A DNA stretch of 64,000 nt. It comes from an uncultured bacterium (GTDB taxonomy: Bacteria > Myxococcota_A > CAZTSL01). This document shows, piece by piece, positions 1-64,000 of the stretch. The stretch is taken from positions 3,929 to 67,928 of the forward strand of contig CAZTSL010000006.1 in NCBI GenBank assembly GCA_964616915.1, written 5' to 3'. The notes beneath the pieces are model-generated. The model saw nothing but the letters and a program-made list of their open reading frames with translations. It was not told the DNA's origin and searched no databases. Numbering within the stretch: the stretch's first letter is position 1; each line of letters starts with the position of its first letter. The translations under genes were made by a program, and so were the position numbers.

Positions 1-518
1 TTCTCGAAGGGGATACCTCCCATCCGACGTCCGAGGACATCTACCGGCGGGCGAAGAAGATCCATCCCTCGATCTCCCGTTCGACGGTGTACCGGACGTT
101 GGAGACGCTCGTTCGCGCGGGGGAGATCACGGAGATCCGGAATCGTCGGACATCGGCTCGCTTCGAGACGAACGACAGGCCTCACCAGCACATCGTTTGC
201 GAGGGGTGTGGCCGGATGGAGGATATCGAGCTTTCCCCTTCGTGGATCGAAGCGTGTGTGCCGGCGGAGGTCCGGCAGCGCTACGAGATCTCTCCGACCG
301 GACTCGTGGTGTATGGATTCTGTGGAGCGTGTCGCGGAGAGACGGGTGAAAGGGATGGCAGCGTCCGGAGCGAGGATGTCGCTTCCGGTCGTTCGCGTCG
401 TGGATCGGCGTGGGAAAGGGTTTCCCTCGCCGGCAAGGAACCACAGGAGGAACCCGGATCTGATGACCGGGTTCGTTTCGGAGGTGCAAATGGATCTGAA
501 ATCGTCGAAGACACATGA
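1..518 (+). CDS. Fur/PerR-family metalloregulator, 5'-partial (gene starts upstream of window)
   Basis: Frame 3 is open from the window edge. It contains the Fur-like winged-helix segment (..SRSTVYRTLETLVRAGEI..) and the C-terminal metal site HQHIVCEGCG...YGFCGACR. It lies directly upstream of rubrerythrin, a PerR-rbr-type arrangement. Confidence 0.7.
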   Translation, partial: LEGDTSHPTSEDIYRRAKKIHPSISRSTVYRTLETLVRAGEITEIRNRRTSARFETNDRPHQHIVCEGCGRMEDIELSPSWIEACVPAEVRQRYEISPTGLVVYGFCGACRGETGERDGSVRSEDVASGRSRRGSAWERVSLAGKEPQEEPGSDDRVRFGGANGSEIVEDT

Positions 519-912
519 GAACCTGATCGAAGCCTTCAAGGGTGAGTCGATGGCCAACCGCCGCTACCTCTACTTCGCGCGCCGGGCCGACATCGAGGGG
601 TACCCCGACATCGGTGGGCTCTTCCGCGACACGGCGGAGGCGGAGACGGGTCACGCCTTCGGGCACCTCGACTTCCTCAAGGAGGTGGGGGATCCCGCAA
701 CGGGGGAGCCGATCGGGGACACCGCGGCGAACCTCAAGAGCGCGGTCGCCGGTGAGACCTACGAGTTCACGGAGATGTACCCCGGTTTTGCGAAGGTGGC
801 CCGCGAAGAGGGCTTCGAGGAGATCGCCGAGTGGTTCGAGACGCTGGCCAAGGCGGAGAAGTCGCACGCCGGCCGCTTCCAGAAGGGGCTCGACACCCTG
901 CCGAAGCTCTGA
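490..912 (+). CDS. rubrerythrin-family ferritin-like diiron protein (no rubredoxin domain)
   Basis: 140 aa from the internal ATG of ORF 208..912. Ferritin-like E..H motifs are present ([12 protein letters not shown]..., [32 protein letters not shown]). Confidence 0.75.
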
Positions 913-947
913 GGCCGCCGCAGCCGGATCTCCGACAGCCGGGGGCT

Positions 948-984
948 GCCTCTCCCTCCCGCCGCCGGTAGGGGAGGGGGAGGC
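948..984 (+). terminator. GC-rich hairpin (about 13 bp stem) 36 nt after the rubrerythrin stop
   Basis: gcctctccctccc-gccgccggta-ggggagggggaggc is a near-perfect inverted repeat. There is no T-tract, which is common in high-GC genomes. A second short hairpin lies at about 1061..1081. Confidence 0.35.
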
Positions 985-1136
985 AAGGGAGGAGGGGACG
1001 AACCCCTTCTTCTGCGCCCCCTCCTGTCGGAGGAGAGGAACCGTCGTGACCCGCACATCGCCTCCCCCGTTGCGGGGGAGGGGGGAGCCGCAGCGTCGGC
1101 CGGAAGGGGACACGCAACGAAGAGCTGCCGATACCG

Positions 1137-2435
1137 ATGACGCCGGCGAGGACCAAAGCGCGCGAGGAGGGAACCGTGACCTACGATCTACGGAAAGCGG
1201 AATACTGGGACGTGGAGGATCTCCGCAAGGAGATGGAACGGGTCTTCGACATCTGCCATGGGTGCCGTCGCTGTTACAACCTCTGCCCCTCCTTCAACGT
1301 CTTGCTCGACACGCTCGACGAGCAGGAGGTGGAGGTCGAGGAACTCGCCCCCTCCGTCTACGACGAGGTCGTCGATCTCTGCTACCAGTGCAAGCTCTGT
1401 GACCCCCATTGTCCCTATACGCCTCCGCACCGCTGGCAGATCGATTTTCCACGGCTGATGTTGCGGGCCCGGGCGGTTCGGGCCCGGCGGGAGGGGGTCT
1501 CCTTCCCGGACAAGGTCCTGGGGAAGACCGATCTCATCGGGAAGGTGGGGACGCGCCTGTCGGCGCTCATGAACTGGGCGAATCGCAATCGCCTGAGCCG
1601 TTTCGTGATGGAGCGGATCACCGGCATCCACCGGGGGCGCAACCTCCCCCCCTACGCCGCGCAGTCGTTTGCCCGATGGTTTGCCGCCAGGAAACCGGAA
1701 CCCCCGAAATCTCCGGTGGCCCGGGTCGCTCTCTTCGAGACCTGTTCGGTCAACTACAACTACACGGAGGTGGGGAAGGCCGCGGTGGCGGTCCTGGCGC
1801 ACAACGAGGTCGAGGTCGTCCGTCCGAGCCAGGTCTGCTGCGGCATGCCCGCCCTCGACGGGGGGGATACCGATGAAGCCCTCCGGAAGATCCGGGCCAA
1901 TATCGCCTCCCTCCTCCCATGGGTCGAAAAGGGTTACGACATCGTGGTCCCGGGCCCCACGTGCAGCTACATGCTCAAGAAGGAATACCCCGTCCTTCAC
2001 CCCTCCCCCGAATCGGAGCGGATCGCGAGCCATACCTTCGATCTCTGCGAGTACCTCATGAAACTGCGGGAGGCGGGGAAACTCAAGACCGACTTCAAGC
2101 ACGCGCCGGGGAAGATCACCTACCAGCTCCCCTGCCATCTGCGTGTCCAGAACATCGGCTTCAAGTCGCGCGATCTCCTCTCGACGATCCCTGGCGCCCA
2201 GGTCCGGATGATCGAACGTTGCTCCGCGGTCGATGGAACATGGGGGCTCAAGAAGGAATACTACGAAACCTCCCTCGAACTTGCGGGGAAACTCTTCCAG
2301 GAGGTCGAAGGAGAAGCGACGGAACTCGTCGTCTCCGATTGCTCCCTGGCCGGACTCCAGATCACCCAGGGAACGAAGCGAAAGGTCCTCCATCCGATCG
2401 AGGTCGTGGCCAAGGCCTACGGGCTGATCGAATGA
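1137..2435 (+). CDS. (Fe-S)-binding oxidoreductase with 2x[4Fe-4S] ferredoxin motifs and two CCG cysteine-rich domains (GlcF / HdrD-like)
   Basis: [12 protein letters not shown] and [12 protein letters not shown] ferredoxin-type motifs. CCG-domain motifs ([23 protein letters not shown]) are also present. Confidence 0.75.
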
Positions 2436-3094
2436 GAGCGAGCGACATCCCCCCGCCACACGAACCCGATCACCGGGGGGAGAGGGGGAAGTGGAAAGGA
2501 GAGTACGTGGAGAAGATCACGATCGATGACATCAAGGATCTCACGACCTACGAGATCGAGCGCCCCGAGTTCCGAAAGGAGATCATCGCGCTCAAGAAGA
2601 TACGCCGCGTCCCCCTCGGTGACCGGGTCTCCCTCGTCTTCGAGAACCGGAAAACGGTCCTCTTCCAGATTCAGGAGATGCTCCGCGCCGAACGGATCGT
2701 CCTCCCCGAAAAGGTCCAGGAAGAGATCGACGTGTACAACGAACTGATCCCTCCCCCAAACCACTTGAGCGCCACCCTCTTCATCGAGATCCGGGAACAG
2801 GCCAGGATCAAGGAGTACCTCGACGCCTTCCTCGGCCTCGATCAGGGGGAACGGATCTACTTCGAAATCGATGGGGCGACGCGCAGTGCCGCTCGCTTCG
2901 AGGCGGGGCGCAGCAAGGAGGACCGCATCAGCGCCGTCCACTACCTCCAGTTCCCCTTCGAAGGCGTGGTCCGGGAGAAATTCCTCGACCCCTCCCTCCC
3001 TGCCCACCTCGTCCTCGATCACCCGAACTACCAGGCGCGCACCGGGATCTCCCCCGCGCTGCGCCGGAGCCTGATCGAGGACCTCACCCTCTGA
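2432..3094 (+). CDS. DUF3501-family protein
   Basis: Internal ATG at 2432 overlaps the upstream TGA by ATGA, indicating translational coupling. The body matches the DUF3501 pattern (ITIDDIKDL..YE..RPEFRKEIIALKK.RRV.LG..VSLVFEN..TVLFQIQEM). This family is commonly linked to rubrerythrin and CCG proteins. Confidence 0.6.
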   Translation: MRASDIPPPHEPDHRGERGKWKGEYVEKITIDDIKDLTTYEIERPEFRKEIIALKKIRRVPLGDRVSLVFENRKTVLFQIQEMLRAERIVLPEKVQEEIDVYNELIPPPNHLSATLFIEIREQARIKEYLDAFLGLDQGERIYFEIDGATRSAARFEAGRSKEDRISAVHYLQFPFEGVVREKFLDPSLPAHLVLDHPNYQARTGISPALRRSLIEDLTL

Positions 3095-3178
3095 TTCGCG
3101 CTGCGGAATCCTCCGGGGGAGGGGGACGTTCCGGACTCCCGCGCTGCACGACACCCCTGCCTCGGCGATCGCACCGGC

Positions 3179-5413
3179 TCAGAAGATGTCGTAGGAAATA
3201 CGTAGCAGGAGGTTCTGCTCCACGGAGAGGGGATCCTCCGGGGAGTTGATCTCCGGATCCCGGATGAAACGGGTGATATAGTTGAGGGCGGCATAACGCC
3301 CGAGCCGCAGGCCGATCGAGTTCTGCCAGGTGTACCGCGGGGAGGAGAGTTCGTCGAAGGGGACGAGGATGTCGAAGTCGGTGGAAGCCAACACCCAGCG
3401 GGAGAAGCGAAGCGTCCCCACCACCGCCCCCTCGATCCCTTCGATGAGGTTGTCCCCGCTCGGCCGGATCTCGACGATGTCACGCTCCTGCCCCGTCTTC
3501 GGATCCTGCACCGTCGTCTCGTTGAAGGTGAAGAAGTCGTAGGTGAGCAACTGCCGGGAGCCGACCCCGAAACGGGTGTTCAAGTCCGCATACGTCTTCT
3601 TGAGGAGCGTGAGATTGATCCCAGCCCCCTCCTTCAACGCCAGGAGGGAGAAGGCATTGGCCAGTTGCACCTCCTGGCCGGGGGGGAGGATCTCATCGAC
3701 GACGAAGGTGCCGGGCGCCGTTTCGCTCTCGACGAGGATGTGCGCCTCCTTCTCGAAGGTCCGCGTCGTGGGGAGGAGATTCGTGTCGATCCCGAAGCGG
3801 ACGTAGGGGCCGAAGGCCGGAACGTACCGGTAGATGTAGATCGAATCGAGGTCGAGGCTGTCGAAGTCCTTCGAGAAGCGGTCATCGCTCTGGCTGCGGG
3901 TCTGCCCCTCCTCGATCTCCATCCGGGTATAGAAGTAGTGCTCGTCGCGGGTGTAGGTCGTGATCGTGTCGAGGAAGAGGGAGAAGGAGATCTCCGTGCC
4001 CGATTGCCGGGCCGTGGTCGTGCCTGCGACGTTGTCGAGACTCTCGAGGGAGAGGTCCCCCCCCAACGTCATGCTGATCTTCCAGTTCCCGAGGCGGGAC
4101 ATGTCGATGTCGGGCTCGAAGACACCGGCACCGAGGAAGTTCTCCGTCTCGGGGTCGAGGACGAGGACGAAGTTCGTCAGGACCCCCGCCTTGAGTTCGA
4201 CGGTGGCGAAGTTCTTCCGGGCCCGGTAGTTCTCCCCGACCCGGATCAACTTGTAGAGGCCCGGTTTGAGGATCCATGTCTGGAGCTGTTCCCCGGTCTC
4301 CTCATCGACGCCGAAGCCGACGCCGACGACCTCCCGGGTCGGCATGTAGATCAGCTCATAACTGCCCCGGAAGGCGACGTTCTGCTCATCGACGACGCGC
4401 ACGACGAGCCCTGCCCAGACCGGCTTCACGATCGAGGTCTCCCCCTCGCGGACCTCGACGTTCTCTCGGATCCGAACGGTGTCGATCCCGGAGCCGAAAC
4501 GAATCTCGTACTTCCCGGGATCGAGGATGACCCGGGTGCCGGTCTGGGTCGATATCTTCTCTCCCTTCTCGGGGAGGATCTCCACGAGGGGTTCGCGCAA
4601 CGGTTCGGTCATCGCGGGGATGAAGATCGCACCCTTGCCGGTGGGGATCTGCTTCGTATCGAGGGCGAGTTGTTCGTCGATCGGAGGAGAGAGCCAGCTC
4701 GACTCGAAGGTCTCCCCCCTTTCGTGCTCCGCTTCCACCGTCTCGATGATCGATGCGATCTGGTCCTCCACCTTCGGTGGAACCGGAAGCTGGTCCGCCG
4801 TAGGCTCCACCCCCGCCTCTTCCGAGAGGTGTTCGTCGAAGACGACGATCATCCGGGTGATCTCCTCGAAGAGGATCTCGCTCAACTTCTGTACGATCAC
4901 CGACGGGGACTGTACCTTGACCGGTTCCTTCCGGTCGAAGGTGTAGGAGGCCACGACCGCGCCGTCCCGCTCCCGGATCAGGGAGAAGTTCATCGCCAGA
5001 TGCGCGTACCACAGATCGATGCTGTCGAGTTCCTCGATGCTCACGAGTTCACTCGTGATCGTGTAGTCGGGAAGCTGCTCCTCCACCGTCGCGGAGACCC
5101 GCGCAAAGAGCCCCGTCTTACGCAGATGCTGAACGAGGAGGTCGGCGATCATCCGCTGCGGCTTCACCGCCCAGAGATGATAGTTGTAGTACTGGAGCTT
5201 GTGGAGCGAGAAGCGGTACACGATCGGGAGCCGGTCGTACGTCTGGCTGATGCGGGGCTCCTTGACCCGAAGGAAGATCGGAAACTTGGGGACCTGCGTC
5301 TCCAGCGGGGGAAGGGGGTACTGAAGCAGGTAGTAATTCTTCCCCCGCGGAGCGGAACAGGCAGAAAGAAGCAACATCCCAAGCAAAAGGAAAACGAGCG
5401 ATCGGTGGTTCAT
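3179..5413 (-). CDS. PqiC/YmbA-like (DUF330) ABC-transport auxiliary lipoprotein fused to a ~550 aa C-terminal domain of unknown function
   Basis: Signal peptide with lipobox (MNHRSLVFLLLGMLLLSAC). The N-terminal ~190 aa is PqiC-like (YYLLQYPLPP...LPIVYRFSLHKLQYYNYHLWAVKP). The remainder is rich in alternating aromatic/hydrophobic residues and ends ...RISYDIF. It lies 20 nt downstream of the MCE gene. Confidence 0.6.
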   Translation of the reverse strand: MNHRSLVFLLLGMLLLSACSAPRGKNYYLLQYPLPPLETQVPKFPIFLRVKEPRISQTYDRLPIVYRFSLHKLQYYNYHLWAVKPQRMIADLLVQHLRKTGLFARVSATVEEQLPDYTITSELVSIEELDSIDLWYAHLAMNFSLIRERDGAVVASYTFDRKEPVKVQSPSVIVQKLSEILFEEITRMIVVFDEHLSEEAGVEPTADQLPVPPKVEDQIASIIETVEAEHERGETFESSWLSPPIDEQLALDTKQIPTGKGAIFIPAMTEPLREPLVEILPEKGEKISTQTGTRVILDPGKYEIRFGSGIDTVRIRENVEVREGETSIVKPVWAGLVVRVVDEQNVAFRGSYELIYMPTREVVGVGFGVDEETGEQLQTWILKPGLYKLIRVGENYRARKNFATVELKAGVLTNFVLVLDPETENFLGAGVFEPDIDMSRLGNWKISMTLGGDLSLESLDNVAGTTTARQSGTEISFSLFLDTITTYTRDEHYFYTRMEIEEGQTRSQSDDRFSKDFDSLDLDSIYIYRYVPAFGPYVRFGIDTNLLPTTRTFEKEAHILVESETAPGTFVVDEILPPGQEVQLANAFSLLALKEGAGINLTLLKKTYADLNTRFGVGSRQLLTYDFFTFNETTVQDPKTGQERDIVEIRPSGDNLIEGIEGAVVGTLRFSRWVLASTDFDILVPFDELSSPRYTWQNSIGLRLGRYAALNYITRFIRDPEINSPEDPLSVEQNLLLRISYDIF

Positions 5414-5433
5414 CCATCCTCTCGATGCGGTGC

Positions 5434-6444
5434 TCATTGAAATTCCCGTTCCTCCTGCTCGATGTTGCGGAAGAGCGCGGAGGGGTTCTCGAGGAGAAAT
5501 CGACTGAAATCACGAAGATTCTCCGTCGTCTGGTTGAGTTGAAGGAGCGTGGCGTCGAGGTTCTCCTGGCCCCGGGCCACGGTGAGGTTCAAACGGTGAA
5601 GGAGCCGGGCCGTATCCTCGATCGCCCCTTTGAGCCGTTCGTTCCCGAGGAGTTCGCGGGCCGCTCCCATCGTCTCCGTGGCGTTCTCGAGGAGTTCGGT
5701 GAGCGCGGCCTGCTGTTTCGGAAGATCGGCGGTCACCCGATCGATGCCGGCGACGATCTTGTGAAGCGCCGCCCGGTTCTCCTCGACGAGTCGCTCCACC
5801 GACCGGAGGGTCGCCTCCGCGGCCTGGGACGTGTCGGCCAGCCCCCTTGCCACCTCCGTGACCACAGGACGGGTCTCAACGACGAGCGTTTCGATCTCCC
5901 CCATGATCCGATCGATGCGGGTGATGATCTCCTCGATCCGTTTCCCCTGGCTTCCGCCCGTGAGGTTGACGAGGTTTTCGAGGAGGTTTTCCGTCTTGAG
6001 CGCGATCGCGGTGGCACGGCCGCTCAGATCGGTCATGAGGGAGGGTTCCTCCGCGATCTCGCCGCCGGGGGGGAGGGGAGGGGCATCCTGGGAACTCTTC
6101 ACGAGATCGATATATTTGAGCCCCGTGATCCCCAGCGTCTCGACGACCGCCTTCGTGTCCGTCTTGATCGGGGTGCCCCGTTCCACACTGATATCGACGA
6201 TCACGCGCCCCACGTTCTCGGGATCGACGCGGATCCGCTCCACGCGGCCGACCTGGACGCCGCGATACTTCACGGCGGAGCCGGGTTCGAGGCCCGTGAC
6301 GGAAGCGGTGAGCGCGATCCAATAGTGATCCCGCTTCTCCACGAGCCGGCTGCCGCCGAGGATCGCCACGGCGACGAGAAAGATCGCGGCAGCGGTGCTC
6401 ACGAAGATGCCCAGACGAACCTTCTGCGTTCGGGTCAACGCCAT
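5434..6444 (-). CDS. MCE/MlaD-family protein (single MCE domain, N-terminal TM helix, long helical C-terminus)
   Basis: 336 aa from the internal ATG (MALTRTQKVRLGIFVSTAAAIFLVAVAILGG). The MCE core is ...YWIALTASVTGLEPGSAVKYRGVQVGRVERIRV.... The C-terminal half is heptad-like and helical. Confidence 0.75.
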   Translation of the reverse strand: MALTRTQKVRLGIFVSTAAAIFLVAVAILGGSRLVEKRDHYWIALTASVTGLEPGSAVKYRGVQVGRVERIRVDPENVGRVIVDISVERGTPIKTDTKAVVETLGITGLKYIDLVKSSQDAPPLPPGGEIAEEPSLMTDLSGRATAIALKTENLLENLVNLTGGSQGKRIEEIITRIDRIMGEIETLVVETRPVVTEVARGLADTSQAAEATLRSVERLVEENRAALHKIVAGIDRVTADLPKQQAALTELLENATETMGAARELLGNERLKGAIEDTARLLHRLNLTVARGQENLDATLLQLNQTTENLRDFSRFLLENPSALFRNIEQEEREFQ

Positions 6445-6671
6445 CGGTCTCCTTTCCTCCTTCTCTCCCTCATTGCGGGCAGCGTCCTTCACAGGACCCA
6501 CGAGCGCAGGCGATGGGGAAGAAATGTGGGTGTTGAGTGACGTGACAGGAGAAAACGTTGCGGTTTTCGAGGGGAGGGTTCACCCCTTCTCGCAGGAGAT
6601 GCGTATGACGCTCCCTTCCGGCGAACGTCGATGAGTGGGGAATCGGCGGAGCGGGTCATCCGTTTCCGGCG

Positions 6672-7238
6672 TCACGCTTCCTGATAGACCGTGAAGCCTG
6701 TGCGGACCCGTTCCCTTCCCCCCCCCTTCCAGACGAAGATCGCTACGGCGTCGTAGGGGGAGAGGGTGGGATCGACCACGATCGCGGAGCGGAAGGCCTG
6801 GGAGAAGAAGTGGGTATCGATGAAACGATCGTGGCTGGAGAGGAAGAGGCCGTAACCGGGGTGCGTATGCATCCATCCAAGGATCAACCGGTCGGGATAT
6901 TCCGTTTCGATCGTTCGATGGATCGCCTCCCATGCCTCATGGGTGAAGGTGAGCGCCGCGCGATCGGAGATGGCCCGCGTGGCCGGGATGAAGCCGTCCA
7001 TCGCGACGAACTCTCCCCTCTTCCCCCTTCCGTAGGTACCGACGACGACCCCCCCCCGTTCGTGGGTGAGATCGCCGTAGGCGTAGGCCACCATTTCGCT
7101 GAGCGCATCGGTGTGGAGGAAGACGCGCAGATCGGGACGCGCATCGGTACCCCGTGGAATGACGATCCACTCCGGATGCTCGTCGGGAGCGGGAGTCTCC
7201 TTCGGTACGACAACTTTCGGGCGGACGACGACTTTCAC
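6672..7238 (-). CDS. JAB/MPN+ (JAMM) metallopeptidase
   Basis: Complete JAMM motif: upstream Glu (THERGG) followed by HTHPGYGLFLSSHD (HxHx7Sx2D). Confidence 0.8.
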   Translation of the reverse strand: MKVVVRPKVVVPKETPAPDEHPEWIVIPRGTDARPDLRVFLHTDALSEMVAYAYGDLTHERGGVVVGTYGRGKRGEFVAMDGFIPATRAISDRAALTFTHEAWEAIHRTIETEYPDRLILGWMHTHPGYGLFLSSHDRFIDTHFFSQAFRSAIVVDPTLSPYDAVAIFVWKGGGRERVRTGFTVYQEA

Positions 7239-7298
7239 GACGGCCTCGCTTCCTCCGCTCGGGGATCGCCGGCTCGAACCGACCCTGCCCCGACGTCT

Positions 7299-7790
7299 TC
7301 ACATCACCTTGGGGGAGACGCGGATCGTGACAGAGGGCCCCCGCAGGGATCGTGGATCGAGGGGGAGCTTCTCCAGGTTGCGGCGGACCCAATCCGCGGC
7401 CACACGATCGAGCGGGGAGTTGACGTTGTGTTTCGCCAGCCGGATCATGTCCGCCAACTCCGCCACGAAATCGGCCAGCGACCAGCTCGCGGCCCAGTGG
7501 CTGCTGTGGCAGACCGCCTCCCCCCGGATGTTCGGGTGAAAGATCGGCGTCAGCCACGTCACGTCGGGGGGATGGGAGGGATAGTGCGCGCCGAGGAGCA
7601 TCCGGCATTGGTGGAAGTCGGAGATCACGATCCGGTCCTCCACGCGCATCAATCCCCGGCATCGGAAGGTGAGGAGATAGCGGGTCGGCGGGGTTCCCTC
7701 CGTCACGAAATCGAACCAGTCGGCCCGTGCCCCAAGCCGGATCATCTCCTCGTAGTCGTTGTGGAGGCGGATATCCCTTCGCCGTTGCAT
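7299..7790 (-). CDS. UBC-fold ubiquitin-conjugating-enzyme (E2)-like protein
   Basis: 163 aa. The UBC pattern is RL..DY.EM......DW...(F).....YLLTFRC.G......ISDFH..M.L...YP..PPDV.WLTPIFHPNIRGEAVCHSSHW.ASWSLADFVAELADMI..NVNSPLD..AADW. HPN sits at residues 85-87 and the candidate catalytic Cys at 94, matching eukaryote-type E2 spacing. Confidence 0.6.
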   Translation of the reverse strand: MQRRRDIRLHNDYEEMIRLGARADWFDFVTEGTPPTRYLLTFRCRGLMRVEDRIVISDFHQCRMLLGAHYPSHPPDVTWLTPIFHPNIRGEAVCHSSHWAASWSLADFVAELADMIRLAKHNVNSPLDRVAADWVRRNLEKLPLDPRSLRGPSVTIRVSPKVM

Positions 7791-7802
7791 CCCCTTTCCC
7801 TC

Positions 7803-8120
7803 CTACCCGACAGGGACGGCCGGACGATCGACGTCACCAAGGGGGGGAGCCTGCCCTGCCACGAAGGTCGAAGTGAGCAGGAAGACGTCTCCATTCTTGC
7901 AGTTCTGCTCCGCCAACGTCGCTTCTTCCGGGAGCGTGCGGCCCGTTCGTTTGTTCAGGAGTTCGTAGCTCACCCGGTCTCCGTCCGGTCCGACGAGGGG
8001 GAGCCCGAGCTGATTGACGATCTCGGGCAGGAGAATCGCGAGTTTCTCATCGTCGGGCAATTCCACGTCGAATTCCTGGTTCGTATCCGCCCGAATGATG
8101 GACACCTGTAGCTGAGCCAT
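7803..8120 (-). CDS. small beta-grasp ubiquitin-like protein (105 aa), candidate conjugation substrate/modifier
   Basis: Internal ATG of ORF 7803..8435 (MAQLQVSIIRADTNQEFDVELPDD...). Its size and alternating pattern fit a beta-grasp fold. The tail ...TSTFVAGQAPPLGDVDRPAVPVG carries Gly residues that could be exposed by JAB processing. It lies 12 nt upstream of the E2-like gene. Confidence 0.45.
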   Translation of the reverse strand: MAQLQVSIIRADTNQEFDVELPDDEKLAILLPEIVNQLGLPLVGPDGDRVSYELLNKRTGRTLPEEATLAEQNCKNGDVFLLTSTFVAGQAPPLGDVDRPAVPVG

Positions 8121-8196
8121 ATTTGCGGAGGTCCTTTCTATCTCGAATCTGGCTGGAGGGACGTTCGATTCCCCTCGAGGTCGTAAATACGGTCGG

Positions 8197-9564
8197 TCAT
8201 GGCCGTGCGATCCAGATCGGGCTGCTCCAGAGATCCTGGTTCTGGCCGTCGAGTTGACGGAGATGAACGAGGAAGTAGCCTCCCGACGCGGCCACCGGGG
8301 CCTCGAAGCGGTAGGTTCCCTCCCGCACCGGCTCGGGGAAGGGCGCGGGGGAGAGGGGACGCGCCCGCTCGCCCCCCTCCGCGTCGTCGTAGAAGACCTC
8401 GACACGATAGGCGCGTTCCGGTTCGGAACGGTCATGGAACGTGATCGTCAACACGATCCGCTCCCCGGGGAAGGGGATCTCCTCCCCCATGAAATGGCGC
8501 CCATCCCCCGTTGCGAAGAGGAATTCGATGTCCCGATCCTCGGTCGCATAGGTCCGCCGCTCGTAGAGCGCGCGCATCAACGCTTCCCGGCTCTTCTCCG
8601 TCACCACGGCGCCTACCCGGAACTCGTTGAGCGTCCCCCAGTTCTGTGCATGGTTGTCCTGCCCCGCCGAAGCTCCGATCCGGAACCCCTCGTTGAGGAG
8701 TTCGAGGTAGTAGGGAGCGCCGTACTCGTCGTCGAAGTCACCGTTGAGCACCTCGATCAGGCGGCTGTAGCGGTTGAGCGTGGAGACCCAGGCAGCCTTC
8801 GAGGGGAAGTCGTCCGTGCCGTACTGGAGGTCGGGGGGACTGCTCGGATGAGCGGGATGATTGAGCTGCACGAAGATCTTCTCCCCGTAGCCCGTCGTCG
8901 GGTGCCGCCCCTCGTAGGCGGGGAGCCACTGCTCGAAGAGGAGATCGTAGCGTCCCGAAGCCGTGGTCACGTGTTCCGTGATGTTGAAGACGTTGATGTG
9001 GTTGCCGCTGGAGATCGTCGACCACTCCTCGCCGAAGATCGGGAAGTAGTTCTCTCCTTCCGCCTCCCGGGCGCTCTCCACGAGGAATTCGAGTTCCCGG
9101 GGATCGGTGAGGTGGCTGTGGGGTGTGATCGCCATGAAATCGAGACCGCCGGCTTCCCGGCCGAAGCGGAAGGCTGCCGGCGCATCCCCCCCCGCATAGA
9201 GATCGGGGTGCTCCATCCGGTAGGTCCGCCACGAGACGCCATCGGGGTAGCTGCGTTCCACCCCTTCGGGCCATCCGCCGTCGTCCCCCCCCTCGACCTT
9301 GCCGTCGCGGCTTCTGGCGTAATGGTGGCTGTGGAGCGAGCCGAAGAGGTAGAGGAAGCCAGAAGGATCGAAGGGTGTTTCCGTGGCCGCCCCCTCCTGC
9401 GAGGCTCCTTCCCCTTCCGAGGCCGTCTCCTCCGCTGCCGTCCCCAGCGAGGCGACGCCTGCGATTCCATCGTCTTCCGGTTTCGACGAGGAAGAGGGCA
9501 GACAGGCCGCTATCGAGATCATGATCGGCAAGGCCGTCGTCCAGGATCGAGTGTGGCGTTTCAT
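8197..9564 (-). CDS. secreted PHP-domain metal-dependent phosphoesterase lipoprotein (CehA/McbA-like)
   Basis: Signal peptide with lipobox (...ISIAAC). PHP motif I is LFGSLHSHHYARSRDG, with further His-rich motifs (ITPHSHL, NHPAHP). Confidence 0.55.
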   Translation of the reverse strand: MKRHTRSWTTALPIMISIAACLPSSSSKPEDDGIAGVASLGTAAEETASEGEGASQEGAATETPFDPSGFLYLFGSLHSHHYARSRDGKVEGGDDGGWPEGVERSYPDGVSWRTYRMEHPDLYAGGDAPAAFRFGREAGGLDFMAITPHSHLTDPRELEFLVESAREAEGENYFPIFGEEWSTISSGNHINVFNITEHVTTASGRYDLLFEQWLPAYEGRHPTTGYGEKIFVQLNHPAHPSSPPDLQYGTDDFPSKAAWVSTLNRYSRLIEVLNGDFDDEYGAPYYLELLNEGFRIGASAGQDNHAQNWGTLNEFRVGAVVTEKSREALMRALYERRTYATEDRDIEFLFATGDGRHFMGEEIPFPGERIVLTITFHDRSEPERAYRVEVFYDDAEGGERARPLSPAPFPEPVREGTYRFEAPVAASGGYFLVHLRQLDGQNQDLWSSPIWIARP

Positions 9565-9603
9565 CCCTTTGCGCTCCGTCGCAATCGCTCATCCATCCCT
9601 TCG

Positions 9604-9632
9604 AGTTTACTGTCGCCTCTCTTCCTTGTCAA
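9604..9632 (-). promoter_or_regulatory. sigma70-like promoter TTGACA-17-TAAACT on the minus strand, about 35 nt upstream of the PHP lipoprotein ATG
   Basis: The reverse complement of 9604..9632 reads ttgaca-aggaagagaggcgacag-taaact. Confidence 0.4.
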
Positions 9633-10074
9633 CTCGATTTCCGTTCCCGGCCGGGGCAATCGCATCCAAAACCCCCATGATGCGCGGAATCCGCAGGGCA
9701 TCGGCGAATCTGGAACACAACCTCCGGCAGCTGCTGGGCCGGATCACAGACAACGCAACCGGGACCATCGAACTCGCACAGTGCCGGGTCGCCGAGCCGG
9801 TCGGGATCGGGGAGGGGAGCGATCCCTCGGAGACCCCGGCCTCTTCGAGCCCTTCTCCTCCTCGCTCGTTGGGATCGGCAGCTTTCGGTCGGCCCGACGG
9901 AGAGGGTTCACTCCCGCGGCTCACCGACCCGCGGTGCAACGTCCTGGAAGCACGATCGTCGAGGGATCGCAGACGAGGGGCAAGGCTCTTTCGTCCTTCC
10001 CCCTCGCCCGGAAGGCGTCTACAAGGAATGGATGAAAATCTCAAGGCTGTCGGTCTTGGTTCTCCGGGAGCGGC

Positions 10075-10749
10075 GTGGTAGGATGGCATGGTGTCGCGTG
10101 TCATTCCAGAGAAGGGGAGCGGATGGAAAGAGCGCGGAAACGGATCGAGATCCTGCTCGGCAGAGCGGTGACGGGCTATGACGGACGGCGGGCGCATCTC
10201 TCCACGGGGGAGACGATCGAGACCGCGACGCTCGTGTGGACCGCAGGGATCCGGGCAAATCCCCTCCTCGAGCATCTTCCGGTGGAACGGGATTCCCTCG
10301 GCCGGATCCGGGTCACCCCCTTCCTCGAGGTTCCCGGCCATCCCGGCGTCTTTGCGTTGGGGGACAACGCGCATGTTCCCGGCGAAGGGGGGGACCCACT
10401 CCCCCCGGAAGCCCAGGTTGCGCTCCAGCAGGCGAAATATCTCGCCCGAAGCCTCGCCGCGCGCCTTGCGGGAAAGGGATGCAAGCCCTTTCGTTTCTTT
10501 CGGTACGGCCGTCTCGTCTCCCTTGGCTCCCGGTACGCCGTCGTCTCGATCCTGGGCTTCGATCTTTGGGGATTCTTCGCGTGGTGGATCTGGCGGACCG
10601 TCTATCTCGTCCGGTTGCACAGTCTGCGCGCCCGGCTGCGCGTCATGATCGACTGGACGCTCGACCTCTTCTACCCCCGCGAGACGGTCCGTTTCGAGAT
10701 ACCGGAGAAGCAAGGGAGCGAAACTGTGGTGGTGGAAGAGGAGTCGTGA
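10075..10749 (+). pseudogene. ndh: ndh (type II NADH:quinone oxidoreductase) C-terminal fragment; N-terminal ~200 aa including the first FAD-binding GxGxxG are absent
   Basis: Only the C-terminal NDH-2 region is present (..LVWTAGIRANPLL..IRV..LEVPGHPGVFALGDNA....P..AQVALQQAKYLA..L.GK..KPFRF...G.LVSLG..AV...G..AWWIWRTVYL..L...R.R..IDW). No N-terminal homology was found in any frame of the 510 bp upstream. Confidence 0.6.
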
Positions 10750-11564
10750 TGAGCGAGGTTTCGACGCTTCCGGCGGGAAATGGTCCCGATGTCGGTGAAG
10801 GGCGTGTTCCCCCCGCCAGGCGCGGGAGCGTGGCCGGACGCGTCGGGGGGGTGATCCTCCATTCCCTCCTCGCCTACGTCTTGTTGATGGGGATCAACGG
10901 GACCTGCGCCCTCCTCGTCGGGCTCCTTGGGTATGGTTCGTGGGACGCCCTCCGGATCGATGCACGTGTCACGAGTTTTTCCGCACCCGGGGTCGTAGCG
11001 GGACTCTGGGGGGCGTGTCTCGGCAATCTGTTCATCGTCGGGTGGCTCCTCCTTCGCAGTCGCCGGCGCAAAGAGCATCCCGCTCACCGGCTCGGGATCG
11101 GGCTGCCCCGTCGGCGGGCCTTCGTTGCGGCGCTCTTCCTCGTTCCGCTCGCCGGACATGGGGGGCAATGGCTGTTCCAGGTGCTCCTCCAGGCGCTGGG
11201 GTTTCATCCCCGTCCCCAGCTTCTGGCCAGACTCCTCGGTGAGGCGCCGATCGACGCGGCGTTCGCCCTGGCGGCCCTCTACATCTGCCTCCTGGGTCCG
11301 CTCCTCGAGGAGGTGATCTTCCGCGGTTTCCTCTATACGGGCCTGCGCCGCCGCTTCGGCGTCCTGCCGGCGCTGTTGGCCAGCAGTGTCGTCTTCGGGT
11401 ATACCCATGTCCTCGACCCCGACGCGGTCGTGCCGATCATCCTGCTGGGGGGGGTGCTCGGCGTTCTCTACGAGCGATCGGCGAACCTCTGGGTTCCGGT
11501 GGCCGGACATGTCGCGAACAATACCCTCGCGCTCCTCTGGCTCCTCCGCTCCCGGGGGGCGTAG
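10749..11564 (+). CDS. CPBP-family intramembrane metalloprotease (CAAX protease / Abi)
   Basis: Internal ATG (MSEVSTLPAG...) overlaps the ndh-fragment stop by 1 nt (TGATG). Multiple TM helices are present with the CPBP motifs EEVIFRG, FGYTH and HVANN. Confidence 0.75.
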   Translation: MSEVSTLPAGNGPDVGEGRVPPARRGSVAGRVGGVILHSLLAYVLLMGINGTCALLVGLLGYGSWDALRIDARVTSFSAPGVVAGLWGACLGNLFIVGWLLLRSRRRKEHPAHRLGIGLPRRRAFVAALFLVPLAGHGGQWLFQVLLQALGFHPRPQLLARLLGEAPIDAAFALAALYICLLGPLLEEVIFRGFLYTGLRRRFGVLPALLASSVVFGYTHVLDPDAVVPIILLGGVLGVLYERSANLWVPVAGHVANNTLALLWLLRSRGA

Positions 11565-11673
11565 CCTTGGCCTTCAGGTCCTGCTGGCATCGCCCGGAAA
11601 GAGGACGCAGGCTCTTTTCCACGACCGCATCGGTCCCGATCGCGGAGGGCGTCTCATCCACGATTTCGATCGA

Positions 11674-12966
11674 ATGAACCGAGAGGAGTCGCGTCCGACC
11701 ATGGCAGGAGACGAGTTGTTTTTCGAGGAATCGCAGCGGCATCGGGCATCGAGCATCGAGGAATTCGATGCCGAGATCAGAACCTTCGCCGGTTTCGGGA
11801 AGAAGACCCGCCTCCTGGAATTCACCGGCGGGGGGATCTCGATCCCGGTCTATGTCAACGAATTCTGGACCTCGAAACAGCGCGCGGCCCATTCGATCCA
11901 TGAGATCTCCTATCGCGCGTGTTTCAAGCCACAGTTGCCCCGCTTCTTCATCCACCGGCTGACCCGGCCGGGAGATGTCGTGTACGATCCCTTTCTGGGG
12001 CGAGGCACGACCGTGATCGAGGCGGCCTTGGCGGGGCGCCGTCCTCTTGGCTGTGATGTGAACCCCCTCAGCCGAATCCTGGTTCTCCCTCGACTCGATC
12101 CTCCCGAGGCGACGGAGGTGGCGAATCGTCTCGCAGGCCTCGATCTCGAAAGACCCGTCGAGGTTTGGGAGGACCTGCTGGTGTTCTATCATCCCAAGAC
12201 CCTTCGCCAGATCACCCATCTGCGTACGTATCTCCTTTCGCGGGAGGCGGAGGGGAGGCTCGATCGGGTGGATGCGTGGATTCGAATGGTTGCCACGAAC
12301 CGACTCACGGGACACTCCCGGGGGTTTTTCTCCGTCTACACCCTTCCTCCGAATCAGGCGGTGTCCATCGAGGCGCAACGAAGGATCAACGAGAAGCGCA
12401 ATCAGGTGCCCCCTGAGCGGGAGATCAAGCGGCTCATCCTGCGAAAGACACGATCTTTGCTCGCCCACCTCTCTGCCGCCGAGCGCAAGAGACTGCGGCG
12501 GATGGCCAGAGATGCTTCGATCGTGACCGGATCGGCCAACGATACGCCCGAAATCCCGAACGATTCCGTTCATCTTGCCGTCACCTCCCCCCCCTTCCTC
12601 GATACCGTGGACTATCGAACCGACAACTGGCTTCGATGCTGGTTCAATGGCATCGATGCCGAAGGCGTGCAGGTATGGCGGATCAAGGAGCCGGAAGCGT
12701 GGCAGGCCGCCATGGCCTCGACATTCCGGGAGCTTCGCCGTGTCCTCGTGGAGGGGGGAATCGTCGCCTTCGAGGTGGGAGAAGTGCGCAACGGAAAGAT
12801 CCTGCTCGAGACCCTCGTGGTTCCAGCCGCCATCGATGCCGGTCTTCAGCCACGAATGGTGCTGGTCAACGATCAGATCTTCACCAAGACCTCCAACTGC
12901 TGGGGCGTCGAGAACCTCAGGAAGGGGACGAACACGAACCGGATCGTCGTCGTCCAGAAGCGATGA
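11674..12966 (+). CDS. putative site-specific DNA methyltransferase (N6-adenine/N4-cytosine family), apparently orphan
   Basis: AdoMet motif I region GDVVYDPFLGRGTTVIEAALAGRRPLGCDVNP. Catalytic motif IV SVHLAVTSPPFLDTVDY lies about 180 aa later, giving order I then IV. The start was chosen at the internal ATG (MNREESRPTMAGD...) to avoid overlap with the CPBP gene. No nuclease-like neighbour was seen. Confidence 0.55.
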   Translation: MNREESRPTMAGDELFFEESQRHRASSIEEFDAEIRTFAGFGKKTRLLEFTGGGISIPVYVNEFWTSKQRAAHSIHEISYRACFKPQLPRFFIHRLTRPGDVVYDPFLGRGTTVIEAALAGRRPLGCDVNPLSRILVLPRLDPPEATEVANRLAGLDLERPVEVWEDLLVFYHPKTLRQITHLRTYLLSREAEGRLDRVDAWIRMVATNRLTGHSRGFFSVYTLPPNQAVSIEAQRRINEKRNQVPPEREIKRLILRKTRSLLAHLSAAERKRLRRMARDASIVTGSANDTPEIPNDSVHLAVTSPPFLDTVDYRTDNWLRCWFNGIDAEGVQVWRIKEPEAWQAAMASTFRELRRVLVEGGIVAFEVGEVRNGKILLETLVVPAAIDAGLQPRMVLVNDQIFTKTSNCWGVENLRKGTNTNRIVVVQKR

Positions 12967-13046
12967 GAATCCCGGGGGCCTGAATCGGAGCGTCGGTGCA
13001 GGAGACCCCGCTCGACCATGTTCCAGCTTCGGGGGACCATGATGCC

Positions 13047-14408
13047 TCAGGACGATTCCGGGGGCGTTCCCGAGAAACAGGCGAGACAGAGGTTGTTTTC
13101 CTCGCGGCGCACCCTTTGAAGGAGCGTGGGCGAATCGAGGTAGCCGAGCGAATCGACGTCGAGGAGACGCTCGACCTCCCGGATGCTCCGGCCGGCGGCG
13201 AGGAGTTCCCGGCGATCGAGGATATCGACGCCGTAGTAGCAGGGGTAGCGGATCGGGGGGGAGGTGATGCGCAGGTGGATCTTCCGTGCCCCCCCCGCCC
13301 GCAGCATCGCCACGACCTGTCGGGCCGTGGTCCCCCGAACGATCGAGTCATCGACGAGCACGATCCGTTTCCCCGCCACGGCCTCCCCGATCACGTTGAG
13401 CTTCATCCGGACCCCGAGGGCCCGGCGCCGCTGGGAGGGTGCGATGAAGGTCCGACCGATGTAAGGGGTGCGCGCAAGCGCGAACTCGACCGGAAGCCCC
13501 GCAGCCTCGGCATATCCGAGTGCCGCAGGGATCGCGGTGTCGGGAACGGGGACGACGCAGTCCGCTTCCACCGGATGGAGTTCGGCCACGGCGGCTCCGA
13601 GCATCTTTCGGACCCGATAGACGTTCTCTCCGAAGACCGTGCCGTCGGGCCTGGCCAGATAGATCCATTCGAAGGCACAGGGGGTGGGGCGGGGCGAGGC
13701 ATCGAGACGGAAGGTCTCGATGCCGCACCGATCGATCCGGACCCCCTCCCCTGGTTCGATCTCCCGTTCGCACCGTGCCCCGATCAGGTCGAAGGCACAC
13801 GATTCCGAGGAGACGACGAAACTCGTCCCGAGGCGGCCGAGGAGGAGCGGCCGGAACCCACGAGGATCGCGAAGCGCCACGATCTCCCGGGGGGTGAGGA
13901 AGAGGAGGGAGTAGGCCCCCGCCAACACGGGGAGGGTGGCGAGAAGGTTCTCCACGAGCCGCGGCGCTCTGCTCCGGGCCAGGAGCAGGAGGATCAACTC
14001 CGTGTCCGTCGTCGTCTCGAAGCTCGCCCCCTCGGCCGCCAGGGTCTCCCGCAGGGAAGCATGGTTCAAGAGGTTGCCGTTGTGGGCCACGGCGACCTCC
14101 TCCCCCCACGGCATCCGACGCAAGAGGGGCTGGCAATTGCAAAGATCGCTCTCCCCGGTCGTCGAGTAGCGGACATGGCCGATGGCGGCATCCCCTCCGG
14201 GCCACTTCCCCGCGCATTCCCGGATGAGATCGGAGACGAGTCCCATCACGCCGGTGAAGTGGATTCGTTCCCCCTGCCGTACCGCGATCCCGGCGCTCTC
14301 CTGCCCTCGATGCTGAAGGGCGCAGAGCGCCAGCGCCGTGAGGCGCGCGGCGTCTTCGTGCCCGAAGATCCCGAAGATGCCACACGCTTCCCCGATCGTG
14401 CGCATCAT
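13047..14408 (-). CDS. purF: amidophosphoribosyltransferase
   Basis: Start MMRTIGEACGIFGIFGH, with the N-terminal Cys nucleophile of the glutamine amidotransferase domain followed by a PRTase domain. This is the internal start of ORF 13047..14855. Confidence 0.85.
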   Translation of the reverse strand: MMRTIGEACGIFGIFGHEDAARLTALALCALQHRGQESAGIAVRQGERIHFTGVMGLVSDLIRECAGKWPGGDAAIGHVRYSTTGESDLCNCQPLLRRMPWGEEVAVAHNGNLLNHASLRETLAAEGASFETTTDTELILLLLARSRAPRLVENLLATLPVLAGAYSLLFLTPREIVALRDPRGFRPLLLGRLGTSFVVSSESCAFDLIGARCEREIEPGEGVRIDRCGIETFRLDASPRPTPCAFEWIYLARPDGTVFGENVYRVRKMLGAAVAELHPVEADCVVPVPDTAIPAALGYAEAAGLPVEFALARTPYIGRTFIAPSQRRRALGVRMKLNVIGEAVAGKRIVLVDDSIVRGTTARQVVAMLRAGGARKIHLRITSPPIRYPCYYGVDILDRRELLAAGRSIREVERLLDVDSLGYLDSPTLLQRVRREENNLCLACFSGTPPESS

Positions 14409-14478
14409 CCTTCCCCTTGCGCCGGGGGGATGCCATCCGGCGTTCCTCGAACGGATCGGCATTTCCGGGGGATCATCT

Positions 14479-16662
14479 TCAGTCCTTCCTTTCCTGGAGG
14501 ATGCGTTCCAGGGCGCCACGCCATACCCTTTCCACCCGATCGATCGGAAGATCGATCGCTCCCCCGATGGAGATGCGATCCCCTCCGACCCGTCCGATCG
14601 GATGACAAGGGATCCCTGCGCTCCGAAGCAGGGCGGCGACTTCATGATACGCCCCTTGCGTCGTCGTGGCAAGGAGGGTGGGGGGCCACTCCGAAAAGAG
14701 GAAGGTGGCGCGTTCGAGGCCGGGGGGAGGATCGACGCGGACCCCGATCGGCTCGGGCGCATCGAGCGCAGCGGCGACGATCGCCCGGGCGAGCCCGCCG
14801 GCGGTGACGAGCCGAAGACTTCGCAGGTGCCTGGAGAGGGAAAGGATCGCCGCAAGCCGGCGTCTCTCCTGCCCGAGATCGAGGGGCGGATCGGGCGAAG
14901 AAGGATGCTCCATCCCCCGGAATGTCTGGTAGGCCCAGCAGTATCCCGGTTGGGGTCTCCCGATCAGGAGGAGGATCTCCCCCGCCTCCCGGAATACGCA
15001 GTCGGGCGCTTCCCCCCGGACACCTCCGATCATTCCGACCACCGGGGTGGGGGGGATCGCAACCCCTCTGGTTTCGTTGTAGAAACTGACGTTGCCGCCG
15101 GTCACGGGGATTTCGAAGCGCTCGCACGCCTCGGCGATCCCCGAGACGACCTCCGCGAAGCGCCACATCACGTGGGGGTCTTCGGGGGACCCGAAGTTGA
15201 GGCCATCGGTGAGACCCAGCGGGCGTGCTCCCCGGCAGGCCAATCGGAGCGCAGCCCCGAGCACGGCCATCCGTCCGAGGGTTCGCGGCGAAATCGTGGG
15301 GAGGAGGGGAGGGACGTGAAGCACCACGGCGATCCGCTCCCCCGTCTCCGGAAGCCGCAGGAGGGGGGCCGGGCTCCCCCCCCCATCGATCGCCCGGAGC
15401 TGGACCCCATGGTCGAACTGCTCGTAGATCACGTTGCGGGCGGCAAGCTGCGGTGTCGCGAGGAAGGCCAGGAGGGTTCCCGCCGGATCATCGAGAGGAA
15501 TCGCGGGGAGGGAGCGCCGCGAAGGGGGAGGCGCGGGGGGCGCCCTTCGGGGACGATCGAGCCGCGGCGCATCCTCCCCCACGAAGGAGGCGGGGAGTTC
15601 GAGGACCCGCGCGCCTCCGAAGCGGACGGCCACCGAGACGCCCGGGGTCACCTCCCCGATCGGGACGCAGCAGAGGTCCCAGCGCTGGAAGTGCTCCGCG
15701 ATCCGCGGGACGGCGGCGGGATCTGCGGCGATCACCATCCGTTCCTGCGACTCGGAGAGGAGGATCTCCGTGGGGGAGAGGCCCCGTTGCCGGAGGGGAA
15801 CACGCGCAAGATCGACCGTGATCCCGGTGCCGGAGCGGTTCGCCATCTCGAAGAGGGCCGAAGCGAGCCCTGCGGCGCCGAGATCCTGCATCCCAGCCAC
15901 GAGACCCGCCTCGACGACCGCCAGTGTCGCCTCGATCAACCGTTTTCCGGCGAACGGGTCCCCCACCTGGACAGCGGGGCGCGCCCCCTCGGTCGCACCG
16001 GCGAATCCGCGGGAGGCCATCGTGGCGCCATGGAGACCGTCGCGGCCGGTGCGCGCGCCCACGTAGAGGATCACGTTGCCCACTCTTCCCGTGACGCCAC
16101 GTACGATCCGATCGGCCGGCAGGAGCCCCACGCAAAGAACGTTGACGAGGATGTTGCGGGCATAGCGCGCATCGAAGCAGGTCTTGCCCCCCACGGTGGG
16201 GACGCCGATCGCGTTGCCGTAGCCTCCGATGCCGGCAACGACGCGCTCGATGAGGTAGGTGCTCCGCTCGTGGCCCGGGGGGGCGAAGAAGAGGGCATCG
16301 AGGAGTGCGATCGGCCGCGCGCCCATCGCGAGGATATCCCGCACGATCCCCCCGACGCCGGTCGCCGCGCCCTGGTAGGGTTCGATGAAGGAGGGGTGAT
16401 TGTGGCTCTCGATCTTGAAGGCCAGCGCCCATCCCCCCCCGATGGCGACGATTCCGGCGTTCTCCCCGGGGCCTTCGAGGAGTGCTCCCCCCTTCCGGGG
16501 GAGTCGGGCGAGGATCGCTCGTGAACTCTTGTAGGCGCAGTGCTCGGAGAAGAGCGCCGAGAGGACCGTTGCTTCGACGGCATTGGGGTGCCGTCCGAGC
16601 CGCCGGACGACCGCGGCGTACTCCGTGGGGGACCATCCTGCCGGAATCCGAGGATCATGCAT
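14479..16662 (-). CDS. purL: phosphoribosylformylglycinamidine synthase subunit PurL
   Basis: 727 aa small-PurL type ([30 protein letters not shown]...). It lies between purQ and purF. Confidence 0.85.
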
Positions 16663-17455
16663 CGTGTCTTCTCAGGCCTTTTGCGTGGTTGTCGCCGGCT
16701 TTCTCGGGGGGATGGGGGAGCGGATCCGTTCGCGCTCCTTGGGGCACGGGATCTTCGGAGGGGAGGGAGCGACGGACACGGGCGAGGAAATCGCGGAAGA
16801 GGCGCGCACCGTCGAGGTTGCCGAGTTCCCGCTCCGCGCATCGCTCGGGATGCGGCATGATCCCGACGACGTTTCCTGCGGCGTTGCAGATGCCGGCGAT
16901 CCCCTCGGCCGAGCCGTTCGGGTTCGCCCGCGGATCGGGTTCGCCCGTGCGGTTCACGTAGCGAAGGACGATGTGCCCCTGTGCGTGGAGCCGGGCGAGG
17001 ATCGCGGGGGGGGCATGATAGTTGCCCCAGGCGTGGGCGATGGGGAGCCGAAGTCGCGTCCCCGCCGGCGCGGCATACCCGTCGAAGAGGGGACGCTCCA
17101 CCCGCACGAAGACATCCTTGCAGAGGAAGCGCCCCGACCGGTTCGGCAGGAGCACGCCGGGCAGGAGGCCCGCCTCGAGGAGGATCTGGAAGCCGTTGCA
17201 GATCCCCCAGACGACGCCCCCCTTCCCGGCAAAACGGGCAACCGCCCCCATCACGGGTGCCCGCGCCGCGATCGCACCGGGGCGCAGATAGTCTCCATGC
17301 GCGAAACCGCCGGGGAGGATCACCCCGGAGATCCCGTCGAGTGAGGTCGCCCGGTCGTCGAGGAAGACGCTCTCCACGCCGAAGACACGATCGAGGACGT
17401 GCGCGCAGTCCCGATCGCAATTCACGCCAGGAAAGACGATGATCCCGATCCTCAT
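16655..17455 (-). CDS. purQ: phosphoribosylformylglycinamidine synthase subunit PurQ (glutaminase)
   Basis: [16 protein letters not shown]...GICNGFQ...MPHPER, a class I GATase. The 3' end overlaps the purL start by 8 nt. Confidence 0.85.
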
Positions 17456-17754
17456 CCCACGGCTTCGATCGAAAGGGTAAAGGTCTCCATGACGGGGTTG
17501 ACGAGGAAGCTGCGACAGATCGCCTCGACACGCCGGCGCACTTGCGTGACCGATTCCCCCTGGAGGGTGAAGACGATCAGGCGTCCCACGGTGAGTTCCT
17601 CGACCGCTTCGAGGCCGGATTCGCGCAGAGCGCGACGTACCGTCTCCCCCTCGGGATGATGGAGGTCGGGGTGGGGGAGGATGCGCACTTCCACCCGCAG
17701 GGTCGGCTTTGCGGAAGGGGCGGGATCATTTTGGCTCGACGGCGATCTTTCCAT
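17452..17754 (-). CDS. purS: phosphoribosylformylglycinamidine synthase subunit PurS
   Basis: PurS core VEVRILPHPDLHHPEGETVRRAL...LIVFTLQGES...VEAICRSFLVNPVMETF. The start is uncertain: ATG at 17754 overlaps the upstream gene by 29 nt, and GTG at about 17694 is the alternative. Confidence 0.7.
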   Translation of the reverse strand: MERSPSSQNDPAPSAKPTLRVEVRILPHPDLHHPEGETVRRALRESGLEAVEELTVGRLIVFTLQGESVTQVRRRVEAICRSFLVNPVMETFTLSIEAVG

Positions 17755-18337
17755 CTGGCGTTCCCGGCGTTTCCTCGCGGGGCGTATCGGATTCCCCTTC
17801 CCCCAGGATCGAGAGGATCTCGTTCTGGAAGGCGTCGAGATGTTTCTGGGCCAGTTCCTGGCCGACGAGCGCACCCTTCTGCATCAGTTCCGGGAGTTGG
17901 TCGAGTGCCTTCTTTCCCGCGGGGGAGCGATAGAAACGAAGGATCTCCTGGAGTTCCGGTTCGGTGAACGCCTCCGTGTAGATCGAGATCATCCGTCCCT
18001 CGAGGTTCGGATCGTCCACGATCTTCTCTCCGAAGGCACGGGCCGCCCGTTTGATCTTCAGGACCTTCTCCGCGGGGATCTTCCCCGACATCTCCTCGAG
18101 GAAGGGGTCGAACATCGAGGCGAAGGCCGCAAGCATCGTATCGCGGGGTGCGAGCAGGTGATAGAGTTCCCCTGCGACCTTCCGATGCGAATCGGTCGCG
18201 GACGCCTTCCCCCCTTCGGGGGCAACGGCCTGGGTGTCGGCGGGGGCGCTGGGTGCCTGCTCTGGGGTATCGGCCCATCCGGTGCCGGCAAAGGTACAGG
18301 GGAACGCAAGCAACAAACCGAGGATCGTCTTCTTCAT
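17726..18337 (-). CDS. DUF2059-family secreted protein
   Basis: Internal ATG gives the signal peptide MKKTILGLLLAFPCTFA. The body matches DUF2059 (...MISIYTEAFTEPELQEILRFYRSPAGKK...). Confidence 0.55.
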   Translation of the reverse strand: MKKTILGLLLAFPCTFAGTGWADTPEQAPSAPADTQAVAPEGGKASATDSHRKVAGELYHLLAPRDTMLAAFASMFDPFLEEMSGKIPAEKVLKIKRAARAFGEKIVDDPNLEGRMISIYTEAFTEPELQEILRFYRSPAGKKALDQLPELMQKGALVGQELAQKHLDAFQNEILSILGEGESDTPREETPGTPDGKIAVEPK

Positions 18338-18535
18338 CAGTTTTTTCGCGCTTCCCCTCTCGAGGCCGGGGAGGAGAGCGCCGCCTCCTTTGGTTGGGGC
18401 TGTCGAGATCTCCAGGTCCGTCGTCCCACGCGAAGAGCGGGCAACGACGTGCATGGGGCCTTCCGCGACGCCGTGGGGTATCTGGATGTCGAAAGAGCGG
18501 TCCACGAAGTCTTGTTTCGAATCACCGTCGGACCT

Positions 18536-18877
18536 CTATGCGGGAGAGGAACCGGAGCGGTAGAAGCGGATCTCCACATTCTCGAGGGTGGCGAGTCCCT
18601 CCTCGATCGCCTCGTCGATCTGGGGGAGGAAGGCTTCGATCTTCTCTTCGGTATCCACGATCTCGATCACGATCGGCAGGTCGCTCGAGAGGCGGAGGAC
18701 CTTGGCCGTGTGCAACCGGCTGTGGGCGCCGAATCCTTCGATCCCTCGGAGGACGGTGGCGCCGGCGAGTCCCTCTTCCCGCGCCCGCTGGACGATCCAC
18801 TCGAAGAGGGGTTTCCCGCGGAACCTGTCGTTCTCTCCGATGAAGATTCGCAGCAACTTTCCCCGTTCCGGAAGGAC
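18536..18877 (-). CDS. DUF190 (PII/GlnB-like) protein, usually CrcB-associated
   Basis: LLRIFIGENDRFRGKPLFEWIVQRAREEGLAGATVLRGIEGFG. Upstream alternative starts (ATG 18922, TTG 18949) run into repeat copy A. No crcB is present in the window. Confidence 0.6.
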   Translation of the reverse strand, partial: VLPERGKLLRIFIGENDRFRGKPLFEWIVQRAREEGLAGATVLRGIEGFGAHSRLHTAKVLRLSSDLPIVIEIVDTEEKIEAFLPQIDEAIEEGLATLENVEIRFYRSGSSPA

Positions 18878-18921
18878 CATGCGCTTCTCCCCGCTCGATG
18901 CGAACTCGTGAACCGGGACCA

Positions 18922-19003
18922 TTGTTCCCCAACGAACGGAATGTGTCAAGACGGGATTTCTCCTTTGGCTCGTTTCACGAGTTCTTCGAGGATCCGGAAG
19001 GCT
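18922..19003. repeat. 82 bp imperfect direct repeat, copy A (about 90 % identical to copy B; duplicates the mutS 3' end including its stop codon)
   Basis: ttgttcccc..aacggaatgtgtcaagacgg...ctcctttggctcgtttcacgagttcttcgaggatccggaaggct. Confidence 0.85.
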
Positions 19004-19123
19004 GATTCCCTCTTGATTCCTTGTCTGCCGAGGTGATAAGATAAAGTTGTTCGTTTCAAGCGTCGTCGCGACGAACCGGGCATCCGGAGTGCCCTGGATG
19101 CACGCTCCCGGCCATCCTCGACC

Positions 19124-19339
19124 ATGAAGAAACCTGTTCTACACGCCAGGATCGACAAGGCTGAATTCTCGATATCCTCACTCGAGAGCGAGTCCGATGA
19201 AAAGTCCTATTGGCTTTCGAAAACGCCTCGAGAGCGCCTCGAAGCGATGGAACTGATGAGACAGATCAGTTATGGCTATGATCCAGCTCGTGCCCGACTT
19301 CAAAAATTTTTTGAAGTTGCTCCATTCCCACAGAGTTGA
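19124..19339 (+). CDS. small hypothetical protein (71 aa), possible partner/antitoxin of the downstream nucleotidyltransferase or the N-terminal part of a frameshifted gene
   Basis: MKKPVLHARIDKAEFSISSLESESDEKSYWLSKTPRERLEAMELMRQISYGYD.... It overlaps the next ORF by 68 nt in a different frame. Confidence 0.35.
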   Translation: MKKPVLHARIDKAEFSISSLESESDEKSYWLSKTPRERLEAMELMRQISYGYDPARARLQKFFEVAPFPQS

Positions 19340-19721
19340 ATATTTACTGATCGGTGGCTATGCAGTAGGTTACTACGGTTATCCACGATCAACGGGGGAT
19401 ATGGATATCTGGATATCCGTAAATCCAGAAAACGCAAAAAAAATGGTATCTGTTCTGGAACATTTTGGATTTTCGGTACCAAATCTATCGGCAGAATTGT
19501 TCCTCGAGGAAAATCGAGTGATCCGTATGGGAGTTCCACCGATAAGGATTGAAATCCTGACCACGATCTCAGGAGTCACATTTGAAGAATGTTATAGAGA
19601 ACGAGTTTCAGGTGAGATCGACGGGATCGAAGTAAATCTGATCAGCCTCGAGCACTTGAAGATGAACAAGAAAGCGAGCGGTAGGCATAAAGACCTGGAC
19701 GATTTGGAACATCTACCTTGA
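19272..19721 (+). CDS. minimal nucleotidyltransferase-fold protein (Pol-beta superfamily, MNT-like)
   Basis: hG[GS]..G...R.T.D.D motif in LLIGGYAVGYYGYPRSTGDMDIWIS. 149 aa, AT-rich codon usage. Confidence 0.55.
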   Translation: MAMIQLVPDFKNFLKLLHSHRVEYLLIGGYAVGYYGYPRSTGDMDIWISVNPENAKKMVSVLEHFGFSVPNLSAELFLEENRVIRMGVPPIRIEILTTISGVTFEECYRERVSGEIDGIEVNLISLEHLKMNKKASGRHKDLDDLEHLP

Positions 19722-19817
19722 GGAGGGGGCCGATGGAGGCCGAGGGGGAAAAGGCGCACGCCCTACGGGGGAAGGCGGAGGCGCCTCTTCTCGCCGTGGG
19801 TTTCCACGGCCGCGTCG

Positions 19818-19899
19818 TTGTTCCTCACCGAACGGAATGGGTCAAGACGGTGCTTCTCCTTTGGCGCGTTTCACGAGTTCTTCGAGGATGCGGAAGGCT
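19818..19899. repeat. 82 bp direct repeat, copy B (the functional 3' end of mutS)
   Basis: ttgttcctcaccgaacggaatgggtcaagacggtgcttctcctttggcgcgtttcacgagttcttcgaggatgcggaaggct. Confidence 0.85.
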
Positions 19900-22478
19900 T
19901 CGAGGGGGGAGAGGGTTTCGAGGTTCACGTTGCGGAGGGTCTCGGCGATGGGATCGTTCGCCGGGGCGAAGAGAGGGATCTGGCGGGGATCGACGGGACG
20001 GGGACGGGGGATGCGGCGGCGCTGCTTCCTGTCGATCTCGCTCGGCGAGGTCTTTGCGATGTTGGCCTCGATCTTCTCGAGATTCGCGAGGATCTCTCGC
20101 GCACGTTCGATGACGATGTCGGGGAGTCCCGCCAGCCGGGCGACCTCGATCCCGTAGCTGTGGGAGGTGGCACCCGGTGCGATCTTGCGGAGGAAGACGA
20201 TCCGGTCCCCCCACTCCTTGACCGTGACGTTGTAGTTGCGGATGCGCGGTTTGACCTCCTCGAGTTCGGCGAGTTCGTGGTAGTGGGTGGCAAAGAGGGT
20301 CTTTGCGCCGAGGGGGGCGTGGTCGTGGAGGTATTCCGCGACGGCCCAGGCGATCGAGACGCCGTCGAAGGTGCTCGTGCCGCGGCCGATCTCGTCGAGG
20401 AGGATGAGGCTTCTGCGGGTGGCGTTCTGGAGGATCCGGGCGGTCTCCTTCATCTCGACCATGAAGGTGCTCTCCCCCCGGGCGAGATGGTCGCCGGCGC
20501 CGATCCGGGTGAAGATCCGGTCGATGATGCCGATCCGGGCGCTGCGGGCGGGGACGAAGGCGCCGATCTGGGCCATGAGGACGATGAGGGCCACCTGGCG
20601 CATGTAGGTCGATTTTCCCGCCATGTTCGGACCGGTCAGGATGACGATCTGCTCGCGAAGATCGAGGTGCGTGTCGTTGGGCACGAAGCCCTCGCCAAGG
20701 TCGATCCGCTCCACCACGGGGTGGCGTCCCTCGGTGATGTCGAGCCGGTCGGAGGTGTCGATGCGGGGGCGGGTGTAGTCGTAGAGGCGGGCGATCGTGG
20801 CAAGGTTCGTCACGACGTCGAGGAGGGCGAGGGTATCGGCGGTCTGCTGGATCCGATCGATCGCCTCGCCGATCCTCTCCCGCACCTCGCAGAAGAGGGC
20901 GTACTCGAGTTCGTTGATCCGGTCCTCGGCGCCGAGCACCTTCTCCTCGTAGCTCTTGAGTTCGGGGGTGATGAAGCGCTCGCTGTTGGTGAGCGTCTGT
21001 TTGCGCTCGTAGCGTTCCGGCACGAGGTGGAGGTTGGGGCGGGTCACCTCGATGTAGTATCCGAAGACGCGATTGAAGCGGACCTTGAGGGAGGAGATCC
21101 CGGTCTTTTTTCGTTCCTCGAGTTCGAGGTTGGCGATCCACCCCTTCCCGTCGCGGCTGATCGAACGGAGTTCGTCGAGTTCGGCGTTGTATCCCTCGGC
21201 GATGATCCCCCCCTCCTTGAGGGTGGTGGGTGCCTCGGGCGCGATCGCCTCGCGGATCGTATCGACGAGATCCGAAAGGGGGTCGAGGGGCGCCTGGGCC
21301 AGGAGGGGGGGGAGGGGAGAGAGTTCGGCGAGGTATCCGATCAGGGTGGGGAGACGACCGGCCGAATCGGCCAGCGCAAGGAGATCACGGGGGGTGGCGT
21401 TGCCCAGCGCGATCCTGCCGGAGAGCCGTTCGAGGTCATGGACCCCTTTGAGCGCTTCGCGGACCTCCTCGCAGAGGAGATCGTTCTCCACGAAGGCGGC
21501 CACGGCGTCGAGGCGTTCCTCGATGCGCTCCGGATCGAGGAGGGGGTAGAGGAGCCACTGGCGCAGTTTCCTCCCCCCCATCGCGGTGACCGTCTCGTCG
21601 AGGACCCCGAGCAGCGACCCCTTGCGCTTGCGCTCCTCGCGGGTGCTGAAGATCTCGAGGTTACGCCGGGTCGATTCGTCGAGGTAGAGGTAGTCGTGGC
21701 TCTCGTAGGCGTGGGGGCGATGGAGGTGCGGGATGGCCCCCCGCTGATGTTCCCGCAGGTAGCCGAGGAGCCCCCCACAGGCCAGGAGGGCCGCCGGCTT
21801 GTCGGCAAGACCGGTCTCGTCGAGGGAGCGGAGGCGGAACTGCTCGATGAGGAGCGCTGCGCACGCATCGAGCGATGGTTCCGGGATCGTGGAGAAGCTG
21901 CACGGACCGATGAGTTCGACGATCCGCTCCTCGGAGAGGGGGGTGAAGCTGGCGGGACGCACGAGTTCCCGCGGCGCGATGCGCAACATCTCGCCGGCAA
22001 AGTGACTCACCCGGCCGGTCGTCGTCTTGAACTCCCCGGTGGAGAGATCGGCGAAGGCAATGCCGAACGTCTCCGGATCGTGGGGGTCGCTGACGGCGCA
22101 GGCGAGGAAGTTGTTCACGCGGGGGGAGAGTCCCTCCGTCTCGATGTAGGTCCCCGGTGTGACGACGCGGACCACCTCCCGCTCGAGGATCTTTCGTCCG
22201 CCACCTCCCGAATCGACCTGCTCGCAGATCGCGACCTTGTAGCCCGCCTCGATCAGGCGATGGATGTGAACCTGGGCGTTGTGGCAGGGAACGCCGCAGA
22301 AGGGGACATGCTCCTTCGATTTACGATTGCGCGTCGTCAGGGCGATGTCGAGGATGCGTGAGGCGATCTCGGCATCCTCGAAGAACATCTCGTAGAAGTC
22401 GCCCATCCGGAAGAAGAGGATCGCATCACGGTGTGCTTCCTTGATCGCGAGATATTGCCGCATGATTGGCGTGTCCAT
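19842..22478 (-). CDS. mutS: DNA mismatch repair protein MutS
   Basis: 878 aa, MDTPIMRQYLAIKEAHRDAILFFRMGDFYEMF..., with the Walker A motif GPNMAGKST. Confidence 0.95.
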   Translation of the reverse strand: MDTPIMRQYLAIKEAHRDAILFFRMGDFYEMFFEDAEIASRILDIALTTRNRKSKEHVPFCGVPCHNAQVHIHRLIEAGYKVAICEQVDSGGGGRKILEREVVRVVTPGTYIETEGLSPRVNNFLACAVSDPHDPETFGIAFADLSTGEFKTTTGRVSHFAGEMLRIAPRELVRPASFTPLSEERIVELIGPCSFSTIPEPSLDACAALLIEQFRLRSLDETGLADKPAALLACGGLLGYLREHQRGAIPHLHRPHAYESHDYLYLDESTRRNLEIFSTREERKRKGSLLGVLDETVTAMGGRKLRQWLLYPLLDPERIEERLDAVAAFVENDLLCEEVREALKGVHDLERLSGRIALGNATPRDLLALADSAGRLPTLIGYLAELSPLPPLLAQAPLDPLSDLVDTIREAIAPEAPTTLKEGGIIAEGYNAELDELRSISRDGKGWIANLELEERKKTGISSLKVRFNRVFGYYIEVTRPNLHLVPERYERKQTLTNSERFITPELKSYEEKVLGAEDRINELEYALFCEVRERIGEAIDRIQQTADTLALLDVVTNLATIARLYDYTRPRIDTSDRLDITEGRHPVVERIDLGEGFVPNDTHLDLREQIVILTGPNMAGKSTYMRQVALIVLMAQIGAFVPARSARIGIIDRIFTRIGAGDHLARGESTFMVEMKETARILQNATRRSLILLDEIGRGTSTFDGVSIAWAVAEYLHDHAPLGAKTLFATHYHELAELEEVKPRIRNYNVTVKEWGDRIVFLRKIAPGATSHSYGIEVARLAGLPDIVIERAREILANLEKIEANIAKTSPSEIDRKQRRRIPRPRPVDPRQIPLFAPANDPIAETLRNVNLETLSPLEAFRILEELVKRAKGEAPS

Positions 22479-23088
22479 CGGAGATGCTCCCGAATGTCGT
22501 CGTCTCTACCCGGCAGGATCGGAGTTGTTCCCGGTACTCCGCCGATTTCCAGGGATCCCCCACTGCTTCGTACCCTTCGGCGAGATGTGTGAGGAGGATG
22601 CAACGGGGTACGCCCGGGGTATCGATCAGTTCGTGAAACGCCAGGATCGCTCGGGCCGTCTTCCCTTCGGCGAGCAGGATCTCGGCGAGATGGAAGCGCG
22701 CGAGGGGATGGAGCCGGGTAAGGGTCGGAGGGATCGCCTCGAGCAGGGCGCGCGCCCGGTCGAACTCGCCGATTCGGGCACGGGAGAGGGCTTCCCGGAA
22801 GTGGAAGTGGAAGCGATCCGGGGAAGGGCGCGCCATCCTGGCGCAGCGCGCGAAACACGCAGCCGCCTCCGCAAAGGCCCCGGAGAGGAAGGCGATCTCG
22901 CCCCTGGTGCAGTTCCGTTCCGCCGGGAGGGGGGACGCTTTGTACGCGACACGCTTGGCGCTGGAATCCCCCTTCGTCGCCATGGGTGCTCGAGGCTTCC
23001 CCCCCTCCCCCCGGAGCGGGACCGGTACCCCGAGGACGAGGAGGGCAAGGAGGAGGATCGAAGCAACGAAGCTACGAGGCCGGGGCAT
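22426..23088 (-). CDS. TPR-repeat protein, LapB/YciM-like context but lacking the C-terminal rubredoxin-like domain
   Basis: Signal peptide present. TPR-like helices (AFLSGAFAEAAACFARCARMA..., LAEILLAEGKTARAILAFHELID). It follows a LapA-like gene, and its 3' end overlaps the mutS start by about 50 nt. Confidence 0.5.
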   Translation of the reverse strand: MPRPRSFVASILLLALLVLGVPVPLRGEGGKPRAPMATKGDSSAKRVAYKASPLPAERNCTRGEIAFLSGAFAEAAACFARCARMARPSPDRFHFHFREALSRARIGEFDRARALLEAIPPTLTRLHPLARFHLAEILLAEGKTARAILAFHELIDTPGVPRCILLTHLAEGYEAVGDPWKSAEYREQLRSCRVETTTFGSISDGHANHAAISRDQGSTP

Positions 23089-23488
23089 GCTGGGGCTCCC
23101 CCCCTCCTTCGTCGATCATCGGTGTCGGTTCGATGTCGCTCTCCTTGAGTTCCTGGAGTTCCTGTTCGAGCGCTTCGAGACGTTTCGCCTGCGCCTCGAT
23201 CGTCTTGCGCTGTTTGCGCAGGTTGCGCCGGTATCCGAACCATCCGAAGAAGAGATCGAGAACGCCCCCGACGAGGACGCCGAGCGTGAAGGAGACGAGG
23301 ATCAGGATTCCCGCCTCCATCGAGAAGTCGGGTTCCTCCTTCGGATGGATCGTCGCCCAGTATTCCTTTTCCCAGAACTTGTAGTCGATGTTGATGCGGG
23401 TGACGAGGCTCTCCTTGTTCTTCCAGAGGAACCCGAATACGCCGATCAGGACGAGGAGAACGAAGGTGTAGGAAATGATTTTCGGCAT
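23072..23488 (-). CDS. LapA-family (DUF1049) inner-membrane protein
   Basis: Two TM helices followed by YRRNLRKQRKTIEAQAKRLEALEQEL, the LapA/YciS architecture. Confidence 0.6.
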   Translation of the reverse strand: MPKIISYTFVLLVLIGVFGFLWKNKESLVTRINIDYKFWEKEYWATIHPKEEPDFSMEAGILILVSFTLGVLVGGVLDLFFGWFGYRRNLRKQRKTIEAQAKRLEALEQELQELKESDIEPTPMIDEGGGEPQHAPAS

Positions 23489-23522
23489 CGCTCTTTTCCA
23501 TCCTCAAGGTGAAGGGGGAGGT

Positions 23523-24032
23523 TCAAACGTTTGCGTTTTCGGCGTCGATCTCGCGAAACAGCAGGTGGAGCTTCCGGTAGGTGTCCTGCAGATGTTCGGA
23601 GATGACCCTCGTCTCCGCCAGGACCGTCATGAAGTTCGTGTCCCCGTTCCATCGGGGAACGATGTGGATGTGCAGATGGGTTTCGAGGCCGGCGCCGGCC
23701 ACGCGGCCGAGGTTGATCCCGATGTTGTAGCCTGCCGGGGAGAGGGCCTGGTCGATCACCCGCTTCGAGTGCCGCACGAGGTGGAAGAGTTCGAGCATCG
23801 TGGGATCGTCGAGGGCATCGAGATCACTCGTATGCCGCAGGGGGGCCACCATGAGGTGGCCGTTGGTGTAGGGATAGCGGTTCATCACGACGAAGGCGTG
23901 CCGGCCGCGGTGGAGGACGAGACGAGCTTCGTCCTCCCGCTCTTTCCCCTCGATGCAGAGGAAGCAACCCGTTTCTCCTTTCGTGGCGCCTGTGATGTAC
24001 TCCATGCGCCAGGGTGCCCAGAGGTTGTTCAT
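23523..24032 (-). CDS. HIT-family (histidine triad) nucleotide hydrolase/transferase
   Basis: Internal ATG (MNNLWAPWRMEYI...). Histidine triad ETHLHIHIVPR. Confidence 0.75.
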   Translation of the reverse strand: MNNLWAPWRMEYITGATKGETGCFLCIEGKEREDEARLVLHRGRHAFVVMNRYPYTNGHLMVAPLRHTSDLDALDDPTMLELFHLVRHSKRVIDQALSPAGYNIGINLGRVAGAGLETHLHIHIVPRWNGDTNFMTVLAETRVISEHLQDTYRKLHLLFREIDAENANV

Positions 24033-24078
24033 CCATCCTCTCCCCAAGAGAAGGTCGAAGATTCCCCTTCGGAGGATC

Positions 24079-24372
24079 TCAGGAGGCGTTACGGGGATAG
24101 TCCACGCGTTGGCGCAGTTCTTTTCCCGTCTTGAAGAAGGGGACGCGTTTGGCCGGGATCTCGACGCGTTCCCCCGATTTGGGGTTCCGGCCGATGCGTG
24201 GTTCTCGAGCGACCACCGAGAAGATTCCAAAGCCTCGGATTTCGATCCGTTCGCCCCGTTTGAGTGCTTCGGTCATGGTTTCGAAAATCGTGTTGACGAT
24301 CAGGGTCGCATCTTTCTTCGTCAGTTGCGGCATCGCTTCCAGCAAATTCGCTACGAGATCGTTTTTCGTCAT
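24079..24372 (-). CDS. ihfB: integration host factor beta subunit / HU-family DNA-binding protein
   Basis: MTKNDLVANLLEAMPQLTKKDATLIVNTIFETMTEALKRGERIEIRGFGIFSVVAREPRIGRNPKSGERVEIPAKRVPFFKTGKELR. It sits in the conserved cmk-rpsA-ihfB arrangement. Confidence 0.8.
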   Translation of the reverse strand: MTKNDLVANLLEAMPQLTKKDATLIVNTIFETMTEALKRGERIEIRGFGIFSVVAREPRIGRNPKSGERVEIPAKRVPFFKTGKELRQRVDYPRNAS

Positions 24373-24667
24373 CGATTTTCCCCTGTTGGTTGCGGAGGTG
24401 ATGCACGCCGACGCCGGGTCGTGTTCGGATTGCGCGGGGAGGGGTTCGGAGCCGTGAGGGCCTGACGGCGAGATTCCCGATCCCCTTTCCGCTGTCGCAT
24501 CGTCGATCGTGTTCCCCCGGGTCGATCGCATCCCTCTGGAATGAAGGCCGGATCGTGGATGAAGGTATCGAGCGACCCCGGTCGTTCCTCCCCCCGTCCG
24601 AGCGGGAGGGTGCCCTGCTGGGATGCTGGGAGGGGGGAGGAAGAAGGGGAAGATGCGCATCGAGAAG

Positions 24668-26605
<1,938 letters not shown>

Positions 26606-26626
26606 GAAAGATGGTACTCCCTTGTC

Positions 26627-27346
26627 TCACGTAACGATGGGTTGAAGGTTGTTGCCACGATCCTTGCAGGATCCTTCGTGTCGTTTTCTTTCGACGATCT
26701 CGATCATCTCCGCCACGAGTTCGGGGACGGAGCGGTTCGAGGTATCGATTTCGACGGCGTCTTTCGCTCTCTTCAAGGGGGCGTCGGGGCGGGTGCGGTC
26801 CTGAAGGTCCCGTTCTCTCATTTCCCGGGTCGTCTCTTCGAGGGTGACGTCGAGGCCCTTTGCCCGGAGTTCTTCGAATCTCCGTTCCCCCCGGATCTCC
26901 GGGGAGGCGGTGACGAAGAACTTCACATCCGCGTCTGGCGCGACGACGGTCGTCGTATCCCGTCCTTCCAGGACGACGTCTCCTTCCGCCAGGATGGTGC
27001 GTTCGATTTCGAGGACGGCTTTCCGGACGAAGGGGAGGGCGGCGACCTGGGAGGCGAGACGGCTCACTTGCGGCGTGCGGATCGCTTCGGAGACGTCCTC
27101 CCCATCGAGAAGGAGGCGGTTCCCCTCGGGTGTGGGGGTCATCCGGATCGTGGTCCGGGAAAGACGGTGGGCCAGCGCCTGGCGATCCGCTTCCCTGGAG
27201 GGGTCGAGTTCCCCTCGGGCGGCCAGGAGAGCTACGGCCCGGAAGAGTGCGCCGGTATCGAGGTAGAGGAATCCGAGCCGCCTGGCCAGGGCTTTCGCAA
27301 GCGTGCTCTTCCCGGCGCCAGAGGGTCCATCCATCGCCACGATCAT
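26627..27346 (-). CDS. cmk: cytidylate kinase
   Basis: MIVAMDGPSGAGKSTLAKALARRLGFLYLDTGALFRAVA. Confidence 0.9.
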   Translation of the reverse strand: MIVAMDGPSGAGKSTLAKALARRLGFLYLDTGALFRAVALLAARGELDPSREADRQALAHRLSRTTIRMTPTPEGNRLLLDGEDVSEAIRTPQVSRLASQVAALPFVRKAVLEIERTILAEGDVVLEGRDTTTVVAPDADVKFFVTASPEIRGERRFEELRAKGLDVTLEETTREMRERDLQDRTRPDAPLKRAKDAVEIDTSNRSVPELVAEMIEIVERKRHEGSCKDRGNNLQPIVT

Positions 27347-27519
27347 CGCAATCCTCGTTCGATCCCGATTCTCCTTCTCGACATCGTTTCCCCCGTACCC
27401 CTCCAGAGATCAAAAACGCTCTGGACGTCCGGGCATCCAAAGCGCAGCACTTCCTCGAAAAACCGCGTCTTTTCCGAATGAGCCTGACAATGAGGAGAGC
27501 GTCCGCCGACAATGGCGAC

Positions 27520-27548
27520 AATATAGAGGAATTTCCGCAAAAAAGCAA
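27520..27548 (-). promoter_or_regulatory. sigma70-like promoter TTGCTT-17-TATATT on the minus strand, about 165 nt upstream of cmk
   Basis: The reverse complement reads ttgctt-ttttgcggaaattcctc-tatatt. It lies in a locally AT-rich intergenic stretch. Confidence 0.35.
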
Positions 27549-27706
27549 GGGAAAAGTCACGAAAAGTTACAGGGTTAGTGATGTCGAGGCCCCTTTCGTC
27601 GGATGGGAAAGCCGGCCTCCTCTCCCTCCGGAAGATGCCGTGGGATCGTCTCCGGTGCCTTTCGCATCCCTTGCGAGGGGAGGGAGTGGGGAGGCGTGCG
27701 GGGGTC

Positions 27707-28276
27707 TCATCCTCTTCCCAAGGTCTTGATCGCCTGGAGTGCGGCGAGTCGAACGGCTCCCGAGTCGTCCCCCAGGGCCTCTTGCAAGGGGGCGACCACG
27801 ATCTCCCGGGGAAAGCGCGCAAGGGCTTGGGCTGCCTCGACACGGATCTCCTCGACCGGGTCCTTGAGCCCTCGAAAGAGAATCCGCGCGGTCTCCTCGT
27901 CGCGGGCGAGCGTGGCGATCATTCCGATCCCCGCCCTGCGCACCTCGAGGGCCGGGTCGTCGAGGAGGGCCTCGAAGTAGGGGACCACGCTGCGCCCGAG
28001 AAAGAGGGCGAGCGCCTGGGCCGTGCGCAGGCGCACCTCGGGCTCCGGATCGTTGAGGAGCGGGAGGAGGTACTTCGTCGTGTCCTTCCGTTGCAACCGG
28101 CAGAGGTTATCGATGGCGTGGAGGCGATCCTCGACGTCTTCGCTGGTGAGCTTGCGACGGCAGAGGTGGAAGAGTTCCTTACGGCGTTGCGGATCGAGCT
28201 TCGTGACATCGATCGCCGCGGTCGGACCTTCGCTCGGCGGCGGCGGCTTCACCGTGCCTCGTCTTCCCTGGGTCAT
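27707..28276 (-). CDS. HEAT-repeat (PBS-lyase-like) protein, 189 aa
   Basis: Internal ATG (MTQGRRGTVKPPPP...). Repeated LLNDPEPEVRLRTAQALA / LLDDPALEVRRAGIGMIA / LKDPVEEIRVEAAQALA / LGDDSGAVRLAALQAI units. The remaining 5' part of ORF 27707..30691 is antisense to the RND gene and was discarded. Confidence 0.6.
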   Translation of the reverse strand: MTQGRRGTVKPPPPSEGPTAAIDVTKLDPQRRKELFHLCRRKLTSEDVEDRLHAIDNLCRLQRKDTTKYLLPLLNDPEPEVRLRTAQALALFLGRSVVPYFEALLDDPALEVRRAGIGMIATLARDEETARILFRGLKDPVEEIRVEAAQALARFPREIVVAPLQEALGDDSGAVRLAALQAIKTLGRG

Positions 28277-28480
28277 CGTTTCCCCCCTTACGCTTTCGGC
28301 GTCACCTGCGGCCAAAGTCCGCCAGGTGTATGCCGTCGTCAGACGTTCCCTGCACGCTGCGGCCCATCCCTCCGATCGTCCTTCTCCGGCTCCAACACGG
28401 TCTGGGTGGACTTCTCCTGCTTGTCCGGCGGATCGCCGTGCTTGCGAATTTTCCGGCGGGGCTGGGTGCGCCGCCATCCC

Positions 28481-28509
28481 TTCGAAATCGGAAAGGAAGC
28501 CGCTATAAT
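28481..28509 (+). promoter_or_regulatory. candidate promoter TTCGAA-17-TATAAT about 50 nt upstream of the RND transporter ATG
   Basis: ttcgaa-atcggaaaggaagccgc-tataat. Confidence 0.3.
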
Positions 28510-28558
28510 GCCCTCCCATCATACCACGCTTTCCCGCGATCGCAAAGGGAGAGGACGC

Positions 28559-30850
28559 ATGAACCGGAAGCTGGAGAGCCTGGCGATCTTTCTCGCCACG
28601 CACCGTCGGATTTTCCTCCTGCTGGCCCTGCTGGCCTTCCTCTACTTCGGGAGATGGGCCAGCCGGCTTGGTGTCGATTCCGGCAACGAGGCGCTCTTTC
28701 TGCGGGACGACCCTGCGCGCGCCGCCCAGGCGCGCTTCGAGGAGCATTTCGGGGGGAACGATCCGATCGTGGTGGCGATCGAAGGGGAGATCTTCTCCGC
28801 GCGCGGGCTCGAGCGTCTCGATGCGCTCACCGAGGCACTCGCTGCGCGACCGGGGGTGACGCAGGTCCTTTCCCTCACGAACTTCGAGAACATCTACAAG
28901 GGTCCTCTCGAGATCTACACGTGGGCGCCCTACGAATCGGTCGTGGATGGGGACGAAACGATCGAAGCCTTCGCCGCGGAGGTCCTCTCGGAGCCGCTGT
29001 GTCGGGGGAACCTGATCTCTCCGGATGGGAGGACTGCGGCCGTGATCGTGACGATCTCCGGGGGAGGGGGGGCACGCGTACGGGAGTTGCTGCGCACCGC
29101 CAAATCGTTCGAGGGGGAGGGCTACCACGTCTACGTAGCGGGATTCCCGATCGAACGTTTCACGATGGCCGAGACGATCCGGCGGGATCGACGCCGCCTC
29201 GTCCCCCTCTCCGTGCTCGTGATCGCGCTGACGACGGCGTTCCTCTTCCGGCAGCTCTGGGGGGTTCTCCTCCCCCTGCTCACCGTGGGGCTCTCCGTGA
29301 CGGTGACGCTGGGGATCGCGGCCCTTCTGGGCAAGACGCTCAACGCGATCACGAACCTCCTCACCCCGCTCGTGATGGTCCTCTCCGTGGCGGTGAGCGT
29401 CAACCTCTGCATTGCCTATACGCAGGAGCGCAGGACGCACGCGCCGGGGATCGCCGCGATCGGGGCGGCATTCCGCCGGGTGGGGGGGGCCTGTCTCTTC
29501 ACGACGCTGACGACGATGATCGGTTTCGGAGCGCTTGCGATCTCGAAGGTGCCGGCGATTCGGGATTTCGGCCTCCTCTGTGCCGTGGGGGTGGGGGTCT
29601 CCTATCTGGCTGCGCTCCTCCTCCTTCCTCCCCTCTTCGCGCTGCCGTGGGGGTGGGGCCCCCGACGTCTGCACGCCCGTCCCGGCAAGGTCGAGGGGCT
29701 CCTCTCCGCCACGGCGCCGATGATCGGCCGGCACTACCGGGCCATTCTCGGACTCGCCTTCCTGGTCATCGTGGCGGCGTTCTTCGGGATCGGACGGATC
29801 GAAGTGGAGACCGACATCCTGGCCCAGCTCCCCCCCGACGCCGAGTTCGTCCGCGCAACGAAGGTGATCGATGACCGGCTCGGCGGCGTCAACACGATCG
29901 AATTCCTCTTCACCGGCGCCCCTGGTGCATTCGAAGACTTTGCCACGATGCGGGCCCTCCATGCCTTCCAGGAGGAAATCCGTGCATACCCCGAAATCCG
30001 CAAGACCCTTTCGATCCTCGACATCGTGGCGCGGATCGAGGAGGTACGGAGCGGCAGGCGGGGTTTCCCCCGGGACGCGGAGACCTTGCGCTACGAGCTT
30101 CGTCTCCTCGAGCATGCGCCGCCGGAATCTCCGGTTCACCTCCTCATCACACCCGACCGGCGTGTTGCGCGTCTCAGCGTGCGTCTCGGCGCGCTTCCCG
30201 CATCGAAGGTCTATGCGTTGATCGAACGGCTCGAGCGGCGGGCGGCACGACTCGTTCCACCTGCGATTCGGGTGGAACCGGCCGGGGAGTTCGTCCTCAT
30301 CCAGAACATGACGCATGAGCTTCCCTATGCGCAGGTGCGTGGAATCGTGTTGGCCACGCTCCTCATCGTCTTCGTGATCTCCCTCCTCTTCCGTTCGTTG
30401 CGTGCCGGCCTTCTGTCGGCGCTCCCCGCCTCGATTCCGATCCTCTTCGTCTATGGGGTGATGGGGTGGTTCGGAATTGATCTTTCGACGACGACGAGCA
30501 TGATCGCCTCGGTGGTGCTGGGACTCGCCGTCGATTCGACGATCCTCTTCCTCTCCCGTTTCCTGGCCGAGGTGCAAGGAGGGTGTTCCGTGTCTGCAGC
30601 CACGGAACGGATGCTCGAGACGGCGGGGCAATCGGTGAGTTACTCGAATCTCACGCTCGTCTTCGGCTTCGGGATCAGTGCGCTCTCGCACTTCCCGCCG
30701 GTCCGCAACTTCGGGATCCTCTGCGCGGGCACGATCGCGTGTAGCTTCCTCGGCGCGGTCTTCCTCCTCGGCGCACTCCTCCAGACCTCCCTCGCCGCCG
30801 GCGGTGGTGTAGGGGGGACACCGGACGCGAAGGAGCGGGAAGGGGATTGA
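28559..30850 (+). CDS. RND-superfamily MMPL-type exporter (HpnN-like), 763 aa
   Basis: Internal ATG MNRKLESLAIFLATHRRIFLLLALLAFLYFG. Two 6-TM bundles are separated by a periplasmic domain, with MMPL-type repeats (...GFPIERFTMAETIRRD... / ...LTLVFGFGISALSHFPPVRNFG...). Confidence 0.7.
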   Translation: MNRKLESLAIFLATHRRIFLLLALLAFLYFGRWASRLGVDSGNEALFLRDDPARAAQARFEEHFGGNDPIVVAIEGEIFSARGLERLDALTEALAARPGVTQVLSLTNFENIYKGPLEIYTWAPYESVVDGDETIEAFAAEVLSEPLCRGNLISPDGRTAAVIVTISGGGGARVRELLRTAKSFEGEGYHVYVAGFPIERFTMAETIRRDRRRLVPLSVLVIALTTAFLFRQLWGVLLPLLTVGLSVTVTLGIAALLGKTLNAITNLLTPLVMVLSVAVSVNLCIAYTQERRTHAPGIAAIGAAFRRVGGACLFTTLTTMIGFGALAISKVPAIRDFGLLCAVGVGVSYLAALLLLPPLFALPWGWGPRRLHARPGKVEGLLSATAPMIGRHYRAILGLAFLVIVAAFFGIGRIEVETDILAQLPPDAEFVRATKVIDDRLGGVNTIEFLFTGAPGAFEDFATMRALHAFQEEIRAYPEIRKTLSILDIVARIEEVRSGRRGFPRDAETLRYELRLLEHAPPESPVHLLITPDRRVARLSVRLGALPASKVYALIERLERRAARLVPPAIRVEPAGEFVLIQNMTHELPYAQVRGIVLATLLIVFVISLLFRSLRAGLLSALPASIPILFVYGVMGWFGIDLSTTTSMIASVVLGLAVDSTILFLSRFLAEVQGGCSVSAATERMLETAGQSVSYSNLTLVFGFGISALSHFPPVRNFGILCAGTIACSFLGAVFLLGALLQTSLAAGGGVGGTPDAKEREGD

Positions 30851-30965
30851 GGCATCGGCCAGGATCGCTCACGGCGAACCGACCGGAACGTTGTTCTTTC
30901 AGGGAGGGATCGTGGAGAGCAACCGGAAGAAGGGATCACCATGCTCATCAATCCCCCGGCACTGG

Positions 30966-30994
30966 TTGTCGAGTAAGTGATTTGTTGGTATACT
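30966..30994 (+). promoter_or_regulatory. sigma70-like promoter TTGTCG-17-TATACT upstream of a uORF and the serine hydrolase gene
   Basis: ttgtcg-agtaagtgatttgttgg-tatact. A GGAGGT Shine-Dalgarno follows about 7 nt downstream. Confidence 0.4.
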
Positions 30995-31014
30995 CCTCTT
31001 GGAGGTACCAGAGG

Positions 31015-31086
31015 ATGAACGGAGAATCCACCATGAGTTGTGTGGCCTGCCACTCCCGTGAGGTTGTGAAGAATGGGGGCCGGTGA
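31015..31086 (+). CDS. 23 aa upstream ORF (MNGESTMSCVACHSREVVKNGGR) with SD; possible leader peptide
   Basis: GGAGGT lies 9 nt before the ATG. It contains CVACH (a CxxCH-like motif). Coding status is unproven. Confidence 0.2.
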   Translation: MNGESTMSCVACHSREVVKNGGR

Positions 31087-31214
31087 AGACCCGCGTGATG
31101 CGGGGGGGAGTTGCTTCTCTGCGGAACGCTTCGCCCGGGCCGCAGCCCGCGCCGACTACGCCCCGACCTCCGGATCGCGCTCGTAGGTGTCCGTCTCGTT
31201 CGCGAGGTGACGGA

Positions 31215-32483
31215 ATGATCGAACGGATCCCGCTCGACATCGGAGAAGAACGAATCCGCCCCTTCCCGCCGGAGGCGGTCACCAGCCGGGAAGGCTCCGC
31301 CGAAGTCCCTGCCGAGGCCGGTGGGATGCGTCCCGAGGACGTGGAAGCGATCTGGAACGCGGTGCTCAGACTCTACCGCCACCGCCTCCATCCAGCGATC
31401 GCACTCTCGATCCGCAGGAGGGGAGCCGTGATCCTCGACCGTGCGATCGGGCACCTCAGCGGCAATACCCCCGGCGATCCCGAGGACACGCCACGGATTC
31501 CGGCCACGCCGAAGACGCTCTTCAATCTCTTCTCCGCCTCGAAGGCGGTGACCGCGATGGTCGTGCATCTCCTCAACGAACGGAACCGCGTCCATCTCGA
31601 CGACCCTGTGGCGGAGTACGTGCCGGCCTTCGGGCAGAGAGGGAAAGGGTGGATCACGCTGCGCCATGTGCTCACACATCGGGCAGGGATCCCCAGCGTG
31701 CCCGATCAGGATCTCGATCTCGACATCCTCACCGACTTCGACGAGATTTTCGGCCGGATCTGCGCCCTTACCCCGCAGTGGAAGGCAGGGCGCAGACTCG
31801 CCTATCACGCCCTGACCGGCGGCTACGTCATCGACGCCGTGGTACGGGCCGTGACGGGACTCGACATCCGGACCTTCCTGCATCGTGAGATCCTCGATCC
31901 CCTCGGATTCCGGGATTTCAGCTACGGCGTGCCGGAAAACCGACTCGGGGAGGTGGCGCGCCACGCCTTTACCGGTTCCCCGGCGCGCCCCCCCTATTCG
32001 TGGCTGATGAAGCGGGTGCTTGGGGTTTCGATCCGGGAGGCGGTGGAGATCTCGAACGATCCTCGTTTCCTCACCGCGATCGTTCCTTCCGGCAACATCA
32101 TCACGACCGCCAACGAGGCCAGCCGCTTCTTTCAACTGCTCCTCGACGGTGGTGAACTCGACGGCGTGCGGATCTTCGACCCACGGACGATCCGCAGGGC
32201 CGTGGCCGAGCAGAGCTACCTCGAGTTCGACCTTATGCTCTGCCTGCCGGTCCGTTACGGGATGGGCTTCATGCTCGGAGACCGGCGCTTCAGTATCTAC
32301 GGTCCCGAAACGCCAAAAGCCTTCGGACACCTCGGTTTTACGAACGTCGTCGTCTATGCGGACCCGCAGCGGGCGATCAGCGTGGCGCTCATGACGAGCG
32401 GCAAACCGTTCATCACGCCCAGGGCCTTCTACTGGTACAACGTCATGCGCACGATCGCCCAACGCTGCCCCAGGATTCGATGA
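31215..32483 (+). CDS. serine hydrolase of the beta-lactamase/transpeptidase-like superfamily (class C beta-lactamase / esterase-like)
   Basis: SxxK motif FSASKAVTAMVVHLL. Also YHALTGGYVIDAVV and HLGFTNVVVYADP. Confidence 0.65.
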   Translation: MIERIPLDIGEERIRPFPPEAVTSREGSAEVPAEAGGMRPEDVEAIWNAVLRLYRHRLHPAIALSIRRRGAVILDRAIGHLSGNTPGDPEDTPRIPATPKTLFNLFSASKAVTAMVVHLLNERNRVHLDDPVAEYVPAFGQRGKGWITLRHVLTHRAGIPSVPDQDLDLDILTDFDEIFGRICALTPQWKAGRRLAYHALTGGYVIDAVVRAVTGLDIRTFLHREILDPLGFRDFSYGVPENRLGEVARHAFTGSPARPPYSWLMKRVLGVSIREAVEISNDPRFLTAIVPSGNIITTANEASRFFQLLLDGGELDGVRIFDPRTIRRAVAEQSYLEFDLMLCLPVRYGMGFMLGDRRFSIYGPETPKAFGHLGFTNVVVYADPQRAISVALMTSGKPFITPRAFYWYNVMRTIAQRCPRIR

Positions 32484-32650
32484 ACTCCGACGATGGGGCC
32501 ATTGGGATCGTTGGCTCATGGGGCTACTCTGCTGATGGACGGATTCGGTTGGGGTAGGGGCCGTCCCCTCCATCGCCATCATTCTCAACGATCCACGACA
32601 GGCCATGCCTTCCTCAGCAATTTCGCCTCATGAGCCCGTTCGCTCGTGAC

Positions 32651-32679
32651 GTTTGACTTCCCGAAGGAATCGTGTACAA
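32651..32679 (+). promoter_or_regulatory. sigma70-like promoter TTTGAC(T)-16/17-TACAAT about 90 nt upstream of glgP
   Basis: tttgacttcccgaaggaatcgtgtacaat. Confidence 0.45.
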
Positions 32680-32769
32680 TGCATCCTTCCCCTCTGAGAG
32701 GGACGTCGTAGAGAGCATCGCCGGGCAGGAGGGGAAGGTCCCGGCCGGGTAGGGATCTCTGGAGCAGCC

Positions 32770-35232
32770 ATGAGCCTCATGAAGAAACGGAGCGATATCG
32801 TTGCGGAGTATCGGTCTGCGATCGAGCGGCACCTGCGTTATTCGCTCGGACGCAAACGGGAGGATGCGACACCGAGCGACATCCTCAACGCCGTCTCCCT
32901 TGCGGTGCGCGATCCGTTGATCGACGCCTGGATCGAGACGCAAGCGCGCTACGACCAGGCCGATGCCAAACGGCTCTACTATCTGTCGATGGAGTACCTG
33001 ATCGGACGGTCGCTGGGGAACAACCTCTGCAACCTGGGGATCTTCGATCTCTGCGCCTCGGCGCTCCAGCAGATCGGCTACGATCTTTCCGACATCCTGG
33101 AGGTGGAGCCGGACGCGGCGCTGGGCAACGGCGGGCTGGGGCGGCTGGCCGCCTGTTTCCTCGACTCCCTGGCAACGCTCGGGATGCCGGGGTACGGCTA
33201 TGGGATCAACTACGAATTCGGCCTCTTCAAGCAGGTGATCGAAAACGGCTATCAGAAGGAGTATCCCGACCATTGGCGGGCGCACGGTTCCCCCTGGACG
33301 ATCGAGTATCCCCATGAGTTGTGCAAGGTCCCGGTCTATGGTTCCCTCGAGCGGGGGGTGGCCCCTTCCGGCCCCTTCGAGGCCCAGTGGGTGAAACCGC
33401 GGATTCTGATCGGCGTTCCGCACGACATGCCGATCGTGGGGTACGGCGGGAACACCGTCAATCACCTCCGCCTCTACACGGCGCAGGCTTCCCACGAGTT
33501 CGACATGGAGATCTTCAACCAGGGGGACTACATCAAGGCGGTGGAGCAGAAGATCCTCTCCGAGACGATCTCCAAGGTGCTCTATCCCTCCGACTCCGTC
33601 CTCTCCGGCAAGGAACTGCGCCTCTTGCAGGAGTACTTCCTCGTCTCCTGTGCCCTTCAGGACATCCTGCGCCGCTACCGGAAGCGGTACAGTTCGTTCG
33701 ACCCCTTCCCGGAGAAAGTGGCGGTGCAGCTCAACGACACGCACCCTGCCCTGGCCGTGGCGGAGCTGATGCGACTCTTCGTGGACGAACATGCGCTCTC
33801 CTGGGAGACGGCGTGGGATCTCACCCGTCGGACCCTGGCCTTCACGAACCACACCCTCCTCCCCGAGGCGCTCGAGACGTGGTCACTCTCCCTCTTCGAG
33901 CGCGTCCTTCCCCACCACCTTCAGATCATCTACAAGATCAACGAACGCTTCCTCGGAGAGGTGGCCCATATCTGGCCAGACAAGCCGGAGGTGCTTCCCC
34001 GGATGTCGATCATCTCGGAGGAGAACGGCAACAAAGTCATCCGCATGGCCCATCTGGCGATCGTGGGGAGCCACTCCGTCAACGGCGTGGCCCGGCTCCA
34101 CTCCGAACTCGTCAAGACGAAGCTCGTCCCCGAGTTCTACGCCCTCTGGCCCGAGAAGTTCAACAACAAGACCAACGGCGTCACGCAGCGCAGATGGCTC
34201 CTCAAGGCCAATCCGCGGCTGGCAGGCCTGATCTCGCGTACGATCGGCGATCGGTGGATCACCCAACTCGAGAAACTCCGGGAACTGGAGACCTATGCCA
34301 CCGACCCGGAGATCCAGACCGAGTTCACCTCGATCAAGCGGATGAACAAGACGCGTCTTGCCCGTGTCGTTCAGGAGACCACCGGCGTCTCGATCGATCC
34401 TTCCTCCCTCTTCGACATCCAGGTGAAGCGGATCCATGAGTACAAACGCCAGCTGCTCAACGTCATGCAGATCATCCACCGTTACCTCTCGATCGTCGAG
34501 GATGGCCGCGAGCCCGACGTGTCGCGCACCTGCATCTTCGCGGGGAAGGCCGCGCCGGGCTACTGGGAGGCGAAACAGATCATCAAGCTGATCAACGCCG
34601 TGGCCGAAAGGATCAACAGCGACCCCAGGGCCAACGAATTCCTCCGCGTCGTCTTCATCCCCGACTACCGCGTCTCCCTGGCGGAAAAGATCATCCCCGC
34701 CGCCGACTTGAGCGAGCAGATCTCCACTGCAGGCAAGGAGGCCTCCGGAACGGGGAACATGAAGTTCGCGATGAACGGCGCGTTGACGATGGGGACGCTC
34801 GACGGGGCGAACATCGAGATCCGCGAGGAGGTCGGTCCCGAGAACATCTTCATCTTCGGTCTCACCGCCGACGAGATCGAACGGATGCGTGCGGAAAACG
34901 CCTACGACCCCCAGCGCTTCTACGAGGAGGACGAACGGATCCGTCGCGTGGTAGACACCTTCTCCAGTGACCTCTTCGCGCCCGACGAACCGGGCATCTT
35001 CACCTGGATCAAGGAGAAACTCCTGCAGGGGGGGGATCCCTACTTCCATCTCGCGGACCTCGGTGCCTACATCGAGATCCAGCAGGCTGCCGACGACCTC
35101 TACCTCGATCCGAAAACGTGGTACCGCAAGGCGATCCTCAACGTCGCCCGGATCGGAAAGTTTTCGAGCGACCGGACGATCCGGGAATATGCCCGTGACA
35201 TCTGGGAGATCTCGCCGGTCTTGCCCGAGTGA
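32770..35232 (+). CDS. glgP: glycogen/alpha-glucan phosphorylase
   Basis: 820 aa. Phosphorylase signatures (...EASGTGNMKFAMNGALTMGTLDGANIEI...) and the PLP-Lys region are present. Confidence 0.95.
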   Translation: MSLMKKRSDIVAEYRSAIERHLRYSLGRKREDATPSDILNAVSLAVRDPLIDAWIETQARYDQADAKRLYYLSMEYLIGRSLGNNLCNLGIFDLCASALQQIGYDLSDILEVEPDAALGNGGLGRLAACFLDSLATLGMPGYGYGINYEFGLFKQVIENGYQKEYPDHWRAHGSPWTIEYPHELCKVPVYGSLERGVAPSGPFEAQWVKPRILIGVPHDMPIVGYGGNTVNHLRLYTAQASHEFDMEIFNQGDYIKAVEQKILSETISKVLYPSDSVLSGKELRLLQEYFLVSCALQDILRRYRKRYSSFDPFPEKVAVQLNDTHPALAVAELMRLFVDEHALSWETAWDLTRRTLAFTNHTLLPEALETWSLSLFERVLPHHLQIIYKINERFLGEVAHIWPDKPEVLPRMSIISEENGNKVIRMAHLAIVGSHSVNGVARLHSELVKTKLVPEFYALWPEKFNNKTNGVTQRRWLLKANPRLAGLISRTIGDRWITQLEKLRELETYATDPEIQTEFTSIKRMNKTRLARVVQETTGVSIDPSSLFDIQVKRIHEYKRQLLNVMQIIHRYLSIVEDGREPDVSRTCIFAGKAAPGYWEAKQIIKLINAVAERINSDPRANEFLRVVFIPDYRVSLAEKIIPAADLSEQISTAGKEASGTGNMKFAMNGALTMGTLDGANIEIREEVGPENIFIFGLTADEIERMRAENAYDPQRFYEEDERIRRVVDTFSSDLFAPDEPGIFTWIKEKLLQGGDPYFHLADLGAYIEIQQAADDLYLDPKTWYRKAILNVARIGKFSSDRTIREYARDIWEISPVLPE

Positions 35233-35278
35233 GCGCAGAGACGAAGGAGAGGCTGCCAGCTGTCGAAGCGGAATCCGC

Positions 35279-35307
35279 TTGACACTCATCCCCCCTCCCG
35301 CTAGAAT
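35279..35307 (+). promoter_or_regulatory. near-consensus sigma70 promoter TTGACA-17-TAGAAT about 115 nt upstream of gyrA
   Basis: ttgaca-ctcatcccccctcccgc-tagaat. A 6 bp stem-loop (aagcgg-aat-ccgctt) overlaps the -35 element. Confidence 0.5.
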
Positions 35308-35421
35308 GTGCCGTTTTTCAGGGAGTTTTCACGATTCCGGGGAGGAGCTGGCGGATGTGCCGGCGGCCTTCCGATCGGAGCATCGAACGTTCGGATTTTC
35401 GAAGCGAGGTGGGTGTAGGAG

Positions 35422-37935
35422 ATGGACGAGCTGGGAGCCATGCAGCCTGCAAGCGGCGGGAACGCCCGGAGGGAACCGATTCCGGTGAACATCGAGGACG
35501 AGATGAAGTCCTCCTACATGGATTACGCGATGAGCGTGATCATCGGACGGGCGCTCCCCGATGTGCGGGATGGGCTCAAACCGGTTCACCGGCGGGTCCT
35601 CTTCGCGATGAACGAGCTGGGCAATACGTGGAACCGGCCCTACAAGAAATCGGCTCGCATCGTGGGGGACGTGATCGGAAAATACCACCCGCATGGCGAC
35701 CAGGCGGTCTACGATACGATCGTGCGGATGGCCCAGGACTTCTCGATGCGCTATCCCCTGATCGATGGGCAGGGGAACTTCGGTTCGATCGATGGGGATC
35801 CCCCGGCGGCGATGCGCTACACCGAGGTGCGCATGACACGCCTTGCCAGTGAGATGCTCGTCGATCTCGACAAGGAGACGGTCGAATTCGGACCGAACTA
35901 CGACGAATCACTGACCGAGCCGCTTCTGTTGCCCTGCCGCTTCCCGAATCTGCTCGTCAACGGTTCCGCCGGGATCGCGGTCGGCATGGCCACGAACATC
36001 CCCCCTCACAACCTCAACGAGGTCGTCGATGGCCTGATCGCGCTCATCGACAACCCGGCGATCACGGTCAACGAGCTGATCGGCATCGTGCCCGGACCTG
36101 ATTTCCCGACCGGTGGCTTCATCCATGGCAGGAGCGGTATCGAGCAGGCCTACCGCACCGGCCGGGGCTCGATCCAGATGCGGGCCCGCACCCATGTCGA
36201 GACGAACCGCAAGGGGGACCGCGCCTCGATCGTGGTCACCGAAATCCCCTATCAGGTGAACAAGAGTCGTCTCCTCGAGACGATCGCAGAACTCGCGCGC
36301 GAAAAGAAGATCGACGGGATCGCCGAGGTGCGGGACGAGTCGGACCGCGAGGGGATGCGGATCGTCATCGACCTCAAACGCGATTTCACCGACAAGCACG
36401 AGATCGTCCTCAATCAGCTCTTCAAGCACACGAAATTGCAAGATTCCTTCGGGATCATCATGCTCGGGATCCTCAACCACGAGCCGCGGGTCTTCAACCT
36501 CAAGGAACTCCTCGTGGCCTTTCTCTCCCACCGCAAGGAGGTCGTCACCCGCCGCTGCCGCTACGAACTGAAGGAGGCCAGAAAGCGCCTCCACATCCTC
36601 GAAGGCTTCCGGATCGCCTTCGATCACCTCGAGGCGGTCATCGATCGGATCAAGCGCGCCGGGAATCCAGCCGAGGCCAAGGGGGCACTCGTGGCGGACT
36701 ACGGGATGAGCGAGATCCAGGCGCAGTCGATCCTCGACATGCGTCTGCATCGTCTCACCTCGCTGGAGCGGGAGAAGATCGTCCAGGAGCATGCCGACAT
36801 CTCTGCTCAGATCGAAAAGCTCGAAACGGTCCTGCGTAGCGAGCGGCTCATCCTCGACATCATCCGGGAGGAACTGATCGAGGTCAAGGTCCGCTACGGC
36901 GATCCCCGCCGCACGGAGATCATCGATCAGGAGAGCGAGATCAACATCGAGGATATCATCGCCGACGAGGACATGGTCGTGACGATCTCCCATGGCGGCT
37001 ACATCAAGCGCAGCCCGATGGACGTCTATCGTCACCAGAAGCGCGGGGGGAAGGGGAAGATCGGCATGACGACGAAGGAGGACGACTTCGTCGAACATCT
37101 CTTCATCGCCTCGATGCACTCCTACATCCTCTTCTTCACGACGCTCGGCAAGGTCTACTGGCTCAAGGTCTACAACATCCCGGAGCAGGCACGTTCCTCG
37201 CGAGGGAAAGCGATCGTCAACTTCTTCCGGCTCGAGCCCGGGGAGAAGATTTCCGCATTCCTGCCGGTCCGCGCCTTCGAGGAGCATCGCTACGTCGTCA
37301 TGGCCACCCGCCACGGAAAGGTCAAGAAGACCGATCTGTTGCAGTTCAAGAACGTCCGAAAGGATGGCTCGGGCATCCGTGCACTCAGGCTCGAGGCGGG
37401 GGATGAACTCATCGGAGTGCGGATGACCGACGGGAACCAGGAGATCCTTCTCTCCACCAAGGGAGGAAAGGCGATCCGCTTCTCCGAGAGCGAGGTCCGC
37501 AACATGGGGCGCACCGCCGCCGGCGTCAAGGGCATCACTCTCGCCGATGGGGACGAAGTCGTCAGCCTCGAGGTCCTCACCCCCGGTGCCACGATCCTCT
37601 CCGTGTGCGCCAATGGCTACGGCAAGAGGACCCCGGTGGAGGAATACCGCCGACAGCAGCGGGGCGGACAGGGGATCATCACGATCAAGACGACCCGCCG
37701 AAACGGTCCCGTGGTGGGCATCCTTCAGGTCACGAAGGACGAAGACGTGATCCTCATGACCTCGAGCGGCAAGATCATCCGGATCCGGGCAACGGAGATC
37801 CGGGTGACGGGGCGAAACACGCAGGGCGTGCGTCTCGTCCGCACGAATCCCGGCGAAACGGTCGTCGCCGTGGTGCCCGTCGCGGAACGGGAAGTGAGCG
37901 AGGCGGGCAATGACCCCCTCCTGCCCGGTCTGTGA
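35422..37935 (+). CDS. gyrA: DNA gyrase subunit A
   Basis: ...[43 protein letters not shown]..., with the active-site Tyr region ...AAMRYTE... and C-terminal beta-pinwheel repeats. Confidence 0.95.
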
Positions 37936-38141
37936 GCCGGGATCCTGGAAGGGCGCACCTCGAAACCGTGATGCCCGAACCATCGGGAATATCCTGCGGC
38001 TCTGAGGAGACGACAGGAGGCGGGGAGCCAGGCCGCGGCGTGCCCCGTTTTCCAAGCGCATTGCCAGCGATGCAATGTCCGGGGGGAGGATCTGGAACCC
38101 ACCCCGGCGAGGATGACGTGTTTTCTTCCTGAAAGCTCTCC

Positions 38142-38169
38142 TTGACTTCGGGCAGAGAGGACTTATGCT
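38142..38169 (+). promoter_or_regulatory. sigma70-like promoter TTGACT-16-TATGCT about 120 nt upstream of the 666 aa secreted protein gene
   Basis: ttgact-tcgggcagagaggact-tatgct. Confidence 0.45.
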
Positions 38170-38291
38170 GAAAGAGGGGAAGAACGATCGGGATCCTTCG
38201 GTCCCGACGAAGAGAGAGGAAATCCCCATTTCCTCCCTGATGCATACCGGACAGAGGCCTTTGGGGAAAACGACGGAAAGAGAGGAATGCC

Positions 38292-40292
38292 ATGAAATGG
38301 AAACATCTCGCTTTCATCCTTCTGGTGCTGATGACCGCGGCGCCCTCGATCCCCTTCTGCGAGCAGTCACTCGAGATCGTCGAGCCGCAGGACGGTGCCG
38401 AACTCAACACGATCGAAGAGATCGTGATCACCTACTCGGAAGGGGTGGACGAATCGACGCTCAACGTCCTCGTCAACGGGGAGCCGATCACCCAGTTCTT
38501 CGACATCGGGCCCACCGAGGCACGTGTGGCGGGCGAGGAAGTCGTCAACATCCTTCGCCAGGGTCAAAACGTCCTCTCCGCGGTCGCCCAGACGGAAAAC
38601 GGAACGGCGCCGCCCAGTGACACGGTGACCTTCTTCTTCGACTCCAAAGCCCCGAGGATCATGTTCGACGCGCTCACGACGAATGAACAGACCGGAGAGA
38701 TCACGCTCTCCGGCACGATCACGGATACGACGGAGATCACGACCTTCACGATCAACGACGTAGCGCCGGAGCGTTCGGATTCGAGCTTCACCGTCACCCT
38801 TCCCGACACGAACCTCCTCCATGTGTTGGCCACGGATCGTCTCGGCAACACGTTGGACCGGATCTTCGCCCGTCCCGGCACCCGGTTCGAATCGGGGCTC
38901 CTGATGCGGGTGATGGAGGGGACGCTGGCTTTCTTCGTGCCGCAGCTCGAGAGCGATCTTGCCGCCGTTCCCCTCTTCGACCGGATGCCGGTGCCGGTGG
39001 CCCAGGGGCAGACCGACACGGGCACGCCGCCGCTGCCGACCGATTACACGGCCACGGTCACCTCGCTTGCGCACGATCCTGCGACCGTCGATTTCCTGGC
39101 CGACGATCAGCGTCCGGCCACCCTCGTGACGCGTGCGACCTACCCGAACATCACGATCGGGCTCACGGTCGAGATGACGCGGGATGGCCAGAACACGACG
39201 GCCAACGTCACGATGGCCATCCCCCAGGCGCTCATCGAGGACCGGATCACCGTGGGGACGGATGGCATCTACTTCGTGGGCCAGTCGCACAGCTACGCCG
39301 TCACGCTCGGGACGGTCACCCTTTCCGGTGATCCCCTGCCCCCCGAGATCGAGCCGTTGATCGAGAGCGCGGTCTCCGATGCGCTCTCCGCCGTCCTGGT
39401 CAGCGTTGCGGAGGACCTCTTCCCTCCCTTCGTCGATGCGACACTCGCTGCGATCTCCTACGACACCCAGGCGGAGATCACCCTCTCGGGGCAGTCCTTC
39501 ACGATCCAGATGAATGCCACGGCGAACATGCTCATTACGGAGAACGAGGGCGCCACGTTCCATCTCGATTCGCTGAACCACACCGATTCCTTCTCCCCCG
39601 ACGTTTCGTTCGTGCCCGGTTCCATCTTTACCCCGAGCGATCCGCCGGAACTCCCGGCGCTCACGCCGATCGACGGGCTCGTCTACGATTTCGCCGTCTC
39701 CCTCTCCGACGACTGGTTCAACCAGTACGTGTACCACATCTACGACAACGGCACCTTCGACTACGAGGAGAACACCACGGTATCCGCGTTGCTCGGGGAT
39801 ATCATTCCACAGGAGATCCTCGATCTGCTGCCCGGGGACGATCTGAGGATCCTCCTCTACATGGAGGATACCCCCTCTATCGGCTTCGATTTTCCCGGGG
39901 AGACCACGGTGATCTACATGCCGCGGATGCAGATGGATGCCTTCATCAAGGATGACGATACCGGGGAGTACATCCTCTTCTTCTCCGTCAATCTCGACGC
40001 GACCCTCCCGGCCACGGTGGAGATCCTCGATGGAGGGGCGAGCATCTTCTTCGTCTTCTCGGAGACGGGCATGATCTCCCTCAACACGATCCAGGTGGGA
40101 CGGATCAATCTCCCCACCGCCCTGATCGAGGATATGGTCAACGCGATCCTGCCGGAGTTCCTGCCGCGGATCGGCGACTCGATCGGCGTCGTTCCGATCC
40201 CCACGATCGAAGGGGTCACGGTCCTCCTCGTCGAGCTTGCCCCCGACGGCCCCGATCTCGACTATCTCACGATCTTCTCGATCCTCCAGTAG
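38292..40292 (+). CDS. uncharacterised secreted protein (666 aa) with N-terminal Ig-like domains and a ~400 aa C-terminal domain of unknown fold
   Basis: Signal peptide MKWKHLAFILLVLMTAAPSIPFC. Tandem Ig-like segments (...LEIVEPQDGAELNTIEEIVITYSEGVDESTLNVLVNGEPI... and ...FTVTLPDTNLLHVLATDRLGN...). The GAGGAA SD is well placed. GC is slightly below the window average. Confidence 0.5.
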   Translation: MKWKHLAFILLVLMTAAPSIPFCEQSLEIVEPQDGAELNTIEEIVITYSEGVDESTLNVLVNGEPITQFFDIGPTEARVAGEEVVNILRQGQNVLSAVAQTENGTAPPSDTVTFFFDSKAPRIMFDALTTNEQTGEITLSGTITDTTEITTFTINDVAPERSDSSFTVTLPDTNLLHVLATDRLGNTLDRIFARPGTRFESGLLMRVMEGTLAFFVPQLESDLAAVPLFDRMPVPVAQGQTDTGTPPLPTDYTATVTSLAHDPATVDFLADDQRPATLVTRATYPNITIGLTVEMTRDGQNTTANVTMAIPQALIEDRITVGTDGIYFVGQSHSYAVTLGTVTLSGDPLPPEIEPLIESAVSDALSAVLVSVAEDLFPPFVDATLAAISYDTQAEITLSGQSFTIQMNATANMLITENEGATFHLDSLNHTDSFSPDVSFVPGSIFTPSDPPELPALTPIDGLVYDFAVSLSDDWFNQYVYHIYDNGTFDYEENTTVSALLGDIIPQEILDLLPGDDLRILLYMEDTPSIGFDFPGETTVIYMPRMQMDAFIKDDDTGEYILFFSVNLDATLPATVEILDGGASIFFVFSETGMISLNTIQVGRINLPTALIEDMVNAILPEFLPRIGDSIGVVPIPTIEGVTVLLVELAPDGPDLDYLTIFSILQ

Positions 40293-40295
40293 CGT

Positions 40296-41588
40296 TCATT
40301 CTACCGGAGCGAGGGGGACCTTTCCCCCTCCGCTCCCCCCCCCGCCAGAGGCCTGGGGGCAGGGCAGGTCGGTTTGCGGCGTGGGATTTCCGGGGAAGAA
40401 ACGCTCGAGGGCGAGGCGGGCGATCGAGCGGCCGATGGAGAGCGCCGCGGTCGCCGCGGGGGAGGGGGCATTGAGGACGTGGATCGAAGCGGGGGTGAAG
40501 CGGATCTGGAAGTCGTCGAGGAGACGGCCGCGGCGGTCCACGGCCTGGGCGCGAACACCCGTTCGGGCAAAGACGACGTCTCGTGGCCGGACCTCGGGAA
40601 CGAGGCGCTGAAGCGCGCGCACGAAGGAACGCCGGGAGAGGGAGCGGAGGTATTCCGCCATCCCCGTGCGCCCGTATCGCCCGACCATCCGCCAGAATCC
40701 GGGATACCGGAGGATCTCGCAGGTGTCGCGGAAGGAGAAACTCGTCTTGCGGTACCCCTCCCGGTGAAGGGAAAGGAGGGCGTTGGGCCCCGCCTCCACC
40801 TCCCCTGTGACCGTGCGGGTGAAGTGGACCCCGAGGAAGGGGAAGGCCGGATCGGGCACTGGATAGACGAGGTTGCGCACGAGCCCGCGTCTTTCAGCGA
40901 TGAGCGCGTAGAACTCGCCCCGGAACGGGATGATCCGGATCTCCGGCTCGATCCCGCACATCCGCGCGATCCGGTCGGCCTGGAGCCCTGCACATCCGAT
41001 GAGGTGACGCGCCGTGATCGTCTCCTCGGGGGTGACGATGTGGAAACGGCCGGCATGGCGTTCGATCCCGACGACGCGCCGATGCGTGGCGATCGTCCCT
41101 CCCCCCGAGCGGACGTATCGGGCCATCACCTCGGTGACCCGCCCGAAGTCGGTGATCCCGGTCTGGGGCACGAAGAGGGCTGCGATCCCCCGTACATGGG
41201 GTTCGTATTCCTCGATCTCCTCCGGCGAGAGGCGGCGCAGCCCCTCGAGGCCATTGGCGCGCCCCCGCCGGAGAAGTTCCTCGAGGTAGGGGACCTCCTC
41301 CGGTCTCGTGGCCACGACGAGTTTGCCGCAACGCTCGTGGGGAATCCCGTTCTCCCGGCAGAAGTCGTAGAGACGCTTCCGCCCCTCGACGCAGTTGCGC
41401 GCCTTGAGGGAGCCGGGAGGGTAGTAGAGACCGGCGTGGATCACGCCGCTGTTCCGGCCGCTCTGGTGGGCCGCGAGACGCTCTTCCGCTTCGAGCACGA
41501 TGCAGGAGCGGTGCCGGTAGAGATGGTAGGCGGTGGCGATCCCCACGATCCCCCCGCCGACGATCGCGATCTCGAACGCTTCCCCCAT
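40296..41588 (-). CDS. FAD-dependent oxidoreductase, L-2-hydroxyglutarate oxidase/dehydrogenase (LhgO)-like
   Basis: N-terminal Rossmann IAIVGGGIVGIATAYHL, with DAO-family features (...RNSGVIHAGLYYPPGSLKA...). Confidence 0.7.
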   Translation of the reverse strand: MGEAFEIAIVGGGIVGIATAYHLYRHRSCIVLEAEERLAAHQSGRNSGVIHAGLYYPPGSLKARNCVEGRKRLYDFCRENGIPHERCGKLVVATRPEEVPYLEELLRRGRANGLEGLRRLSPEEIEEYEPHVRGIAALFVPQTGITDFGRVTEVMARYVRSGGGTIATHRRVVGIERHAGRFHIVTPEETITARHLIGCAGLQADRIARMCGIEPEIRIIPFRGEFYALIAERRGLVRNLVYPVPDPAFPFLGVHFTRTVTGEVEAGPNALLSLHREGYRKTSFSFRDTCEILRYPGFWRMVGRYGRTGMAEYLRSLSRRSFVRALQRLVPEVRPRDVVFARTGVRAQAVDRRGRLLDDFQIRFTPASIHVLNAPSPAATAALSIGRSIARLALERFFPGNPTPQTDLPCPQASGGGGSGGGKVPLAPVE

Positions 41589-41610
41589 GACGACCGCGCT
41601 CCTTGCGGGA

Positions 41611-43710
41611 TCATCGGGGGTGCGGCGACAGGAAGGCTCGCAACGCCGCTTCTCCCGGATCCTCGAGGCCCGGCGCCGAGGAGACGACGATCGCCCGGTC
41701 GGGACCGGTCACGAGCACAACCCGCTCCCCCAGGGAGAGCGCCTCCGCCAGGTCGGGACGCTCTTGCCGGAGGCGAAGATAGGTGGGCGAGTCGTAGGGG
41801 AGATGGAGCGTCGCCATCCCCGGTCGGAAGGTCCGATCGAGCCAGATGTCGTGATAACGCCGGAAGGCGCGATCCCCGACCTTCCGGATCCGTGCCTTCC
41901 TCCGTTGCACCGATCGGTCGCATCGCGCCAGAGCGGTCGTCTGCCCCGACATTCTCGACCGGCCAGGGGAACGGATGGAACGCCGCGCCGGCGCCGGCGC
42001 CGGGTGCGGAGAGAAGAAAGTCGGTGATTGCGAACCCGCCCTTCCCTCTTCGGTGAAGCGAGTACGAGGCCGCCGGGGGAAATCCCTTTCGCGGGTCGCC
42101 ATCACGCGGGAAGCCGACGAACGGCTCTTCCAGAGGCGTTCGACGAAGGGGTTCTCCCGATCCTCCTTGGGAAATACGCCTTTCCAACGGTAGCGTTTCA
42201 CCTTCCCCCCGAGATTCCCCGTGAGGGTGATGCGTGCCTTCCCCACACCGGTGTAACGGCCGAGCACGATCAAGGAACTCCCCGCCGAAAGGTCGGGGAG
42301 GGGAGCGGGGCGAACATCGAAGAGTTCGACCCCCCGCGCGCTCAAACGGAGATCGGTCAGGCAGGGCTGATGGATCCGGCGCATCAAACGGCGGATCACG
42401 AAGGAATGTTCGATCGAAGGATCGATGAAGTCCGCGGTGCCCCGATGCGCGCGGGCCAGCGCTTCGAGGAGGCCGCTGTTGACCGGTCCCCCGATCCCGA
42501 TGGGGAAGATCCGGGTACCTGCGGCGTCATGCCGGGCCAGGAAGGGGAGGAGGCGTGCCGGGGTGCGCCAGCCGATCGTGGGAAAGCCATCGGAGAAGAG
42601 GAGGAGGATCCGCTCCCGCTCAGGATCGGACGGAACATCGAGTGCCGTGCGCAACGCTTCCTGAAGGGCGCTCCCTCCCCCAGCCCGAAGCTGCTCCACG
42701 AATGCCATCCCGCGCCGCACGTTCGCCTTGTTCACCGGCCAGAGTTCCCCGTCGAGCCGATCGACGCGGGTGGCGAAGGGGACGAGCATGAAACGGTCGC
42801 CGGGGGAGAGGAGGGAGAGCGCCTCGATGACCGCGGCCTTGGCCCACGCGAGCTTCTCACCCCGCATGCTTCCCGACGTGTCGAGGAGAAAGAGGAGATC
42901 CTTCGGTTTCTCTCTCCCGGCTCCCTCGGGGAAGGGGGGGCGCAGCGTCATGAGAAAGTAGCCCGCTTCCCCGGGACGCCGGAAGGTGCGCAGATCGAAG
43001 GCCTCCTCCTCCCCCCGCGCCATGGCGTAGAGAAGGAAATCCCGTTCGAGCGCTTCCCCCTTCCCCTGGAACGAGATCCGGGCGGAATGCGCGTCCTTGC
43101 GGTAGATCCCCACCTCGTGCGTCGGGGAATAGACGTTGCCCAGGGGGAAGGGCGCCCGAAGATCGACCGTCAGGGTGAAGGTGCTCCGCTCCGATACGGT
43201 TCCCCGGGTCACGGCCATCGGATATCGCAACTCCGCGATCCCCTGATCGTAGGGGATCACCTCTTCGTAGCGGATCTCGATCTCCACCCGTTCCCCCGGC
43301 GCGACCGGGTCGATCCGCGTCGAGAAGAAACGGTGGTCTCCATAGGCGAGGAAGGGGAAGGGAGTTCGCGCAGTTTCCCCTTCCCCCGCGAGGGTGAGGT
43401 CCCCTTTCCGGCGTTCTCCGTTCACGGAGAGGGCGACGCTGGCGACCACCGCATCCCGGGGGAGGGGGAAGAGGAAGATCGCGGCCGTCGTCCGGCCCGA
43501 AACATTCCGGAAGACCTCCCGGGCGCGCGTTTCCGCAAGCGTTTCCGCCACCGAGGCGGTCACCTCGTGCCGTTCGAGCAGGAAGGGGGAAATCTGTCGA
43601 TCGATCGGCAACACCAACCCATGCGCGTCGCTGCGTCCGGGGATGGCGATCCCAAGGATCAGGGCAAACCCGAAAAAGAGTCGCCCCAACGGATCCCGTC
43701 TTTCCCTCAT
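41611..43710 (-). CDS. secreted VIT (vault inter-alpha-trypsin) + von Willebrand factor A domain protein
   Basis: Internal ATG gives the signal peptide MRERRDPLGRLFFGFALILGIAIPGRSDA. The VIT region lies upstream of VWA MIDAS LLFLLDTSGSMRGEKL. The C-terminal ~200 aa is low-complexity Arg/Ser/Pro-rich, so the extent of the 3' end is uncertain. Confidence 0.6.
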   Translation of the reverse strand: MRERRDPLGRLFFGFALILGIAIPGRSDAHGLVLPIDRQISPFLLERHEVTASVAETLAETRAREVFRNVSGRTTAAIFLFPLPRDAVVASVALSVNGERRKGDLTLAGEGETARTPFPFLAYGDHRFFSTRIDPVAPGERVEIEIRYEEVIPYDQGIAELRYPMAVTRGTVSERSTFTLTVDLRAPFPLGNVYSPTHEVGIYRKDAHSARISFQGKGEALERDFLLYAMARGEEEAFDLRTFRRPGEAGYFLMTLRPPFPEGAGREKPKDLLFLLDTSGSMRGEKLAWAKAAVIEALSLLSPGDRFMLVPFATRVDRLDGELWPVNKANVRRGMAFVEQLRAGGGSALQEALRTALDVPSDPERERILLLFSDGFPTIGWRTPARLLPFLARHDAAGTRIFPIGIGGPVNSGLLEALARAHRGTADFIDPSIEHSFVIRRLMRRIHQPCLTDLRLSARGVELFDVRPAPLPDLSAGSSLIVLGRYTGVGKARITLTGNLGGKVKRYRWKGVFPKEDRENPFVERLWKSRSSASRVMATRERDFPRRPRTRFTEEGRAGSQSPTFFSPHPAPAPARRSIRSPGRSRMSGQTTALARCDRSVQRRKARIRKVGDRAFRRYHDIWLDRTFRPGMATLHLPYDSPTYLRLRQERPDLAEALSLGERVVLVTGPDRAIVVSSAPGLEDPGEAALRAFLSPHPR

Positions 43711-43923
43711 GGCTCCCTCCAGGTGAAACGTCACGTCGTCAGGGGCGGTTCTTGCCGTGTGGCTCCGGCGTAGCCCTCGCCTTCCCGGCGCAGGCCCCGC
43801 TCCGGGAGTCCGGCTCCGCCGAAGGGGGATCTCGACGCCGGCACTCACGAGATCTCCCTTATTCTACCAGAATCGCCGCCGATTGGAAAACGTTACGACA
43901 TGACGACGATGCGCGAAGGCGCC

Positions 43924-44826
43924 TCACCTGCGTCTTGCGCTCCCTTCTTCGGACCGGCTACGGCGCAGGAGGAGGGGAAGGAGGAGCGTGGGGAGCAAGA
44001 GGAACGATCCGAAGGAGACGCCACCCGTCATCTGCGCTGCGCAGGGTGCGCAGAAATTGCTCTGGTTCGGATCCTCGGGTGCGCAGTCGCACACGTCGCC
44101 CGCTCCATCCTGATCGAGGTCGCTCTGATTCGTGTTTTCGTCGCTGGGACAGTTGTCACGTTCATCCACGATCCCGTCACCATCGCCGTCGGGGGCGGCC
44201 ACGATCTTGACGGGTTCGCTCAGGCTTGGCAACTCGACGAGTTCGTCACTCCCCATGCCGACACGGGCGGCCCACTTCGTGATGCCGGAGAAGGGGCGGG
44301 ATACGTCGATCCAAAAGGAGAACTCTGTATCCTCGAGTCCCCCGATGGCGCCACCATCGGTGCAGCAGGTCGCCCATCCCCAGACCCCCTTCGCACTCGG
44401 GGCGGAGACCGTGAATTCCCCGGGATCGTCACTCACGGCGAGCGTTGCGGTATCGGGAAGGCCCGTCTCTTCCTCCGTCTTGGGCCCGATCGTGAAGGTG
44501 ACGGCGCCGCCATTCGGATCGGAGGGTTTGTCGTGGATGATCACGAGGCCAAGGCTTCCGTCGTCCGTGTCACGATAGAGGAAGAATTGGCTCAACTCCG
44601 CAACTTCCAGACCGGTATCCGAACTGGCATAGACCGCGTTGTCGTAATCGTAGAACTCGGAAAGGCTCTTCGTCCCTTCCAGAACGGGCAGATCGACGGA
44701 GAAGGCGGGAAGACCCTCCGAGGTCTCTCCCTGTTCCGCATAGTAACCGATCTGGGCCAAGAGGGTTGTGGAAAATGCAAAGGTTCCCAGCACGATCGAA
44801 AGAACGAGTAACTTTTTCATCGGCAT
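43924..44826 (-). CDS. secreted protein with thrombospondin type-3-like Ca-binding repeats and a C-terminal hydrophobic/Arg-rich sorting-signal-like tail
   Basis: Internal ATG gives the signal peptide MPMKKLLVLSIVLGTFAFSTTLLAQ. TSP3-like repeat DGDGDGIVDERDNCPSDENTNQSDLDQDGAGDVCDCAPEDPNQ. The tail GGVSFGSFLLLPTLLLPLLLRRSRSEEG resembles PEP-CTERM/exosortase-type signals. Confidence 0.55.
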   Translation of the reverse strand: MPMKKLLVLSIVLGTFAFSTTLLAQIGYYAEQGETSEGLPAFSVDLPVLEGTKSLSEFYDYDNAVYASSDTGLEVAELSQFFLYRDTDDGSLGLVIIHDKPSDPNGGAVTFTIGPKTEEETGLPDTATLAVSDDPGEFTVSAPSAKGVWGWATCCTDGGAIGGLEDTEFSFWIDVSRPFSGITKWAARVGMGSDELVELPSLSEPVKIVAAPDGDGDGIVDERDNCPSDENTNQSDLDQDGAGDVCDCAPEDPNQSNFCAPCAAQMTGGVSFGSFLLLPTLLLPLLLRRSRSEEGSARRR

Positions 44827-45186
44827 CCTCCGAAGTCGAGACACGATATTCCTCCCGAAGGGACTCCTTCCATGAGACCCGATTTCGTGTCTCCTGTCAA
44901 GGAACCCGCAGGAGGGGCGCACGTCACCAGGGGAAGGCTGCGGGAGGTGGATCGTGGCACTGCATGAGGGCACCTCTTCCGAGGAACTGGGGAAGAATCC
45001 CACGATTCCGAGACGACCTCGTACCGGAGATTGCGGCCAGTGGGGGGAAGGTGGTATAGTCGGAAGGGAGATCATCCAGCCTGTGGCACCGCCAAGGTGT
45101 GCGCCACAGGCCGAAGGGGTGGACACGCGACGGATCGTCTCCGGAGCCTCGAGGATCGGTTCCGGAGGGAGAGAGAGGAGCGGAAG

Positions 45187-46266
45187 ATGGCACGCGTGCT
45201 CGTAACGGGCGCCACTGGATTCATCGGAAGACATCTCGTGCGGCGGTTACGGGAAGAGGGTCATGCGGTCACGGCGCTATGCCGACGGGAGGATCCCGCC
45301 CTCCGGGCGGAAGGGGTCACCATCGAGATCGGGGATATTCTGGTGCCAGAGAGCGTCGAAGGGGCGGCCCGCGGCCGTGAGGTCCTCTTCCACCTGGCCG
45401 GCCGGGTGAGCCGGGACCCCCACGACGCCGAGGCGATGATGCGCCTCCACGTGGAAGGGACGGAGCAGACCCTTCGAGCCGCCCACGCCGCCGGGGTGCG
45501 CCGGGTCGTCCATATGAGCACGAGCGGCACGGTGGCGGTGAGCGAGGATCCCAACAAGATCGCAACCGAGGAGGATCCCCCTCCCATCGGGATCATCGGC
45601 CGATGGCCCTACTACCGGAGCAAGCTCTTCGCGGAAGAACGGGCCTGCGAGCTTGGGACGACCTTGCCCGGTCTCGAAGTCGTGGTGCTCAATCCGACGC
45701 TCGTGCTCGGCCCGGGGGACGAGAGGGGATCGAGCACGGGGGATGTGCGACGTTTCCTTGCGGGCCGGGTGCCGGCAGTACCGCGGGGAGGGCTGAGCTT
45801 CGTCGATGTCCGGGATGTGGCCGAAGCCGCGCTCCTGGCGATGGAGAAGGGGGTGGGGGGGCGGCGTTACCTCCTGGGCGCGTGCAACCTCACGCTCCAG
45901 GAGTTCTTCGCCCGGCTGGCCCGCATCGCGGGACTCACCCCCCCGATCGAGCTGCCCCGTCCCGCGGCGCTGACCGACCTTTCGATCGCCCTCCTCGATC
46001 GGGCCTCCCGTCTCGTGGAGGGGGAAGAGGCCCCCGAACGCGCGAGCATCGAGATGGCCCACTACTACTGGTACCTCGATCCTTCCCGGGCGAAAAGGGA
46101 ACTCGGATGGGTACCGCGGGATCCGCTCGATACCCTCTCCGACACGGTGCACGATCTCTACGAGCGGGGCGCCGTGGAGCGACGTTTGCCCGGCCTTGCC
46201 GCCCGGTTGGAGGAGACCGGCCGCACTGTCCTCTCCCGTTTCTTCGACCGGATCCGGACCCCCTGA
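45187..46266 (+). CDS. NAD-dependent epimerase/dehydratase (extended SDR) family protein
   Basis: MARVLVTGATGFIGRHLVRRL, i.e. Rossmann GxxGxxG, with the YxxxK region (...WPYYRSKLFAEE...). Confidence 0.75.
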   Translation: MARVLVTGATGFIGRHLVRRLREEGHAVTALCRREDPALRAEGVTIEIGDILVPESVEGAARGREVLFHLAGRVSRDPHDAEAMMRLHVEGTEQTLRAAHAAGVRRVVHMSTSGTVAVSEDPNKIATEEDPPPIGIIGRWPYYRSKLFAEERACELGTTLPGLEVVVLNPTLVLGPGDERGSSTGDVRRFLAGRVPAVPRGGLSFVDVRDVAEAALLAMEKGVGGRRYLLGACNLTLQEFFARLARIAGLTPPIELPRPAALTDLSIALLDRASRLVEGEEAPERASIEMAHYYWYLDPSRAKRELGWVPRDPLDTLSDTVHDLYERGAVERRLPGLAARLEETGRTVLSRFFDRIRTP

Positions 46267-46345
46267 GCTGACCGGGGCGTCGCGGCGGTGCAAGTGGCCT
46301 TCCCGGACGAATGGGGAGGCACCGTTTCGGCAGATGGAGAAGCCG

Positions 46346-47554
46346 ATGATACGAACGAAACGCGTTTCCCTCTGGATTCCGCTCCTCGTCGGATCTCTCG
46401 GATACCTCCTCGGGTTCGTCGGCTGCTCGGGAGGGGGAAGCGGGGAGGAGGCTTCGGGGGCCGAAAGCTTCGGGGGCGCGGAGAGCGCTGTGCCCCAGTC
46501 CGCGGAAGGGGGAAGTGATACGACAGAAAGTTCCGGAGAAAGCGGGGAGACCTCGTCCCCTCCCGATACCGACGGCGATGGCCTCCTCGATCCGGAGGAC
46601 AACTGTCCCGAGGTCGCCAACCCCGGCCAGGAGAACCACGATTTCGACGCCCACGGCGATGCCTGCGACAACTGCCCGGAGGAGAACAACGAGAACCAGC
46701 TCGACACCGATCTCGACGGGGTGGGGGATCTTTGCGACAACTGTCCGGCCCAGGTCAACCCCGGCCAGGAAGACGAGGATCACGACCGGATCGGCGATCC
46801 GTGCGACCCGGTCGACGACTGTCCCGACGACGTCCTCCCTTCCCGCGATCTCTCCGGCACCTACCGTTACCGGGCGGAGATGGTCTTCGAGGAGCTTCCC
46901 TACGATCCGGAACAGATCATCGCGCTCCTCGAACGGATCATCCGGCTCTCCGATCTGACCGACGAACAGAAGGAGGCCCTTCTCGAGGCGCTCGCCGAAC
47001 TCGAAGCGATCCTCTCCGATCCCTCCTTCTCCGGTTCGCAACGCTATACGCAGGAAGGGCCCGATCTCCTCTCCTGGTGGGAGGTCGATCACTTCAGCAC
47101 GCAGCCGTTGAGCGAGAGTTTCCTCCTCTTGCAGGAGGCACCCGGCTGCTTCCAGACGCCCGAAGGGTTCCGGTTGATGCCCACACCGCTGGAGATCGAC
47201 ATGACGGCCCTCATCATCGATGCAACGCTCACCTTCATGACGACGGTCGTGGAGAGCGTCGTGGAGGATCCCGATCAGCAGGCGGCGATCCTTGCCGCGA
47301 TGACGTTGATCCTGACCGATCCGGCGGTCCAGGAATCGATCGCCAGGGTTTTTGGGGACATCGATGTCGATACGATGACGATCGGCGGCCCGGTGAACCT
47401 CACCCCTGATCCGGCCACGATCGCCGGTACGCTCACGCTCCACGTCGAGCCGGGGGAGGGGAGTGACACCGAGCCCTCCGACATCCCCCTGGAGTATTCG
47501 GCCACCCACCAGGAGGAATCGCTTCAGAAGCGATTCATGAAGGATGCTCCATAG
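46346..47554 (+). CDS. lipoprotein with thrombospondin type-3-like Ca-binding repeats
   Basis: Internal ATG MIRTKRVSLWIPLLVGSLGYLLGFVGC (lipobox-like). Repeats DTDGDGLLDPEDNCPEVANPGQENHDFDAHGDACDNCPEENNENQLDTDLDGVGDLCDNCPAQVNPGQEDEDHDRIGDPCD. Confidence 0.6.
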   Translation: MIRTKRVSLWIPLLVGSLGYLLGFVGCSGGGSGEEASGAESFGGAESAVPQSAEGGSDTTESSGESGETSSPPDTDGDGLLDPEDNCPEVANPGQENHDFDAHGDACDNCPEENNENQLDTDLDGVGDLCDNCPAQVNPGQEDEDHDRIGDPCDPVDDCPDDVLPSRDLSGTYRYRAEMVFEELPYDPEQIIALLERIIRLSDLTDEQKEALLEALAELEAILSDPSFSGSQRYTQEGPDLLSWWEVDHFSTQPLSESFLLLQEAPGCFQTPEGFRLMPTPLEIDMTALIIDATLTFMTTVVESVVEDPDQQAAILAAMTLILTDPAVQESIARVFGDIDVDTMTIGGPVNLTPDPATIAGTLTLHVEPGEGSDTEPSDIPLEYSATHQEESLQKRFMKDAP

Positions 47555-47569
47555 GCGTCCGCTTTCGTC

Positions 47570-48430
47570 CTACGATTCTTTCCGGTAATCGTAGACCCCA
47601 CGTCCCGTCTTCCGGCCTAGACGCCCGGCACGAACATACTGCTCGATGAGAGGACAGGGGCGGTATTTCTCCCCCAGCGTTGCGTGGAGATGCTCGAGCA
47701 CCGCAAGGCGGGTATCGAGGCCGACGAGATCGACGAGTTCGAAGGGGCCCATCGGGTGGTTGAGTCCGAGTTTGAGTGCCTTATCGATGTCACGGGCCGT
47801 TGCGACGCCCGCTTCGAGCATGTAGAAGGCTTCGTTGCCGATCAGTGCGTTGATGCGGCTCGTGACGAAGCCGGGGGATTCCCGTACCTCGACGCTCTCC
47901 TTCCCCATCCGGGCCGCGACCTCTGCGATCGAGGCGATCGTTTCGGCGGTGGTTTCGAGCCCCTTGACGATCTCCACGAGTTTCATCTTGTGGACCGGAT
48001 TGAAGAAGTGCATGCCGATCACCCGGCCGGGGCGCTCCGTGGCCGCGGCCATCTCGGTGATGCTCAGCCCCGAGGTGTTCGATGCAAGGATCGCCTCTGG
48101 CCGGCAGAGACGGTCGAGACGGGTGAAGAGATCGAGCTTGAGTTCGATCCGTTCGGGGACGGCCTCGATGACGAGATCGGCGTGCGGTGCGATGGAATCG
48201 AGATCGGTTTCGAGGGAGAGTCTGGCGAGCGCCTCCGCTTTGGCCTGGGGGGTGACCTTCCCCCGCTCGATCCCCCGGTCGAGATCGGCTTCGATGCGCG
48301 TGCGAGCGTCTTCGAGGATCTCCGAGGAGAGGTCGTTCAGGAAGGTTTCGAAACCGCCGAGGGCAGCGACATGGGCGATACCGCGTCCCATGATGCCGGC
48401 CCCCACGACGACGATTCGTTCGATCCGCAT
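47570..48430 (-). CDS. hbd: 3-hydroxybutyryl-CoA / 3-hydroxyacyl-CoA dehydrogenase
   Basis: MRIERIVVVGAGIMGRGIAHVAALGGFETFLND... with NAD-binding and C-terminal domains. Confidence 0.85.
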   Translation of the reverse strand: MRIERIVVVGAGIMGRGIAHVAALGGFETFLNDLSSEILEDARTRIEADLDRGIERGKVTPQAKAEALARLSLETDLDSIAPHADLVIEAVPERIELKLDLFTRLDRLCRPEAILASNTSGLSITEMAAATERPGRVIGMHFFNPVHKMKLVEIVKGLETTAETIASIAEVAARMGKESVEVRESPGFVTSRINALIGNEAFYMLEAGVATARDIDKALKLGLNHPMGPFELVDLVGLDTRLAVLEHLHATLGEKYRPCPLIEQYVRAGRLGRKTGRGVYDYRKES

Positions 48431-48464
48431 CGTTACCTCCAGTGCGTCCCCCTCCGACCGGGGG

Positions 48465-49487
48465 TCATGGTTTGAGGATCACCTTGCCGAAGACCTTCCG
48501 CGTTTCGACATGGGCGTGGGCGGCTCGGGCTTCCTCGAGGGGGAAGACCCGATCGACGACAGGGCGGAGTCTGCCATCCTCGAAGAGGGGCATCATGGCC
48601 AGGAGGGAGCCTTTGGAACCCATCGTGGAGCCGAGGAAGCTCAATTGCCGGAAGAAGAGGTGGCGAAGATCGATGCGTACGTCGAAGCCGGTGGTGGCGC
48701 CACAGGTGACGAGTCGGCCGTGGTGGGCAAGGACGCGGCAACTCGTTTCCCAGGTGGCCGCGCCGGGGTGCTCGAAGACGATCTCCACCCCCTTTTTTGC
48801 GGTGAGCCGCTTGACCTCGGCAACGACATCGATCTTCGTGTGATCGAGCACGACGTCGGCGCCGAGGGCCTTGGCCTTCGGGATCTTCTCCTCGCGTCCG
48901 ACGGTGGCGATCACCCGGGCACCGAAGAGGCGGGCGATCTGGACGCCCGCGCTCCCCACGCCGCTTCCTGCGCCGAGGATGAGCACATCCTCGCCGGGAC
49001 GCACCTTTGCCCGTTCGACGAGCATGTTCCAGGCGGTGAGGAAGACGAGGGGGATCGCCGCCCCCTCCTCGAAGGAGAGATGCTTCGGTTTCGGGATCAG
49101 ATTCTCCACGGGGACCACGACCCGCTGTGCGTGGGTGCCGTTACGGTTCTCCCCGAGGATGTGATACTCGGGGCAGTAATGATCGTTGCCGGAGAGGCAG
49201 GCTGCACAGCGGCCGCAACTCCACCCGGGAGAGATGAGGACTTCCGCTTCGAGGTGTTCGGAGGAAACCCCTGGTCCGACCGCAACGACCCGCCCCGCCC
49301 CGTCTGCGCCGGGAATGAGGGGAAAAGAGATCCCCGGCAATCCTCCCCGCAGCCAGATGTCGAGGTGGTTGAGGGAAGCGGCCACGACCTCGACGAGCAC
49401 CTGGCCGGGTCCGGCGATGGGATCGGGAACGGACTCGTAGGAGAGGCGGCTTGCATCCCCCGGTTCGTGAATCCGAATCGCTTTCAT
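48465..49487 (-). CDS. zinc-dependent alcohol dehydrogenase / quinone oxidoreductase (MDR family)
   Basis: Structural-Zn Cys cluster [18 protein letters not shown]. GxGxx[18 protein letters not shown]. Confidence 0.8.
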
Positions 49488-49651
49488 GCCGATTTCCTCC
49501 AGGATGGCGTTACGGCAGGAAGAGCGCCCGTAAAGTTCCCGCCGGCCTGCGAACCGGCACGAGAGCCGCCCGAGACGATCATCCGGAAGAGGGCCGCGCG
49601 GCGGTCTCCGGATGGGGATCGGCGGGGGGGGGAAGGGACACGACGGGCGAC

Positions 49652-50296
49652 TTACGACTCCTTGGGATCGGAGGAGGCCGTATCCGTATCCGTATCCGTA
49701 TCCGTACTCTCGGGCTGGGTCACAGGCTCCGCCGGGGACGCTGGAGCCGACGAAGCGGTGGCCTCCGTGGCATCCACCGGTGGGTGGGACTCGGTGGCTG
49801 TCGGGGCCGGTTCGGCGGTGCCCTCCCCTTCCGCTCCTTTGGCCTCGACGTCGGATTTCGCTCCTACCGGCGGTGTTTCGCGGTGTTTCTCGGCCCTTCT
49901 CGGTTTTTTCGATTTTTTCGACTTCTTCGGGGGCTCTTCGTCTTCTCCCAGGAGGGCGACGATGCTCATCTGGGCGCCATCTCCTTTGCGCCAGCGTGTC
50001 TTGACGACGCGGGTATATCCGCCGTTTCGGTTTTCATAGCGGGGGCCGAGTTCGGAGAAGAGTTTCGCGACGACCGATTTCTTCCGGATGACGGCGAGGG
50101 CCTGCCTGCGTGCGTGGAGGGAACCGTCCTTGGCGAGAGTGATCATCTTGTCGGCCCATCTCCGGAGTTCTTTGGCTTTGGCGTCGGTCGTTTCGATCGT
50201 TTCGTGTTCCAAGAGGGAAGTGACCATGTTTCGAAACATCGCGATCCGATGGCTCGAGGTCCGCCCCAGTTTGACTCCTGCTTTTCTATGGCGCAT
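49652..50296 (-). CDS. rplQ: 50S ribosomal protein L17 with ~98 aa low-complexity C-terminal extension
   Basis: The L17 core spans aa 1-116. It is followed by a Lys-rich then Ala/Thr/Pro/Glu-rich tail ending ...[19 protein letters not shown]. Confidence 0.9.
49680..49706. repeat. (GTATCC)x4.5 hexanucleotide microsatellite inside the rplQ tail
   Basis: gtatccgtatccgtatccgtatccgta encodes TDTDTDTDT on the minus strand. The repeat unit keeps the reading frame. Confidence 0.8.
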
Positions 50297-50379
50297 GGCG
50301 ATTCTTCCTTATGCCCCCGATTCCGCCGGGCGTCGTATTCGCCCCTCTCTGGCAGGGAGAGGGGCGGGATTCCGTGGTC

Positions 50380-51441
50380 TCACTCTGCTTCCAAGGCTTC
50401 GACTTCCGCTTTTTCCGCGGCCTTCTCGGTCTGTTTTGCGAGGTACATCTGTCGGGCCTTGGCCGGATCGAAGTTTGGCAGTTTCATTCCGAAGGAGAGA
50501 TTCATCTCCTTGAGGATCTCCTTGATCTCGTTGAGCGATTTGCGGCCGAAATTCTTCGTTTTGAGCATTTCGGACTCGGTCTTCGTGACGAGTTCTCCGA
50601 TGAGGGTGATGTTGGCATTCTTGAGGCAGTTGGCGGCACGGACGGAGAGTTCCAGTTCATCGACGCTGCGGTAGAGATTCTCGTCGATCTCTTCCTTCTT
50701 CGGTTCTTCGGCGGTGACTTCCACCTCCTCCTCTTCGGTCTCTTCGAATTCGATGAGGAAGGAGACCTGATCCTTGAGGATTTTGGCGGCAAAGGAGACG
50801 GCCTCGACGGGCGTGATGCTGCCGTCGGTCCAGATCTCCATGATGAGTTTGTCGTAGTCGGTGACGTGGCCGACCCGCGCGTTCGTGACGTTGTAGTTGA
50901 CCCTGCGGATCGGGGAGAAGATCGAATCGATGGGGATCGTGCCGATCGGTTGTGTTTCGCTCTTGTTGCGTTCCGCCGGGACGTAGCCTCTGCCGCGGCC
51001 CACGGTCATCTCCATTTGCAGGTGTGCGCCCTCGGAGAGGGTGGCGATGTGGTGTTCCGGGTTGAGGAGGGTGATGGCGGGGTCGTGTTGGAAGTCTTCG
51101 ACCTTGACTTCTCCGGGCCCCTTCTTGTCGACGTAGAGCTTTCCGATGCTCGACCCGGTATATTTGATGACGACTTCCTTGAGGTTGAGGATGATATCGG
51201 TCACATCCTCCCGGACGCCTGGAATGGTCGAGAACTCGTGGAGGACGCCTTCGATCTTGACCGAGGTGATCGCCGCGCCCTGGAGCGCGGAGAGGATGAT
51301 CCGCCGCAGGGCATTCCCGAGGGTGATGCCGAAACCTCGTTCGAGGGGTTCGGCGACGAACTTCCCATAGGTCTCGCTCAAGGTTTCGAGGTCGTACTCC
51401 ACCTTTTTGGGTTTGATCAGGCTCTTCCAGTTCATCTGCAT
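50380..51441 (-). CDS. rpoA: DNA-directed RNA polymerase subunit alpha
   Basis: 353 aa. Confidence 0.95.
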
Positions 51442-51620
51442 GGGATGTCACCTTTTGGAAGAAAGGTTTTCGTTCGAGGGCGCGATGCTGGGAAACCGGC
51501 GACGCGGCACCCTTCCCCTCCGCCGTCGTGGTTTGCCGATCTCGCTCCGACGGTACTCAGGGTTGTGCGTGAAGATCCGGATTGCCCAGGAAAGGTGAAA
51601 CGCGACGGATGGAGGGAAGC

Positions 51621-52250
51621 CTATCTCGAGTAGAGTTCCACGATCAACTGTTCGTTGATATCGCGGTTCAGCTGGTCCCGGCTCGGCAATTCGGCGACCT
51701 TTCCCGTCATCTCCTCGTGGTTGAGGTGGAGCCATTCGGGAATCCCTTGCTGGAGAGCGAACTCGAGAGATTCCTGGATGGCACGAATCTTCCTGCTCTT
51801 TTCCCGAAGGGTGATCACATCCTCCACTTTGACGAGATAGGAGGGGATGTTCACCTTCTTGCCATTTACGAGGAAGTGGTTGTGGCGCACGAGTTGCCGG
51901 GCATGGCTCCGGGAAGCGGCGAAACCGAGACGGTAGACGACGTTGTCGAGGCGCCGTTCGAGGAGGAGGAGGAGATTCTCCCCGGTGACCCCCTTCATTC
52001 GTTCCGCCTTTTCGAAGTAGTTGCGGAACTGGCGCTCGAGGAGGCCGTACATCTGACGGACCTTCTGTTTTTCCCGAAGCTGGATACCGTAGTCGGTCGG
52101 TTTGATGCGCCGGTGGCCGTGCTGTCCAGGGGGATGTTTCCGTTTCCCCTCGATGGGGCACTTGGAGGACAAACAGCGTTGGCCCTTCAGGAAGAGCTTG
52201 GCTCCAGCTCTCCGACACAGTCTGCACCTGGCTTCCGTATATCTTGCCAC
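51621..52250 (-). CDS. rpsD: 30S ribosomal protein S4
   Basis: [26 protein letters not shown]... Confidence 0.95.
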
Positions 52251-52251
52251 G

Positions 52252-52650
52252 TTACACTCTCCGCCGTTTTGGGGGACGACACCCGTTGTGGGGGATGGGG
52301 GTGACGTCCTTGATGAGGTTCACCTTGAGACCGGCTGCCTGGATCGAACGGAGGGCGGCTTCCCGGCCCGCGCCCGGTCCCTTCACGTAGACCCCCACGG
52401 TCTGCATGCCATGTTCCTGGGCCTTGCGAGCGGCGTTCTCCGCCGCGACCTGGGCGGCGAAGGGGGTGCTCTTGCGGGAGCCCTTGAATCCCTGGCTCCC
52501 TGCACTCGACCAGGCGATGACGTTTCCGCTCATGTCCGTGATCGTGATGATCGTATTGTTGAAGGTCGCCTGGATATGGGCAATCCCTGCGGCGATATTC
52601 TTTTTGACCTTCTTTTTCCTCGATCCCTTACGGTCCGATTTTGCCGCCAT
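52252..52650 (-). CDS. rpsK: 30S ribosomal protein S11
   Basis: ...[18 protein letters not shown]... Confidence 0.95.
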
Positions 52651-52711
52651 ACGCTACTTCTCCATCAGCCTTCGTTATGAAGTGTCGTTTCGTGGGTTGA
52701 GACGCGCCCTT

Positions 52712-53083
52712 TCACTTCCCCTTGCGGCCGCCGATCGCCCGGCGGGGACCCTTGCGGGTTCTGGCGTTCGTGTGGGTACGCTGTCCCCGCACGGGGAGTC
52801 CCCGGCGATGACGCAGTCCCCGATAACACTGAAGATCGATGAGGCGCTTGATGTTCATGGCGACCTCCCGTCGGAGATCCCCCTCGACCTTGTAGTCGTT
52901 CTCGATGATCTTGCGGATCCGGGCGACTTCCTCTTCGGTGAGGTTACCGGCTTTCTTGGCGGGATCGACGCCCGAGGCTTCGATGATCTTCTGCGCGGTG
53001 GGGCGTCCGATGCCATAGATATAGGTCAAGGCGATATCGATCCGTTTCTCGTTGGGTAGCGCGATTCCTGCGATGCGGGCCAT
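52712..53083 (-). CDS. rpsM: 30S ribosomal protein S13
   Basis: [26 protein letters not shown]... Confidence 0.95.
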
Positions 53084-53097
53084 CTCTCCTCCTTGGC

Positions 53098-53211
53098 TTA
53101 CCCTTGGCGCTGTTTGTGTTTCGGATTCTGGCAGATCACGCGAATGATCCCCTTCCTGCGGATGATCTTACATTTGTCGCAGATCTTTTTCACCGATGCC
53201 TTTACTTTCAT
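53098..53211 (-). CDS. rpmJ: 50S ribosomal protein L36
   Basis: Not in the ORF track. Reverse-complement translation gives [37 protein letters not shown] with the zinc-ribbon Cys pattern. It lies 14 nt upstream of rpsM. Confidence 0.9.
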
Positions 53212-53323
53212 CCGAAGCGCTCCTTCGCTGTCGACGCCGTTCATCCTCCCGGGGGGGTTCCGATCTGCGAGCGGGGAGATCCGTGGGCCGCGGGAGGAGG
53301 AACGTCGGTGGCGTCGGGGTCAT

Positions 53324-53545
53324 TCATCCCTTTACGCGGTAGGTGATCCGTCCCCGCGTCAGATCGTAGGGGGAGAGTTCGACCTTGACCTTGTCTCCGG
53401 GCAGGATCCGGATGAAGTGCATCCGCATCTTGCCTGCGATATGGGCGAGGACTTTGTGCCCATTTTCGAGTTCCACGCGAAACATCGCGTTGGGGAGGGG
53501 TTCGAGAACGGTCCCCTCGACTTCGATTGCTTCTTCTTTCGCCAT
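53324..53545 (-). CDS. infA: translation initiation factor IF-1
   Basis: [70 protein letters not shown]. Confidence 0.95.
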
Positions 53546-53703
53546 TTCTGGTCCTCAACGATGAAACCGCTGGATTTTGCCGGGGTATCGCCTGCACCTC
53601 CGGCCTCTGCGGGGGAAGCGTCCGGATACTCGCCGATCACGAGAAAGATCCGCCTCCCCCGATCGGAACCGAGGGGAGAGGATAGATCAAAGATGTAGTT
53701 TTG

Positions 53704-54378
53704 TCAACGAGGTCCCTGCAAAAAAGCGTCCAGGATCTCTGTCACGCGTTGCGTGAGCGATTCGAGAGGGGCTTCGGCGGAAAGGGAAACGAGGAGTCCC
53801 TTCTTCCGGTAGTATTCGATGAGGGGCCTGGTTGCTGCTTCATAGATCTCGAAGCGTTTCCGTACGGTCTCTTCCCGATCGTCGGGACGTTGGATGAGCG
53901 TTCCTTTTCCTCCGCAGCGATCACAATCGCTGTTCCTTGCCGGGGGGTGATCGACGAGATGATAGATCGCTCCGCAGTTGCGGCAGATCCTCCGGCCGCA
54001 GAGGCGTCGTATCACGACGGGGAGGGAGACCTCGAAGGAGAAGACGTGGGAGAGGGACCTTTCGAGTCCCTCCATCTTCCGGTCGAGGGCTTCGGCCTGG
54101 GGGCACGTCCTCGGAAAACCGTCGAGGATGAAGCCGTGCTGGCAACGTTCCTCTTCGAGCGCGGAGGCGACGATGTCGATCACGAGAGCGTCGGGGACGA
54201 GTTTGCCCTCGTTCATGAACGTGGCCGCGCGTTTTCCCAGTGGCGTTCCTTCGGAGACCGCGCCCCGCAGGATATCCCCGGTGGAGAGGTGGGGGATCCC
54301 GTAGCGGGATGCGATCCGTTTCGCCTGCGTTCCCTTTCCTGCCCCCGGTGGCCCGAGGAGGACGAGATTGAGTTCCAT
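53704..54378 (-). CDS. adk: adenylate kinase (with zinc-binding LID Cys4)
   Basis: MELNLVLLGPPGAGKGTQA... with a CRNCG...CDRCGG lid. Confidence 0.95.
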   Translation of the reverse strand: MELNLVLLGPPGAGKGTQAKRIASRYGIPHLSTGDILRGAVSEGTPLGKRAATFMNEGKLVPDALVIDIVASALEEERCQHGFILDGFPRTCPQAEALDRKMEGLERSLSHVFSFEVSLPVVIRRLCGRRICRNCGAIYHLVDHPPARNSDCDRCGGKGTLIQRPDDREETVRKRFEIYEAATRPLIEYYRKKGLLVSLSAEAPLESLTQRVTEILDAFLQGPR

Positions 54379-54406
54379 ATCCGCCTCCCAGTGGAGACAA
54401 CGATGC

Positions 54407-55717
54407 TCACCGGCGTCGTCCTCGTCCCTTGAAGCGCATCCCCTTCCCCAGGAAACCGTCGTAGTGCCGCGTCAGGAGGTGGGCCTCCACCTGCTGGACC
54501 GTGTCGAGCGCCACGCCCACGACGATCAGGAGTGCGGTTCCACCGAAGTAGAAGGGAACCTTCATCTCCGCGATCAGGATCGTCGGCAGCACGCAGACCG
54601 CCGCCACATAGATCGCCCCGCCGAAGGTGATGCGGGTGAGCACGCGATCGATGTAGGCCGCCGTCTTCTTTCCGGGGCGGATCCCTGGAATGTAGCCCCC
54701 CTGCTTCTTGAGGTTGTCCGCCACATCGATCGGGTTGAAGGTGACGGCGGTGTAGAAGTAGCAGAAGAAGATGATCAGGATGATGTAGACGAAGCTATAG
54801 ACGAGATGCCCCGGTGACATCCAACGCACGAAGGTGTTCATCCAGGGGACGTTCATGAAACCGGCCAGCGTCGAGGGGAACATCAGGATCGAGGAGGCGA
54901 AGATCGGCGGGATCACCCCGGCGGTATTGATCTTGAGGGGCAGATGCGTGCTCGCGCCTCCGTAGATCTTGCGTCCCACGATCCGTTTGGCGTGCTGCAC
55001 CGGGATCCTGCGCTGTGCCCGCTCGATCCAGATGATGACCCCGACCACGACGACCATCACGGCCAGGAGGATCAGCATCGAGAAGGGCTTCATCTCTCCG
55101 GTCTTCATCAACTGGACGGTCCGGAAGATCGCGGAGGGGAGGCGGGCCACGATCCCGGCGAAGATGATGAGGGAGATTCCGTTGCCGATCCCATGCTCCG
55201 TGATCTGCTCGCCAAGCCACATGATGAAGGCCGTGCCCGCCGTAAGCGTGATCACCGTCATCAACCGGAATTTGAGGCCCGGTTCGAGCACGATCCCGGA
55301 GCCCGCCATTCCGTTCTCCAGGCCGTAGGCGATCATGAAACCCTGGAAGATGCTGAGGAGCACCGTTCCGTAGCGGGTGTACTGCGTGATCTTCTTGCGG
55401 CCGTCCGGCTCTTTGGAGAGTTTCTCGAGGTAGGGCCAGACCACGGTGAGGAGCTGCAGGATGATCGAGGCGCTGATGTAGGGCATGATCCCAAGCGCAA
55501 AGATCGACAGCTTCTTCAGTGCGCCTCCCGAGAACATGTCGAGCATCCCGAAGATCGAGCCGCGCGACTGCTGGAAGAAGTTCGCCAGCGCCTGGGTGTC
55601 GATCCCCGGCGTGGGCACCGCGACCCCGACCCGGTAGAGCGCGAGGATCCCGAGGGTGAAGAAGACCTTCTTTTTGAGTTCCGGGATCTTGAGGAGATTT
55701 TGAACGGCGGACAACAT
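54407..55717 (-). CDS. secY: preprotein translocase subunit SecY
   Basis: 436 aa, 10 TM helices. Confidence 0.95.
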
Positions 55718-55743
55718 CTATGGGACCTTTCCGCTTGGCGTGT

Positions 55744-56205
55744 TCAGGTACGGCTCGGCTCGTCCGGAATCATCTCGACCTTCCCTCCGGCCGCTTCGAT
55801 CTTCTCACGGGCGGCACGGGAGATCTTGTGGACCCGGACCGTCAGGGGGCGGGTGATTTCGCCGTTGGCGAGGATCTTGACGCCGTCGCCGACCCTTCGG
55901 ATGACCCGGGCTTCCTGGAGGCGGGGGGGATCGACGAGGGACTCCGGCTCGAAGCGGTTGAGCTGCTCGAGGGAGACGATCGCGTATTCCTTGCGGAAGA
56001 CGTTGCGGAATCCCCGTTTGGGAAGCCGGCGCTGGAGGGGCATCTGTCCCCCCTCGAAGCCGACCATCTGTTTCTTCCCGCTGCGGGCGCCGGCGCCCTT
56101 TTGTCCCCGTCCTGCGGTCTTGCCCAACTGGGAGCCGGGACCTCTGCCGGCGCGCTTCTGCTTCTTTCTCGAGCCCTTGGGTGGGCGCAGTGAATCGAGC
56201 TTCAT
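55744..56205 (-). CDS. rplO: 50S ribosomal protein L15
   Basis: Internal start [37 protein letters not shown]. Confidence 0.9.
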
Positions 56206-56227
56206 TCTCCCTGCTCCTCGAAAGGGG

Positions 56228-56425
56228 TTAGGGTGTTTCCGTGAATTCCTCATCGATCTGGACGAGGTGGATCACCTTGCGGATCATCCCTCGGATCGCG
56301 GGGGTGTTCTCCCGGATCACGGTCTTGTTGAGGCGGGTGAGGCCGAGCCCTTTGAGGGTGGCCCGCTGCTTGGCGGGGCGACCGATCGGACTCCGCTTGA
56401 GGGTGATTTTGATTCTGTTGGCCAT
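56228..56425 (-). CDS. rpmD: 50S ribosomal protein L30
   Basis: Internal start [36 protein letters not shown]. Confidence 0.9.
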
Positions 56426-56441
56426 CGCTGCCTCCACGCGG

Positions 56442-56966
56442 TTACGCTTCGTCGGGGGTGGGGAGGGCTTTGCCCCGCCGGCGCAGGTTCTCTTCTGGAC
56501 TGACGAGTCGTCTGAGTCCATCGACCGTGGCACGTACCACATTGTGGGGGTTGTGGCTTCCGAGGCATTTGGAGAGGATGTTCCGGACCCCGGCGGCTTC
56601 CAGGATCGCGCGCACCGCGCCGCCGGCGATCACCCCCGTTCCCGGACGGGCGGGCTTCATGAGGACGCTTCCTGCGCCGAAGGTGCCGAGTACCTCGTGG
56701 GGGATCGTTCCCGTTTCGGGATCGAGGGGGATCTCGAAGAGATTCTTCTTCGCCTGTTCCACGGCCTTACGGATCGCTTCGGGCACTTCACCCGCCTTTC
56801 CGCTCCCCGTGCCGACCATTCCCTTTTCGTCGCCGACGACGACGATCGCGCTGAAGCTGAAGCGCCGTCCCCCTTTGACGACCTTGGCCACCCGGTTGAT
56901 GTGGATGACCTTGTCGACGAACTTCGTCTCTTCCGCTGCTCTCTGGTTGCGGTTGTAGTGCTGCAC
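56442..56966 (-). CDS. rpsE: 30S ribosomal protein S5
   Basis: ...[27 protein letters not shown]... Confidence 0.95.
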
Positions 56967-56978
56967 GGTCTTTCCTCA

Positions 56979-57347
56979 CTAGAATTTCAGGCCTTTTTCC
57001 CGGGCGGCCTCGGCCAGGGCTCGGACTTTTCCGTGATAGATGTAGCCGTTTCTGTCGAAGACGACCTGTTCGATATCCTTGGCGAGCGCCCGTTGGGCGA
57101 TCGCTTCTCCCACCCGTCTGGCGGCTTCCTTGTTGGCCGTCCTGGCGAGTCCCTCCCGGACTTCCTTGTTCAGGGTGGAGGCTGCGGCCAGGGTCCGGCC
57201 CGATTCGTCCTCGATGATCTGCGCATAGATATGCCTGCCGCTGCAATAGACGTTGAGGCGGGGGCGTGCGGGAGTGCCCCGCACCTTGCGCCGGATCCTG
57301 GCTTGACGTTTCTTCCGTCCGATTCTTCGAAGGTTTCTCGCGATCAT
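56979..57347 (-). CDS. rplR: 50S ribosomal protein L18
   Basis: ...[20 protein letters not shown]... Confidence 0.95.
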
Positions 57348-57392
57348 GGTCCTATCCTTCTCACCCGCTTGAAGTCGTTCCTTCGGGCGGGA

Positions 57393-57932
57393 TCAGCTTC
57401 CGGTCTTTCCAGGTTTGAGGCGGACATCTTCGTTGGAGAAGCGGATCCCTTTCCCCTTGTAGGGATCGGGGGGGCGGATCTTTCGGATTTCCGCCGCCAC
57501 TTCGCCCACGAGCCCCCGGTCGCAACTTTCGAGGACGATCTTCGTCTGTTCCACCTTCGCCTTGATCCCTTTCGGGAGACGGAAGCGGACGGGGGAGGCA
57601 TATCCCACGGAGAGGAAGAGATCTTCCCCTTTGAGTTCCGCCTTGTAACCGACGCCGATGAGATCGAGGCTCTTGACGAATCCCTCGGTCACGCCGGTGA
57701 CCATGTTTGCGATGAGCGAGCGATAGAGGCCGTGGAGCGACCGGGCCTCCCGGCTCTGGTCCACCGCCCGCAACACGATCTGGTTCCCCTCGATGGAGAC
57801 CTCGACCTTGGGCCGGATGGCGAGCTGAAGCGCTCCCTTCGGTCCCTGGACGTGGATCGTGGAGGCCGCTTCATCCCAGCGCACCTCTACGCCCGCTGGA
57901 ATGGGCACGGGAAGTTTTCCAATCCGAGACAT
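57393..57932 (-). CDS. rplF: 50S ribosomal protein L6
   Basis: MSRIGKLPVPIPAGVEVRWD... Confidence 0.95.
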   Translation of the reverse strand: MSRIGKLPVPIPAGVEVRWDEAASTIHVQGPKGALQLAIRPKVEVSIEGNQIVLRAVDQSREARSLHGLYRSLIANMVTGVTEGFVKSLDLIGVGYKAELKGEDLFLSVGYASPVRFRLPKGIKAKVEQTKIVLESCDRGLVGEVAAEIRKIRPPDPYKGKGIRFSNEDVRLKPGKTGS

Positions 57933-57990
57933 GCTACCTCCTTGACGAAGACTTCTCAGGCGTCTGGGATCCCACGCGCCTTGCGTGAGG

Positions 57991-58383
57991 CTACCAGACC
58001 TTGCAGAGGAGTTCTCCCCCGACGTTCATCGACCGGGCCTGGGCGTCGGTGAGGATCCCCTTCGAGGTGCTGAGGATCGCCACCCCCATGCCGTTGAGCA
58101 CGGAAGGAATCTCTTTCTTCTTGACGTAGATCCGTCGCCCCGGTTTGCTGACCCGCACGATCCCACGGATCGTTGGTTCCCTGCTCGATTCGTACTTCAG
58201 TTCGATCTTGATGATCCCCTGGGGAGGGGAGGGGATCATCTCGAAACGCCGGATATAACCCTCCTCCTGGAGGATCTCTGCGATCCGCCGCTTCATGTTC
58301 GAGGCGGGAATCTCGACGGCCTGGTGGCCGGCCTGAGCGGCATTCCGGATCCGCGTCAACATGTCGGCAACAGGATCAGTCAT
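57991..58383 (-). CDS. rpsH: 30S ribosomal protein S8
   Basis: Internal start [20 protein letters not shown]. Confidence 0.95.
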
Positions 58384-58440
58384 ACACATGGAGTACTTCC
58401 TTCTCTTCGATCGTTACGCTTCCGATCCTCGTTTGGCAAC

Positions 58441-58626
58441 TCACCAGCTCGATTTCGTCACGCCCGGGAGTTCTCCCTTGAGCGCGAGGGTGCGAAAACA
58501 GATCCGGCACATCTGGAAACGTCGCAGAAAGGCTCGCGGACGTCCGCACAGGGGGCAGCGGTTGTAGTGCCGGACCCGAAACTTGTTCTTCTTCTGGGCT
58601 TTCAGTTTGAGCGCAAGTCTAGCCAC
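58441..58626 (-). CDS. rpsN: 30S ribosomal protein S14 type Z (zinc-binding, 61 aa)
   Basis: ...[23 protein letters not shown]... Confidence 0.95.
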
Positions 58627-58640
58627 GCTGATCCTCCGGG

Positions 58641-59183
58641 TTAATTTCTGAAGGGCATGCCGAGGTGTTTGAGGAGTGCTTTCCCCTCTTCGTCGGTTTT
58701 TGCCGTCGTGACGATGACGATGTTCATCCCCTTGATCTTATCGATCTTGTCGTAATCGATTTCGGGAAAGATGATCTGCTCGCGGATCCCTAAGGCATAG
58801 TTGCCCCGTCCGTCGAAGGCCTTTCCTGATACGCCGCGGAAATCGCGCACCCGGGGCAGAGCGATATTCACCAGCCGGTCGAAGAACTCGTACATCCGCG
58901 ACTTGCGCAGCGTCACCATGCAGCCGATCGGCATTCCCGCCCGAAGTTTGAAGGCCGCGATCGATTTGCGCGCCTTCGTCACCACCGGTTTCTGCCCCGT
59001 GATACGGGCCAGTTCGGCCTGTGCAGAGTCGAGCACCTTGATGTCGCTGACCGCTTCCCCGAGACCCATGTTGATCACGATCTTCGCCAGTTGGGGGACT
59101 TCCATCACATTCTCGTAGCCGAACGCCTCCATCAGCCTGGGAACGACTTCCTCTCTGTAGAACGTATAGATTCTTGCTGCCAT
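58641..59183 (-). CDS. rplE: 50S ribosomal protein L5
   Basis: 180 aa. Confidence 0.95.
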
Positions 59184-59210
59184 CTTTCACACCCTTTTGG
59201 CGATCGTCGG

Positions 59211-59537
59211 TCAGATTTGATCGAGGATTTCGCCCGTCTTTACGGAATATCGGACTTTACGGCCATCTTCGAGGACTTTGTATCCGATACGCACGGGTCG
59301 ATCGGCTTTGGGATCGTAGAGTTGTACGTTGGAGATCGAAATCGGGGCTTCCCGTTCGATGATTCCCCCTTGCTGGACCATCTGATTGGGTCGGGTATGC
59401 CGCTTGATCATGTTCAGGCCTTCGACGATCACCCGCCCTTTCTCGGGGAAGACTTTGAGGACCTTTCCCCGTTTTCCCTTCTCCTTGCCGGCGATCACGA
59501 CGACGATATCGTTCTTCTTCACATGGCGCTTCATCAC
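59211..59537 (-). CDS. rplX: 50S ribosomal protein L24
   Basis: [29 protein letters not shown]... Confidence 0.95.
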
Positions 59538-59902
59538 AACACCTCCGGTGCCAGAGAGATGATCTTCATGAACTTCCTGGCGCGCAATTCCCGTGCGACC
59601 GGTCCGAAGATCCGTGTTCCGATCGGTTCCTGCGCCTCGTTGATCAGGACCGCGGAGTTGTCGTCGAAGCGGATGAAGGAGCCGTCGGGTCGAGCGATCT
59701 GCTTGACCGTGCGCACGATGACGGCCTTTTTCACGTCCCCCTTCTTGACCTTGGCGTTGGGCATCGCTTCCTTGACCGAAACGACGACGATATCACCGAC
59801 ATGGGCATATTTGCGCTTGGAGCCTCCGAGGACCTTGATGCACATCAGTTTCTTGGCTCCGGAATTGTCCGCCACGTTGAGCATCGTCTGCATCTGGATC
59901 AT
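59534..59902 (-). CDS. rplN: 50S ribosomal protein L14
   Basis: [18 protein letters not shown]... Confidence 0.95.
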
Positions 59903-59937
59903 CCGTCATCCCCTCCAGGATCTCCCGAGATTTCGGG

Positions 59938-60204
59938 TCATCCCAACTCTTCGCGTTTGAGAATCCGTTGAACGCGCCATCGTTTTTCCTTGCTCAAGGG
60001 GCGCGATTCGATGATCTGCACGGTATCGCCGATCCGGCATCTATTCTCTTCGTCGTGGGCTTTGAACTTCTTGTGCCGGTGGATATACTTCTTGTAGATC
60101 GGGTGTTTGACGAGCCGGTCGACGCGAACGACGACGGTTTTGTCCATCTTGTCGCTGACGACGACGCCTACGCGTGTCTTGCGAATGCCCCGTTCTTTTC
60201 CCAT
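59938..60204 (-). CDS. rpsQ: 30S ribosomal protein S17
   Basis: ...[33 protein letters not shown]... Confidence 0.95.
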
Positions 60205-60220
60205 CTCGAGAATCCTCTGA

Positions 60221-60295
60221 ATGTTTCGCTCGGTTCGGATCTCCGGCCCGAAAAGGGGTGATCCGCCGCCCTAGATGTTTCGCTCGGTTCGGATC
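60221..60295. repeat. two perfect 21 bp direct copies (60221..60241 and 60275..60295) of the rpmC 3' end in the rpmC-rpsQ spacer
   Basis: atgtttcgctcggttcggatc occurs twice, 54 bp apart. Copy 2 encodes the last seven codons of rpmC. Copy 1 sits in the spacer, in frame with rpsQ. Confidence 0.85.
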
Positions 60296-60459
60296 GTCTT
60301 GATCCGGGCGATTTCCCGTCTCACTTCGGTGAGGCGGGAGGTCTTGTCGAGTTGGCCGGTGAAATGCTGGAACCGGAGATTGAACAACTCGTCCTTGAGA
60401 TCCTGTTCCCGTTGGATCAACTCTTCGGGTGTCAATTCCCGCAACTGATCAGCCTTCAT
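60271..60459 (-). CDS. rpmC: 50S ribosomal protein L29
   Basis: Internal start [31 protein letters not shown]... Confidence 0.9.
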
Positions 60460-60871
60460 ATCCACTCCCCCGTTTGACGAATCGTGTGCGGATCGGGAGT
60501 TTGTGGGCAGCCAGGCGGAAGGCCCGCTCGGCCACCTCGGGTGCGACGCCATCGAGTTCGTAGAGCATGCGTCCCGGCCGGATCACGGCAACCCACTCTT
60601 CCGGCGATCCCTTTCCCTTCCCCATCCGCGTTTCGGCGGGTTTCTTCGTCAGCGGTTTGTCGGGAAAGATCCGGATCCAGATCTTCCCTCCCCGCTTCAC
60701 GGCTCTGGAGACCGCGATCCGTGCCGCCTCGATCTGCCGGGCGGTGATCCTCCCGCATTCGAGGGCCTGGAGGCCGAACTCGCCGAAATGGACGGTGTTG
60801 CCTCGCGTGGCCTTCCGTTTCATCCGGCCCTTCTGCTGTTTGCGATACTTTACCTTCTTGGGTGCAAGCAT
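60449..60871 (-). CDS. rplP: 50S ribosomal protein L16
   Basis: [25 protein letters not shown]... Confidence 0.95.
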
Positions 60872-60883
60872 GACGGCCTCCGA

Positions 60884-61528
60884 TCATCCATGTCGTGGGG
60901 GGGCGGGAAGCACCTCCCCCTTGAAGATCCAGACTTTGACGCCGATGACGCCATAGGTCGTCTTGGCCTGGGCGAAACCGTAGTCGATGTCGGCGCGAAG
61001 CGTATGGAGAGGGACCCGGCCTTCGAGATAGCGTTCCCGGCGTGCCATCTCTGCGCCCCCCAGCCTGCCGGCCACGGCGATCTTGATCCCCTTGACCCCG
61101 AACTTGAGCGCGGTCGATATGCTCTTTTTCATCGCCCGCCGGAAGGCGACGCGCCTTTCGAGTTGCAGGGCCACGTCTTCCGCGATGAGCTGCGCCTCCA
61201 CCTCGGGACGGCGTACCTGTTGGATATTGATGAAGATCTCGTGTTGGGAGTAAGCGGAGAGATCCTCTTTGAGCTGTTTCGTTCCGGCTCGCCCCTTCCC
61301 GATGATCATCCCGGGACGGGCAGCCAGGATGTTGATCTTCACCTTGTCCGTGGAGCGTTCGATCTCTACGTCGAGGATCCCCGCCTGGTAGAGTTTCTTC
61401 TTGATCACCTTGCGAATTTTCAGGTCTTCGTGGAGCAAGCTGGCATACTTCTTTCCCGCGTACCACTTCGAAGACCATGTCTTGATGACGCCCAACCGGA
61501 ATCCGGTGGGATGAACTTTCTGACCCAC
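60884..61528 (-). CDS. rpsC: 30S ribosomal protein S3
   Basis: [24 protein letters not shown]... Confidence 0.95.
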
Positions 61529-61664
61529 TTTTCACTCCCTACGCTTGCGGTGGAAACCCCTGAGTCGCGACTCGGGGCGAGGAGAGGGGAGCGCCAAGGA
61601 GAGGCGCTCGACATCGGTTTTCAGTTGTGGTCGAGACCCTCGATCGAAGAGGGAACGTCCCGCT

Positions 61665-62015
61665 TCAGGAGGAAGCGGCGAGCACCATCGTGATGTGACT
61701 CGTGCGCTTGAGGATCGGTGTCGCTCTCCCCATGGCCCGTGGCATGAAGCGATGAAGGGAGGGGCCGCCGTCCACCATCACGGTCTTGATGACGAGGCGA
61801 TCGAGATCGAGGGATTGCTCCTGGGCGTTGGCGATCCCCGACTCCAGAAGCTTCTTGAACGTCCTTGCGCCTCGCTTTTTCGAATAGGTCAACGTGTGCA
61901 GCGCATCTTCCGCTCGTTTCCCCCGGATCAGGTCGGCGATGAGCCTGAGCTTTCTCGGAGACTGCCGAACGAACCGGGCGCGTGCCTTGACTTCGTTGAC
62001 ATGCTCGTTTTCCAT
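61665..62015 (-). CDS. rplV: 50S ribosomal protein L22
   Basis: ...ARARFVRQSPRKLRLIADLIRGK... Confidence 0.95.
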   Translation of the reverse strand: MENEHVNEVKARARFVRQSPRKLRLIADLIRGKRAEDALHTLTYSKKRGARTFKKLLESGIANAQEQSLDLDRLVIKTVMVDGGPSLHRFMPRAMGRATPILKRTSHITMVLAASS

Positions 62016-62058
62016 GACGAAATCCCTTTCTCGATGTCATCCATTCCTGACGATGGCG

Positions 62059-62334
62059 CTACTTCTTCTTCTTGCGGTCCGCAGCGTGGGAGTAGAACGT
62101 CCGCGTCGGTGCGAACTCGCCGAGCTTGTGGCCCACCATGTTCTCCGTGATGAAGACGGGGATATGCTTGCGGCCGTTGTGCACGGCAAGGGTGAGTCCC
62201 ACCATGTCCGGCGTGATCGTCGATCGGCGCGACCAGGTCTGGATGACCTTCCGGCTACCGGTCCGCTGCGCCTCGTGTACCTTCTTGAGGAGGTGCGCAT
62301 CGACAAAAGGACCTTTCTTGACTGAGCGTGGCAT
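62059..62334 (-). CDS. rpsS: 30S ribosomal protein S19
   Basis: [19 protein letters not shown]... Confidence 0.95.
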
Positions 62335-62345
62335 GATCCCTTCCT

Positions 62346-63167
62346 TTACTTACGGCGCTTGATGATCAGGTGATCGGAACGCTTGTTCTTGCGGGTCTTG
62401 TGCCCCTTGGTCGGTTTCCCCCAGGGAGAGACGGGGTGCCTGCCACCGGAGGTTCTCCCCTCTCCCCCCCCGTGGGGGTGATCGATCGGGTTCATCGCAA
62501 CACCGCGCACCTTGGGCCGCCTTCCAAGCCAACGGGTCCGTCCTGCTTTTCCGATCGAGATGTTTTCGTGATCGGGGTTGCCCAGTTGACCGATCGTGGC
62601 CATGCAGCCAAGAAGCACCATCCGGACCTCTCCCGAGGGGAGCTTGATGATCGCGTATTTCCCCTCCTTGGCCATCAGTTGGGCGTAGGTCCCGGCGCTG
62701 CGCACGAGTTGCCCCCCTTTGCCGAGCTTCATCTCGATATTGTGGATCAGCGTGCCGTCGGGGATGCAGCGCAGCGGCAGGGCATTTCCCGGCTTGATGT
62801 CGGCATTTTCGCTCGAGATCACCGTATCCCCCACGGAGAGCTTGAGGGGAGCGAGGATGTAACGCTTCTCGCCGTCCTGGTAGTGCAGGAGGGCGATCCT
62901 GCTCGAACGGTTCGGGTCGTACTCGATCGAGACGACCTTGGCCGGAATGTCGAACTTGTTGCGTTTGAAATCGATCACCCGATAGCGCCGCTTGTGGCCG
63001 CCCCCCCGATGCCGGCAGGTGATCCGCCCCTGCTGGTTGCGCCCCCCTCTCCGCTTCAAGGGGCGCAGGAGCGATTTTTCCGGCGTCGTTCGGGTGATCT
63101 CCTCGAAGGTGGAAACGGTCTGGGTCCTGCGTCCTGGAGAAGTCGGTTTGTATGCTTTGATTCCCAT
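62346..63167 (-). CDS. rplB: 50S ribosomal protein L2
   Basis: Internal [17 protein letters not shown]. The ORF track's upstream GTG extension was discarded. Confidence 0.95.
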
Positions 63168-63240
63168 CTTTGGCTCCAAAGAAATCGGGTTCAGGTCCAC
63201 CCACGATCGGTTCGCCGGATCGGAATTCTCGTCGTCTTCC

Positions 63241-63531
63241 CTACACGCCTTCGAAGAATTCGATCCGGTCGTCGGGCCGCAGGGTCACGATCGCCCGTTT
63301 CCAGGTCGGCTTGCGGCCGAAGTTCCGCCCGACCCGTTTGTTCTTCCCCCGAACCCGCATCGTGCGCACATCGAGTACCTTGACGTTCCACCGTTTCTCC
63401 ACGGCATTGCGAATCTCGATCTTGTTCGCCTTCGGGTGGACCGCGAAGGTGTATTGATTCAAATTTTCCTGGAGTTGCGCCGTCTTCTCCGTGACGACCG
63501 GACGGATCAGAACGTGGTCTGAGGACTTCAT
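63241..63531 (-). CDS. rplW: 50S ribosomal protein L23
   Basis: Internal start [16 protein letters not shown]. It forms an ATGA overlap with the rplD stop. Confidence 0.9.
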
Positions 63532-64000
63532 CGTTTCAGCGCTCCTTCGATCTTGGCCACACACCCCTGGGTGAGGAGGAGGTGATCGTATTTCAAGAGA
63601 TCGTAGACGTTGAGCCCCTCCACGCGCAAGACCTTCACATGAGGGATGTTGCGGGCGGATTTCTCGAGGACCTCATCCTTCTTCTCCGTGACGATCAGGG
63701 TCTTGCCCCCCTCGAAGCGTGCGAGGACCTCTGCGACCCGTTTCGTCTTGATCTCGGGGAGTTCGAAGGCATCCAGGATCTTCAACTGCTCGCTGCGCCG
63801 CTTGAGGGTGAGCGCGGAGCGGAGTGCGGCCTTGCGGACCTTCTTGGGAACGGAGAACGCATAGGAACGGGGTGTTGGGCCGAACACCACGCCGCCTCCC
63901 CGGTAATGGGGGCTACGGATCGAGCCCTGGCGTGCCCGTCCGGTCCCTTTCTGGCGGTAAGGTTTCTTCCCCCCTCCCCGGACGAGATGACGGTTCTTCA
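63528..64000 (-). CDS. rplD: 50S ribosomal protein L4, 5'-partial (continues beyond the window end)
   Basis: The frame stays open to position 64000. Translation of the last 110 nt gives ...QKGTGRARQGSIRSPHYRGGGVVFGP, the conserved L4 N-terminal region. Confidence 0.9.
   Translation of the reverse strand, partial: KNRHLVRGGGKKPYRQKGTGRARQGSIRSPHYRGGGVVFGPTPRSYAFSVPKKVRKAALRSALTLKRRSEQLKILDAFELPEIKTKRVAEVLARFEGGKTLIVTEKKDEVLEKSARNIPHVKVLRVEGLNVYDLLKYDHLLLTQGCVAKIEGALKR

Follow-up and report, generated by a model that had tools for sequence, protein, structure and literature searches.

A PqiC-like lipoprotein fused to Ig-like domains and a predicted outer-membrane β-barrel, encoded beside a needle-type MCE gene

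We examined a gene pair on the reverse strand of a 64-kb stretch of DNA, the whole of which is referred to here as the window. The first gene (5434..6444, (-)) encodes an MCE protein of 336 aa; it lies in an ORF spanning 5434..6501, begins with the ATG at 6444, and is preceded by a Shine-Dalgarno-like sequence, GGAGGAAAGGAGA, at 6448-6460. Its stop lies 20 nt upstream of the start of the second gene (3179..5413, (-)), which encodes a lipoprotein of 744 aa within an uninterrupted ORF (3179..5437) and has a GC3 of 0.87, typical for real genes of the window. The lipoprotein could also start with the ATG at 5437, where start codon and MCE stop codon overlap in the sequence ATGA, and both starts lead to an identical mature protein once cleaved at the lipobox LLSAC. 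This lipobox ends a signal peptide (5357..5413, (-)) that was read by eye from the sequence, and its cysteine, Cys19, is invariant across 14 aligned fused homologues. An earlier note on this DNA had described a 745-aa lipoprotein with lipobox LLSAC; the lipoprotein and its lipobox were borne out, though the length counted from 5413 is 744 aa.

The same note had assigned the upstream gene, 6444..5434, to the MCE/MlaD type with an anchor and a helical tail, and domain and structure comparisons agreed with this. Pfam PF02470 placed the MCE (MlaD) domain at residues 45-115 (6100..6312, (-)), with an E value of 3.8e-19 and a score of 69.1 bits (cut-off 25.1). TIGR00996 aligned over residues 18-270 (E 1.6e-24), and the nearest solved chain was 13hr_I, aligned over residues 4-261 (E 1.4e-18). 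Chain 13hr_I is a 312-aa Mce/MlaD protein whose length and name agree with PA3213 of a recent study (PMC13631591), and PDB 13hr is presumably the PA3213/PA3214 complex. Judged from the 13hr_I and TIGR00996 alignments, the window protein is anchored in the membrane at its N-terminus, contains a single MCE domain, and ends in a long helical tail of the needle-forming type. The Pfam Helical_needle model was recorded for partner MCE proteins at two related loci, L001 and, faintly, L034. Near the C-terminus, alignment of partner proteins revealed a conserved motif, ENLRDFSRFLLENPSALF (5470..5523, (-)), followed by a short charged tail. The pattern ENLxxFSxxIxE(D/N)PSxLLxG was found in 17 of 20 partner MCE proteins from related loci, the remaining three extractions being frame-garbled. 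A C-terminal peptide of PA3213 binds a groove on PA3214 (PMC13631591), and by likeness to that peptide the motif may serve for docking.

The N-terminal part of the lipoprotein had been proposed to be a DUF330/PqiC domain, and this identification was upheld by both sequence and fold. PF03886 (ABC_trans_aux / DUF330) matched residues 28-181 (4871..5332, (-)) above its gathering score (E 5e-16; 59.1 bits, cut-off 26), and Foldseek aligned this PqiC-like domain with 2iqi (XCC0632) at a TM of 0.74, normalised to the target, with an rmsd of ~4 Å. A phmmer search with the N-domain matched 13hr_A (E 5e-4), 13hq_A, and 2iqi_A. The N-terminal NYYLL segment, in which Y28 is invariant, lines up with the start of 13hr_A; in PA3214, an N-terminal interface segment upstream of residue 55 is required for ring formation (PMC13631591). 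PqiC-like proteins typically consist of a single domain of ~190-230 aa. As the window lipoprotein has 744 aa and three further structural units, we regard it as a variant of the PqiC-like family.

Residues 182-259 (4637..4870, (-)) form a helical linker of low confidence in the AF2 model (pLDDT 56-66 near residues 210-240), and the alignment shows that its length varies between homologues, with inserts of up to ~150 residues in some. There follow, at residues 260-431 (4121..4636, (-)), two tandem Ig-like (CnaB / transthyretin-like) β-sandwiches, predicted with a pLDDT of 94.9 and a pTM of 0.89 over residues 240-440. Foldseek returned only generic tandem-sandwich matches for this pair (TIE, pilins, and the PepT1 extracellular domain). 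Residues 444-744 (3182..4084, (-)) are predicted to form an outer-membrane β-barrel of ~14 long strands, with 45 residues inserted after strand 5 and before strand 6, as read from the AF2 DSSP string. Together, the Ig-like pair and the barrel make up what we call the module, and the pair is its most conserved part: of the 22 columns that are invariant in a 48-sequence alignment, 14 fall here. All Foldseek matches to the barrel were outer-membrane barrels, namely FapF, autotransporter translocators, OmpG, FadL/TodX, and AlgE (E 2e-8 to 1e-5); with an rmsd of ~10 Å, none of these solved structures is a close relative. Residues of the barrel alternate, those assumed to face lipid being mostly L, I, F, and V and those assumed to face the lumen mostly S, G, R, T, D, and E. 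The protein ends in ...RISYDIF, with a terminal Phe, and the family consensus end is LLRFSYxxF; alternating hydrophobic residues with a C-terminal aromatic (β-signal) are the pattern of an outer-membrane barrel. For the whole lipoprotein, AF2 gave a pLDDT of 86 and a pTM of 0.56, and the model does not fix the relative placement of the domains. The earlier suggestion of a β-rich, possibly outer-membrane-embedded extension thus agrees with the predicted folds, and in place of a known soluble domain the model shows a pair of Ig-like sandwiches and, after it, a barrel of the outer-membrane type.

No Pfam or NCBIfam model reached threshold over residues 200-744, and the module is not covered by any Pfam, NCBIfam, or PDB sequence family. 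DUF3078 (PF11276) weakly matched 22 of the 48 family members over barrel strands 2-5 (best E 3e-5) and scored 17.5 bits in the window protein, below its gathering score of 25; this model is 92 positions long and omits the Ig-like pair and the rest of the barrel.

We then surveyed relatives of the fused gene. Among 47 homologues, 21 were full-length fusions (724-819 aa, 32-46% identity), so the fusion is conserved in related genomes, with fused loci in genome records from Myxococcota, Calditrichota, Cloacimonadota, and "Deltaproteobacteria" MAGs. The module matched 575 clusters (50%-identity representatives) at E<=1e-3 and 200 at E<=1e-30, mostly from Myxococcota but also from Calditrichota, Cloacimonadota, Bdellovibrionales, and "Deltaproteobacteria" MAGs. 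It was fused to PqiC in about one-fifth of the top 150 cluster representatives and encoded by a separate gene of 500-630 aa in the others (~80%). Wherever present, it was kept whole, with Ig-like pair and barrel together, and separate module and pqiC genes were adjacent within one MCE cluster, often overlapping by a few bases. Such short overlaps and the prevalence of separate genes could be taken to mean that the long ORF here arose through faulty assembly or a frameshift that merged pqiC with a barrel gene. We rejected this reading as extremely improbable: the window ORF has no interruption, the 21 full-length fusions are independent and divergent and come from different assemblies and phyla, and they have in common a linker of variable length with no internal signal peptide. 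The extension was thereby confirmed as real. The earlier note had treated separate halves in close relatives as a sign of artefact; the halves are indeed often separate, but they are adjacent in the same MCE cluster, and the pattern is one of real fusion and fission, not of a frameshift. Gene fusion is a classical genomic sign of physical interaction. Fused and split forms were intermingled in a neighbour-joining tree of the module, a crude distance tree in which gene calls cut short may account for some of the "split" entries, and this interleaving points to a physical partnership between the PqiC-like protein and the module.

Gene neighbourhoods of the relatives were consistent. The MCE gene lay directly upstream at 20 of 20 distinct fused loci, and MlaE and/or MlaF were encoded in the same cluster at all 20, in two gene orders; the partner MlaE of these relatives carries an N-terminal STAS domain. 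At related loci with enough flank, the module, MlaD, and PqiC fell in one cluster, and the PqiC-like gene adjoined the MCE gene there as it does in the window. Split loci showed the order MlaE-MlaF-MlaD-PqiC-module (L034) or module-MlaE-MlaF-MlaD-PqiC. Two others, L009 and L035, had overlapping MlaD-PqiC-module genes with no adjacent MlaE/MlaF, which indicates that detached arrangements recur. Operons of the family are sometimes broken by plainly unrelated genes, and at L001 a FadL/Toluene_X gene lies divergently beside the operon. As most relatives cluster with STAS-MlaE and MlaF, we read the system as the outer part of an ABC-driven machine, and not as a self-sufficient form of the one-piece conduit suggested in the earlier note.

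In the window itself, tblastn with queries from two related operons found no MlaE or MlaF across the 64 kb, in keeping with the earlier remark that no permease or ATPase of this type is adjacent. Only two ORFs of the window had at least seven predicted membrane-spanning segments, an MMPL-type transporter (27578-30850) and a protein judged by eye to be SecY (54407-55717), and no PqiA/LetA-like partner was among them. The Mpc-type layout, in which MlaE and MlaF are encoded beside the MCE and PqiC-like genes, was therefore not found here. With no ABC partner in the window, this copy could be an orphan or work differently. As all other fused loci examined have at least one of MlaE/MlaF in the cluster, the gene pair might also be a decaying, non-functional remnant, separated from its ABC transporter by rearrangement. 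We consider this improbable, as neither ORF is disrupted, each shows a strong GC bias by codon position and has a ribosome-binding site, the window protein (the alignment reference) retains all family-invariant residues, and L009 and L035 likewise lack adjacent MlaE/MlaF.

Directly upstream of the MCE gene, on the same strand, are genes for JAB, E2, and YukD-like Ubl proteins, placing the pair just downstream of this cassette as had been stated before. The JAB stop (6672) and the MCE start (6444) are separated by 227 nt with no terminator-like site between the two genes, and the MCE/PqiC-barrel pair could conceivably function with the cassette, for instance if ubiquitin-like conjugation had its target or its output in the envelope. 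This is highly unlikely, given that none of 35 related loci had a homologue of JAB, E2, Ubl, or the 455-aa lipoprotein, that relatives usually have MlaE/MlaF in this position, and that unrelated genes can interrupt operons of the family. By this comparison, the Ubl/E2/JAB linkage is not conserved. A LapA-domain protein is also encoded in the window beside a TPR protein, and these two point to an LPS-containing outer membrane.

The closest characterized counterpart is PA3211-PA3214 of Pseudomonas aeruginosa, with the needle-forming MCE protein PA3213 and an octamer of the PqiC-like lipoprotein PA3214 (PMC13631591). The window MCE protein is similar to PA3213 in length, likewise has one MCE domain and a helical needle, and finds its best PDB match in this system; a PqiC-like outer-membrane lipoprotein gene lies directly downstream, and the relatives of the window system have MlaE/MlaF-type partners. 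Whereas PA3214 has 214 aa and no membrane-spanning part, the window lipoprotein adds two Ig-like domains and a β-barrel; in addition, the partner MlaE of window-type relatives has an N-terminal STAS domain, and MlaE/MlaF are not adjacent in the window. Brucella abortus Mpc (Mla-Pqi chimeric), encoded by MpcEFDA, comprises an MlaEF ABC transporter, a needle MCE protein, and a PqiC-like lipoprotein whose gene comes last (PMC12436622). It shares this logic with the window system, but MpcA is a plain PqiC homologue for which no barrel module is described (PMC12436622). In PqiABC of E. coli, PqiC is a 187-aa octameric toroid with no extension (PMC10897342); the window lipoprotein shares the PqiC fold and lipid anchor, and by analogy would be expected to form a ring around the needle tip. 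E. coli PqiB, however, contains three MCE domains, and its partner is PqiA rather than an ABC transporter, whereas the window MCE protein has one domain. In Veillonella parvula, MlaD carries a C-terminal β-barrel (PMC10665443), so that there, too, an outer-membrane barrel is covalently part of the MCE-system bridge. The likeness noted here is one of architecture. The Veillonella barrel is on the MCE protein with no PqiC-like lipoprotein, whereas here the lipoprotein either carries the barrel or has it encoded next door. PelC-PelB and LptE-LptD pair an export lipoprotein of PqiC-like α/β fold with an outer-membrane barrel (PMC13631591), as does the window system within the same fold class. These are, however, separate polypeptides (12:1 and 1:1 plug-in-barrel) with much larger barrels and no MCE needle, and our comparison detected no sequence relationship between them and the module. 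What is new here is thus the added outer-membrane barrel on a known Mla-Pqi chimeric (Mpc / PA3211-PA3214) type.

Taking together the domains, their predicted folds and conservation, the gene surroundings, and the recurrent fusion and fission described above, we consider that the gene pair probably belongs to an ABC-type MCE transporter that spans the envelope, and encodes its parts in the periplasm and outer membrane. The transporter would be of the Mla-Pqi chimeric class, with an added barrel. Oligomeric state, needle docking, outer-membrane insertion, barrel role, substrate, and transport direction are all predicted. By homology to PA3213, the 336-aa MCE protein would be anchored in the inner membrane and form a hexameric ring, with its long C-terminal helices building a needle, hollow and hydrophobic, that crosses the periplasm. 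At the other end, the 744-aa lipoprotein would be lipid-anchored in the inner leaflet of the outer membrane, where its PqiC-like domain, like PA3214 and PqiC, should form a ring around the needle tip. The flexible linker would tie this domain covalently to the two periplasmic Ig-like domains and the ~14-stranded outer-membrane barrel. The module would be a dedicated fifth component of this subfamily, usually encoded by its own gene in the cluster. Its most likely role is to hold the PqiC ring and the tip of the needle in the outer membrane, and it may also be the entry or exit site of the hydrophobic substrate at that membrane. Genes for the STAS-MlaE/MlaF transporter that would supply the energy presumably lie elsewhere in the genome.

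Whether the barrel is more than an anchor bears on a step that the known systems leave unclear. In the 2026 cryo-EM study of PA3211-PA3214, PqiC-like proteins had no membrane-spanning pore; passage through the outer membrane is unclear in PqiC-type systems, and unknown outer-membrane binding partners are one possibility (PMC13631591). A true conduit into or across the outer membrane for the hydrophobic substrate carried in the needle, comparable to LptD for LPS, to PelB with its PelC ring of PqiC fold, or to FadL-type channels with lateral exit, is a plausible role for the module that we hold somewhat less likely than the alternative of a mere anchor. The module is conserved whole and lies in the MCE cluster at related loci with enough flank, its barrel, with 14 strands and a long inserted loop, falls into the FadL/TodX and OmpG size class, a FadL/Toluene_X gene adjoins the L001 operon, and the PelC-PelB and LptDE analogies were themselves raised for PA3211-PA3214 (PMC13631591). 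Against this, the 1:1 fusion makes the number of barrels equal to that of PqiC protomers; with an octameric ring there would be eight, which suits anchoring at the periphery more than one exit pore at the centre. The long flexible linker and the polar character of the predicted lumen-facing residues also speak against a conduit. Those polar-looking residues have no obvious fit to a lipid path.

We propose only tentatively that the outer-membrane partner so far missing from PqiC-type MCE tunnels is this module, which would form a defined complex with the PqiC ring and give the substrate passage into or across the outer membrane. The module is a concrete candidate for such a partner, being a conserved barrel in MCE/PqiC clusters at the examined loci that is repeatedly fused to the PqiC-like lipoprotein, and it represents a protein family with hundreds of 50%-identity clusters and no prior Pfam, NCBIfam, or PDB coverage. 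The fusion offers a 1:1 tethered construct for structural study of the contact between needle tip and outer membrane. If the proposal is true, the fused and split genes would be a tractable model for the step left open in PqiABC, PA3211-PA3214, and Mpc, and hydrophobic molecules would, in this subfamily, travel from an ABC transporter in the inner membrane as far as the outer membrane or right through it.

Both genes claimed in the earlier note, an MCE gene and a lipoprotein gene on the minus strand, were present on ORF inspection. The MCE ORF spans 5434..6501(-), and the ATG at 6444, with a strong Shine-Dalgarno-like GGAGGAAAGGAGA ahead of it, gives a 336-aa protein. Residues 45-115 of this protein correspond to Pfam MlaD (PF02470, E 3.8e-19), and residues 18-270 match TIGR00996, "MCE family protein." Its closest solved chain was 13hr_I, a 312-aa "Mce/MlaD domain-containing protein" (residues 4-261, E 1.4e-18), which agrees in length and name with PA3213 of a 2026 cryo-EM study (PMC13631591). 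The lipoprotein ORF spans 3179..5437(-) and encodes 744 aa from the start at 5413. A second in-frame ATG, at 5437, lies upstream and overlaps the MCE stop TGA as ATGA (window 5434-5437), making translational coupling from ATG 5437 a possible alternative to ATG 5413; the two starts yield an identical mature lipoprotein once cleaved at LLSAC (Cys19). Both genes are intact, are strongly biased in GC by codon position (the lipoprotein gene has a GC3 of 0.87), and retain every family-invariant residue. A promoter and terminator scan around them returned nothing interpretable.

The N-terminal part of the lipoprotein had been read as DUF330/PqiC, in agreement with a match of residues 28-181 to PF03886 (ABC_trans_aux, formerly DUF330) that scores 59.1 bits where the cut-off is 26, while residues 200-744 had no match at threshold in Pfam or NCBIfam. 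An AlphaFold2 model built on a 48-sequence alignment was confident (mean pLDDT 86; at least 90 at 420 residues). It comprises an alpha/beta domain at residues 28-200, which matches the DUF330 structure 2iqi (TM 0.74) and, by sequence, 13hr_A, 13hq_A, and 2iqi_A; helices and a low-confidence linker at about 182-259, very variable in length across homologues, with inserts of up to ~150 residues; two beta-sandwiches at 260-431 (pLDDT 94.9 and pTM 0.89 when the pair was modeled on its own); and ~14 long antiparallel strands at 444-742, with a 45-residue insert (545-589) separating strands 5 and 6. Fold matches of the sandwich pair were all generic tandem Ig-like/CnaB/transthyretin-like proteins, namely TIE protein, Gram-positive pilins, and the PepT1 extracellular domain. 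With the exception of four 2iqi chains, the best 50 PDB fold matches of the lipoprotein (Foldseek) were outer membrane (OM) barrels, including FapF, autotransporter translocators, OmpG, FadL/TodX, AlgE, and porins, at E 2e-8 to 1e-5; the rmsd of ~10 A indicates that the barrel has no close solved relative. Residues alternate along the barrel strands, one set being mainly L, I, F, and V and the other mainly S, G, R, T, D, and E, and the protein ends in Phe, within a family consensus C-terminus of LLRFSYxxF. The suggestion that the extension is beta-rich and possibly OM-embedded is therefore borne out at the level of predicted sandwiches and a predicted barrel, OM-barrel fold matches, alternating residues, and the terminal Phe. 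The even strand number, together with the position after a periplasmic lipoprotein domain, would place the Ig-like pair in the periplasm.

We refer to the two Ig-like sandwiches plus the barrel as the module. No solved structure specifically related to the module was recovered, as the family profile was empty against PDB sequences and Foldseek gave only generic barrels and tandem Ig-like proteins. Nor did it belong to a known Pfam or NCBIfam family, all matches being sub-threshold: a Pfam scan of 48 members gave DUF3078 in 22 and OMP_b-brl and DUF481 in a few. In one 944-aa cluster representative (P0181), the Ig-like pair alone was matched, with 52% identity to module residues 55-204, and the sandwich pair thus exists in another architecture too.

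A homologue search returned 47 proteins, 21 of them full-length fusions and 26 stand-alone. The fusions are 724-819 aa long with 32-46% identity, the best relative standing at 46%, and all 21 carry PF03886; the stand-alone homologues, of about 500-625 aa, consist of the module alone, with their own signal peptides and without a Pfam domain. The fusion is thus kept in related genomes, and its conservation across independent assemblies leads us to reject a frameshift or assembly artefact. Database annotation of these homologues reads PqiC or auxiliary lipoprotein, and nothing more. An exhaustive module-only search of 1.84 billion cluster representatives gave 575 clusters with E<=1e-3, of which 200 reached E<=1e-30. 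Among the best 150 representatives, ~30 were fused (module start after residue 215) and the remainder split. According to genome records, most members come from Myxococcota/Myxococcales MAGs; others are from "Deltaproteobacteria," Bdellovibrionales, Cloacimonetes, one MAG labeled Verrucomicrobiia, and Calditrichota, the last with a Caldithrix abyssi MAG among them. Fused and split forms are interleaved in a crude neighbor-joining tree of the module, indicating that fusion or fission happened more than once.

MlaE, MlaF, MlaD, PqiC, and the module were mapped on 35 related loci from Pfam domains annotated on the called genes, together with local tblastn. Wherever the flank was long enough, the module has an MCE gene as well as a PqiC domain beside it. 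With E, F, D, and C denoting MlaE, MlaF, MlaD (MCE), and PqiC, the fused orders were E-F-D-[C~module] at Myxococcota-type loci and D-[C~module]-E-F in Calditrichota and Cloacimonadota. Separately encoded modules were found as E-F-D-C-module (locus L034) and module-E-F-D-C (the P0030 contig, whose start, module then MlaE, is shared by the short contigs L025, L026, and L029), and as D-C-module without adjacent E or F (L009 and L035, with gene overlaps of 4 and 44 nt). The module thus remains part of the cluster while gene order is reshuffled, and it is repeatedly fused to the PqiC-like lipoprotein, from which we infer that the two act together physically; as comparative sequence evidence for such a partnership, we regard this as strong. 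The earlier note had suggested that the fused architecture could be a one-piece, envelope-spanning conduit. MlaE and/or MlaF in the same cluster at all 20 distinct fused loci points instead to the outer part of an ABC-driven transporter and not to a self-contained conduit. The earlier interpretation is supported with this amendment and a second one, namely that the module is an independent component, often encoded by a gene of its own.

In loci with precomputed Pfam annotation, MlaE carries a fused, MlaB-like N-terminal STAS domain, L034 being the exception; such STAS-MlaE permease genes lie at 7046-8203 in L001, 4562-5671 in L003, 7080-8183 in L005, and 6224-7336 in L007. A divergent FadL/Toluene_X-type OM channel gene adjoins STAS-MlaE in L001 (5386-6795(-)), and a faint Toluene_X match lies a few genes off in L009 (2852-4219(-)); these may hint at a hydrophobic substrate or reflect chance. 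Inserted genes break up the MlaE-MlaF-MlaD cluster of two Myxococcales MAGs (L011, 4387-5322; L024, 4380-6040 and 7380-8885). Considered as extra conserved components, these were rejected: they encode a glutaminase, a 2-hydroxyacid dehydrogenase, and ORFs without a Pfam match, and are thus unrelated. At split loci, another large gene follows the module gene and could be a further component or unrelated: 846 aa without a Pfam match in L034 (9873-12413), 819 aa with Wzy_C and faint TPR matches in L035 (9587-12046), and 351 aa without a Pfam match in L009 (11614-12669).

The earlier note had reported no MlaE/MlaF permease or ATPase and no PqiA beside the pair, and none was recognized in the whole 64-kb window. 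No MlaE or MlaF was found there by tblastn with queries from two operons, and the only ORFs with at least seven predicted membrane segments were 27578-30850(+), a 1090-aa MMPL/sterol-sensing-domain RND-type transporter, and 54407-55717, taken for SecY by eye alone. Detachment of D, C, and module from E and F is also seen at L009 and L035, and MlaEF are most likely encoded in trans in the source genome. The slot often held by MlaE/MlaF in relatives is occupied, as noted earlier, by a same-strand cassette immediately upstream of the pair (6672-8150(-)): next to the MCE gene comes a JAB/MPN protease (6672-7238(-)), followed farther upstream by an E2-like UQ_con protein (7299-7790(-)) and then by a ubiquitin-like protein of the YukD type (7803-8150(-)). 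No homologues of these or other window flanking genes were found in the related loci. As the cassette is absent from relatives and family operons elsewhere are broken by unrelated genes, we treat the adjacency as incidental and do not retain a functional link. Just upstream of the Ubl gene, 8197-9564(-) is a 455-aa ORF with an N-terminal signal, a lipobox-like SIAAC, and no Pfam match. Further envelope genes of the window are those for a TPR protein beside a LapA-domain protein, resembling LapB/LapA, at 22426-23488(-), and the MMPL/sterol-sensing-domain transporter mentioned above.

By domain content and closest relatives, we assign the pair to the MCE systems of the Mla-Pqi chimeric, or PA3211-PA3214, type, from which it differs in that MlaE and MlaF are not adjacent. 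The window lipoprotein is also multi-domain and longer, whereas PqiC-like lipoproteins are single-domain proteins of ~200 aa. PA3214 and PqiC form lipid-anchored octameric rings threaded by the PA3213 needle, whose last seven residues bind a hydrophobic groove on the ring face toward the OM; ring formation requires an N-terminal interface segment (PMC13631591, PMC10897342). Brucella MpcEFDA, which is driven by MlaEF, is a system of this kind as well (PMC12436622). The closest solved matches of the window proteins are those PA3213/PA3214-type chains. The lipoprotein has an N-terminal NYYLL segment (Y28 invariant) that lines up with the beginning of 13hr_A, and the partner MCE proteins share a conserved C-terminal motif, ENLxxFSxxIxE(D/N)PSxLLxG, with a short charged tail after it. 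We propose that an MCE hexamer would form the periplasmic tunnel, PqiC domains would ring its tip, and the tethered Ig-like-plus-barrel module would seat the assembly in the OM. The module is probably the OM component of an MCE trans-envelope system, in physical partnership with the PqiC ring.

Within such an assembly, the barrel may serve as an anchor only and not as the substrate route. In a 1:1 fusion, each protomer of the ring would bring a barrel of its own. The module is also tethered by a long, flexible linker, and the lumen of the barrel is predicted to be polar. A more tentative proposal, which we consider somewhat doubtful, is that the substrate actually passes through the barrel; consistent with it are the strict conservation of the entire module, a size class that fits hydrophobic-substrate channels such as FadL/TodX, and the precedents of a PqiC-fold lipoprotein with a barrel in PelC-PelB and LptE-LptD (PMC13631591).

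In a full-text literature search of incomplete coverage, neither a PqiC-barrel fusion nor the module was found to be described, and an earlier mention is possible. OM barrels are tied to MCE systems through OmpC/F with MlaA and through TGD4 in chloroplasts. In Veillonella, a barrel is fused to MlaD, in a paper that does not mention PqiC (PMC10665443); a PqiC-like lipoprotein is involved in none of these three cases. The regions with which CsgG forms its pore are missing from PqiC-like proteins, and unknown OM partners have been raised as one possibility (PMC13631591). The module overturns nothing; it defines a protein family so far without annotation and provides a concrete, testable candidate for the step flagged as a gap by current structural papers.

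What the first reader, a model, noticed from the sequence alone, without database searches (positions are those of the whole stretch)
18922..19899. 814 bp islet inserted at the 3' end of mutS, bounded by 82 bp direct repeats that duplicate the mutS terminus
The last ~60 nt of mutS plus ~20 nt of downstream sequence (19818..19899, copy B) recur about 900 bp further on (18922..19003, copy A). The two copies are 74/82 identical, and copy A includes an in-frame copy of the mutS C-terminal codons (...AFRILEELVKRAKGE-PS-stop). The intervening 814 bp has no counterpart elsewhere in the window. It contains a stretch of roughly 40 % GC (19280-19700) inside a genome of about 67 % GC, and carries only two small overlapping ORFs. 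Insertion into the 3' end of a conserved gene with duplication of that 3' end is the classic footprint of site-specific integrative elements. Here there is no integrase, so this may be a decayed remnant or a miniature element mobilised in trans. Copy A also supplies the alternative upstream start codons of the neighbouring DUF190 gene.
Basis: seen in the sequence. Interest (0 to 1): 0.7.

Follow-up and report, generated by a model that had tools for sequence, protein, structure and literature searches.

The report
Toxin-antitoxin-like cassette inserted behind mutS
An 814-base foreign piece carrying a small two-gene, toxin-antitoxin-like module is inserted exactly at the junction between the DNA-repair gene mutS and its neighbour. 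The 82 bases of that junction are duplicated on both sides, a footprint known as "insertion with long target duplication" that until now was described for restriction-modification genes.

Summary
An 82-nt direct repeat (18922-19003 and 19818-19899, 74/82 identical) brackets an 814-bp islet whose core falls to 43% GC in a 63% GC window. Two further assemblies span both repeat copies, so it is not an assembly artefact.

The two ORFs are a conserved, overlapping gene pair: a 71-aa protein plus a 149-aa minimal nucleotidyltransferase with a MenT1-toxin-like fold. There are more than 5000 homologues across phyla, and the small gene lies upstream in nearly all 80 loci fetched.

Elsewhere this pair sits in integron attC arrays. 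In at least five unrelated contigs it is flanked by locus-specific 50-93 nt imperfect repeats, mostly duplicated 3' ends of host genes. A control gave 1 hit in 444 windows, and that hit also brackets toxin-antitoxin pairs.

No integrase, transposase, tRNA, terminal inverted repeats, attC-like fold or conserved element ends were found.

The best fit is "insertion with long target duplication", known for restriction-modification units and of unknown mechanism. The decayed-integrative-element reading is only partly supported. No empty site could be found, because the nearest MutS is about 55% identical.

Verdict: new member of a known kind, of moderate interest.

The parts
18922..19003 (.). Direct repeat copy A. 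On the minus strand it is a displaced copy of the last 19 mutS codons plus stop plus the 23-nt spacer, ending at the A of the DUF190 ATG.
   Evidence: It is 74/82 identical to copy B. The coding part reads AFRILEELVKRAKGEIPS*.
19818..19899 (.). Direct repeat copy B. It is the functional 3' end of mutS (19842-19899) plus 24 nt downstream of the stop.
19004..19817 (+). Inserted islet of 814 bp. It is 50.1% GC overall against 63.0% for the window.
   Evidence: Homology to other cassettes covers only 19186-19725. No terminal inverted repeats.
19004..19123 (+). 5' leader of the islet, 57.5% GC, presumed to carry the cassette promoter. Only weak sigma-70-like hexamers are present (TTGATT 19013-19018, TAAGAT 19037-19042), and they did not pass the scan.
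   Evidence: No homologue in other loci. The equivalent position in L094 carries TTGACA-16-TATAAT.
19124..19339 (+). ORF1, 71 aa, the conserved small partner gene and candidate antitoxin. Its last 68 nt overlap ORF2 out of frame.
   Evidence: No Pfam, NCBIfam or PADLOC hit. A homologue lies directly upstream of the nucleotidyltransferase, with the same overlap, in nearly all of the 80 metagenome loci.
19272..19721 (+). ORF2, 149 aa, a minimal nucleotidyltransferase (DUF2204/DUF6036) and candidate MenT-like toxin. It is 43.3% GC.
   Evidence: Pfam. More than 5000 homologues at about 70% identity, mostly 146-151 aa. Every invariant column of the family alignment is kept. Model pLDDT 86. Best PDB folds are TM1012 and the MenT1 toxin, TM 0.66-0.68. 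A sequence profile hits 8an4 at E = 1e-3.
19722..19817 (+). 3' tail of the islet, 74% GC, of unknown origin. It has two hairpins when read on the minus strand, immediately downstream of mutS.
   Evidence: (minus strand z = -2.0). No canonical terminator was found.
19842..22478 (-). mutS, 878 aa, intact with domains I-V. It is the target gene whose 3' end is duplicated.
   Evidence: Nearest homologues are about 55% identical.
18536..18922 (-). DUF190 gene, 128 aa from the ATG at 18922. It is the downstream neighbour and was originally 23 nt after the mutS stop.
   Evidence: (E = 3.9e-43).
18921..18949 (-). Promoter-like TTGACA-17-AACAAT inside copy A, overlapping the duplicated mutS stop codon. 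Copy B reads TTGACC...AACAAC.
   Evidence: 10 of 12 matches. Function is inferred only.

Best explanation
The islet is a self-contained two-gene addiction-type cassette: an own leader, a 71-aa partner gene and a 149-aa MenT1-like minimal nucleotidyltransferase. It was acquired horizontally and inserted at the tight mutS-stop/23-nt/DUF190-start junction by 'insertion with long target duplication'.

Shown: the 82 nt spanning the last 19 mutS codons, the stop and the spacer are present on both sides of the insert. As a result mutS keeps a complete 3' end (copy B) and DUF190 keeps its native upstream sequence (copy A).

Inferred: no element-encoded or neighbouring recombinase is involved. Host break-repair or replication joined the foreign DNA at two strand breaks, or two template-switch points, 82 nt apart. 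The interval between them was therefore copied on both sides. The two copies have since diverged to 90% identity.

Also inferred: the pair acts as a toxin-antitoxin module. The nucleotidyltransferase would be the toxin, modifying tRNA acceptor ends as MenT does, and the small upstream protein would neutralise it. Loss of the islet by recombination between the 82-nt repeats would then be counter-selected, which would explain its persistence.
For: Repeat anatomy and sharp boundaries.

Foreign composition: the lowest-GC stretch of the 64-kb window.

Real in three assemblies, including a variant with 4 SNPs.

The cargo is an intact, conserved, overlapping gene pair with a MenT1/TM1012-like fold.

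No integrase or transposase among the genes examined from about 8 to 32 kb, which are housekeeping genes plus a DNA-methylase homologue. No tRNA in the window. No terminal inverted repeats. The repeat does not fold like an attC site (z > 0, against z of -2.8 to -4.9 for true attC sites in L139). No conserved element ends between loci.

The footprint recurs. The same cassette is flanked by locus-specific 50-93 nt repeats at 88-95% identity, in four of five cases duplicated 3' ends of host genes, in L094, L134, L148, L158 and L160, with islets of 768-1172 bp. The background rate is 1 in 444 pseudo-cassettes. That single hit (L036) brackets vapBC-like and yefM/yoeB-like pairs at an aminotransferase/ApbE junction, and a relative (L165) shows the uninterrupted junction.

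The class is published for restriction-modification units: repeats above 30 bp, variable in length, often spanning a start or stop codon, low-GC inserts, no mobility genes (PMC2853133).
Against: No empty site exists for this lineage. The nearest MutS is about 55% identical, and none of 80 distant mutS loci has DUF190 downstream. Insertion polarity at this locus is therefore inferred, not shown.

The molecular mechanism of long target duplication is unknown, even in the literature.

The repeat copies differ at 8 of 82 positions. Across five loci, 12 of 25 differing nucleotides in coding repeats are synonymous. This equally fits an alternative in which one copy arrived with the insert from a diverged relative.

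Only about 5 of the roughly 58 non-array loci with usable flanks show such repeats.

Toxin-antitoxin function is untested, and ORF1 matches no known family.
Confidence: 0.6

Rival explanations
1. Campbell-type integration. A small circular DNA carried the cassette plus a diverged copy of the mutS 3' end and spacer, captured earlier from a related strain. It recombined once with the chromosomal mutS end, by RecA or another homology-dependent route. This gave two hybrid repeat copies that were already about 10% different at birth.
For: The repeats are imperfect in every example found, at 88-95% identity, with none perfect among the long ones. Differences in coding parts are enriched for synonymous changes, 12 of 25 nt, as expected if both copies once served as real gene ends. 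Identical runs of 23-36 nt exist that could support a crossover. Direct repeats of this kind could also excise the cassette as a circle.
Against: It does not explain how the cassette first acquires a different host gene end at each new locus. In L094 the copy attached to the helicase does not restore the reading frame end, because the stop comes from islet sequence. The synonymous excess is also expected if one copy stays under selection and the other drifts. No donor or circular form has been observed.
Confidence: 0.15
2. The repeats are the attL/attR pair of a site-specific integrative element that targets the mutS 3' end and supplies a replacement end, as e14 and phage 21 do at icd. The element is now either reduced by internal deletion to its addiction module, or it is a miniature element mobilised in trans by an integrase encoded elsewhere.
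For: Duplication of a conserved gene's 3' end with a few mostly silent differences is the known footprint of such elements (established knowledge, not tested here). The gene stays intact. Toxin-antitoxin modules are typical survivors of decayed elements. The same cassette is mobilised in trans by integron integrases in other genomes (L139, L145, L097).
Against: No integrase among the genes examined from about 8 to 32 kb. The repeats differ at every locus that carries the cassette, and the islets mostly share the same roughly 0.8-kb size. No conserved sequence lies outside the ORFs. The duplication extends 23 nt past the stop, exactly to the next gene's start, which a replacement 3' end does not require. 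There is no attC-like fold.
Confidence: 0.15
3. Local origin. An 82-bp tandem duplication of the mutS/DUF190 junction arose first, or the arrangement is ancient. Unrelated DNA later landed between the copies.
For: It cannot be excluded without relatives. The GC-rich 96-nt tail (74% GC) is not obviously foreign.
Against: It requires two independent rare events at the same nucleotide. The same repeat-insert-repeat structure recurs around this and other toxin-antitoxin cassettes far above background, 1 in 444.
Confidence: 0.05
4. Assembly artefact joining strain variants.
For: The source is a metagenome-assembled genome. One public assembly has this region as a contig of only 1249 bp.
Against: Three assemblies span both junctions, including an independent Logan assembly that is 100% identical over 4.56 kb. 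The repeats share at most 23 identical bases, too few to confuse an assembler.
Confidence: 0.02

Closest known systems
Insertion with long target duplication of restriction-modification units (Nobusato et al. 2000, Gene 259:99; Furuta, Abe and Kobayashi 2010, PMC2853133)
   Same: A small addiction-type gene unit with no mobility genes. It is flanked by direct repeats longer than 30 bp that are unique in the genome and variable in length between loci. The repeats are often imperfect and often span a translation stop or start, so the flanking genes stay intact. The insert GC is lower than the genome's.
   Different: The cargo is a nucleotidyltransferase gene pair, not a restriction-modification system, so the double-strand-break activity of restriction enzymes proposed as the common cause cannot apply. 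No empty-site genome is available for this locus.
MenAT (MenA/MenT) and AbiE-type nucleotidyltransferase toxin-antitoxin systems; structures 8an4 and 8an5 (MenT1, MenAT1 complex)
   Same: A small upstream gene plus a minimal nucleotidyltransferase. The predicted fold matches MenT1 at TM 0.66-0.68. A profile hits 8an4 at E = 1e-3.
   Different: Sequence identity is only about 20%. Pfam places it in DUF2204/DUF6036, not AbiEii. ORF1 has no detectable relation to known antitoxins. The genes overlap by 62-68 nt out of frame. Toxicity has not been tested.
Integron gene cassettes carrying toxin-antitoxin operons
   Same: The same gene pair, with its own upstream leader, is a cassette between canonical attC sites (GTCCAAC...GTTGGAC, strongly folding) in L139, L145 and L097.
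   Different: The window islet has no attC. Its flanking repeats are host coding sequence and do not fold.
e14 and phage 21 integration into the 3' end of icd (site-specific elements that carry a replacement gene end)
   Same: Duplication of the 3' end of a conserved housekeeping gene with a few mainly silent differences, leaving the gene intact.
   Different: There is no integrase and the insert is only 814 bp. The repeat continues past the stop to the next start codon. The same cargo occurs with unrelated repeats at other loci.

Membership tests
Insertion with long target duplication (Furuta 2010 criteria) | Insert flanked by direct repeats longer than 30 bp | tested here: met
   82 nt, 74/82 identical.
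Insertion with long target duplication (Furuta 2010 criteria) | The repeat sequence occurs once at an empty site in a related genome | not testable with these tools
   No relative closer than about 55% MutS identity. No mutS-DUF190 adjacency in 80 distant loci. The criterion is met for the analogous toxin-antitoxin islet L036, using L165 as the empty site.
Insertion with long target duplication (Furuta 2010 criteria) | No integrase, transposase or other mobility gene in or next to the insert, and insert shorter than 20 kb | tested here: met
   The 814-bp islet holds only the two ORFs. The neighbours examined are purL/purQ/purS, DUF2059, DUF190, mutS, a TPR protein, HIT, rpsA and cmk. No tRNA in the window.
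Insertion with long target duplication (Furuta 2010 criteria) | The repeat is not a high-copy genomic repeat | tested here: met
   Only two copies in 64 kb. The rest of the genome was not available.
Insertion with long target duplication (Furuta 2010 criteria) | Cargo is a restriction-modification system | tested here: not met
   The cargo is a nucleotidyltransferase pair. This was a criterion of that survey, not of the footprint itself.
Site-specific integrative element (attL/attR of a tyrosine or serine recombinase) | A recombinase gene in the element or nearby | tested here: not met
Site-specific integrative element (attL/attR of a tyrosine or serine recombinase) | The same attachment sequence wherever the element is found | tested here: not met
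   Flanking repeats differ completely between the window, L094, L134, L148, L158 and L160. There is no conserved sequence outside the ORFs.
Integron gene cassette | A 3' attC site with R''/R' boxes (RYYYAAC...GTTRRRY) and a stable single-strand hairpin | tested here: not met
   There is no such site in 19722-19899. The repeats fold no better than shuffles. True attC sites next to the same cassette in L139 fold with z of -2.8 to -4.9.
DDE transposon or MITE | Terminal inverted repeats and a short (under 15 bp) target duplication | tested here: not met
   No inverted repeat joins the islet ends. The duplication is 82 nt.
MenT/AbiEii-type nucleotidyltransferase toxin-antitoxin system | Minimal nucleotidyltransferase fold with the G-x-x...D-x-D catalytic motif | tested here: met
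   GGYAVGY...DMDIW is kept. Fold match to MenT1 and TM1012.
MenT/AbiEii-type nucleotidyltransferase toxin-antitoxin system | Toxicity of the transferase and neutralisation by the adjacent gene product | not testable with these tools
   An experiment is needed. The only support is conserved pairing and occurrence as integron and array cassettes.
MenT/AbiEii-type nucleotidyltransferase toxin-antitoxin system | Sequence membership in the AbiEii/DUF1814 family | tested here: not met
   Pfam gives DUF2204 (just above its cut-off) and DUF6036 (below its cut-off). There is no NCBIfam or PADLOC model.

The most novel reading that the evidence does not exclude
Toxin-antitoxin-type cassettes in general, not only restriction-modification units, may enter chromosomes by a recombinase-independent route that duplicates 50-350 nt of the target, preferentially at gene ends or junctions. 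Repeated events at one site would build integrase-less cassette arrays. L036 and L158 would be two-cassette stages of this, and L159 a four-cassette array separated by about 340-nt repeats. The mutS islet would be a single-event example. Because the cargo here has no nuclease, the route would have to be host-driven, through staggered breaks or replication template switching.
Probability: 0.3. Interest if true: 0.7.

Novelty: new member of a known kind. Interest (0 to 1): 0.45.

Why it matters
How toxin-antitoxin modules move and integrate is stated to be unresolved (Fraikin et al. 2020, PMC7167474).

This locus, together with the parallel cases found here, links an uncharacterised but very widespread nucleotidyltransferase gene pair to a defined insertion footprint. 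That footprint was previously documented for restriction-modification systems. The cargo here has no DNA-cleaving activity, so the published idea that the restriction enzyme's breaks drive the insertion cannot be general.

The footprint gives concrete, testable predictions. It predicts what empty-site alleles should look like. It predicts whether the repeat copies are hybrids. It also predicts that circular excision products should exist.

For the host, the event shows how a compact mutS/DUF190 junction can accept foreign DNA without damaging either gene.

Tried and rejected
Empty-site search. Exact-protein look-ups for the window's MutS and the 149-aa ORF found nothing. The DUF190 look-up found only the same Logan contig. 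The 5.8-billion-protein search confirmed there is no relative above about 56%. No DUF190 lies next to mutS in 80 distant loci.

attC or integron origin of the window repeats: rejected.

Transposon ends: rejected.

Conserved islet ends or a shared attachment sequence: rejected.

Further copies of the repeat or of the islet flanks in the window: none.

Microhomology at the two novel junctions: none seen by eye.

Phage vehicles: none. Plasmid homologues reach only 49% identity or less.

NCBIfam and PADLOC gave nothing for either ORF.

Literature. There are no papers on DUF6036, and one irrelevant paper on DUF2204. Pandey and Gerdes 2005 is not held in the library. General toxin-antitoxin searches gave no description of this footprint for such modules.

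Synonymous versus non-synonymous counts could not separate 'identical duplication then drift' from 'diverged copies at birth'.

Look-ups of identical nucleotidyltransferases on many contigs (P0177, P0128) returned only the same genomic context, so they gave no recent second insertion site.

Full report
OBSERVATION. The window carries an ungapped 82-nt direct repeat, 18922-19003 (copy A) and 19818-19899 (copy B), with 74/82 positions identical. Similarity falls to chance level immediately outside both ends. It is the only long non-genic direct repeat in the 64 kb; the others are internal S1-domain repeats of rpsA. No third copy exists.

mutS lies on the minus strand (19842-22478, 878 aa, all five MutS domains). 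Copy B is its last 19 codons, the stop codon and 24 nt beyond. Copy A reads AFRILEELVKRAKGEIPS-stop in frame (copy B...GEAPS-stop), followed by the same spacer. It ends at the A of the ATG of a DUF190 gene (18536-18922).

The 814 nt between the copies are 50.1% GC, against 63.0% for the window. The nucleotidyltransferase ORF is 43.3% GC, which makes it the lowest-GC stretch of the window. The last 96 nt are 74% GC.

NOT AN ARTEFACT. An independent Logan assembly of run SRR7905022 (L081) is identical to window 15832-20390. An NCBI MAG contig (L082, GCA_003694725.1) matches 18906-20154 with four SNPs, all inside the islet. Both span both repeat copies. The copies share at most 23 consecutive identical bases.

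CARGO. ORF2 (19272-19721, 149 aa) is a minimal nucleotidyltransferase (DUF2204/DUF6036). It has more than 5000 homologues, the best 120 of which are 68-75% identical and mostly 146-151 aa. The named ones come from Chloroflexi, large sulfur bacteria, Poribacteria, Armatimonadetes and others. Every invariant column of the family alignment is kept in the window protein. An AlphaFold model (pLDDT 86) is closest to TM1012 and to the Mycobacterium tuberculosis MenT1 toxin and MenAT1 complex (TM 0.66-0.68). A sequence profile also reaches MenT1 (8an4, E = 1e-3).

ORF1 (19124-19339, 71 aa) matches no Pfam, NCBIfam or PADLOC model. However, a homologue lies directly upstream of the nucleotidyltransferase, with the same 50-65 nt out-of-frame overlap, in nearly all of the 80 metagenome loci retrieved with the nucleotidyltransferase.

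The islet therefore carries an intact, conserved two-gene module. Its architecture, distribution and fold are those of a toxin-antitoxin pair. That function is inferred, not shown.

SURROUNDINGS. The genes examined from about 8 to 32 kb are housekeeping genes (purL, purQ, purS, DUF2059, DUF190, mutS, a TPR protein, HIT, rpsA, cmk), plus a DNA-methylase homologue, an MMPL transporter, a beta-lactamase-fold protein and one ORF with no hit. None is an integrase or transposase. The window has no tRNA gene. The islet has no terminal inverted repeats. The repeats fold no better than shuffled sequence.

COMPARATIVE EVIDENCE. Nucleotide homology between the islet and the other cassettes is limited to 19186-19725, that is, to the two ORFs. 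The leader and tail are unique.

In L139, L145 and L097 the cassette lies between canonical integron attC sites (GTCCAAC...GTTGGAC, about 115 nt, roughly 870-nt period). These sites fold with z of -2.8 to -4.9.

In other contigs the cassette is flanked by locus-specific imperfect direct repeats, in four of five cases duplicated host-gene 3' ends:
- L094: 71 nt at 91.5%. The repeat lies near the 3' end of a DinG-like helicase gene, which now stops in islet sequence. The islet is 837 bp and starts with TTGACA-16-TATAAT.
- L148: 93 nt at 93.5%, ending 2 nt past a stop codon.
- L134: 50 nt at 88%, a coding end.
- L160: 50 nt at 90%.
- L158: the end of a 746-aa gene plus a 75-nt intergenic element, with a higBA-like pair also inside.
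Islet sizes are 768-837 bp, with one of 1172 bp.

As a control, 444 pseudo-cassettes placed in 80 unrelated mutS loci gave one flanking direct repeat of at least 40 nt. That one (L036) brackets a vapBC-like pair and a yefM/yoeB-like pair. Its repeats duplicate the last 42 nt of an aminotransferase gene plus the start of the adjacent ApbE-like gene. A relative with 80% protein identity (L165) has the two genes 12 nt apart with no insert.

The repeat-insert-repeat footprint at gene junctions is thus recurrent around addiction-type cassettes, and it is far above background.

WHAT IT IS. The anatomy matches the published class 'insertion with long target duplication'. That class consists of small restriction-modification units without mobility genes. 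Their flanking direct repeats exceed 30 bp and vary in length. [quoted passage not shown] The inserts have lower GC than the genome (Furuta et al. 2010, PMC2853133). The founding paper, Nobusato et al. 2000, was seen only as a citation.

The mechanism of that class is unknown. The authors suggested a property common to restriction systems, such as double-strand breakage. The cargo here has no nuclease domain, so a host-driven route is the more economical inference. Candidate routes are joining of foreign DNA at breaks staggered by 82 nt, or replication template switching that returns 82 nt behind the point of departure.

The duplication preserves both mutS and the native upstream region of DUF190. 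Copy A contains a TTGACA-17-AACAAT promoter-like site overlapping the duplicated stop codon. An addictive cargo would counter-select loss by recombination between the repeats. Both of these points are inference.

RIVALS. A Campbell-type single crossover with a circle carrying a diverged copy of the junction would also give this structure. It would explain why every long repeat pair seen is 88-95% rather than 100% identical, and why 12 of 25 differing nucleotides in coding repeats are synonymous. The same excess is expected, however, if one copy stays under selection while the other drifts. This model also does not explain first arrival at a new gene.

The repeats are locus-specific. No ends are conserved. 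The islets are uniformly tiny. No recombinase is nearby.

A pre-existing tandem duplication requires two coincident rare events. An assembly artefact is excluded for practical purposes.

LIMITS. No empty site exists for this lineage. The nearest MutS among 5.8 billion proteins is about 55% identical, and DUF190 is not next to mutS in distant relatives. Only about 5 of the roughly 58 non-array loci with usable flanks show flanking repeats. The toxin-antitoxin function is untested.

VERDICT. The islet is best described as a MenT-like nucleotidyltransferase toxin-antitoxin-type cassette inserted at the mutS/DUF190 junction with an 82-nt target duplication. It is a new member (new cargo type) of a known but mechanistically unexplained kind of insertion. 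It bears on the acknowledged open question of how toxin-antitoxin modules integrate (PMC7167474). Interest is moderate.

Noticed in passing
L159:2491-7307: An array of four toxin-antitoxin-type cassettes: hicAB-like at 2831-3258, ORF1-nucleotidyltransferase at 3796-4435, MNT/HEPN-like at 4986-5614 and a brnTA-like pair at 6232-6802. They are separated by five copies of a repeat unit of about 340 nt (60-97% identical), on a 181-kb contig. The repeats are much longer than attC sites. The array could have been built by serial long target duplications, or it could be a new kind of cassette array.
   Followed up: partly
L036:1749-3977, with L164 and L165: A vapBC-like pair and a yefM/yoeB-like pair lie between duplicated copies of an aminotransferase-3'-end/ApbE-5'-end junction. 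L165 shows the empty junction, with a 12-nt gap. The 95%-identical relative L164 has the same vapBC but different sequence after it, which suggests cassette turnover at this site.
   Followed up: partly
L139:2079-4821, L145:87-2874, L097:1551-2336: The same ORF1-nucleotidyltransferase pair is a gene cassette in integron-type attC arrays (R'' GTCCAAC, R' GTTGGAC, strongly folding single strands).
   Followed up: yes
window 19272-19339, and nearly all of L084-L163: ORF1 and the nucleotidyltransferase gene overlap by 50-68 nt in different frames, and both reading frames are conserved across phyla. In the window the overlap holds a perfect 10+10 palindrome, ACTTCAAAAA/TTTTTGAAGT (19297-19317), which is not conserved in L094.
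   Followed up: partly
window 18921-18949 (minus strand): A promoter-like TTGACA-17-AACAAT overlaps the duplicated mutS stop codon just upstream of DUF190. The corresponding bases of copy B are weaker (TTGACC...AACAAC).
   Followed up: no
window 19842-22478 (whole window lineage): The window's MutS has no relative above about 56% identity among 5.8 billion proteins apart from itself. NCBI labels a public MAG holding this locus (GCA_003694725.1) 'Deltaproteobacteria bacterium'. The lineage appears to be very sparsely sampled.
   Followed up: partly
window 11386-12966 (+): A 526-aa ORF with an N6/N4 DNA methylase domain lies about 6 kb from the islet. No partner restriction gene was looked for.
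   Followed up: no
L036:1791-1929; L164:5312-5348 and 5494-5530: A hairpin-rich element of about 140 nt is inserted between the aminotransferase stop and the duplicated ApbE start, bounded by GTTTCTAAA. Partial copies occur elsewhere in the related contig. It looks like a miniature repeat element.
   Followed up: no
L158:2755-4617: Nested duplications. The 3' end of a 746-aa surface-protein-like gene and a 75-nt palindromic intergenic element both recur downstream of the nucleotidyltransferase cassette. A RelE/HTH (higBA-like) pair sits between the first copies.
   Followed up: partly
window 19722-19817: The 96-nt tail of the islet is 74% GC, far above both the cassette and the genome, and has no match in the window or in the other loci. 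Its origin is unexplained. On the minus strand it forms two hairpins directly after mutS.
   Followed up: partly
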